Shown in pieces: positions 1-34,868 of a stretch of 34,868 nucleotides of DNA (position 1 is its first letter; every line of letters begins with the position of its first letter). Source of the stretch: Symbiobacteriaceae bacterium (GTDB lineage Bacteria; Bacillota; JAAYKD01; WRDA01). The stretch covers positions 1 through 34,868 of the forward strand of contig WRDA01000002.1 of NCBI GenBank assembly GCA_009783675.1, given 5' to 3'. The notes under the pieces are model-generated. The model did no database searches. It saw nothing but the letters and a program-made list of their open reading frames with translations, and was not told where the DNA came from. Both the position numbers and the translations under genes were made by a program.

Positions 1-440
1 AGAATGACGCTTTGCTGATATGTTATCTCCAGGTTTTCTGGTTTCTGATAGAGCAGTTCCAGTAGAGAACCGAGTATGTTAACACGCTTTAGTTCGACCT
101 CATCAAGGAGATGGAGACACAGAGCACCCATGTATTGGACCAGCTGCTGGGATGCTTCAGATAAACCGAGTCTGTACAGAACCTCTGCATAGTACTCCAT
201 GACGATTCTGACTCGTGGTGTCAACTGATGAGCGTAAGTTTCTGCCTCTTCACTGACACCGACATCCACAGTGGCTCGGTTCTCTCCAAAGAAGGCAATG
301 CGAAGGGACGCCAGCATTTTTTTATGAGGGGTGCGGGGAGTAGCTTCGTCTTCGTCCCTGGTTTGCAATTCTGTAACTAATTCTTCATCGATTGCTGTGT
401 CATCTACACCCATGATGCGTTTGAATAGGTTCTTAGCCAT
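1..440 (-). CDS. hypothetical protein, N-terminal ~146 codons (gene runs off the window start)
   Basis: The minus-strand frame is open from ATG (440..438) to the window edge, with an SD-like GGGGGA about 6 nt upstream. It is missing from the ORF track because no stop lies in the window. The translation starts MAKNLFKRIMGVDDTAIDEE... and matches no family I recognise. Confidence 0.5.
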   Translation of the reverse strand, partial: MAKNLFKRIMGVDDTAIDEELVTELQTRDEDEATPRTPHKKMLASLRIAFFGENRATVDVGVSEEAETYAHQLTPRVRIVMEYYAEVLYRLGLSEASQQLVQYMGALCLHLLDEVELKRVNILGSLLELLYQKPENLEITYQQSVI

Positions 441-471
441 ATATCTTCCCCCTAAAAAATAAGTCGAGGAT

Positions 472-2124
472 GTGATGATCGTGCAGATCACTATAGACAA
501 CAGACCATGTGTCATTGAGAGAGGGACGACTCTGCTGCAGCTGGCACAACAGGAGCAGGAGAACTATCAGTATCAGATCATTGCAGCTGCGTTAAATCAT
601 GAACCGGTAGGCATGCAAAGCTTTCCTCAGGAAGGAGACGAAGTCACCTTCTATAATGTGACAAGTTCTACCGGAACCAGAATCTATCAGCTAAGTCTGA
701 CTTTTGTCCTGATCAAGGCTGTACGCGAGTTATATGCGGATGATGCTGAACTATCTGTAGAGTACAGCCTAAGTACCGGAGTCTTTTGTCAGCTGAAGCT
801 CGCTACGCCTTTGGATGAGTCTGAAGTCTTACGCATTCGTCAGCGCATGGCAGAGATCATCGATGAAGATTTGCCCTTCACCTATGAGCCGTTACCAAAG
901 AGAGAAGCTCTGGAATTTTTCCGGCGCGAAAGACTATGGGAGAGAGTAAGGCTGCTCAGTTATTCGCCTGATGTGATGGTTCATGTTTATCGCCTGGGTT
1001 GGCTTCATGAGTTCTTCTATAGTCCAATGGTTCCTTCTACAGGATATTTAAAGTGTTTCGATCTCTCGTATTACGAAGATGGTTTTATTCTGCGCTTCCC
1101 AACACAAACATCACCCACAGAGATACCAGATTTCAACCCCAGCAGGAAACTTTTTACCATCTACCGTGAAGCGGAAGAATGGGCAAACATTTTACAAGTG
1201 CGTCATGTGCCGGATCTGAATGACCTTTCTGTATCAGGTAACATCATGGAACTCATTCAAACTGCTGAAGGCCTGCACGAGAAGAAGATAGCACAGATCG
1301 CTGATCAGATTGCCGAACGACGCTCACGCCTCATATTGATCTCTGCACCAAGTTCGTCAGGAAAAACCACTTTTGCCAACAGGCTTGCTATTCAGCTGAG
1401 AGTTAACGGCATGCGTCCGGTAACAATAGGGCTGGACAATTATTACCTCAATCGTGGTGAAATACCTCTTGGTGAAGATGGTAATCCTGATTTGGAATCC
1501 CTCTTTGCTCTGGATATCGAAAAATTCAATGACGATTTTATCCGATTACTCGATGGAGAGGTCGTTGACTTGCCTGTTTTTGATTTCACCCAGGGTAGAC
1601 GAGCCGAGCGAAGCAACAGTCTTCGTCTTGAAGAGGGACAACCGGTTGTAATCGAAGGCATCCATGGTTTAAACCCTCAACTGACCCATGGTATTGCCGA
1701 TTCCACCAAGTTTCGGATTTATCTGAGTACCCTGACACAGTTAAACTTCGATCGCCACAACCGAATATACACGACAGATGCCAGACTTCTGCGTCGAATC
1801 GTGCGGGATCATCAGTTCAGAGGCTATCCTGTCGAAGAGACATTAAAAATATGGCCTTCTGTGAGGCGGGGAGAGGAGAAGTGGATTTTCCCCTACTACG
1901 AGGAAGCTGATGCCATTTTTAACTCCCATCTCCTCTATGAGTTAGCCGTGCTGAAACCCTTTGCACTTCAGGAGTTGACTAAAGTAAAGCCAGATTCAGT
2001 TTTCTATACCGATGCCAGCCGACTGATGCAGCTGTTGTCCTACTTCAAAACTGTTGATGCGGAGAGCATCCCTCATAATTCCATTTTACGTGAGTTTGTC
2101 GGTGGCAGCATCTTCCACACTTAA
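472..2124 (+). CDS. uridine kinase/phosphoribulokinase-family nucleoside kinase with an N-terminal TGS-like domain
   Basis: 550-aa ORF. It has a Walker A motif (SAPSSSGKTTFANRL) followed by DNYY, EGIHGLNP and RRIVRDHQFRG, as in uridine kinases. The N-terminus (IVQITIDNRPCVIERGTTLLQLA) resembles a TGS/ThrRS-type domain. The start could be GTG 472, ATG 475 or GTG 481. Confidence 0.75.
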   Translation: MMIVQITIDNRPCVIERGTTLLQLAQQEQENYQYQIIAAALNHEPVGMQSFPQEGDEVTFYNVTSSTGTRIYQLSLTFVLIKAVRELYADDAELSVEYSLSTGVFCQLKLATPLDESEVLRIRQRMAEIIDEDLPFTYEPLPKREALEFFRRERLWERVRLLSYSPDVMVHVYRLGWLHEFFYSPMVPSTGYLKCFDLSYYEDGFILRFPTQTSPTEIPDFNPSRKLFTIYREAEEWANILQVRHVPDLNDLSVSGNIMELIQTAEGLHEKKIAQIADQIAERRSRLILISAPSSSGKTTFANRLAIQLRVNGMRPVTIGLDNYYLNRGEIPLGEDGNPDLESLFALDIEKFNDDFIRLLDGEVVDLPVFDFTQGRRAERSNSLRLEEGQPVVIEGIHGLNPQLTHGIADSTKFRIYLSTLTQLNFDRHNRIYTTDARLLRRIVRDHQFRGYPVEETLKIWPSVRRGEEKWIFPYYEEADAIFNSHLLYELAVLKPFALQELTKVKPDSVFYTDASRLMQLLSYFKTVDAESIPHNSILREFVGGSIFHT

Positions 2125-2151
2125 CCGCGATGATCCTGTTGAATTAGCAAG

Positions 2152-2192
2152 AGGCTGTCTCGTCAGGAGTATCCTTGCGAGACAGCCTTTTA
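2152..2192. terminator. hairpin between convergent genes (candidate bidirectional terminator)
   Basis: An 11-bp perfect stem, aggctgtctcg (2152-2162) with cgagacagcct (2178-2188), is followed by a short T run. It lies between the kinase stop and the rpmB stop. Confidence 0.5.
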
Positions 2193-2218
2193 GGGGTCAA
2201 CCCGATTGCTCTATTTCC

Positions 2219-2410
2219 CTAAGCTCTTTGCACTTTCCCAGAACGCAGGCAACGGGTGCATACACTTAGCTTCACAGGCTGAAGGTTGACAATCGCATGC
2301 ACTGGTTGAAGATTTGGAGCGATCATGCGTTTAGTCTTTCCCTTGAATTTTGTGATACTATTATGTCCGGACTTTACACTCTTGCCACAAATCGCACAGG
2401 CTCTTGCCAT
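2219..2410 (-). CDS. rpmB: 50S ribosomal protein L28 (zinc-ribbon C4 form)
   Basis: The 63-aa product MARACAICGK...PNLQ...VCTRCLRSGKVQRA is the L28 signature, with CxxC...CxxC cysteines. An AAGGAGGTGG SD lies upstream. Confidence 0.9.
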   Translation of the reverse strand: MARACAICGKSVKSGHNSITKFKGKTKRMIAPNLQPVHAIVNLQPVKLSVCTRCLRSGKVQRA

Positions 2411-2457
2411 CAGTCTTCCACCTCCTTGGCGAGCAATATGGTACCCGAACGCGCATC

Positions 2458-2486
2458 ATTATAGCATCTTGTGAGAACTCGTGCAA
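2458..2486 (-). promoter_or_regulatory. sigma-70-type promoter for rpmB
   Basis: The minus strand reads TTGCAC, a 17-nt spacer, then TATAAT (-35 = 2486..2481, -10 = 2463..2458). It sits about 45 nt upstream of the rpmB ATG, immediately after the aminotransferase stop. Confidence 0.55.
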
Positions 2487-2493
2487 GAAAATT

Positions 2494-3693
2494 TTAACGG
2501 CTATTATAAGCACAAAGTCCTTTTTGCAAGATGAGCATAGCTTTGTTGAGATCCTGACGATTCAAGACATAAGCCAGACGTATTTCGTTCCTTCCAGCTC
2601 CCGGGGTAGCGTAGAAGCCATCTGCCGGGGCGACCATGACAGTGGCACCCTCGTAACTAAAGTCACTTAGCATCCAAGCCGCGAAGTCATTAGTATCTTC
2701 AACAGGAAGGACTGCTATGGAATAGAATGCTCCTTTAGGCAGATAGGTCTGCGCTCCGGGAATTGCCAGAATGCCCTGATAAATGACATCGCGTCGGAGC
2801 TGGTATTCTTCACGGACTCTGGCATAATAGGCTTCAGGAACTTTCAGAGCCGCTACTGCTCCGATTTGTTCAAGAGCTGGTGGGCAGAGGCGAGCCATAC
2901 CAAATTTCAATGCAGCCTCAAGGACTGAAAGATTGTGGGTGACTATATTGCCAATACGTGCTCCACAAGCCGAAAAACGCTTGGATATGGAGTCACAGAT
3001 TACCGCATGCCCGGCTAGACCATCGATACTAAGAATGCTAGTGAAAACCGACCCATCATAAATGAATTCTCGATAAACTTCATCTGCCAGGATGAACAGC
3101 CCATTCTTGACCGCCAAGCGTCCAAGACGTTCCAACTCGGACCTGGTATAGACTACACCAGTGGGATTGCCTGGATTACTGAAGAGTATTGCCTTGGTAC
3201 GCGAGGAGATAAGGGATTCCAAGAGATCGTCAGGTGGCAATCTGAACCCATCAGCTGGAGAACCCGGTACAGGTACAATGCTGATCCCTGCCATAGTTGC
3301 AAAACTGTTGTAGTTAGTATAGAATGGTTCCAGAGTTAATACTTCATCTCCTGGATTGCAACAGGTCAACAGACAGAAGAGAACGGCTTCACTGCCACCG
3401 GTAGTAATCAGAATCTCCTGCTCGTTAACATCGACGCCAAAAGAAGCATAATACGGTACTAATCCTGCGCGTAACTCAGGCTGTCCTCCTGACTCTCCAT
3501 AAGCGAGTATCTTAATATCCGCATCATAGATGGCGCGAAAATACTCTGGTGGTGTCTCTATATCCGGCTGTCCGATGTTCAGATGGTAAACTCTAATCCC
3601 CTGATCTTTCGCTCTGTTTGCTAAAGGAACCAATCTGCGAATGGGAGAAGCCTGAACCTCTTGTCCTCGCCGGGCTATTGACAGTTCGTGCAT
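2494..3693 (-). CDS. class I/II PLP-dependent aminotransferase (aspartate/aromatic aminotransferase-like)
   Basis: 399-aa ORF. It carries the PLP-lysine motif SISKRFSACGARIG, plus NPGNPTG and an ASPIRRL N-terminal motif typical of AspC-type enzymes. An AAGGAGGT SD precedes the ATG. Confidence 0.85.
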   Translation of the reverse strand: MHELSIARRGQEVQASPIRRLVPLANRAKDQGIRVYHLNIGQPDIETPPEYFRAIYDADIKILAYGESGGQPELRAGLVPYYASFGVDVNEQEILITTGGSEAVLFCLLTCCNPGDEVLTLEPFYTNYNSFATMAGISIVPVPGSPADGFRLPPDDLLESLISSRTKAILFSNPGNPTGVVYTRSELERLGRLAVKNGLFILADEVYREFIYDGSVFTSILSIDGLAGHAVICDSISKRFSACGARIGNIVTHNLSVLEAALKFGMARLCPPALEQIGAVAALKVPEAYYARVREEYQLRRDVIYQGILAIPGAQTYLPKGAFYSIAVLPVEDTNDFAAWMLSDFSYEGATVMVAPADGFYATPGAGRNEIRLAYVLNRQDLNKAMLILQKGLCAYNSR

Positions 3694-3789
3694 ATCCGGT
3701 TACCTCCTTGCAGTAACTGTAGTTTCATCTATAAACCAGTTCGACATTCTGGTTTTTTTTCCTCCAGGTTGTTAGTAGTTTAATGGCAG

Positions 3790-4836
3790 GTGATGGCATT
3801 GATTCCAGTAGGAAAACTGACTCCACAGCAACTTCATGAAGCTGTTTTCAAGTATAGAGGTTACCAGAGGCCAGAAGTTCTCCTTGGTTCATCTCTGGGC
3901 GAGGATGCTGCTGTTATCGCTTTTGGTCCGGGACAAGTGGTAGTCTCAACGGATCCTATTACAGGCGCATCCTGTCGTTCAGGTTGGTTAGCCGTACATG
4001 TGGCTGCCAACGATGTCCTGTGCAGCGGCGCTGAACCTGTGGCTTGTCTGATTACAATTCTAGCGCCTCTAAATACAGAGGAGAGTAAGATTGCAATAAT
4101 CATGAAAGAAGCTTCAGAGGCTGCCCAGGAGCTTCAAATGGAGATTTGTGGCGGACATACGGAAGTAACCGACAGTGTGAACAGAATCATCATCTCCACA
4201 GTAGTACTCGGGATAAGAAACGAAGAATTATTCCCAGGAAACCTGTGTATTGAACCGGATAGTGCAATAGTGGTCAGTAAACCGGTCGGCTTGGAAGGAT
4301 CTGCTATTCTGGCCAGAGATTACCATCGCCAACTCAGTGGATTTATGGAAAGCAGTGAGTTGGAAGAATTATCATCTTTTTTTAATTCGATCAGTGTTGC
4401 CAGGGAGAGTCGTATCGCTGTACGACATGGTGTCATGGTTATGCATGATGTTACCGAAGGGGGAATCCTTGGGGCCTTATTCGAAATGTCTTTGTCCAGG
4501 AATATGGGCTTCACCCTGGAGGAAGAAGCGATCCCGATTCATCCCCTGACTCATAAACTCTGCCAGATTATGCACGCCGATCCTTTACGACTCATCTCCA
4601 GCGGATGTCTGATCATTGTCTGCCGTGTAGGTGAAACGCTGGTAAAGGAGTTAAGGGAGCAAGGCATGGATGCCGCTGTGGTTGGTCACTTTACCTCCAG
4701 GCAGGAGCGGATCATGCTTCGCAGAGACTCCTCGTCGGGATGCATGGAACGTCATATCATAGACCAACCATCAGGGGATGCTCTGTGGGATATACAGGCC
4801 AGGCTTACGCCCTCCGTCAAGCATCATGATCCCTGA
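3790..4836 (+). CDS. AIR synthase-related (PurM/ThiL/HypE/SelD superfamily) protein
   Basis: 348-aa ORF with GEDAAVI and DPITG motifs N-terminally and GGHT in the middle, typical of the AIRS N and C domains. The precise function cannot be assigned from sequence. Confidence 0.7.
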   Translation: MMALIPVGKLTPQQLHEAVFKYRGYQRPEVLLGSSLGEDAAVIAFGPGQVVVSTDPITGASCRSGWLAVHVAANDVLCSGAEPVACLITILAPLNTEESKIAIIMKEASEAAQELQMEICGGHTEVTDSVNRIIISTVVLGIRNEELFPGNLCIEPDSAIVVSKPVGLEGSAILARDYHRQLSGFMESSELEELSSFFNSISVARESRIAVRHGVMVMHDVTEGGILGALFEMSLSRNMGFTLEEEAIPIHPLTHKLCQIMHADPLRLISSGCLIIVCRVGETLVKELREQGMDAAVVGHFTSRQERIMLRRDSSSGCMERHIIDQPSGDALWDIQARLTPSVKHHDP

Positions 4837-5779
4837 AAGTAACTATACACACCAGAGTGTGATGACAGATGAAGTGGTAGCTTCACTGGCTGCACAACAT
4901 CCTGGCCTCTATCTAGACTGCACATTAGGTGGAGGCGGGCATAGCAGGGCTATCCTGACGACATGCAAAGATTGTCATGTAATTGGTGTTGACCGAGATC
5001 CTGCTGCGATAGCTGCAGCCAGACTTTACCTTGATGATTATCGGCAGGCGATTACTCTGGTCAAGGGAAATTTCAGGGACCTCGATGTAATTGTCAGAGA
5101 GCTGTTCCCTACGATGACGAATCCTTTGCTGGATGGCATCGTGTTCGATTTAGGCGTCTCTTCACCACAGTTGGATGACGAAAGTCGTGGCTTCAGTTAC
5201 TGGGGCAGCCATGAGTTGGATATGCGGATGGACTCCACACAACAGCTGACTGCTGCAATCATCCTTAGCGAAGCATCCGAGGACGAACTCACTCGCATTA
5301 TCCTCGAATACGGTGAGGAGCGCTGGGCATCGCGTATAGCAAGTTTTATCATCAAAGCAAGAGAACACACAAGGATAGAAACCGTGGATCAACTGGTGCA
5401 CATCATCAGTGATGCCATACCCGCAGCAGCCAGACGCCAGGGAGGGCATCCCGCCCGACGCACCTTCCAGGCTTTACGTATAGCCGTGAACGACGAGTTA
5501 GGAGCCTTGCAGGAAGCTTTACCTAAAGCTACAGAGATGCTAAAGCCTGGAGGAAAGATGGTGGTAATCAGTTTCCACTCCTTAGAGGACAGGCTTGTAA
5601 AAGCTTTCTTCAGCGAAGCTGCAAATCCATGTAAGTGTCCCCCCAGATATCCTTGTGTCTGTGGCCTAAAGCCAATACTCAAGCTATATAATCCTAAAGT
5701 CGTATATGCTTCATCTCAGGAAATACTAAAAAACCCCAGGGCGCGCAGTGCAAAGCTGCGTGTTGCTCAACGTATATAA
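4826..5779 (+). CDS. rsmH: 16S rRNA (cytosine1402-N4)-methyltransferase
   Basis: Motifs HQSVM..EVV, DCTLGGGGHS, DLGVSSPQLD and SFHSLEDR are classic RsmH/MraW. I chose the in-frame ATG at 4826, which overlaps the upstream stop by 11 nt, over the ORF-track start at 4778, based on normal N-terminal length. Confidence 0.88.
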   Translation: MIPESNYTHQSVMTDEVVASLAAQHPGLYLDCTLGGGGHSRAILTTCKDCHVIGVDRDPAAIAAARLYLDDYRQAITLVKGNFRDLDVIVRELFPTMTNPLLDGIVFDLGVSSPQLDDESRGFSYWGSHELDMRMDSTQQLTAAIILSEASEDELTRIILEYGEERWASRIASFIIKAREHTRIETVDQLVHIISDAIPAAARRQGGHPARRTFQALRIAVNDELGALQEALPKATEMLKPGGKMVVISFHSLEDRLVKAFFSEAANPCKCPPRYPCVCGLKPILKLYNPKVVYASSQEILKNPRARSAKLRVAQRI

Positions 5780-5923
5780 GCGAAAGGTGGAGGGATCCTG
5801 TCAGCATTAAGGAAAGAAGAGACATGGATTCCAGAGAAGACAGAGGCGCCTCGCAGATATCATGTACCCAAACTTCGCCGCAGACGCTCTCATCTCTGGC
5901 CCTGGCGACGCCTGATTCTGCTC

Positions 5924-6157
5924 ATGCTTATCCTTGGCGTATTAGTCCTGCTGCAACTCAGAGGATATGCCGAAGAGACCAGTCTCTCTTTTCAGATTGA
6001 GGAGAAAACTAAAGGTCTCAACAGCGCGCAGAACTCTACTGAACGTCTCCGAATGGAAATACATCGGGAGAACTCTCTGGAGAGTCTGGAACGAAGAGCA
6101 CAGGAACTGGGATTTACCAAGGCAACACCGCAGCAGTATGCTTCTGTCTTAAGATAA
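5924..6157 (+). CDS. ftsL: FtsL-like cell division protein (septum formation initiator family); the true start is probably upstream and non-canonical
   Basis: It sits between rsmH and the mur genes. It has a single hydrophobic segment followed by a heptad-like coiled coil (EETSLSFQIEEKTKGLNSAQNSTERLRMEIHRENSLESLERRAQELG). The frame is open back to the rsmH stop at 5779, and that stretch encodes a basic juxtamembrane region. Confidence 0.6.
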   Translation: MLILGVLVLLQLRGYAEETSLSFQIEEKTKGLNSAQNSTERLRMEIHRENSLESLERRAQELGFTKATPQQYASVLR

Positions 6158-6190
6158 TTATGCTCGAGGTAGGAAGATGGAGGATCTCCC

Positions 6191-7579
6191 ATGCTAAACC
6201 TTGTACCATCACAGATTGCCCGCATTGTAACTGGGCAAGCTTTCGGTTCTGATGACAGACCCGTCTCAGGGGCTGTCAGTGACAGTCGACTAGTTCGTCC
6301 AGGGTCATTGTTTGTCGCCCTCCGAGGTGAAAGAACAGATGGACATGACTATGCAAATCAGGCTCTGGCCGCAGGTGCTTCTGCTATTCTAACTGAGGAG
6401 TATATTGACGGACTCAGCCCGCAGATAGTGGTGGAAGACTGCCGCAAGGCACTTGCTGAGCTGGCACAGTTTCAATTGCAAAGATATCCTGTCCGCATCA
6501 TCGGCATAACGGGAAGCATGGGCAAGACCTGTACCAAGGACTTGACAGCTTCCGTTTTAAGCCAGCGTTTTTCCGTTCATAAGAGTGAAGGGAACAGGAA
6601 TACCGAGGTATCTTTACCAATGACCATCTTCGACCTGGAACCTCATCATCAGGTAGCGGTGCTTGAGATGGGTATGGTGGCACAGGGAGACATTGCAGAG
6701 TTATGCGCAATCGCCCCTCCTGATCTTGCGATAATCTGTAATATCCTGGAGGTTCATTTGGAACGCTTCAACTCCATTGATGAGATAGCCGATACGAAAG
6801 GTGAAATATTCCAGGCTTTAAGCTCCAAAGGAATCGCTCTGGTCAATAATGATGATCCCAGGGTCGTCGCTCAGAGCCGCAAAGCTTTGGGGCGTAAAGT
6901 CAGTTATGGCCTCACTCACCAGGCAGATATGATGGCTACCGACATCTGCAGTCATGGGATTGAGGGCAGCACTTTCTCACTTATTTTTCCGGATGGTGCG
7001 CAGCAAGTAATCCATCTCTCGCTACCAGGTGTCCACATGGTTAATAATGCTTTACCAGCTGCTCTGGCAGGTCACCTCATGGGGATGACGCCTGTGGAGA
7101 TTGCCTGCGGTCTATCCCAGGCTACACTCTCGGACCAACGCCTCCATATCCGGGAACTGGCCAAAGGCATCACACTGGTTGATGATAGCTATAACTCTAA
7201 TCCTTATTCTGCAGAGGCAGCTTTGCGACTGGTGGCTGACATCCGACAGGAGCGCCCTCTCTTTATCGTTCTTGGAGATATGCTGGAGTTAGGAGAACAC
7301 AGTCGAACTGCTCACCTGAAAGTGGGAAGACTTGTCGCTGATCTGCACCCGGATTTTGTGCTAACTCGAGGTGAACTCTCAGCCCTCATTGGAAAAGAAG
7401 CGGCTAATCATGGTATGCCTGAAGAGAGAGTCCAGCACTTTACCGATAATGAAGAGACTCTCGGGGGCTTAAGAGAGGTGTTGGTACCTGGAGCCCTGGT
7501 CCTGATAAAGGGTTCGAGGGGTATGATGATGGAAAGGATTGTCGAGGGTTTACTGACTGACACCCTCAGGAATGTGTAA
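6191..7579 (+). CDS. murF: UDP-N-acetylmuramoyl-tripeptide--D-alanyl-D-alanine ligase
   Basis: 462 aa. It has an N-terminal DSRLVRPGSLFVALRGERTDGHDY motif, a GITGSMGKT P-loop and the MurF-specific DDSYNSNP motif (MurE and MurC instead carry DYAH). A GGAGGA SD lies 6 nt upstream. Confidence 0.9.
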   Translation: MLNLVPSQIARIVTGQAFGSDDRPVSGAVSDSRLVRPGSLFVALRGERTDGHDYANQALAAGASAILTEEYIDGLSPQIVVEDCRKALAELAQFQLQRYPVRIIGITGSMGKTCTKDLTASVLSQRFSVHKSEGNRNTEVSLPMTIFDLEPHHQVAVLEMGMVAQGDIAELCAIAPPDLAIICNILEVHLERFNSIDEIADTKGEIFQALSSKGIALVNNDDPRVVAQSRKALGRKVSYGLTHQADMMATDICSHGIEGSTFSLIFPDGAQQVIHLSLPGVHMVNNALPAALAGHLMGMTPVEIACGLSQATLSDQRLHIRELAKGITLVDDSYNSNPYSAEAALRLVADIRQERPLFIVLGDMLELGEHSRTAHLKVGRLVADLHPDFVLTRGELSALIGKEAANHGMPEERVQHFTDNEETLGGLREVLVPGALVLIKGSRGMMMERIVEGLLTDTLRNV

Positions 7580-7582
7580 TAT

Positions 7583-8545
7583 ATGCAGAAAATGCTAACT
7601 ATGATCCTGATTACAGCCCTGGTAGGCATTATTCTGGCCCCCTTGCAGATTTATTTCCTGCGGCGATTGAAACTGGGTCAGACAATTCGCCCTGATGGGC
7701 CTCAGACCCATCTGATTAAAGCGGGTACTCCGACTATGGGAGGCTTTATCATCTGGAGTGCCCTTGTGCTAGCCATGCTCCTGAGTGGCATGACAGGTTC
7801 ACCGCTTACCCGGCTTCTCCTGGTAGTTTTCGGACATGTTGCTTTAGGGTTTCTCGATGATTATATCAAGTCAGTGCGTAAAGATCCGGAGGGTTTGTCG
7901 CCACGGTGGAAACTCCTTGGGCAATTGCTTCTTAGCCTCTATTTCTATCTTGCACTCCTCAGAGATGGAGCTCAGTCCCTATTCATACCCCTGTTCGGAA
8001 TCGATTTATACTTGGGATTCCTCTATCCAGTTTTTGTCATCCTCTACATGGTTTTCTTCAGCAATGCCGTGAACTTTGCCGATGGCATAGATGGCCTTTG
8101 CGGAGGTCTGACCCTGATATCGTCGTTGCTTTGCATGTTTTTTGCTCTGCGGCAGGGAGATATAGAGCTGGCCTCTTTCGCAGCCGCTCTCTGCGGAGGG
8201 ATTGTTGCCTTTCTCTGTTTCAACCTCCATCCGGCTCGTATCTTTATGGGAGACACCGGCTCTTTGGGTCTTGGGGCAGCCATCGCCGCCATGTCTTTAT
8301 TGTTAAGGCAGGAGCTGCTTATGCTCCTGGCTGGTTTTCTGTTTATCGTGGAAATGCTGTCGGTAATTCTGCAGGTCTCTTATTTTAAGTACACACGCCG
8401 TCGTTATGGTAGCGGTCGCAGAATCTTTCGCATGGCCCCTTTTCATCATCATCTGGAGCAATTGGGCTGGAGTGAATGGCGGGTCGTTATCCTATTTTGG
8501 GGTCTGGCCTGCCTCTCGGCCTCTCTGGCTTATCTCATGGCTTAG
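7583..8545 (+). CDS. mraY: phospho-N-acetylmuramoyl-pentapeptide transferase
   Basis: 320-aa polytopic membrane protein. It carries TPTMGG, LGFLDDY, NAVNFADGIDGL, MGDTGSLGLG and PFHHHLE motifs. Confidence 0.95.
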   Translation: MQKMLTMILITALVGIILAPLQIYFLRRLKLGQTIRPDGPQTHLIKAGTPTMGGFIIWSALVLAMLLSGMTGSPLTRLLLVVFGHVALGFLDDYIKSVRKDPEGLSPRWKLLGQLLLSLYFYLALLRDGAQSLFIPLFGIDLYLGFLYPVFVILYMVFFSNAVNFADGIDGLCGGLTLISSLLCMFFALRQGDIELASFAAALCGGIVAFLCFNLHPARIFMGDTGSLGLGAAIAAMSLLLRQELLMLLAGFLFIVEMLSVILQVSYFKYTRRRYGSGRRIFRMAPFHHHLEQLGWSEWRVVILFWGLACLSASLAYLMA

Positions 8546-8555
8546 GAGTGGAAAA

Positions 8556-9917
8556 ATGATTTTCAACGGTAAAAAGGTTTTGGTTCTCGGAGCGGCTCGT
8601 AGTGGAGTGTCTGCTGCCAAAGTTCTCAAAGAAGCCGGTGCTCAGGTGACAGTCAACGATACGGCTGAGGCAGACAGGTTAACAGCAGATATTGCCGAAC
8701 TTGCAACCGAGGGGATTTCTCTGATCTCCGGTAGCCATCCTCTTTCCCTACTGGAGGATGGGTATGACCTAATCGTAAAGAACCCTGGTATTCCTCCTTC
8801 CATCCCCTTTCTTCAGGAAGCTCGCAACAAAGGGATAACCATCCTTAGCGAAATTGAACTCGCGTATCAGGTGAGTAGAGGCCGTCTGATCGGAATCACC
8901 GCTTCCAATGGGAAGACCACTACGACGACCTGGGTGACAGAGATGCTTAAACGTGATTTTCCCGGAGTCATAATGGCTGGGAATATCGGTATCCCTCTCT
9001 CTTGGGAAGCTGCCAACTGTGAGCAGAATACCTGGCTGGTCGTAGAGCTCTCAAGTTTTCAACTCCATGATATCGATGAGTTCCGTTGTGAGATCGCGGC
9101 GATTCTAAACATTTCCCCTGCTCATCTCGATTGGCATGGAAGCTTCGAGAGTTACATGGCTGCAAAGGAAAACGCAATCATCAACCAGACTCACCATGAC
9201 ACAGCGGTGCTCAATGCAGACAATGAGATTACGCGAGAAATGGCACAGAGAGCTAAAGGCAGAGTCCTGCAGTTTAGTCGCCTCGATGCTGTAGAAAAGG
9301 GAGCTTATATCCGTAATGATGAGATCTGGCTACGCCTGGAGAATCAGGAAACTGCACTTCTGGCTTGCGACGATCTGGGGGTCGCTTATGGGCATAACAT
9401 CGAGAATGCTATGGCGGCTTCTTTAGTTGCTGTTGCTGCCGGGGCAAGATTAGAGAGCATAAGAGATGCTTTGCGGGGATTCAAGGGGTTGGCTCACCGC
9501 TTCCAGGTGGTAGCAGAGCTTAAGGGACGTACCTTTATTAACGACTCCAAAGCAACAAATCCCGGAGCTTCAGAAATTGCTCTTATTCTACCCGGAAAAC
9601 CAATAGTCCTCATAGCTGGCGGTCTGGAGAGAGGAATCGACTTAGCGGGGTTTGCCAAGCAGATCGCTAGATACTGTCGGGGAGTAGTCCTTATCGGTCA
9701 GACCTCGCAGCGTCTGGCCGATGATCTGCGCAGCATCGGGTTTACTAATTATCATATGGCTAAAGATATGGCCGAAGCAGTTCCTCTGTCTTACAGCCAA
9801 TCACATGAAGGGGATGTTATACTACTCTCCACCGGTTGTGCCAGTTGGGATATGTACAGTAACTATGATGTCCGTGGGGATGATTTCATCGCTCAGGTCC
9901 ATAAATTAAGTCGATAA
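8556..9917 (+). CDS. murD: UDP-N-acetylmuramoylalanine--D-glutamate ligase
   Basis: Motifs are MIFNGKKVLVLGAARSG (Rossmann-type N-terminus), GITASNGKTTTT and NDSKATNP. I used the ATG at 8556; the ORF-track start at 8406 lies inside mraY. Confidence 0.9.
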   Translation: MIFNGKKVLVLGAARSGVSAAKVLKEAGAQVTVNDTAEADRLTADIAELATEGISLISGSHPLSLLEDGYDLIVKNPGIPPSIPFLQEARNKGITILSEIELAYQVSRGRLIGITASNGKTTTTTWVTEMLKRDFPGVIMAGNIGIPLSWEAANCEQNTWLVVELSSFQLHDIDEFRCEIAAILNISPAHLDWHGSFESYMAAKENAIINQTHHDTAVLNADNEITREMAQRAKGRVLQFSRLDAVEKGAYIRNDEIWLRLENQETALLACDDLGVAYGHNIENAMAASLVAVAAGARLESIRDALRGFKGLAHRFQVVAELKGRTFINDSKATNPGASEIALILPGKPIVLIAGGLERGIDLAGFAKQIARYCRGVVLIGQTSQRLADDLRSIGFTNYHMAKDMAEAVPLSYSQSHEGDVILLSTGCASWDMYSNYDVRGDDFIAQVHKLSR

Positions 9918-9986
9918 GGTGCAGACGAATAAAACTACCTGCACCCAAAGCATGAGTTAATGATACAAAGAACGAGGAGTGACCGT

Positions 9987-11075
9987 ATGAATAGCAAGCC
10001 ACATCGTCCGGACACGGTTCTTCTCTTTACGACGCTCCTCCTGATGGTAGTCGGTTTAATCATGGTGTTTTCAGCTAGCACTGTCGAAGCAACTCTGATG
10101 CATAACGATCCACTGTTCTTTTTCAAGCGTCAAAGCATCTGGGCTGCGATATCCATTGTACTGCTTATTGCTACAATCCAAATGCCCCTCTCCTGGCTCA
10201 GCTGGATTGCTCCTCTTGGCTATGCGATCAGTCTGGCTGCCTTGGTTGCAGTTCCCTTCATTGGCGTCAGTTTCGGTAAGGGGGCCCGAAGATGGCTCGA
10301 TCTTGGTTTCACTACTGTGATGCCTTCGGAGATGATTAAGCCATTCCTTATCATGGTAGCAGCTCAGCTAATCGAACGTACCGCAGAACAGATAAAAAGG
10401 TTTAGGTATCTTTGTTTTACCGCATTACCGCTAATACCGGTGGTCTTATTGGTAGCGACTCAACCGGATCTTGGCACTACGCTGGTGATTATCGGCGGTT
10501 ATGGCATCATGCTCCTGGCAGCAGGGATGAATCTTATCTATGCCAGCGTCGCTCTGGGAGGAGTCGGTGGTTTTGTTTATCTTTTGACCAATTATTTCGG
10601 TTATCAGAAAGCACGCCTCGAGGTGTGGCGTAACCCGTGGAGTGACCCTCTCGGTGATGGATGGCAGATTATCCAGTCCCGTTATGCCATTGCCTCCGGA
10701 GGCCTGTTGGGCTTGAGCATTGGACACAGTCGCCAGAAGTTTGGCTATCTCCCCGAGCCAATGTCTGACTTCATCTTCGCTGTTATTGCGGAGGAGGCCG
10801 GGTTTATCGGAGCCATCCTGGTCATCACATTGTTTATGCTATTTCTCTGGAGAGGTTCACGGATTGCTCTGAATGCACCGAATACCTTTGCTGCTCTGAC
10901 GGCGACAGGGTTGACCATGATGATTACTTGTCAGGCGCTGATTAACATTGCCGTTGTTACGGCAGCTATTCCTGCAACCGGGATTCCTCTTCCTTTTATC
11001 AGTGCAGGAGGTACTTCCCTTCTGTTTACTGTTTGGTCTTCAGGCATTCTTCTCAATATTTCTCGGTATACTTAG
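9987..11075 (+). CDS. ftsW: SEDS-family peptidoglycan glycosyltransferase FtsW/SpoVE
   Basis: Polytopic membrane protein with QPDLGT, PEPMSDFIFAVIAEE and PLPFISAGGTS motifs, placed between murD and murG. ATG 9987 has a GAGGAG SD 8 nt upstream; ATG 9960 is an alternative start. Confidence 0.85.
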   Translation: MNSKPHRPDTVLLFTTLLLMVVGLIMVFSASTVEATLMHNDPLFFFKRQSIWAAISIVLLIATIQMPLSWLSWIAPLGYAISLAALVAVPFIGVSFGKGARRWLDLGFTTVMPSEMIKPFLIMVAAQLIERTAEQIKRFRYLCFTALPLIPVVLLVATQPDLGTTLVIIGGYGIMLLAAGMNLIYASVALGGVGGFVYLLTNYFGYQKARLEVWRNPWSDPLGDGWQIIQSRYAIASGGLLGLSIGHSRQKFGYLPEPMSDFIFAVIAEEAGFIGAILVITLFMLFLWRGSRIALNAPNTFAALTATGLTMMITCQALINIAVVTAAIPATGIPLPFISAGGTSLLFTVWSSGILLNISRYT

Positions 11076-11095
11076 GCAGTCTGGCAGGTGATGAT

Positions 11096-12205
11096 ATGCG
11101 GGTGATTCTAAGCGGAGGTGGATCTGGTGGACATATCTATCCCGCTTTAGCTATCTACAATGAACTTAAATCAAGACATCCGGAGATGCAGTTTTTATAT
11201 ATAGGGACAGCAAACAGCCTGGAAGCCGATATTGTTCCTCGTGAGGGCATACCTTTTCAGGTTATCACCTCCCGTGGCTTCAAGCGGCGCTTCTCTTTCG
11301 ATACTCTGCGAACAATCGCGGTGGCATCTTCGGGTTTTCTACAGGCTGGGCGGATTATACGCGACTATGCTCCGGATCTGGTAATCGGAACCGGAGGATA
11401 TGTCTCTGGACCCTCAGTTTTACAGGCGGCTCTGTGTAGAATACCCACCATGATCCACGAACAGAACGCATTGCCTAGTCTGACTAACCGATTATTGGCG
11501 CGCTTTGTGAAACATATAGCTCTCAGCTTTCCGGAAGCCAGGGACTTTTTGCCTGGATCCGCCAATATCACAATTACCGGCAATCCGACACGTAGGAGTC
11601 TTCTGCAGCAAGATCACCTGAGAGCTATACAGGAGCTAAGACTAGATCCAGACAAATTTACCGTTCTTTTCGTCCAGGGTAGCCTAGGATCGGCAACAGT
11701 CAACAAAGTCATCTGCCAGACCTTATCTCGAATACTTTTTCGTGGAGATACTCAGATTCTCTTCGTAACCGGTCACTCTCACTTTGCTATGGTGCAAGGG
11801 ATTGTTGATGAACAATCCTTAACCGATGCTACCGATCTGCATCTTCATGCATATCTTTACGATGTAGGCCTTGGACTTAGCGTCGCAGATCTTATTGTAT
11901 CGCGAGCCGGAGGTATGATGGCGGAAATCAACTTGCTTGGTATACCCGCAATTTATATTCCTTCTCCTTTTGTGGCTGACAACCACCAGGAATACAATGC
12001 CAGGGCAGTTGAAAATTATGGAGCCGCGGCAGTTATTCGCGAAAAAGAATTAAACCCTGAAACGCTGTACGAACAGATAGCGGCTTTACTGGACCATCCT
12101 GAGAGTCTGAAGAGTATGAGCTCTCAAGCACTAAGCCTGGCCAAACCAGGAGCTGCAGCAGCATTGGCAGATATAGCAGAGTCATTGATGGGCCTTAATT
12201 TGTAA
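11096..12205 (+). CDS. murG: UDP-N-acetylglucosamine--N-acetylmuramyl-(pentapeptide) pyrophosphoryl-undecaprenol GlcNAc transferase
   Basis: The product starts MRVILSGGGSGGHIYPALAI and carries HEQN and a C-terminal GT28 region (SRAGGMMAEINLLGIPAIYIP). I used the start at 11096; the ORF-track start at 11033 overlaps ftsW. Confidence 0.9.
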   Translation: MRVILSGGGSGGHIYPALAIYNELKSRHPEMQFLYIGTANSLEADIVPREGIPFQVITSRGFKRRFSFDTLRTIAVASSGFLQAGRIIRDYAPDLVIGTGGYVSGPSVLQAALCRIPTMIHEQNALPSLTNRLLARFVKHIALSFPEARDFLPGSANITITGNPTRRSLLQQDHLRAIQELRLDPDKFTVLFVQGSLGSATVNKVICQTLSRILFRGDTQILFVTGHSHFAMVQGIVDEQSLTDATDLHLHAYLYDVGLGLSVADLIVSRAGGMMAEINLLGIPAIYIPSPFVADNHQEYNARAVENYGAAAVIREKELNPETLYEQIAALLDHPESLKSMSSQALSLAKPGAAAALADIAESLMGLNL

Positions 12206-12258
12206 GACAGTATCACAGGTAAGCAATTAACAGCATCGACAGGAAGGTGAAATGCAAC

Positions 12259-13662
12259 ATGATGCTCACGCAGGGGTGCAGAGTACATTTTATAGGTATC
12301 GGTGGCATAAGTATGAGTGCTTTGGCCAGCATTCTACTCGACCGTGGTTATGTCATAAGTGGCTCGGATAGTACACCGAATAACCTAACAGAGGCCCTGC
12401 AATCCCGAGGAGCTACCATTTACATCGGTCAGTCAGCATCAAATTGCCATGACGCAGATATAGCAGTCTTTTCCAGCGCTATTCGATCTGACAACCCCGA
12501 ACGAGTTGCCGCAGTGAATCTTGGAATCCCTCTTTGGCATCGGTCAGATCTACTCAGTGTTATCTGCGATACAGGTGCTAGTATAGGTATATCAGGATCC
12601 CACGGAAAGACGACTACCAGCTCGATGTTGGCAGCGATCCTCCTCAAAACAGGCATGGACCCAACCTTGATCTTAGGGGGGGAGATGCCACTGATCGGCA
12701 GCAATGCACGCAACGGTACAGATTACGTACTCGCCGAAGTTGACGAGAGCGATGGTTCATTTACCAAGTTGGCCCTTAACCATATCATAGTTACTAATGT
12801 CGATAACGATCATCTCGATCACTATCAAACTTCAGACAAGTTACTGGATGCATTTAGCATCTTTTGTCGGCAAACCAAAGACCCTGGTAGCATAATATTA
12901 GGTGTCGACAGCCCACATAGCCAGGAACTTCTGAGCATGCTACGGCTGATGGGTAGGGAAGTGATTACCTGTTCGCTCACTGGCCCCGGAGATATGAGGG
13001 CCGCGAATATTACATATAACAATGGTGGATCGTGCTTTGACCTGCTCTGGAAGGATAGCAACCTTGGCTCAGTTAAACTTAATGTCCCGGGTGACTATAA
13101 TATCAGAAACGCCTTGTGCAGCGCTGCCCTGGCCTTGTCTCTTGGAATCCGCTTTCCGGAAATCACAGCGGCTCTGAATGAATTTCAGGGAGCGGCAAGG
13201 AGATTCGAACATGCCTGTACTAGATGCGATGTTGATGTGTACAATGACTATGCTCATCATCCCACCGAGATCCAAGCCTGCCTGTCCGCCGCGCGGCAAT
13301 TGCATCCCTGTCGTCTGGTAGTTGTCTTTCAACCCCACCTCTACTCCAGGACTCAGATCTTGTTAAATGAGTTCGCTCAGTCATTTGGTGAGGCCGACCT
13401 CTTGATCCTGACCGATATCTATCCGGCAAGAGAGGATCCCATCGAAGGTGTTGACGGCTTACTACTCTTTTCCGCAGTAGGAGAGTATCTACCCACAGAG
13501 AAAATGCATTATGTTGCGCAACTCGACCAATTACCTGACTATATCCTCGGTCAGTTAGAGGCAGGAGACCTGATCCTTCTATTAGGAGCAGGAAGCATAA
13601 ACCGTGTTTCTGCAGAGCTGTGTCAGAAGCTGCAGAAAGAGAGCAGGGAGGTAGGTTCATAA
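12259..13662 (+). CDS. murC: UDP-N-acetylmuramate--L-alanine ligase
   Basis: Motifs are HFIGIGGISMSALA, GISGSHGKTTTSSM and NDYAHHPTEI. ATG 12259 follows a GGAAGGTG SD; the ORF-track GTG at 12247 overlaps that SD. Confidence 0.9.
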   Translation: MMLTQGCRVHFIGIGGISMSALASILLDRGYVISGSDSTPNNLTEALQSRGATIYIGQSASNCHDADIAVFSSAIRSDNPERVAAVNLGIPLWHRSDLLSVICDTGASIGISGSHGKTTTSSMLAAILLKTGMDPTLILGGEMPLIGSNARNGTDYVLAEVDESDGSFTKLALNHIIVTNVDNDHLDHYQTSDKLLDAFSIFCRQTKDPGSIILGVDSPHSQELLSMLRLMGREVITCSLTGPGDMRAANITYNNGGSCFDLLWKDSNLGSVKLNVPGDYNIRNALCSAALALSLGIRFPEITAALNEFQGAARRFEHACTRCDVDVYNDYAHHPTEIQACLSAARQLHPCRLVVVFQPHLYSRTQILLNEFAQSFGEADLLILTDIYPAREDPIEGVDGLLLFSAVGEYLPTEKMHYVAQLDQLPDYILGQLEAGDLILLLGAGSINRVSAELCQKLQKESREVGS

Positions 13663-14601
13663 TTGCCTGGGATGATCGCCGTTCTAACAGGATGCTCTTC
13701 AGAACATGAGATTTCCCTGAAGACAGCTGCGCTAGTCTCCGCAGCACTACAGGAAAACGGTTACGCTGTTACCGAGTTAGAGATAGGACCTATGGTCGCA
13801 GGTGAGTTACTGACACTTCGCCCTGATGCCGTCTTTATCGCATCTCACGGTCGTTTCGGCGAAGACGGTACCATTCAGGGTCTCCTGGAGATACTAGGCA
13901 TACCCTATGTCGGTTCAGCAACACTGGCCAGTGCTCTGGCTTTGCATAAGGGTTTGTCCAAGTCCCTTTTCCGTCAAAACGGACTACCTACGCCACCAGC
14001 CTGGCAGTTCTCCTTTGGCGAAAGATGGACAAGTAAACTACAACCGCTATATGATCATCTCCTAACGAGAGGGGCATTAATCGTAAAACCAACTCAACAA
14101 GGATCAACCATTGGGCTGAGCATCGTCAGAGAAGGTGAGGAGTTAAGTCCTTCCATAAAAAAAGCTTTCGTATACGATGACAGCATTCTGATAGAACAGA
14201 AGATCGAGGGTACTGAGCTTGCGGTGGGGGTCCTCGGCGATGTCGAACCGTATGCTTTACCTTGTATCGAAATCGTATCGAAAAACGAAATCTACGACTA
14301 TGAAGCTAAATATACCCCTGGTATGTCTGAACACATTATTCCCCCTCGCATCGATCCCCAGATTTCTGAAAAAGCTATGTGTATGGCTTTGCAGGCCCAC
14401 TTGGCTCTGGGTTGCCGTGACATCTCCCGCAGTGATATCATCGCGGATCATGATGGCTGCTGTTGGTTGCTCGAGGTAAACACACTTCCAGGGATGACTG
14501 AAACCAGCCTTGTTCCAGATGCAGCCAAGGCTGCAGGTATCTCTTACTCTCAGTTGATAGACAAGCTGATTACCATGGCTTTAGCCAGGAGGAAGAGGTG
14601 A
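13663..14601 (+). CDS. ddl: D-alanine--D-alanine ligase
   Basis: 312 aa. The N-terminus (IAVLTGCSSEHEISLKTA), the ATP-grasp region and the C-terminal LEVNTLPGMT motif fit Ddl. The TTG at 13663 directly abuts the murC stop; ATG 13672 is an alternative start. Confidence 0.9.
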   Translation: MPGMIAVLTGCSSEHEISLKTAALVSAALQENGYAVTELEIGPMVAGELLTLRPDAVFIASHGRFGEDGTIQGLLEILGIPYVGSATLASALALHKGLSKSLFRQNGLPTPPAWQFSFGERWTSKLQPLYDHLLTRGALIVKPTQQGSTIGLSIVREGEELSPSIKKAFVYDDSILIEQKIEGTELAVGVLGDVEPYALPCIEIVSKNEIYDYEAKYTPGMSEHIIPPRIDPQISEKAMCMALQAHLALGCRDISRSDIIADHDGCCWLLEVNTLPGMTETSLVPDAAKAAGISYSQLIDKLITMALARRKR

Positions 14602-14605
14602 AAGG

Positions 14606-15421
14606 GTGCGCAAATGGCTGCTGCTTTTTCTTTTCTTTCTGCTTTGTTCCTTGACTGGCTGGTGGATACAGGGTTCACCTTCTTTCCGTGTCTCCTCTTT
14701 CGGCATCATTGGAGTACAGAGCCTTAGTAAAGCAGAGATTGTTCAACAGTTGGGAGAGATTGAGGGCAGGCACATTCTCTTGGTAATGCTAAACAGGCCA
14801 GCAGATCGACTACTACTTCATCCCAGGGTTAAGGAAGCAAGGGTAGCGTTTCATTATCCCTCACATCTTCAGGTTGAAATTACCGAGAGAACACCAATTG
14901 CTCTAATACCTTACTATAACCATTTCCTGGTTGTTGACGAAGAGGGAAGAGTCCTCGATCTGCTGACGAGTATATCATCCCGCACCAGCTCACTACCATT
15001 GGTGACCGGCTTGAATCTGCCTTTACTCAGTGTGGGAGAGACGGTTACGGTAACGCCAAACTTTCTAGCGGCAGTCAGGGTCATTTTGCATCTGGATCCT
15101 CAGGTCTTACTGCAAACAGTCGAAATAGATGTCAGCTCTGCGCTTCAGGTAATCTTGCGTTCCAGTGATAATATCACCATCGATGTCGGAGAAGGGCATA
15201 GCCTCAATGGTATGAGCAGTAATTTACTGCTTCTTCTGGAGTACCTGAGGGGAGAGCAGTCCTTCGAAGGTCAGATCCTGATGGAAGACGGAGTCTTCGT
15301 CTATTGCGCACCTCCCAGAGTCGCAGAGGATACGGATGCAAACGAAATGATCGAGGAAGCTTGGCAATCTGAACCGGAGGAAGACTTATCCGAAGAAGAG
15401 GATAGCGACCCCGGTGAATGA
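14606..15421 (+). CDS. ftsQ: FtsQ/DivIB-type cell division protein (POTRA domain)
   Basis: GTG start 7 nt after an AGGAGGAAGAGG SD. There is one N-terminal transmembrane helix, then a POTRA-like region (FRVSSFGIIGVQSLSKAEIV...HPRVKEARVAFHYPSHLQVEITER). It sits between ddl and ftsA and ends in a strongly acidic tail. Confidence 0.7.
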   Translation: MRKWLLLFLFFLLCSLTGWWIQGSPSFRVSSFGIIGVQSLSKAEIVQQLGEIEGRHILLVMLNRPADRLLLHPRVKEARVAFHYPSHLQVEITERTPIALIPYYNHFLVVDEEGRVLDLLTSISSRTSSLPLVTGLNLPLLSVGETVTVTPNFLAAVRVILHLDPQVLLQTVEIDVSSALQVILRSSDNITIDVGEGHSLNGMSSNLLLLLEYLRGEQSFEGQILMEDGVFVYCAPPRVAEDTDANEMIEEAWQSEPEEDLSEEEDSDPGE

Positions 15422-15443
15422 TGATGATGGAGGGAGAGCTATC

Positions 15444-16586
15444 GTGCCTGAGGGGAAAGTTGTAGCTTGTCTCGATATTGGCAAATCGATGACCCATATA
15501 ATGGTAGGTCGCTTGGGGGAGAAGGGTTCAGAACCTCAGGTAATAAAAGCCTTCCTAGCACCCAGCTCCGGATACAACAAGGGAACCCTCGTCGATGGTT
15601 GGCAGTTAACCGAAGCTATTCGACATGCAGTTAAACGTGCGGAAGACGAACTTGACGAGAGTATTGCAGGTTTTTATCTTGGAGTGGATGCGGAACTGAC
15701 CAATCTTAGAGAGGTACAGGCGCTAACTCATTTTGCCTCTCCAACGCACATGATCACACAAGACGACACCCTCGCCCTCCTGAAGAAGCTTCATGATACT
15801 GAGGAAGTTTCCACATCCCAGTACATCGATATCTTCCCAGTGATCTTCTCTCTGGACAATGATCGTACGACTCGCGAACCTGAGGGCCAGCAAAGTTCAT
15901 TTTTGAGTGTCAGAGGGTTTATGATGCAGCGTCGTAGCGATTATCTTTTGCAGATCCTGCGTTGTATTAAGTATGCCAGAATAAAAATCGATGGTTTAAT
16001 TCATGTTGGTCTGGCTGTGGGAGAGGTTTTTCTCAGTGAAGAAGAACGCCTTAGCGAAACAATCATCCTCGATATGGGAGCTGAGAGTTGTAAGTTCTAC
16101 TGTTTCAGAGCCGGCTTTATGCAAGCGGAGCTTTACCTGCCTTTCGGGGGTCGTACTTTCAGCCAGGATATTGAAACCGTCCTTAAGTGCAAGGCTGTTA
16201 TTGCCGAGCAACTAAAGTACCTATATGGTTTTTCATTTTCCGCTCCTTACCTTCTGGATGAAACTACTGACCAACAAGGGGATCATTCTGATGAGACCCC
16301 TAATTATGAAGGGTTGGTTAAAGATCAAATCGTCCCTGAGATTCTACAAGCGAGACTGGATGACATTCTGAGACTGGCGATGCTTAATCTCAGCTCTGAC
16401 GGGATCTCCTCGCAGAAATGCATTCTGAAACTTATGGGAGGAGAGGCTTCTGTAAACGGGCTGGAGAACTATCTGCGAGCTTCCTGGGACTCTGAGGTGG
16501 ACCTAATCCATCCTCCTTTATCCTATGTTGCTCTACCCGCTTTCACTGGAGTTTATGCTATGCTATATTACTTGCAACATATATGA
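15444..16586 (+). CDS. ftsA: divergent FtsA-like actin-fold cell division protein
   Basis: It lies immediately upstream of ftsZ. The N-terminus VVACLDIGKS and the motifs ILDMGAESCKF, LPFGGRTFSQDIE and LMGGEASVNGLENYL line up with FtsA phosphate and adenosine motifs but are degenerate. GTG 15444 is 10 nt after a GGAGG; the ORF-track GTG at 15414 is an alternative start. Confidence 0.65.
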   Translation: MPEGKVVACLDIGKSMTHIMVGRLGEKGSEPQVIKAFLAPSSGYNKGTLVDGWQLTEAIRHAVKRAEDELDESIAGFYLGVDAELTNLREVQALTHFASPTHMITQDDTLALLKKLHDTEEVSTSQYIDIFPVIFSLDNDRTTREPEGQQSSFLSVRGFMMQRRSDYLLQILRCIKYARIKIDGLIHVGLAVGEVFLSEEERLSETIILDMGAESCKFYCFRAGFMQAELYLPFGGRTFSQDIETVLKCKAVIAEQLKYLYGFSFSAPYLLDETTDQQGDHSDETPNYEGLVKDQIVPEILQARLDDILRLAMLNLSSDGISSQKCILKLMGGEASVNGLENYLRASWDSEVDLIHPPLSYVALPAFTGVYAMLYYLQHI

Positions 16587-16731
16587 TTACAGTTTATCTG
16601 CTGTAGACCCCTGAGGCGAAGGAATCCAGCAAGTGGACAGCGAACTAGTGCCCAGTGAAGCCATGTGGTATCAGGTTATCTGCCAGGAGTCAGGAAGTAG
16701 ACTAAGAAACGACAGAGAAAGGATGCTTATC

Positions 16732-17814
16732 ATGCTTGAAATCCAGACTGAAATGGAGCAATTTGCCAGGATTAAGGTCGTGGGGGTTGGAGGCGGCGGG
16801 AGCAACGCCGTCGACCGTATGGTGGCATCGAATCTCAAAGGCGTCGAGTTTATTGCGATCAACACCGACATACAGGTCCTGCAACACTCTCTTGCTGATC
16901 ATACATTACAAATCGGTATTAAGCTGACTCGCGGTTTGGGAGCAGGAGGAAACCCTGAGATCGGACTCAAGGCTGCCGAAGAGAGTCGAGATGAAATAAG
17001 TCGTCTGCTTAAGGGAGCCGATATGGTTTTCGTTACCGCCGGTGAAGGCGGTGGAACTGGCACTGGAGCAGCTGCAGTCGTAGCCGAGGTTGCCAAAGAA
17101 ATGGGCGCACTGACCATAGCAGTAGTCACGAAACCTTTCATCTTCGAGGGTCGTAAACGTTCCGAAAAAGCTGAGACAGGCATTGCTCAGCTCCGGGAAA
17201 AAGTGGATGCCTTGATTACCATCCCTAACGATCGTCTTTCGTCAATGATCGATAAGCAGACATCAATTCTGGATGCTTTTAAGCTGGTTGACGATGTTTT
17301 ACGACAGGGAGTCCAAGGTATTTCTGATCTGATTACCGTTCCCGGCGTTATCAACCTGGACTTTGCTGATGTCAGATCGATAATGGAAGATGCGGGATCT
17401 GCGATTATGGGCATAGGATATGGACAGGGAGAAGGCCGAGCTGTTCAAGCTGCTACTTCTGCAATCGCCAGCCAACTCCTGGAAACACCGATGTCCGGCG
17501 CCAGGGGAGTGCTGTTCAATGTAGCTGGGGGAGTGGACCTGACCTTGCATGAGGTCCAGGAAGCTGCCGATATTATTATGAAAGAGGTAGCACCTGACGC
17601 GAATATAATCTGGGGCACATCCATTGACGACAAACTGAAGGAACAGATTCGCATAACAGTGGTTGCCACAGGCTTCGACCAGAGATCTCCAAGCCCTCAT
17701 TTTGATCGTAATCAGGATATCAGGGATCCCCACCTGTTGAACCCTCTTCTGCCCCCTCAGCGTTCAACTACTCCCACACCTGACATCCCTCCCTTTTTGC
17801 AACGTAAAAGCTGA
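16732..17814 (+). CDS. ftsZ: cell division GTPase FtsZ
   Basis: The product [43 protein letters not shown] is near-identical in pattern to canonical FtsZ. The C-terminal peptide [10 protein letters not shown] is present. The start at 16732 is supported by N-terminal alignment; the ORF-track start at 16633 is an upstream extension. Confidence 0.95.
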
Positions 17815-17837
17815 TTATTGACTGATCAGAATTTGCT

Positions 17838-17890
17838 CTGGAAGACCTCTCAATCGTTTTTTTAGCGAGGGCGTCTTCCAGGGCATTTTA
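17838..17890 (+). terminator. candidate terminator hairpin after ftsZ
   Basis: A 9-bp stem, ctggaagac (17838-17846) with gtcttccag (17873-17881), has a long 26-nt loop and is followed by gcatttta. The geometry is weak. Confidence 0.35.
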
Positions 17891-18011
17891 TATCGTGTTC
17901 CTCCCTGGATATGCTGATAAGCATTTTTAACCCGAGAGTAATGAGACGCAGGAGAAATATACCCTATGAAGCGAAATATATATCAGATCTCAAAACAAGG
18001 AGAGAATAAGT

Positions 18012-19340
18012 GTGAACAGAGAAGAGGTTAAAGCAAAGGTATGTGCAGCAATCGATGCACATCGCGATGAAATCATGGCTATAGGCGAATCAATCTTCGC
18101 CGATCCGGAACTGGGTTACAAGGAGTTTAATGCCGCTGCCAAAGTCAGAGCAGTCTTCGAGGAGTTGGGCCTGGCTTACCGTGATCAGGTTGCTTTAACA
18201 GGAGTGGTTGCGCCCCTAAAGGGAAGAGAAAGCACCCTGAGAATCGCCGTAATGGGAGAGCTGGATGCTGTGGTTGCTCCCGGTCATCGATGTGCCCATC
18301 CACTTACTGGCGCTGCTCACTCCTGTGGCCACAACGCGCAGATCGCAGCCCTGATCGGAGTCGCCTATGGACTGGTGACCTCAGGAGCCATGGAAGAGCT
18401 TAACGGAGATGTGGTTCTCATGGCAGTACCAGCCGAAGAGTATGTGGAAATCGAGTATCGTAATAAACTGCGTAACGAAGGTAAAATTACATTCCTGGGA
18501 GGGAAACAGGAGTTCGTCCACTTGGGAGAGATGGATGAAATCGACATGATGATCATGCATCATCTAACTCCGACTACCGATTCTGCTGATGGGTTGGCTG
18601 TCAAAGCCCGTGTGGGTGGCGGTTCCAACGGCTTTGTCGGCAAGCTGATCCGCTATCTTGGCAAAGAGGCGCATGCAGGAGGGGCTCCACATATGGGTGT
18701 CAATGCTCTAAATGCAGCACTACTTGGTATGATGGCCATACATGCCCAGAGGGAGACCTTTCAGGATAAGGATCACATCCGAGTTCACCCTATCATGACC
18801 AAGGGAGGCGATCTGGTCAATGTAATCCCTGCTGATGTTCGCCTGGAAACCTATGTCAGAGGCGCGACCATGGAAGCTATTCTCGATGCCTCGAAGAAGG
18901 TTAACCGGGCGCTGGAATCTGGCGCTATGGCAGTTGGTGCTGAGTGTCAGATCATAGAACTGCCTGGTTATCTGCCACTCCTGAATGACCCGGCGATGAC
19001 CGACGTAATGTATCGTAATCTGGTGGCTTTGTTAGGTGCTGACCATGTGAAGGTGAGCAATGATGCTGGCGGAGGTTCTACGGATGCCGGAGATATTTCC
19101 TATCTGATGCCTACCCTGCACCCATATATTGGAGGCGCTGAGGGCATAGGACACAGCGAAAACTATGAGATTACAGACAGGGAACTGGCATATATCGTTT
19201 CTGCCAAGGCCTTGGCCATGGCAGTAGTCGATCTTCTCGCCGAGGGTGCAGAACTGGGCTTGCGCATAAAGAACGAATTCAAACCAACTCTGACCAAAGA
19301 GGGATATCTGGCTATGTGGGACGAGTTTGTGACAAAGTAA
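18012..19340 (+). CDS. M20-family amidohydrolase/metallopeptidase (AbgB/PM20D2-like)
   Basis: 442 aa. The HSCGHNAQIAALIG motif and overall layout fit M20 amidohydrolases. GTG start after an AAGGAGAG SD. Confidence 0.75.
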   Translation: MNREEVKAKVCAAIDAHRDEIMAIGESIFADPELGYKEFNAAAKVRAVFEELGLAYRDQVALTGVVAPLKGRESTLRIAVMGELDAVVAPGHRCAHPLTGAAHSCGHNAQIAALIGVAYGLVTSGAMEELNGDVVLMAVPAEEYVEIEYRNKLRNEGKITFLGGKQEFVHLGEMDEIDMMIMHHLTPTTDSADGLAVKARVGGGSNGFVGKLIRYLGKEAHAGGAPHMGVNALNAALLGMMAIHAQRETFQDKDHIRVHPIMTKGGDLVNVIPADVRLETYVRGATMEAILDASKKVNRALESGAMAVGAECQIIELPGYLPLLNDPAMTDVMYRNLVALLGADHVKVSNDAGGGSTDAGDISYLMPTLHPYIGGAEGIGHSENYEITDRELAYIVSAKALAMAVVDLLAEGAELGLRIKNEFKPTLTKEGYLAMWDEFVTK

Positions 19341-19359
19341 ATATATAAGGAGTGACAGT

Positions 19360-20502
19360 ATGCAACGACGCATCATGGGTAAACTTGGACATGAGGTCTC
19401 ATTACTTGGGTTCGGAGCTATGCGCCTTCCTCTGTTGGATAGCAGCGATAGCAAATCCATCGACTTTACTGAAACCACAAGAATGATTCGCGCGGCTATT
19501 GATGGCGGGGTATCCTACATTGATTCGGCTTATGTGTATCATGGTGGTATGTCTGAAGTTGCTTTAGCCAAGGCTCTTACCGATGGCTATCGAGAGAGAG
19601 TCTTCCTGGCGACCAAGAGTCCGACCTGGATGCTTAAAACACCTGAAGACTTCGATAGGTATCTCGAAGAGTCCTTACAAAGGTTGGAGACGGACTGCAT
19701 CGACTTCTATCTGCAGCATTCACTGAGCCGGGATGGTTGGCAACAATTTAAGGAGATGGATTTGTTCCAGCGCGGACAGGCTGCCAAGGCTGCAGGTAAG
19801 ATCCGCTACTTTGGCTTTTCCTTCCATGATAGTCTTGACGTATTTCAGGAGATCCTGGATGCGTACCCCTGGGATTTCTGCCAGATTCAATATAACTATC
19901 TGGATGTAGATTACCAGGCAGGGAAAGCCGGGCTTCAGGCTGCCGCGGCCAGAGGCATTCCGGTCATCGTCATGGAACCGTTGCGCGGCGGTCGTCTGGC
20001 TTCCGGAATACCCGATGAGATTGGGGAGATGCTAAGCAGCATGCATCCGGATCGATCACCAGTGGAGTGGGCTATACGATGGCTTGCCGATCAGCCGGGA
20101 GCCACTGTCATCCTCTCTGGCATGAGTACCCTGGAACAGGTTGAGCAAAACGTGGCGATCACCAGCAGTGAGGAGCTGACTGTGGGATGTATGAGCAGTG
20201 AGGAACAGAGCCTGATAAGTGAGGTTGCTTCCCTTTGGCGTAAACGTATAAAGGTCCCCTGCACCGAGTGTCAGTACTGTTCAGCTTGTCCTCAGGGCAT
20301 CAATATTCCGGAGTTATTCTCGGGATACAACAGTGCTTCCATGTTCGACACCTGGGATCAAGCCAGGAAACGTTACGCAAGCCTGGTGGGTGAAAAGAAA
20401 GATGCCACTGTCTGTATCGCCTGCGGTGCTTGCGAAAGTGTCTGTCCTCAGCATATCCCCATCATCGAGACGCTAAAAACCATTGACAAGGCTTTACATT
20501 GA
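19360..20502 (+). CDS. aldo/keto reductase fused to a C-terminal 4Fe-4S ferredoxin-type domain
   Basis: 380 aa. The N-terminus LGFGAMRLP...IDSAYVYHGG is AKR-like. The C-terminus carries CTECQYCSACP and CIACGACESVCP cysteine clusters. Confidence 0.8.
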   Translation: MQRRIMGKLGHEVSLLGFGAMRLPLLDSSDSKSIDFTETTRMIRAAIDGGVSYIDSAYVYHGGMSEVALAKALTDGYRERVFLATKSPTWMLKTPEDFDRYLEESLQRLETDCIDFYLQHSLSRDGWQQFKEMDLFQRGQAAKAAGKIRYFGFSFHDSLDVFQEILDAYPWDFCQIQYNYLDVDYQAGKAGLQAAAARGIPVIVMEPLRGGRLASGIPDEIGEMLSSMHPDRSPVEWAIRWLADQPGATVILSGMSTLEQVEQNVAITSSEELTVGCMSSEEQSLISEVASLWRKRIKVPCTECQYCSACPQGINIPELFSGYNSASMFDTWDQARKRYASLVGEKKDATVCIACGACESVCPQHIPIIETLKTIDKALH

Positions 20503-20541
20503 ATAACTAACGACAGATCTGAGAGGAAAGAGGGTAGTATC

Positions 20542-21762
20542 ATGCAGCAACGTCAAATGGGTTCTCTGGGAGAACAGGTGTCCCTGCTGGGTTTTGGAGC
20601 CATGCGTCTGCCAACCATAAATGGGGAGAACAGCAAGATCGATGCACCTGAAGCCATACGAATGATGCGACATGCTTTCGATAACGGTGTTAATTACGTC
20701 GATTCCGCTTGGGGATATCACGGAGGTAATTCGGAACTTATCGTCGCACAGGCTCTAAGAGATGGATATCGTCAGCGCGTACAATTGGCGACTAAGAGTC
20801 CGACCTGGCTCCTGGAAACAGCAGAGGATTTTAGCTCCTATCTGGATCGCCAGTTGCAGAAACTCGAAACCGACCATATCGACTATTACCTACAACACGG
20901 TTTAGGACGAGATCGCTGGTTAAAGTACAAGGAACTTGGTGTCTTTGCAGCGGCTCAGAGAGCCAAGGATCAAGGAAAGATCAAGCACTATGGTTTCAGT
21001 TTCCATGACAAAGCAGAAACTTTTCAGGAGATAATTGCAGAGTACCCCTGGGATTTTTGTCAGATCCAGTATAACTACCTGGATGTGGACAACCAAGCGG
21101 GTCGTCAGGGGTTGCAGGCTGCTCACGCCAAGGGGATGGCGGTGGTCGTCATGGAACCCTTAAGGGGTGGACGCCTGGCTGCAGGGCTGCCTTCTCAGAT
21201 CAGCGAGATGTTGCAAAGAGGGGAACGAGAGCTGCAGGATCAGGTGGTGCAGCGCCATCCTGCGGAGTTTGTCGATGTGCATCGTTTTATTTTTGAACAT
21301 GGTAACGAGTTTACTCATCCGGTAGAATGGGCTTTTCGATGGTTGGCTGATCAGCCGGAAGTGTCTCTGATCCTATCCGGGATGAGCACCATGGCACAGG
21401 TGGAGCATAACCTCGCTATCTGCAGTTTACCAGGCATGGTGACAGGTAACATGAGTCCGGAGGAACGCAACCTCCTCGCTGCTGTAGCCAAAGCCTGGCA
21501 GGCCCGCATCAAGGTGAACTGTACCGATTGCAAATATTGCATGCCCTGCCCCCAGGGTGTGGATATTCCAGCCTGCTTCTCCCGCTATAATACGGCAGCC
21601 ATGTTCGATGCCTGGGAGCAGGGTAAAAAAAGCTATTCCCGCCTTAGCGAAGAGCAGCATGATGCCAGCCATTGCATAGCTTGTGGAGCATGTGAGGCAG
21701 CTTGTCCTCAGAAACTGAGCATAATCAACGCACTAAAGGAACTCGATGCAGCTTTGCGTTGA
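20542..21762 (+). CDS. aldo/keto reductase fused to a C-terminal 4Fe-4S ferredoxin-type domain (tandem paralog)
   Basis: 406 aa and collinear with the preceding gene (LGFGAMRLP, FCQIQYNYLDVD, VMEPLRGGRLA, CTDCKYCMPCP, CIACGACEAACP). It has an extra internal segment. Confidence 0.8.
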   Translation: MQQRQMGSLGEQVSLLGFGAMRLPTINGENSKIDAPEAIRMMRHAFDNGVNYVDSAWGYHGGNSELIVAQALRDGYRQRVQLATKSPTWLLETAEDFSSYLDRQLQKLETDHIDYYLQHGLGRDRWLKYKELGVFAAAQRAKDQGKIKHYGFSFHDKAETFQEIIAEYPWDFCQIQYNYLDVDNQAGRQGLQAAHAKGMAVVVMEPLRGGRLAAGLPSQISEMLQRGERELQDQVVQRHPAEFVDVHRFIFEHGNEFTHPVEWAFRWLADQPEVSLILSGMSTMAQVEHNLAICSLPGMVTGNMSPEERNLLAAVAKAWQARIKVNCTDCKYCMPCPQGVDIPACFSRYNTAAMFDAWEQGKKSYSRLSEEQHDASHCIACGACEAACPQKLSIINALKELDAALR

Positions 21763-21802
21763 TGTCGTTTGGCTCATGATGCCACAGAGAGGGTCGATCT
21801 AA

Positions 21803-22654
21803 GTGCGTTTAGGGTATCATATGCCTACCTCTGGTGGGTATACCAGGCAGTTATCAATTGCCACAGAGATAGGTGCAGAATGCCTGCAGGTCTTTGTCGG
21901 GAGCCCTACTACCTGGCGAATGAGTGCTCCCGATGCAGCAGCTCTCGGGAGTTCAGCAGATCTGGTCAGGGACGCAGGTATCTTTCCTCTTGTCGTCCAC
22001 GGCGCATATCTGATCAATATGGCATCTAAGGACGAAGACAATTTTAGGAAATCCCATGACCTAATTCAGGAGTCACTACATAGAGCCTCCCTGCTGAGGG
22101 CACCTTATCTGGTAATTCATGTGGGAAGTCATGGTGGTGCAGGTCTTGAATATGGCTATGAACGTATAAGCGAAATGCTTGAAAGTCTGCGCACGGACTG
22201 GCCTGATGATGTTTGTCTGCTCCTGGAGAATACCGCCGGTAGCGGTAACACCATTGGCAGTAGTTTTCAGGAACTTGGAGAGATCAGAAGGCGTGCCGGA
22301 GACCCACCATGGATAGGCATTTGCCTGGATACTTGTCATGCCTTTTCAGCAGGATACCCTGTCAACGATAGTAAAGGGTGGCGGGAGACTCTGGATATTT
22401 TCGACGCTGTGATAGGTTTATCAGCTCTAAAGATTCTTCATCTTAATGACTCCCTGACACCATTTGCTTCCCGCAAAGACCGACATGCCAACATAGGAGA
22501 AGGCAGTATAGGAGTCGGAGGCTTCCGAGCAATGATGACTATGACCGCCTTGGTAGGTTTACCAGGCATTTTGGAGACACCGGACAATGGCGACTATGCG
22601 GGGTATAGACGGGACATTTCGTTACTTAAGCAGTTACGTCTGGAATCAGCCTGA
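21803..22654 (+). CDS. nfo: deoxyribonuclease IV (endonuclease IV, AP endonuclease)
   Basis: 283 aa. The N-terminus MRLGYHMPTSGGY, plus VIHVGSH, LLENTAGSG, CLDTCHAF and HLNDS, are the Endo IV metal-site motifs. Confidence 0.85.
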   Translation: MRLGYHMPTSGGYTRQLSIATEIGAECLQVFVGSPTTWRMSAPDAAALGSSADLVRDAGIFPLVVHGAYLINMASKDEDNFRKSHDLIQESLHRASLLRAPYLVIHVGSHGGAGLEYGYERISEMLESLRTDWPDDVCLLLENTAGSGNTIGSSFQELGEIRRRAGDPPWIGICLDTCHAFSAGYPVNDSKGWRETLDIFDAVIGLSALKILHLNDSLTPFASRKDRHANIGEGSIGVGGFRAMMTMTALVGLPGILETPDNGDYAGYRRDISLLKQLRLESA

Positions 22655-22670
22655 TGAACAGAGGTGATTT

Positions 22671-24620
22671 ATGCCTTTCGCCATCGATGAAGAACTAAAG
22701 CTGCTCCCCGACAAGCCTGGAGTTTACCTGATGAAGAACGCTATCGGACAGGTGATCTATATCGGGAAGGCAGTAAACCTCCGCTCCAGGGTACGATCGT
22801 ATTTTCAGTCACGACATTTAGATACGAAGACAGTGCTTCTGGTGCAAAACATTGCTTCTTTCGAGACGATCGTCGTCGCCAGTGAACTGGAAGCGTTGAT
22901 TCTCGAGAGTAACATGATTAAACAGCACCAACCCCATTACAATATCTTACTCCGTGATGATCATCATTATCCCTTCCTGCGTCTATCCATCCAGGACCCC
23001 TTCCCTCGTCTGACGGTGGTGCATCGCATGGATAAAGACGGTGCTCGTTACTTCGGTCCTTTTCCCGGGCGAACTGTCTATCCAACCCTGGAAGCTCTCA
23101 AGAAGGTCTTCCCTTTGAGAACCTGCAATAGATCCCTGCCAGCTCAGACACCACAGCGTGCCTGTCTGGATCACCATATCAAGAGATGCAGTGGTCCCTG
23201 TATCGGAGCCATCAGTGAAGCAGACTACCGGCTGATGCTAAAACCTTTAACACTCTTCCTAGAAGGCAAACGAGATGAGTTATCCAGCCTTCTACAGGAG
23301 GATATGGAAACAGCAGCTTCCGACATGAACTTCGAGCGTGCTGCGACCATACGTGACCAGTTGCGAGCAATTCAACGCCTCCAGGAAACTCAACGTGTCG
23401 AAGGAAACCTGGAGGAGGATATGGATATCATTGCCATGGCACGTAAAGATAATGAAGCTCAGGTAGTAGTTGTCTTCCATCGAGAGGGTAAAGTAATCGG
23501 AAGATCCAATTTCGCCATGACTGGCATAGTCGACCAGGATCGCAGTGATATATTGACCTCTTTCGTGAAGCAGTATTATCTGGGAGCCGAAAGTATCCCT
23601 CCACAGATAATTCTTCAGGATGAACTGCTATCTGATGAGCATGAAGTCATTCGCAGGTGGATCGCCGAGAAACGCGGCGGGAAGGTTACCATCCGTGTTC
23701 CTCAGAGAGGCGAAAGAGTAGAACTGGTGGAGTTGGCGGCAAAAAACGCGCTGCAGGTTCTTAGCCGTGATCAGATCAGACGCAACAATGACAGACAGGA
23801 AGCAGCTCAGGCGTTGGAAGAGCTGGCAGAACACCTTAAATTGCCGCAGGCTCCCTGGCGTATCGAAGCCTATGATATATCCAACACTCAGGGGAACTAC
23901 TCAGTGGCTTCCATGGTAGTCTTTGAACAGGGTATCCCGGCTCGTAAAGAGTATCGTCGATTTCGCATCAAGCTGGTGGAGGGGCCCAATGATTATGCGT
24001 CGATGCAAGAGGTTCTTTCGAGAAGATTCAGGCGAGCTACAGACGAAAAAGTTGCTCTCTCCGAAGGACGGTTACTACAAAGTCAGATAAAATTCGCCAA
24101 TCTCCCTGACCTGGTTCTGATCGATGGTGGAAAAGGACAGCTGCAGGCCGCGCGAGAGAGCATGAAGGAAACTGGTTACCTGGAGATAACTACAATAGGC
24201 CTGGCTAAGCAACATGAATTAATCTATCTTGAAGGGCATCGCATGCCTCTGAACTTAAGTCATCGCAGTAAAGCTCTGCACTTACTGCAAAGGATACGCG
24301 ACGAAGCTCATCGCTACGCAGTAAGCTACCATCGTGACTTACGGGATGACTCGGCATTAAACTCTGCACTGGAGCAGATACCAGGGATTGGTAAAACCCG
24401 AGTTCGACTTCTGTTGAAAACATACGGAGGATTGGATAAACTCGCTCTAGCCAGTGTGGAGGAATTATCGGATCTCAAGGGTATGAGCGTGAAGTCTGCT
24501 GAAGCCGTGCATGCTTTCCTGCGCCTGAAATACGGTGAAGGTGTCGGAGAGAGATACAGAGAACATGCAAAAGAGGATCTCCTGATCGCGGATAAGGAAA
24601 AGCTTCCATCATCACCTTGA
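22671..24620 (+). CDS. uvrC: excinuclease ABC subunit C
   Basis: 649 aa. The GIY-YIG N-terminus (PGVYLMKN..GQVIYIGKAVNLRSRVRSY), a UVR domain (FERAATIRDQLRAIQ), an Endo V-like domain and a C-terminal (HhH)2 region (IPGIGKTRVRLLL) are all present. Confidence 0.95.
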   Translation: MPFAIDEELKLLPDKPGVYLMKNAIGQVIYIGKAVNLRSRVRSYFQSRHLDTKTVLLVQNIASFETIVVASELEALILESNMIKQHQPHYNILLRDDHHYPFLRLSIQDPFPRLTVVHRMDKDGARYFGPFPGRTVYPTLEALKKVFPLRTCNRSLPAQTPQRACLDHHIKRCSGPCIGAISEADYRLMLKPLTLFLEGKRDELSSLLQEDMETAASDMNFERAATIRDQLRAIQRLQETQRVEGNLEEDMDIIAMARKDNEAQVVVVFHREGKVIGRSNFAMTGIVDQDRSDILTSFVKQYYLGAESIPPQIILQDELLSDEHEVIRRWIAEKRGGKVTIRVPQRGERVELVELAAKNALQVLSRDQIRRNNDRQEAAQALEELAEHLKLPQAPWRIEAYDISNTQGNYSVASMVVFEQGIPARKEYRRFRIKLVEGPNDYASMQEVLSRRFRRATDEKVALSEGRLLQSQIKFANLPDLVLIDGGKGQLQAARESMKETGYLEITTIGLAKQHELIYLEGHRMPLNLSHRSKALHLLQRIRDEAHRYAVSYHRDLRDDSALNSALEQIPGIGKTRVRLLLKTYGGLDKLALASVEELSDLKGMSVKSAEAVHAFLRLKYGEGVGERYREHAKEDLLIADKEKLPSSP

Positions 24621-24653
24621 CTCCAGGCAGATCCGTCAAAGGATGGTATAGCT

Positions 24654-25445
24654 ATGAGTAATAACAGCCCGGTATCTCTGCGCCAGCTGACTAACAGTGG
24701 GGGAGTGACTCTGCTACCAAACCTGCTTCTGGATGCTTATCATTACTACGAGCTAAGTGGCGATGAGTTGATTCTCCTTATCCACCTCATTCGCTGTCAG
24801 GACTCTGCCAGTGGAAGTGATTTGCCTCTCAGTGACTATCTAATGGAAAAAATGCGTCGCAGTCGTGGCGAGATTACCATGTTACTGCAAAGTTTACAGG
24901 TCAAGGGTTTTTTACATTTGGCGAAGGACGCTGGACAGATGAAACCTCAGGATACCCCTCTACACTTTCTTTACAGTAGCCTCATCAGCTGGACAGAAAT
25001 ACCTGAGGATAAGAGGGAAGTTCAGGAAAAGGATCCCTTCCTCGAGTTGGTTCAGCTTTTCGAAAAATACTTCCGGTATATGAACGAGTTTGAGTACCAA
25101 CGTATGCGGGAATGGCTGACCGAGGATCAATGGGACCCGGAAGTAATCCGTGAAGCTTTACGCATTGCGGCGCTTAATAAGATTTTGAACTTCAAATATA
25201 TCGATCGCATTCTCCTCAACTGGCAAATACAGGGAGTTCACACTCTGGCTGATGTCGAAGCCGCTAATAATGATCATCAGTCTCGCAGACAGCAAGCCAG
25301 AGGTGATGAGACAGCAGTTAACCAGACACAGCCAGTGTCAAAGAGTCGCAGGCGCGGCGTACCACTGTTTAGGGTCGGTAGTATTAACCAGACCGAGGAA
25401 ACCAGTGTAGAAAGGAAGAAGAGGTTTGATCGACTCATTGAGTGA
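24654..25445 (+). CDS. DnaD-domain replication initiation/primosome protein (Bacillus DnaB/DnaD family)
   Basis: 263 aa. The C-terminal half has the DnaD/DnaB_2 pattern (EYQRMREWLTEDQWDPEVIREALRIAALNKILNFKYIDRILLNWQIQGVHTLADVEA). It sits directly upstream of a dnaI-like gene, as in the Bacillus dnaB-dnaI operon. Confidence 0.7.
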   Translation: MSNNSPVSLRQLTNSGGVTLLPNLLLDAYHYYELSGDELILLIHLIRCQDSASGSDLPLSDYLMEKMRRSRGEITMLLQSLQVKGFLHLAKDAGQMKPQDTPLHFLYSSLISWTEIPEDKREVQEKDPFLELVQLFEKYFRYMNEFEYQRMREWLTEDQWDPEVIREALRIAALNKILNFKYIDRILLNWQIQGVHTLADVEAANNDHQSRRQQARGDETAVNQTQPVSKSRRRGVPLFRVGSINQTEETSVERKKRFDRLIE

Positions 25446-26436
25446 AGCTGCGTTGATCAAAGCACAGACTGAAAGAGATAAGCGTATTGCAACACTAAGA
25501 GAACAGCATCCTGAGCTTCTGGGTGTCGAAACTGCCTTGCTTCAGGAGTTGAGCCTTCTCCCACGGGCTCTGACCAGGGATTCTGAAGGTAACTCTTCAT
25601 ATCCTGAAAACACTCTTGAACAGGGGCTTTCACGGCTGGGAAGACTGCGTAAACAACGAATGGAGCTGTTAGAATCCCTGGGTTTGCCCGATGATTATGC
25701 CGCTCCTGTTTACCGTTGCCCTGTCTGCCACGATCGGATGGTAATCCGCAGGGGAGACTCATGGGTTGCCTGCGAGTGTTTTCATGAACAACGAGCAGCA
25801 CTTGGCAGGGAAAGAGCTGGGATAAGCCAGAGGATGAAAGAGCAGACCTTCGCCACATTTTCTCTAGACTTCTACTCTGATGAATGCCTCAGAGGGGAAC
25901 AAGAGAGCAAATACAGTCGTGCACTAAAGGTCGTTGATGCATGTCAGCAGCTGGTTCTGGACCTGGTCGACGCTAAAGTGGAGTACGGTCTCTACATCTT
26001 TGGTAATCCCGGGGTGGGGAAGACCCATTTGGTGGCAGCTATGGCCAATAGTCTGATTGCTGAAGGTATAGATGTCCGTTATACTGTCTCTTCCACTCTC
26101 CTGGTAAATATTCGCGCAACTTACGATAAGGATAACAGCGAAGCCACAGGGAATGAAGGTTACATTCTCACGGACCTGGCTACGGTTCCTCTTCTGTTTC
26201 TGGATGATCTGGGTGTGGAGCGCTTCACTTCCTGGGAGGTGGAGAAACTCTATGGATTGATTAATCAGAGATATTTAGCGAAGCTACCGACTGTGTTCAC
26301 CTCGAATCTGCCCTTGGATAATCTTGAAGAAGAGATGGGGCCAGGAGGCACAGCGACAAGAATAGTCTCGAGAATTGCTGAGAGTTGTCGAGTGTTTCTC
26401 CTCGACGGAGAGGATCTTCGTTTTCATCGAAGATGA
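25426..26436 (+). CDS. dnaI: DnaI/DnaC-type replicative helicase loader (IstB-like AAA+ ATPase)
   Basis: 336 aa. It has Walker A GNPGVGKTHL, Walker B LLFLDDLG, and an N-terminal Cys/His cluster (CPVCHDRM...CECFH) like the DnaI zinc domain. The TTG start overlaps the upstream gene by 20 nt. Confidence 0.75.
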   Translation: MIDSLSEAALIKAQTERDKRIATLREQHPELLGVETALLQELSLLPRALTRDSEGNSSYPENTLEQGLSRLGRLRKQRMELLESLGLPDDYAAPVYRCPVCHDRMVIRRGDSWVACECFHEQRAALGRERAGISQRMKEQTFATFSLDFYSDECLRGEQESKYSRALKVVDACQQLVLDLVDAKVEYGLYIFGNPGVGKTHLVAAMANSLIAEGIDVRYTVSSTLLVNIRATYDKDNSEATGNEGYILTDLATVPLLFLDDLGVERFTSWEVEKLYGLINQRYLAKLPTVFTSNLPLDNLEEEMGPGGTATRIVSRIAESCRVFLLDGEDLRFHRR

Positions 26437-26487
26437 AGATGCCAGGCTTTCGGCTGTTCCCTTACTCTCAGCTTTTGCATGTAGAAG

Positions 26488-26528
26488 CTCCTCTTTTTAA
26501 GCCTGGGCTTAAAAAGAGGAGTTTCTTT
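26488..26528 (+). terminator. strong Rho-independent terminator
   Basis: ctcctctttttaag and cttaaaaagaggag form a 14-16 bp perfect stem, followed by tttcttt, 52 nt after the dnaI-like stop. Confidence 0.85.
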
Positions 26529-26582
26529 ACATTATCCAGACCAATGTGGCACATCTCCAGATAAGGCCATCATCACTATCAT

Positions 26583-26591
26583 TTATCCACA
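26583..26591 (+). promoter_or_regulatory. perfect DnaA-box 9-mer TTATCCACA
   Basis: An exact consensus 9-mer lies at 26583-26591, with an 8/9 copy (TTATCCAGA) at 26532-26540 in the same orientation. Both are in the intergenic region. This is sequence-level only. Confidence 0.35.
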
Positions 26592-26637
26592 CCCTTTTAA
26601 AACATAATATATACGATAATATTTTCTAACTTAACTA

Positions 26638-26666
26638 TTGACATATGGACACCATGATGATATAAT
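26638..26666 (+). promoter_or_regulatory. consensus sigma-70 promoter
   Basis: TTGACA (26638-26643), an exact 17-nt spacer, then TATAAT (26661-26666). An AT-rich tract precedes it (about 26598-26637). A GAGGAGGG SD at 26680-26687 and the ATG at 26694 follow. Confidence 0.7.
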
Positions 26667-26693
26667 CCCTTCAGAAGACGAGGAGGGATATAG

Positions 26694-27827
26694 ATGCAGG
26701 AAGAGAGACTGGTTGTGATAGAACTGGTTGAGTGTAACTCTATCGCAGCAGCAGACGGACGTAAGATACTGGAGCTTCTCAGTGAGGAGAACAATGCTCT
26801 GACAGATCCGCAGTTGAAGAAGCTCAGGATGCATACTCTGCAATGGTTAAGCAGCAGAGAGATTACCTCGGCACAGACTTTGGCACTGATTTCAATTTTT
26901 CACAAAGTGGTTGGAATTATGCCGGGAGGTGAACTGAGCGTTAAAGCACTCGCAGAGATCTCTGTGTTAATGCAGATGAAGGATGCCAGATCTATCGAAT
27001 CAAGAGTTCTGGTTATACTGGCTGAAAAAATCCTTCATCAGAATCAACAGGATCCAACAGGAGTAAAACATGCCGAGCGAATCGGGATTCTAAACATGGC
27101 TCAGACTTTGAAGATCACATGCACAACTGCAATGGAACTACTTGATGCCTTGATGAACCCACAGGACATGCCAGCAGATCAGATAACTGTTAAAGAGCGG
27201 GGTCGCTCCACGTCCCGGGCTGTTGAGTCGGATAGTCAAATCAGGCATCGTATAACTCAGGAAATGCATCGTTTCAGACCCGAAGCTCTACTAAGGAAAG
27301 ACAGAGAGAATACCAGCTCTTTTCTTCAACAGGGAGACCTTCGTCAGAGCATACGCAGTGAAGTCGATCATGCGTTGCAAACAGGCCGCATATCCCAAGC
27401 GAGGAACTCGACTACAGTACCTCTGCAAAGATCAGAGGCCACCAAACCGCCAAACCTGGATCAATCAAGATTAAGCATTCTAGCTGACCAACTCCACGAC
27501 GCTCTCCGACAACTGGAGATACGTTGTCAGGCTTTGGAGCAGGAATGGGCTTCAATAAACCGCACCCCATTAAAGGGTTCCACTGATGCTGTGCTGCATC
27601 GGATCAGATCTCAGCTGGCTACTGCTCGTACACAAATGGCTGCCGTTATTGAAAGTAGATCGTTGCTGGAACAGCATCTTACTATGGAACGCCCTGATGA
27701 AGCCCGCTACTTCAACGAGCTGATTAGCTATGCTGTGAGTTCTTTAAACAAGAGTGATCAACAACTGCGAAACCTCGAGTTGGGCGTAATTGAATTAGAA
27801 TCGATCCAAAAACCAGAGATCATATAA
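26694..27827 (+). CDS. hypothetical protein, predicted soluble and helical with a coiled-coil-like C-terminal third
   Basis: A 377-aa ORF with a strong SD and promoter. It has no transmembrane segment, no nucleotide-binding or catalytic motif, and no family I recognise. Confidence 0.65.
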   Translation: MQEERLVVIELVECNSIAAADGRKILELLSEENNALTDPQLKKLRMHTLQWLSSREITSAQTLALISIFHKVVGIMPGGELSVKALAEISVLMQMKDARSIESRVLVILAEKILHQNQQDPTGVKHAERIGILNMAQTLKITCTTAMELLDALMNPQDMPADQITVKERGRSTSRAVESDSQIRHRITQEMHRFRPEALLRKDRENTSSFLQQGDLRQSIRSEVDHALQTGRISQARNSTTVPLQRSEATKPPNLDQSRLSILADQLHDALRQLEIRCQALEQEWASINRTPLKGSTDAVLHRIRSQLATARTQMAAVIESRSLLEQHLTMERPDEARYFNELISYAVSSLNKSDQQLRNLELGVIELESIQKPEII

Positions 27828-27897
27828 CCAGGTCTCAGACATATCACTGCAATGCGATCCAGTGATGAAAGATACATGCGAAACGAGGAGGATTATT

Positions 27898-29289
27898 ATG
27901 TCAGAAAAAAATGAAAAGCTGCTGATCCTGGAGATGCTCAAGGAAGGCAAGATTAGTGTAGAGGAAGCACAGCGTCTGCTCGAGGCAGTAAGCGCTCCCT
28001 CTCCGGTTCGCCCAGCGGCCGCATTAACTCCGGACAAAGATGATATTGATGATGCAGAAGCCGATAATGATCAGACCCTGTTCGGTGATACTACCTTTAG
28101 TAATGAGCGAGAATTTAAAGACGCCTTGAGGCAGACCGCTAAGGAAGCTTCTCGCGTAGCCAGAGAAGCAGCCAGGCAAGTTCGTCACGAAATGCGGGAA
28201 GCAGAGAAGCAGCTGCGAGAAGAGTTGAGAGAGGCAGCTCGTTCGGCCAAGGTCGAAGCCAGAGAAGCACAGCAAGAGGCTCGAGAGGCTCAACGAGAAG
28301 CCAAGAGAGAAGGAGAACGTTTACGTGCTGAAGCGGACAGGCTCTCCGCCAAACTGAGAGCCGCTGCAGCTGAGACTGCTGAAGAAGCTACTCGTGAAGG
28401 TGGTTACCTCGATGGATTGTTCTCTTTCTTCGAGCGCAGTCCAGGGTTCGATATATTTGGTAGTAGCTTCCGTACCGAGATGGTCCAGGAAGGCAACTTT
28501 TCCTCAGAGTACAAGGTGGATATGCCACGGGATACCTATCTTCCCGCTCCCAGGCAGATACGAATCAATGTGCATACAGCCAACGGGCGTATTATCATCA
28601 GAGGCTGGAACGAAGATTATTTTCGCATGACAATTAATGCAACTGTCAAGGCTAGTAGCGCTGATGAGGCCAAAGGAAAACTCGATAATATGCTTATCTG
28701 TTCCCAGTCCCCTGAAATGCTGTTTGTAGACGGTCGTGCCTTCGTTGGTAACCACAATGGCATTTCGGTGGAGATTTGGCTACCGCGTTGTTATCAGTAT
28801 GAGATGGATCTCAAGGGATCCAACGGGAGGGTTTTACTTGAAGACCTGTATGCTCAGGGATTAGAAGTCAGCACCTCCAACGGTCGCTTAGAGCTAAGTG
28901 ATATCGTAGCTAAAGTAGCAAGGCTAAACAGCTCCAATGGCAGCATAATCTGCGATACGGACATTGAACTGTTAGCTGCCCATAGCTCCAATGGCAGCGT
29001 ACGGGTTACAACCAGCAGACAGGAGACCAACTCCTTTGATATTACGACATCTAATGGCAATATTAGTGTCGGAGTGCGAGATTGCAGCAGCCTGGCTCAT
29101 GATTTCGATCTCAAGACCTCAGGGAAGATTCATGTCGACCTTCCTGGTGCCATTGGTGGACTAAAAGTCGACAAAACAACCAGAATGCAAAGCACTACCA
29201 ACGGATTCGAAGGATATGGGAAGAGAGTGCGAATTTCAGCCAGGACAAGTAATGGTTCTATTCGCATTACCGAAACCAAAGATGAGTAA
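27898..29289 (+). CDS. LiaX/YvlB-like protein with a DUF4097 beta-repeat domain
   Basis: The N-terminal motif LLILEMLKEGKISVEEAQRLLEAV matches the YvlB/LiaX N-terminal helix. An E/R/A-rich segment follows. The C-terminal half has repeated (S/T)SNG(R/S/N) strands (GSNGRVLLED, TSNGRLELSD, SSNGSIICDT, SSNGSVRVTT, TSNGNISVGV, TSNGSIRITE). ATG 27898 follows a GAGGAGG SD; the ORF-track start at 27862 is an extension. Confidence 0.7.
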   Translation: MSEKNEKLLILEMLKEGKISVEEAQRLLEAVSAPSPVRPAAALTPDKDDIDDAEADNDQTLFGDTTFSNEREFKDALRQTAKEASRVAREAARQVRHEMREAEKQLREELREAARSAKVEAREAQQEAREAQREAKREGERLRAEADRLSAKLRAAAAETAEEATREGGYLDGLFSFFERSPGFDIFGSSFRTEMVQEGNFSSEYKVDMPRDTYLPAPRQIRINVHTANGRIIIRGWNEDYFRMTINATVKASSADEAKGKLDNMLICSQSPEMLFVDGRAFVGNHNGISVEIWLPRCYQYEMDLKGSNGRVLLEDLYAQGLEVSTSNGRLELSDIVAKVARLNSSNGSIICDTDIELLAAHSSNGSVRVTTSRQETNSFDITTSNGNISVGVRDCSSLAHDFDLKTSGKIHVDLPGAIGGLKVDKTTRMQSTTNGFEGYGKRVRISARTSNGSIRITETKDE

Positions 29290-29313
29290 TCCTGAGATCA
29301 ATGCAGCGGGAGG

Positions 29314-29658
29314 ATGATGAAAATGTCTTCTGTCTTAGTAAGTATTCTGATTATGATGGCTCTACCATACATCCTGCCAGGGATAACCGTGATTAGCCTT
29401 GGATCTGCAGTTGCAGCAGCGATTATTCTAGGTATCGCTAACGCGGTGGTGCGCCCGATACTCCAGTTCCTATCCATACCGTTGACTTTACTAACCTTCG
29501 GCCTTTTTTACTTCGTAGTGAATGGTGCAATGGTTATGCTGACCTCTGGCTTGGTCCCGGGATTCTACGTGAACGGTTGGTGGACAGCAATCATCGCGGC
29601 TGCTATTATTTCAGCTGCAAACAGCTTTTTTCTGAAAAAGCAAAGATATACTTTTTAA
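29314..29658 (+). CDS. DUF360 / phage-holin-4_2 family small membrane protein (YvlD/LiaZ-like)
   Basis: 114 aa with four hydrophobic segments. The pattern GIANAVVRPILQFLSIPLTLLTFGLFYFVVNGAMVMLTSGLVPGFYVNGWW is typical of the YvlD family. The start could be 29314, 29317 or 29323. Confidence 0.7.
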   Translation: MMKMSSVLVSILIMMALPYILPGITVISLGSAVAAAIILGIANAVVRPILQFLSIPLTLLTFGLFYFVVNGAMVMLTSGLVPGFYVNGWWTAIIAAAIISAANSFFLKKQRYTF

Positions 29659-29673
29659 AGACAAGTAGCACCA

Positions 29674-29716
29674 GGACCCCTCCGGCTGCATTGTAGAGAT
29701 GGAGGGGTCTGTTTTG
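29674..29716 (+). terminator. Rho-independent terminator
   Basis: gacccctcc (29675-29683) pairs with ggaggggtc (29701-29709), followed by tgttttg. Confidence 0.7.
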
Positions 29717-29743
29717 ATGAATTAGCAGAAGATGCAGATATAA

Positions 29744-29785
29744 GCACGAAGTGGCAGAAATAATCTGCCACTTCGTGCGATTTTA
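29744..29785. terminator. 15-bp perfect hairpin; second terminator, possibly serving the minus-strand tRNA operon
   Basis: gcacgaagtggcaga (29744-29758) pairs with tctgccacttcgtgc (29764-29778) around a 5-nt loop, followed by gatttta on the plus strand. It lies 45 nt past the 3' end of tRNA-Trp on the minus strand. Confidence 0.6.
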
Positions 29786-29822
29786 TAATAGATATTAAAG
29801 GTTCATAAATAAAGAGTCTGTT

Positions 29823-29896
29823 TGGCAGGGGTGGAGAGATTCGAACTCCCGTACCTGGTTTTGGAGACCAGAGTCCTGCCGCTGGACGACACCCCT
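29823..29896 (-). tRNA. trnW: tRNA-Trp (anticodon CCA)
   Basis: The reverse complement AGGGGTGTCGTCCAGCGGCAGGACTCTGGTCTCCAAAACCAGGTACGGGAGTTCGAATCTCTCCACCCCTGCCA folds as a cloverleaf. The anticodon loop is CTCCAAA, the T-loop is TTCGAAT, the discriminator is G and the CCA end is encoded. Confidence 0.95.
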
Positions 29897-29907
29897 GTAT
29901 AGATCAA

Positions 29908-29984
29908 TGGTCGGGGCGAGAGGATTTGAACCTCCGGCCTTTTGGTCCCGAACCAAACGCGCTACCAAACTGCGCTACGCCCCG
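29908..29984 (-). tRNA. trnP: tRNA-Pro (anticodon CGG)
   Basis: The reverse complement CGGGGCGTAGCGCAGTTTGGTAGCGCGTTTGGTTCGGGACCAAAAGGCCGGAGGTTCAAATCCTCTCGCCCCGACCA folds as a cloverleaf. The anticodon loop is TTCGGGA and the CCA end is encoded. Confidence 0.95.
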
Positions 29985-30001
29985 CTGGTACGGCGAAAAG
30001 G

Positions 30002-30030
30002 ATTATATCACAGCTATAAGGGTATTGCAA
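30002..30030 (-). promoter_or_regulatory. sigma-70-type promoter for the tRNA-Pro/tRNA-Trp operon
   Basis: The minus strand reads TTGCAA (30030..30025), a 17-nt spacer, then TATAAT (30007..30002). The -10 box ends 18 nt upstream of the tRNA-Pro 5' end. Confidence 0.6.
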
Positions 30031-30166
30031 GATACCATTTTTGCTTGACTGATACCATCAAATATCGTAAATGGGTCTGGTGAGCGTAGGTAAATAGTGG
30101 TATACTGCCCATATGCTGCTCCAGGAATATGATGCAGCAGTTCAGGAAGAGATAGGAGGAAACCAT

Positions 30167-30733
30167 TTGTCGAAGGTTAATTGGAAATTATTAAAAGATA
30201 TCTTTATATCCACCGCCAAGATAGGAACTGTCGCATTCGGAGGTGGATATGGCATGATCCCTCTGATGGAGGAGGAGTTTGTCTCCCGACGAGGCTGGGT
30301 GGATTCAAGGGATATTTTGGATATTTTCGCTATAGCTCAGTCGGTACCCGGTGTAATCGCTCTCAACACCAGCACATTCATCGGTTACCGTCTGGCGGGT
30401 CTGCCAGGAGCAATCCTAGCTTGTGTTGGAGTCTCGACCCCTCAGTTTTTTATTATATCTTCGTTATCTATACTCTACCTGCAGTTTCAGGACAATCCCC
30501 AGGTGAATGCGGCCTTCACGGGGATCAGCGCTTGTGTAGTAGCCCTAATTTTAACTGCAGTGCTTAAAATGGGGGAGTCTGCTGTCAAGGATGCCTTTGG
30601 CTGGGTAGTCGCTGTCTTAGGCTTTACTGCCATTGTCTTTGCGGGTATAAGCGCCGTATGGTGCATATTGGTTGCCGGACTGATTGGCTGGTCCTGGTCG
30701 ATGGTAAAAACGGTGCAAAGGAGGCAGGAATAA
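30167..30733 (+). CDS. chromate transporter (CHR family) half-size subunit
   Basis: Motif FISTAKIGTVAFGGGYGMIPLMEEE plus multiple transmembrane segments. TTG 30167 lies 6 nt after an AGGAGGA SD; the ORF-track ATG at 30113 is an alternative start. Confidence 0.78.
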   Translation: MSKVNWKLLKDIFISTAKIGTVAFGGGYGMIPLMEEEFVSRRGWVDSRDILDIFAIAQSVPGVIALNTSTFIGYRLAGLPGAILACVGVSTPQFFIISSLSILYLQFQDNPQVNAAFTGISACVVALILTAVLKMGESAVKDAFGWVVAVLGFTAIVFAGISAVWCILVAGLIGWSWSMVKTVQRRQE

Positions 30734-31288
30734 ATGCAGGTGTATCTGGATCTTTTCCTAAGCTTTTTCACCATCGGAGCGGTATCGGTTGGTGGAGGAT
30801 ATGCCATGACTCAACAGATACTCGATGCTTGTCTCACTTATGGTTGGACAGATCTAGCCAGCTTCAACGCAGGTGTAGCTTTAGCCAACATGTCTCCTGG
30901 TCCATTCGGAGTCAACATGGCGACCTTTCTGGGCATGAAGGCAGCAGGACCCAGCGGTGCTTTAGTGGCAACTTTCGGCATGATCTGTCCCTCTGTAATT
31001 ATCGTGACTGCCATCGCCAGATTCTTCTATGGCTTCCAGGATAATCGCCATGTTCAGGGTGTTCTCGCTGGTATCCGACCAGTAGTTATTGGCTTGATTG
31101 CCTCTGCTGTCTATACACTGGGAAAGGCTCCAATGACCACGACGGCGGCTACACGTATCGGGGTACCAGGCAACTTCGTTGCCATCGCTATCGCACTAGT
31201 CATGGTAGTAGCTATTCGCAAATATAAAATCAATCCAATTTTATGCATCCTGGCCAGCGCAGTATCAGGTTTGATTCTCTATATATGA
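30734..31288 (+). CDS. chromate transporter (CHR family) half-size subunit, second of the pair
   Basis: Motif FFTIGAVSVGGGYAMTQQI plus transmembrane segments. The ATG immediately abuts the previous stop (taaATG), the arrangement typical of split ChrA pairs. Confidence 0.78.
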   Translation: MQVYLDLFLSFFTIGAVSVGGGYAMTQQILDACLTYGWTDLASFNAGVALANMSPGPFGVNMATFLGMKAAGPSGALVATFGMICPSVIIVTAIARFFYGFQDNRHVQGVLAGIRPVVIGLIASAVYTLGKAPMTTTAATRIGVPGNFVAIAIALVMVVAIRKYKINPILCILASAVSGLILYI

Positions 31289-32164
31289 AATACAATCGAT
31301 TTTCCGGATTAACTCCCGTAACTCGGTAGCGCTGAACCGATACTGTTCCCGGCAAAAATTACAAGTAACTTCCGCACCTTCTTGCTCAGCTAGCAAGGAG
31401 TTAAGTTCTGAGCTACCAAGACTTCCCAGAGTCCAGATTGTGCGTTCTCTGCTGCAGCGACAGGTAAAATGTGCTTCCCGTCTTTCTAATACAGTTACAT
31501 CCCATTCTCCGACAAGAATCTGAAGTATTTCAGCAGGATTATATGGTTTCATGAGTAATTCGGTAACTCCAGGCAGGTTTTGCAAGCGATGTTCCAGGTA
31601 GGGAATACTCTCTTCATCACTACCTGGCATCAGTTGTATGAGATAGCCTCCGGCAGCAGCTACAGTATAATCGGTATTGACCAGAACTCCCAAGGATACT
31701 GCCGTAGGGATTTGCTCCGATTCCTGAAAGTAGAGGCAGAAATCCTCGGCGATCTCTCCCGAAAGCAGGGGAGCTTGTCCGATGAAGGGTTCTCCCAAAC
31801 CGAGATCTTTCGATACATAAAGCATCCCTTTGCCTACCGCGGATGCCACATCGAGCTTTCCCAGCTTGTTTACAGGCAGGAAGAGGTCCGGTTTTTCGAC
31901 GTACCCACGTACATGCCCACAATGATCTACATCGGCCACAATGGCTCCCAGGGGGCCATCTCCCAGGAGCCTCAGAGTTAACCGCTGCTCATCGTTGAGA
32001 GATGCGCTCATCAGGGCTGCCATGGTTAGGGTGCGACCCAAAGCTGCTGTAGCTACCGGCCAAGAGTCGTGGCGTCGCTGAGCTTCATCTACGATATTGC
32101 GAGAATCTATTGCTAAGAGTCGAATCGTATTATTCCTGGTAGTAGCGATTACCATTTCTCCCAT
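31265..32164 (-). CDS. hslO: redox-regulated chaperone Hsp33
   Basis: 299 aa. The N-terminus TIRLLAIDSRNIVDEAQRRHD fits Hsp33, and the C-terminal zinc-switch cysteines CRCSRE...CNFCREQY (CxC...CxxC) are present. An AAGGAGGT SD lies upstream. Confidence 0.9.
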   Translation of the reverse strand: MGEMVIATTRNNTIRLLAIDSRNIVDEAQRRHDSWPVATAALGRTLTMAALMSASLNDEQRLTLRLLGDGPLGAIVADVDHCGHVRGYVEKPDLFLPVNKLGKLDVASAVGKGMLYVSKDLGLGEPFIGQAPLLSGEIAEDFCLYFQESEQIPTAVSLGVLVNTDYTVAAAGGYLIQLMPGSDEESIPYLEHRLQNLPGVTELLMKPYNPAEILQILVGEWDVTVLERREAHFTCRCSRERTIWTLGSLGSSELNSLLAEQEGAEVTCNFCREQYRFSATELRELIRKIDCISYIENQT

Positions 32165-32205
32165 AAACCTGCTAACCTCCTTGTACGCTGATCTGCTCTA
32201 CGTGG

Positions 32206-32236
32206 GAGGATTCCCTCTTCATTACGGGGAATCCTC
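32206..32236. other. 10-bp hairpin in the hslO-hutU divergent intergenic region
   Basis: gaggattccc (32206-32215) pairs with gggaatcctc (32227-32236) around an 11-nt loop. Its function is unknown. Confidence 0.3.
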
Positions 32237-32259
32237 TATATTACCTGATCTACTGATTT

Positions 32260-32282
32260 AACCTATTCTTTATAAATAGGTT
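32260..32282. promoter_or_regulatory. inverted repeat AACCTATT-N7-AATAGGTT, candidate operator upstream of hutU
   Basis: Perfect 8-bp arms at 32260-32267 and 32275-32282, 35 nt upstream of the hutU ATG, spanning an AT-rich -10-like TATAAA. Confidence 0.3.
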
Positions 32283-32317
32283 AGACATTTAAACACAAGG
32301 GAACAAGGAGGAAACTG

Positions 32318-34366
32318 ATGCCAGTCGATTGTACTATACGCCTGAGTGCATCCGATATCCCCGATAAGACTCCAGACCTGGACCCCTCTTTCCGGCGTGC
32401 ACCCCGCCGTAGTTCCAGGTTATCGAAGAGTGATATTCGTTTAGCGCTGAAGAATGCTTTACGGTATATTCCAGAGGAGTTCCACCAGGAACTGGCTCCG
32501 GAGTTCCTGACTGAACTACTGAACACCGGGCGGATATATGGCTATCGCTTCCGCCCACAAGGCCGACTGTACGGAAAGCCAATCTGGGAGTACCCGGGAA
32601 GATGCATCGAGGGAAAGGCTTTTCAGGTCATGATAGACAACAATCTGGATTTCGCTACGGCTCTTTACCCTTATGAGTTGGTCACTTACGGTGAAACCGG
32701 ACAAGTATGTCAGAACTGGATGCAGTATCGTTTACTTAAGAAATACCTTGCCGAACTGACTTCGGAGACGACTTTAGTCGTGGAGTCAGGGCACCCACTT
32801 GGACTATTTACTTCACACAGCATGGCTCCCAGAGTAATTATAACTAACGGTCTCCTGGTCGGTCTTGCTGATGATTTAGAGAGTTTTAAAAGGCTGGCAG
32901 CTCTGGGAGTGACCAACTATGGCCAGATGACCGCTGGTGGCTGGATGTATATCGGGCCTCAGGGGATCGTCCACGGAACCTATAATACAGTGCTCAACGC
33001 CTCACGACGCTTAGTGCCTGGCGCAGAAGACATGTCGGGACTCCTCTTCGTGTCCTCTGGTTTGGGGGGAATGTCCGGTGCTCAGGGCAAAGCAGGTAAG
33101 ATTGCTGGTGGAGTAGCACTGGTCGCTGAAGTGGATCCCAGCAGGGTCAGGACCAGACATGAACAAGGCTGGGTCGACGAAATTACCCTCAACCCGGCGG
33201 ATGCGTTTGATCTGGCTGCTAAGTATCAGAAAACCAGAGAAGCCACAGCTATTGCTTATCAGGGTAATATCGTTGATCTTTTAGAATATGCTTTAGATCA
33301 TGACTGTAAAATCGATCTCCTCTCAGATCAAACTTCCTGTCATGAAGTGTATGAAGGCGGTTACTGTCCGGCAGGTATGAGTTTCGAGGAACGCACAAAA
33401 ATGCTGACCGAAGATCCTCAGGGTTTTAGTCGTTTGGTCGATGCTGGTCTCCGGCGCCACTTTGAGGCTATTGAAGCTCTTTCGGCTAAAGGAACATATT
33501 TCTTTGATTACGGTAACAGTTTTCTCAAAGCAGTTTTCGATTCGGGTGTAACAGAGATAGCTAAGAATGGAGAAAACACCCTGGATGGTTTCATCTGGCC
33601 TTCTTATGTGGAAGATATTTTAGGTCCGGAACTCTTCGATTTCGGTTATGGTCCTTTCCGCTGGGTATGTCTTTCGGGTAATGCCGAAGATTTAGCGCGA
33701 ACAGATAAAGCGGCATTGTCGCTTATCGATCCCGAACGGCGCTATCAGGATCGGGATAATTGGGTCTGGATTCGTGATGCGCAGAAGAATGACCTGGTGG
33801 TCGGTACGCAAGCCAGAATTCTCTACCAAGATGCAGCAGGAAGAACGGCTATCGCTCTAAAGTTTAATGAGATGGTTCGCCTGGGAGAGATAGGGCCAGT
33901 CATGCTTGGACGCGACCATCATGATACAGGAGGTACTGACTCTCCTTTTCGAGAGACCTCGAACATCAAGGATGGTTCAAATCTGACCGCGGATATGGCT
34001 ATCCAATGCTTTGCCGGCAATGCAGCCCGAGGAATGTCTCTGGTAGCCCTGCATAATGGCGGTGGTGTTGGAGTAGGCAAAGCCATTAACGGTGGTTTCG
34101 GCATGGTTCTCGATGGCTCTGAGCGTGTAGATAGTATTTTAAGTATGGCTATGCCCTGGGATGTTATGGGCGGAGTTGCCAGACGAGCTTGGGCAGGCAA
34201 TGAGAACGCTTTGCAAACGGCAGAACTCTGGAATCAGCAGCATCATGACGATCCTGCCAGTCGCATTACCGTACCCTATCTGGCCTGTAATGATCTCCTC
34301 GATACGGTTATCCAACAGCAACAAGAAGAGATCAACAAGATGCTAAGCCGCTTAAACAAGGTATGA
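32318..34366 (+). CDS. hutU: urocanate hydratase, long (~680 aa) form
   Basis: 682 aa. Urocanase motifs include KNALRYIPEEFH, GRIYGYRFRP, TNYGQMTAGGWMYIGPQGIVHGT, GLGGMSGAQ, DQTSCHE and GRDHHDTGGTDSPFRETS. An AAGGAGGA SD lies upstream. Confidence 0.9.
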   Translation: MPVDCTIRLSASDIPDKTPDLDPSFRRAPRRSSRLSKSDIRLALKNALRYIPEEFHQELAPEFLTELLNTGRIYGYRFRPQGRLYGKPIWEYPGRCIEGKAFQVMIDNNLDFATALYPYELVTYGETGQVCQNWMQYRLLKKYLAELTSETTLVVESGHPLGLFTSHSMAPRVIITNGLLVGLADDLESFKRLAALGVTNYGQMTAGGWMYIGPQGIVHGTYNTVLNASRRLVPGAEDMSGLLFVSSGLGGMSGAQGKAGKIAGGVALVAEVDPSRVRTRHEQGWVDEITLNPADAFDLAAKYQKTREATAIAYQGNIVDLLEYALDHDCKIDLLSDQTSCHEVYEGGYCPAGMSFEERTKMLTEDPQGFSRLVDAGLRRHFEAIEALSAKGTYFFDYGNSFLKAVFDSGVTEIAKNGENTLDGFIWPSYVEDILGPELFDFGYGPFRWVCLSGNAEDLARTDKAALSLIDPERRYQDRDNWVWIRDAQKNDLVVGTQARILYQDAAGRTAIALKFNEMVRLGEIGPVMLGRDHHDTGGTDSPFRETSNIKDGSNLTADMAIQCFAGNAARGMSLVALHNGGGVGVGKAINGGFGMVLDGSERVDSILSMAMPWDVMGGVARRAWAGNENALQTAELWNQQHHDDPASRITVPYLACNDLLDTVIQQQQEEINKMLSRLNKV

Positions 34367-34378
34367 GGAGGGTTTAAT

Positions 34379-34868
34379 ATGTCTCTCGCCGTCGGGCTTA
34401 AGGATGTTCAGGAAGCCAGAGCAAGAATAGCTAAGGTTGTCTTCATGACGCCTCTTTTGCATCGTCCTCTGTTAGGGGATTCTCTGCATCTGCCTCTCTA
34501 CTTTAAGTGCGAAAACTTTCAACAGACAGGAGCATTTAAAATCAGAGGGTCGTATAATAAAATGCTTCAGCTCACTGAGGAGGAATGCGCGCGAGGAGTA
34601 GTTACCGCATCATCAGGCAACAGTGGCTGTGCCACCGCCTATGCCGGGAAAATGTTAGGCATCAATACTGTGGTGGTTACTTCCTCAAACCCTGCTCCTT
34701 CTAAAGTTGCTGCTTGCAAATCCTACGGTGCTGAAATCCACTTTGTGGGTAATTCTTCGTCAGAACGCATTCAACGAGCTATGGAGATCGCACAGGAACG
34801 CAATATGGTGATGGTCCATGCTTATGACGATGCTGCAGTCATCGCTGGACAGGGAACGATCGGATTAG
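34379..34868 (+). CDS. PLP-dependent threonine/serine dehydratase-like enzyme (fold type II), N-terminal part
   Basis: ATG 6 nt after a GAGGAGGG SD. The PLP-lysine motif is ENFQQTGAFKIRG, followed by VTASSGNSG. The frame is open to the window end. Confidence 0.8.
   Translation, partial: MSLAVGLKDVQEARARIAKVVFMTPLLHRPLLGDSLHLPLYFKCENFQQTGAFKIRGSYNKMLQLTEEECARGVVTASSGNSGCATAYAGKMLGINTVVVTSSNPAPSKVAACKSYGAEIHFVGNSSSERIQRAMEIAQERNMVMVHAYDDAAVIAGQGTIGL

Follow-up and report, generated by a model that had tools for sequence, protein, structure and literature searches.

We showed that the window, i.e. the whole 34.9-kb stretch of DNA analysed here, contains a self-contained unit of three same-strand genes (g1, g2 and g3) with a perfect sigma-70 promoter and hairpin terminators on both flanks. 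In our view this unit is, with a probability of roughly 0.6, a chromosomal housekeeping operon and this lineage's version of the YvlB/YvlD (LiaX/LiaZ-type) module, a PSP-like membrane system found beside uvr genes in Bacillota. We thus read it as a variant of a known module to which one undescribed accessory family, that of g1, has been added. The initial annotation spoke of a variant envelope-stress system, which is a fair label provided that the stress response is understood as putative.

Layout and chromosomal setting of the unit

The unit had been described as three genes with their own consensus promoter, bracketed by two strong terminators. The open reading frames, the promoter and the flanking hairpins were all found (Table 1). 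The promoter is the sole match with at most one mismatch in the window, where 0.15 are expected by chance, and a 12/12 promoter also lies 5' of the g1-like gene of one relative (L005). It has no obvious operator and its perfect consensus looks unregulated. A sigma-W-type motif (TGAAAC-N16-CGTA, at most one mismatch) occurs nowhere in the window. Of the two terminators, the upstream one deserves to be called strong: it folds at -30.2 kcal/mol (z = -7.35), is followed by TTTCTTT, ends the uvrC-dnaD-dnaC-like operon and sets the left boundary of the unit. The first downstream hairpin, which sets the right boundary, is weaker than claimed (-23.3 kcal/mol, z = -3.0). Our pattern scan for terminators, limited to loops of 3-8 nt, missed it, probably because its loop is larger. 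The second downstream hairpin, shared with the convergent tRNA genes, is the stronger of the two (-29.1 kcal/mol, z = -9.8). Both internal gene junctions are free of stable RNA structure (z = +1.0 and +0.2).

Table 1. Features of the three-gene unit and its flanks, in window coordinates
Feature	Positions	Strand	Description
Upstream intrinsic terminator	26483-26526	+	21-nt inverted repeat, 95% complementary, then T-tract
Sigma-70/sigma-A promoter	26638-26666	+	TTGACA-17-TATAAT, TG extension, 12/12 match
g1	26694-27827	+	ORF, 377 aa
g1 SHOCT-like repeat 1	26697-26789	+	aa 2-32; family sub-alignment, hhalign vs SHOCT-like profile 97.6% probability, E = 3.6e-12
g1 SHOCT-like repeat 2, degenerate	26826-26906	+	aa 45-71; family sub-alignment, hhalign 85.7% probability
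g1 SHOCT-like repeat 4	27072-27158	+	aa 127-155; family sub-alignment, hhalign 97.1%
g1 C-terminal antiparallel three-helix bundle	27468-27809	+	aa 259-372; AF2
g2	27898-29289	+	ORF, 463 aa
g3	29323-29658	+	111 aa (114 aa if start is 29314, as listed)
Downstream terminator-like hairpin	29674-29710	+	RNA fold, then TGTTTTG
Bidirectional terminator	29744-29778	both	15-bp stem (pattern scan)
tRNA-Trp and tRNA-Pro	29823-29984	-	Convergent with unit; share hairpin 29744-29778

The gene starts are supported by nearby ribosome-binding sites. That of g1 is GAGGAGGG (26680-26687). The ATG of g2 is closely preceded by GAGGAGG (27885-27891), and the GTG start listed for it at 27862 is probably too early. 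For g3, the ATG at 29323 is probably the true start, judging from the gene as called on the source contig and from the N-termini of homologues, with GGGAGGA at 29307-29313; the gap between g2 and g3, about 33 nt, contains no PspC gene.

The GC content of the unit (47.7% vs 48.7% in the window), together with the absence of matches to it by PADLOC and PHROGs, speaks for native chromosomal DNA, and no phage genes are present around it. Pfam scans assign the other large ORFs of the window to housekeeping functions only (dcw cluster, uvrC, dnaD, dnaC-like, chrA, hsp33, urocanase). These scans revealed no two-component system (histidine kinase or response regulator), PspA or LiaF, which agrees with the earlier statement that no LiaFSR-type regulator is nearby. 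The absence of PspC held as well: an HMM built from the YvlC-type ORFs of the fetched Bacillaceae loci matches nothing among the six-frame ORFs of the window. A DUF2089 HMM gave no significant match there either, the best one (8.7 bits) covering the SHOCT-like part only.

Domains of the three proteins

The assignment of genes 2 and 3 to the YvlB/LiaX and YvlD/LiaZ types was borne out. The g2 protein has the YvlB-type architecture, with a SHOCT-like domain at aa 5-32 (PF22746, E = 1.8e-10, 40.4 bits vs a 27-bit cut-off), a charged coiled coil at about aa 70-175 and a C-terminal Toastrack/DUF4097 domain at aa 304-457 (PF13349, E = 1.5e-10, 41.3 bits vs 22.9). Its orthologues are 34-60% identical, and the SNG(S/R) strand repeats of the Toastrack domain are invariant in 10 of them. 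It has neither signal peptide nor transmembrane segment (maximum 19-residue Kyte-Doolittle mean 0.82). The LiaX model of NCBIfam (NF038025) matches it partially, at residues 305-408, i.e. in the Toastrack part only, with 39.8 bits vs a cut-off of 350, and with the LiaG model it falls far below the cut-off. The hydrophobic g3 protein belongs to the DUF360/PF04020 (YvlD/LiaZ) family, whose model it matches at positions 6-105 of 105 (E = 3.3e-29, 102 bits vs 28.8). With hydrophobic windows at about aa 1-79 and 86-104, it is probably a 4-TM membrane protein, as the family name suggests.

The first gene had been placed in no recognisable family. Pfam and NCBIfam indeed give nothing above cut-off, DUF4870 included, but profile comparison uncovers repeats of the same SHOCT-like domain that heads g2. 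The protein is soluble and all-helical and lacks transmembrane segments. A disordered linker connects these repeats to a three-helix bundle at the C-terminus, and the AF2 model has a mean pLDDT of 76 overall and about 90 within both folded domains. There are three, probably four, degenerate bihelical repeats. The hhalign probabilities for repeats 1, 2 and 4 (97.6%, 85.7% and 97.1%) are those of family sub-alignments against the SHOCT-like profile, g1 by itself being below Pfam thresholds. The third unit, at about aa 80-119, is seen in the model only (hhalign 11%). BLASTP also pairs repeat 1 with PF22746 in the L003 protein. Repeat 4 is the one common to the short (about 300 aa) family members, and reached 93% with g2 residues 5-34 in the A2-vs-A3 profile comparison. 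Furthermore, 7/11 members of the g1 family match PF22746 independently, the best at E = 3.7e-8. The bundle (helices 259-290, 297-329 and 334-372, pLDDT about 90 in AF2) is conserved and defines the family, has no Pfam model, and retrieved only generic three-helix bundles with Foldseek (best E = 0.16).

Relatives and known systems

The g1 family is rare, with seven related clusters in 1.84 billion representatives, and fast-evolving, with 23-25% identity vs 38-40% for g2. An HMM of the g1 C-terminal region matches only ORFs immediately 5' of g2-like genes, and proteins with this domain are encoded directly upstream of the g2 orthologue in every distinct relative readable at that position, so that the conservation suggested as a test of the unit was indeed found. 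The order g1-like, g2-like, DUF360, with short gaps, is present in L003-L009, L051, L062 and L072/73, and the UvrC proteins of the lineages with conserved order are 48-51% identical, i.e. distant. The window and its relatives also have the uvr/dnaD/dnaC neighbourhood in common. Direct adjacency of g1 and g2 is not universal, since L001 and L002 have a Toastrack paralogue immediately 5' of g2. L002 and L080 come from one sample, with an assembly break inside a poly-Asp tract, and L010 begins alike. Very probably, the closest relatives have the order g1-like, Toastrack paralogue, g2-like, DUF360. Finally, L011 shows the order DUF2089, g1-like, g2-like, its DUF2089 gene combining PF22747, PF09862 and a weak PF22746 tail.

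The closest known counterpart is yvlABCD of B. subtilis, a member of the sigma-W regulon encoding a DUF4870 membrane protein (YvlA), a SHOCT-like plus Toastrack protein (YvlB), a PspC-domain protein (YvlC) and a DUF360 protein (YvlD). The window unit has g2 with the architecture of YvlB and g3 of the YvlD family in the same operon order, and shares the uvr-gene neighbourhood of Bacillaceae yvl-type loci, being the positional counterpart of yvlABCD; adjacency to uvrA is also shared with Bacillaceae yvlABCD. Gene 2 had been likened to the first gene of yvlABCD, whereas YvlB is the second. The unit differs in lacking YvlA/DUF4870 and YvlC/PspC, the gene with SHOCT-like repeats and three-helix bundle leading instead. 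Its g2 protein is about 100 aa longer than the Bacillaceae YvlB-type proteins, with a long charged coiled coil and 22-30% identity to them. The promoter is of sigma-A consensus and the window has no sigma-W-type motif. The initial annotation pointed out the missing PspC. This loss is not peculiar to the unit, as seven fetched Bacillaceae-type loci (L018 with DUF4870, L020, L024, L026, L027, L048, L054) also pair yvlB with yvlD and lack PspC.

Enterococcus liaXYZ, controlled by LiaFSR, encodes LiaX, the PspC-domain protein LiaY and the holin-like LiaZ. It resembles the window unit in that one operon encodes a protein with helical N-terminus and DUF4097 and, further downstream, a PF04020 membrane protein. 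In contrast, g2 fails the LiaX model, LiaY is missing, g1 is an extra gene upstream and LiaFSR is not in the window. The DUF2089/Toastrack "four-gene context" also gathers several SHOCT-like proteins around a SHOCT-like-Toastrack protein, as described in general terms for Toastrack neighbourhoods by Ravi et al. 2024 (PMC11237479). It often ends in DUF360 and often adjoins uvrBA (L074-L077, L015, L029). Its accessory SHOCT-like protein is short (about 120-130 aa), has an alpha/beta C-terminal domain and is encoded 3' of the Toastrack gene, whereas g1, with its 377 aa, four repeats and three-helix-bundle end, lies upstream in a unit devoid of DUF2089. L011 bridges the two arrangements. The psp-like operon lmo2487-2484 of Listeria monocytogenes has two Toastrack genes and a DUF360 holin-like gene, as in the order deduced for L080+L002 and L001, but retains PspC domains, free and fused, whereas the window has one Toastrack gene and no PspC. 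A bacteriocin induces the Listeria yvl-like operon (PMC12791056).

Putative function and alternative explanations

If the unit is a variant YvlB/YvlD module, g3 would be its integral-membrane component and g2 a cytoplasmic, membrane-proximal scaffold, together serving a presumed membrane-protective role. For YvlB itself, the prediction is a place inside the cell, beneath the membrane (PMC11237479), and two-hybrid assays show it interacting with PspA, with LiaH and with the membrane proteins of the Yvl set (PMC9239133). LiaZ and LiaY have a part in membrane remodelling (PMC11601895). The Toastrack beta-helix of g2 would provide docking surfaces, and its SHOCT-like head and coiled coil may allow membrane association or oligomerisation. 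The g1 protein would be a lineage-specific accessory subunit, whose SHOCT-like repeats dock it either on g2 or on the inner leaflet of the membrane and whose bundle is presented for a further interaction. The shared domain type and the adjacency of the genes suggest a contact between g1 and g2. This subunit would fill the accessory position held elsewhere by YvlA and PspC, or by DUF2089 and a short SHOCT-like protein. The perfect sigma-A promoter and the lack of a linked regulator suggest that expression is probably high at basal level instead of being induced by a dedicated sensor.

How well cells tolerate daptomycin, bacteriocins and other membrane-active agents is influenced by modules of the Yvl/LiaXYZ type. 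In this clade the module is reduced, without PspC, YvlA or linked regulator, and a single dedicated soluble partner has a SHOCT-like domain in common with the Toastrack protein. Should these domains mediate binding of g1 to g2, this would be the first concrete assignment of a SHOCT-like partner in a PSP-like system, and would offer reconstitution work a simpler system. The gain is limited, as the organism is uncultured, the g1 family is very small and bioinformatic work has already described the general theme.

One might go further and propose that Toastrack/DUF360 modules without PspC have an undescribed core subunit in the g1-like proteins, which would take the coupling role of PspC or act as a non-PspA membrane-binding effector, in a PSP-like system distinct to a deep uncultured Bacillota clade; we think this unlikely. 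A shade less probable is a role of g1 in signalling or partner switching. An unlinked transcription factor of the DUF2089 type (zinc-ribbon-HTH) would carry a C-terminal SHOCT-like tail that g1 captures with its repeats, or for which g1 competes with g2, and the unit would do the sensing for a transcriptional response of the kind proposed for the DUF2089/Toastrack four-gene context. Ravi et al. suggest signalling to transcription in the DUF2089/Toastrack context (PMC11237479), a DUF2089 gene directly precedes the g1-like and g2-like genes in L011, and DUF2089 heads related Toastrack/short-SHOCT/DUF360 operons in L013-L016, L029, L052 and L074-L077. Yet DUF2089 ORFs are absent from the window and from L003-L009, the promoter looks unregulated, and heterodimerisation of SHOCT-like domains is undocumented. 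The initial annotation favoured a surface or sensing protein of the LiaX type. Accordingly, g2 would be exported or surface-exposed, sense cationic peptides or lipopeptides and gate a membrane partner, with g1 as cytoplasmic helper. The coarse architecture is the same, helical in the N-terminal half and DUF4097 in the C-terminal half, the LiaX model matches in part and g2 is accompanied by a gene of the LiaZ type; the biology of LiaX is that of PMC6936494 and PMC11601895. Moreover, E. faecalis LiaX is reported at the cell surface although it has no signal peptide (PMC6936494), which leaves room for an extracellular role of g2. But the score remains far below the LiaX cut-off, g2 has neither signal peptide nor TM segment, Toastrack domains are argued to be intracellular (PMC11237479), and the window contains neither LiaY/PspC nor LiaFSR. 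We regard this role as improbable, and below partner switching.

It is highly improbable that g1 is a very divergent PspA/ESCRT-III-like membrane-remodelling effector recruited by g2. The family profile does weakly match CHMP1B (E = 0.0014, 21 bits, about 140 aligned residues, MDxxxxxxxxLD motif), and the interaction of YvlB with PspA and LiaH in B. subtilis (PMC9239133) would fit. However, composition bias makes up 8.7 of these about 21 bits and the aligned region lies partly within the low-confidence linker. Snf7 or PspA_IM30 is matched at E <= 1 by 0/11 members, and the top 50 Foldseek hits of two models are all generic three-helix bundles, none of them ESCRT-III, PspA or Vipp1. Least probable of all is that g1 merely shares a promoter with functionally unrelated genes, or that the unit is a phage-derived holin cassette. 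The lack of a Pfam or NCBIfam family for g1 and the name of PF04020 (phage holin family) invite these ideas. They are at odds with the housekeeping flanks, native GC and absence of phage genes and of PHROGs/PADLOC matches and, as regards g1, with an adjacency to g2 retained across lineages of about 50% UvrC identity and with the one domain type that both proteins carry.

Layout, expression signals and surroundings of the unit

The three genes studied here, g1, g2 and g3, had been described as a self-contained unit with its own promoter and terminators, and this physical description was borne out; only the start codons and the strength of the terminators needed slight correction (see table). 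At one mismatch or fewer, the promoter consensus occurs at a single site in the 34.9-kb window, against 0.15 expected by chance. RNA folding showed no stable structure at either internal junction (g1-g2 and g2-g3), and at 47.7% GC the unit matches the window (48.7%). The only operator candidate at the promoter, a short AT palindrome at 26615-26626, is unconvincing. The orthologue in comparison locus L005 is also preceded by a perfect sigma-A promoter, and a motif search of the window found no sigma-W-type motif. Perfect sigma-A promoters in both places suggest high basal expression, as do the missing linked regulator and the missing sigma-W-type motif. L005 carries two perfect (12/12) sigma-70 consensus promoters within 3 kb (6999-7027 and 9728-9756), one ahead of its g1-like gene and the other ahead of downstream ABC-transporter genes; such promoters may be common in its clade.

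Positions of the features described, in the window unless a comparison locus is named
Feature	Position	Details
dcw cell-division cluster	4778-7579 (stretch noted)	mraW, Mur ligase, mraY, murD, ftsW, murG, murC, ddl, ftsQ, ftsA, ftsZ
Tandem paralogues	19360-21762	aldo-keto reductase domain fused to C-terminal 4Fe-4S dicluster domain
Upstream hairpin, then T-rich tail	26483-26526	-30.2 kcal/mol, z = -7.35
Promoter TTGACA-17-TATAAT, TG extension	26638-26666	
g1	26694-27827	377 aa; same strand as g2 and g3
g2	27898-29289	463 aa from ATG after GAGGAGG Shine-Dalgarno sequence; same strand as g1 and g3
g3	29314/29323-29658	114 or 111 aa; same strand as g1 and g2
Downstream hairpin, then T-rich tail	29674-29710	-23.3 kcal/mol, z = -3.0
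Second, stronger bidirectional terminator	29744-29778	z = -9.8; common to convergent tRNA-Trp and tRNA-Pro genes
Gene between short SHOCT-like gene and DUF360	L074:8036-8437, L076:8047-8595, L077:5009-5476, L015:8523-9071	133-182 aa; no Pfam match
Toastrack paralogue	L080:2685-2906, L002:2-859, L001:3-947, L010:1122-1301	SHOCT-like head, poly-Asp/Glu tract of ~20-35 acidic residues
Gene between uvrA and uvrC	L003:2763-3938, minus strand; equivalents in L005-L009	391 aa

The absence of PspC/LiaY and LiaFSR near the unit, claimed in the initial annotation, was confirmed in the window. An HMM built from fetched YvlC-type ORFs for PspC matched no six-frame ORF there or in the closest related loci, a DUF2089 HMM was negative across the window, and Pfam scans of its other large ORFs gave housekeeping functions only, with no two-component system, PspA/LiaH or LiaF. 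Upstream lie the dcw cluster, two aldo-keto-reductase/ferredoxin genes, an AP endonuclease 2-family protein, UvrC, DnaD and a DnaC/IstB-like ATPase; downstream are chromate transporters, Hsp33 and urocanase. Searches of PADLOC and PHROGs with the three proteins gave no matches, and with GC content and flanks both native, a phage lysis or defence-system reading was rejected. As for the neighbours themselves, the AP_endonuc_2/xylose-isomerase-like TIM-barrel gene follows the tandem aldo-keto reductase genes, just upstream of uvrC. In the dcw cluster, no ORF of at least 100 aa lies between the end of mraW (5779) and the start of the first Mur ligase gene (6191), so the usual ftsI/PBP gene is missing from that position.

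The three proteins

On its own, g1 has no Pfam or NCBIfam match above threshold; weak matches to AlbA, DUF2247 and AA_kinase, all far under the cut-offs, were discarded. Among 5.8 billion proteins, a word-indexed search returned only g1 itself. Run exhaustively against 1.84 billion cluster representatives, phmmer found seven relatives (E < 1e-10, 27-44% identity, 268-467 aa), an eighth match (E = 3.6e-05) being a repetitive protein that looks spurious, and a profile search with the C-terminal domain recovered two proteins and none more. The product had been taken to belong to no recognisable family, which did not survive profile comparison: SHOCT-like units occupy residues 2-32 (97.6% probability), 45-71 (85.7%) and 127-155 (97.1%), and another, fourth bihelical unit amid them is seen in the structure model only. 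Seven of the 11 family members match PF22746 individually. In comparison locus L003, the ~300-aa gene directly upstream of the g2 orthologue encodes a protein that aligns with g1 by BLASTP (E = 4e-14) and has a genuine SHOCT-like domain of PF22746. Both AlphaFold2 models, one of g1 and one of a short-form relative, are all-helical. A confident N-terminal repeat domain (pLDDT ~90) and a confident C-terminal antiparallel three-helix bundle are joined by a low-confidence linker of variable length, Arg/Glu-rich in some homologues. Foldseek against the PDB retrieved generic three-helix bundles only (designed bundles, spectrin repeats, syntaxin Habc; best E = 0.13-0.16). This C-terminal domain, for which Pfam holds no model, is the signature of the family.

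The g2 protein begins with a SHOCT-like domain (PF22746, E = 1.8e-10), continues with a charged helical segment of ~100 residues and ends in a Toastrack/DUF4097 domain (PF13349, E = 1.5e-10), an architecture also given to B. subtilis YvlB by Ravi et al. 2024 (PMC11237479). With the NCBIfam models it scores 39.8 bits for LiaX (cut-off 350) and 36.3 bits for LiaG (cut-off 285); it is a YvlB-type protein and, by these scores, no equivalog of either. Scans of GTDB and metagenomes with its profile found few close relatives, the best GTDB match (34% identity) being from an 'uncultured Clostridia bacterium'. Profile comparison limits what g1 and g2 share to a single ~30-residue SHOCT-like unit, so g1 is not a paralogue of the N-terminal half of g2. 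The g3 protein matches PF04020 (DUF360, YvlD/LiaZ) end to end with 102 bits and is hydrophobic along its whole length, which fits a family with four transmembrane segments; g1 and g2 lack any such segment. What the initial annotation observed stands, as does its recognition of adjacent YvlB- and YvlD-type genes, whereas a familyless g1 does not and a LiaX-type surface or sensing role for g2 is not supported, leaving its interpretation supported in part.

Conservation of the neighbourhood and relation to known modules

An HMM of the C-terminal region of g1 matched ORFs in fourteen fetched sequences, every one directly upstream of a g2-like gene except on the short contig L010, where the match precedes the start of a SHOCT-like and acidic gene. 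The order g1-like, g2-like, DUF360 is found in the window and in L003-L009, L051, L062 and L072/73; in L011, from the GTDB 'uncultured Clostridia bacterium', DUF2089, g1-like and g2-like genes are followed by the contig end. Identities between the window and L003-L011 are low (UvrC 48-51%, g3 43-48%, g2 34-40%, g1 23-25%), hence the adjacency of the three genes, which had been open to refutation in relatives and is kept there, has outlived deep divergence. By these figures g1 is the fastest-evolving of the compared proteins. L001 and L002, the two closest g2 relatives (57-60% identity), have a second Toastrack gene, then g2-like and DUF360, and both contigs begin within the poly-Asp tract of that paralogue. 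L080, from the same sample as L002, has a long g1-like gene and then a SHOCT-like gene whose poly-Asp/Glu tract meets the end of the contig; most economically, L080 and L002 would be parts of a single locus (g1-like, Toastrack paralogue, g2-like, DUF360) that assembly split. The tract stands at contig ends in four assemblies and seems to break short-read assembly; the paralogue carrying it is missing from the window. Also not beside uvrC in the window is the conserved 391-aa gene of L003 and L005-L009, which has no Pfam family and a sub-threshold Peptidase_M28 hit as its sole match.

Nearly all the fetched loci adjoin excision-repair genes, and together they make up a series. In Bacillaceae the order is uvrA, yvlA (DUF4870), yvlB, yvlC (PspC), yvlD, hprK. 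Seven Bacillaceae-type loci (L018, L020, L024, L026, L027, L048, L054) lack PspC and have yvlB-like directly adjoining yvlD-like genes, and ten sister loci retain a PspC of 66-76 aa. PspC loss from yvl operons thus seems recurrent within Bacillaceae, and it is not peculiar to our unit. Several Bacillota MAGs carry uvrBA and, divergently, DUF2089, SHOCT-like-Toastrack, a short SHOCT-like gene with an alpha/beta C-terminal domain, an unknown gene and DUF360, in agreement with the 'four-gene context' of Ravi et al. The unknown gene (133-182 aa) has one hydrophobic segment in its L015 copy. A fusion of this gene with the short SHOCT-like one does not account for g1, since the C-terminal HMM misses both and the alpha/beta domain there is different. 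DUF2089 occurs together with g1-like and g2-like genes in L011 and is lost in the window and L003-L009. The unit is a positional and compositional counterpart of yvlABCD/liaXYZ, differing from them in its accessory gene and in lacking PspC.

The module type is already known, and earlier publications describe the g2 architecture and, in general terms, SHOCT-like proteins associated with Toastrack genes. Three things appear undescribed: the g1 family, which joins SHOCT-like repeats to a specific three-helix bundle, lacks a Pfam model and numbers seven clusters among 1.84 billion representatives; its strict position as first gene of Toastrack/DUF360 operons that lack PspC, within a deep uncultured clade of Bacillota; and the organisation without a regulator and with a consensus promoter.

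A possible membrane complex and its alternatives

Toastrack, it has been argued, serves as an assembly platform inside the cell and beneath the membrane, with SHOCT-like domains anchoring proteins at the inner leaflet (PMC11237479). In two-hybrid assays YvlB bound PspA, LiaH and Yvl membrane proteins (PMC9239133). LiaY and LiaZ contribute to redistribution of anionic-lipid microdomains, and unbalanced LiaZ is deleterious (PMC11601895); in Listeria a yvl-like operon responds to bacteriocin (PMC12791056). From this literature we infer that g3 would be the membrane component and g2 a peripheral scaffold, with g1 as an accessory subunit whose SHOCT-like repeats would attach it to g2 or to the membrane and whose three-helix bundle would serve as an interaction module. 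Gene structure, domains and conserved order are directly evidenced; to the picture as a whole we give a probability of about 0.6, the putative g1-g2 contact being its weakest step.

The arrangement in L011 suggests that g1 might instead act as the partner switch of a DUF2089 regulator encoded elsewhere, but with DUF2089 absent from the window we consider this unlikely. Slightly less credit is due to g2 as an exported peptide sensor like LiaX: the coarse architecture fits, yet the LiaX model failed and the export signal, LiaY and LiaFSR are missing. One might also see in g1 a divergent PspA/ESCRT-III effector, as positions 176-318 of the family profile (window ~27220-27650) weakly match human CHMP1B (E = 0.0014) with an MDxxxxxxxxLD motif. 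This match is compositionally biased, probably through coiled-coil composition, and is at odds with Pfam and Foldseek, so we reject the reading as improbable. That g1 is an unrelated neighbour, or the unit a phage holin cassette, is the least probable of all; against it stand the conservation, a domain common to g1 and g2, and native housekeeping surroundings.

Orthologues of g2 strongly conserve an aromatic/glycine motif, LDG...F..E...GF(D/N)(I/V)F(G/D)(S/N)(S/N)(Y/F), between the coiled coil and the Toastrack domain (g2 aa ~170-191, window 28400-28460); this segment might insert into the membrane or bind a partner.
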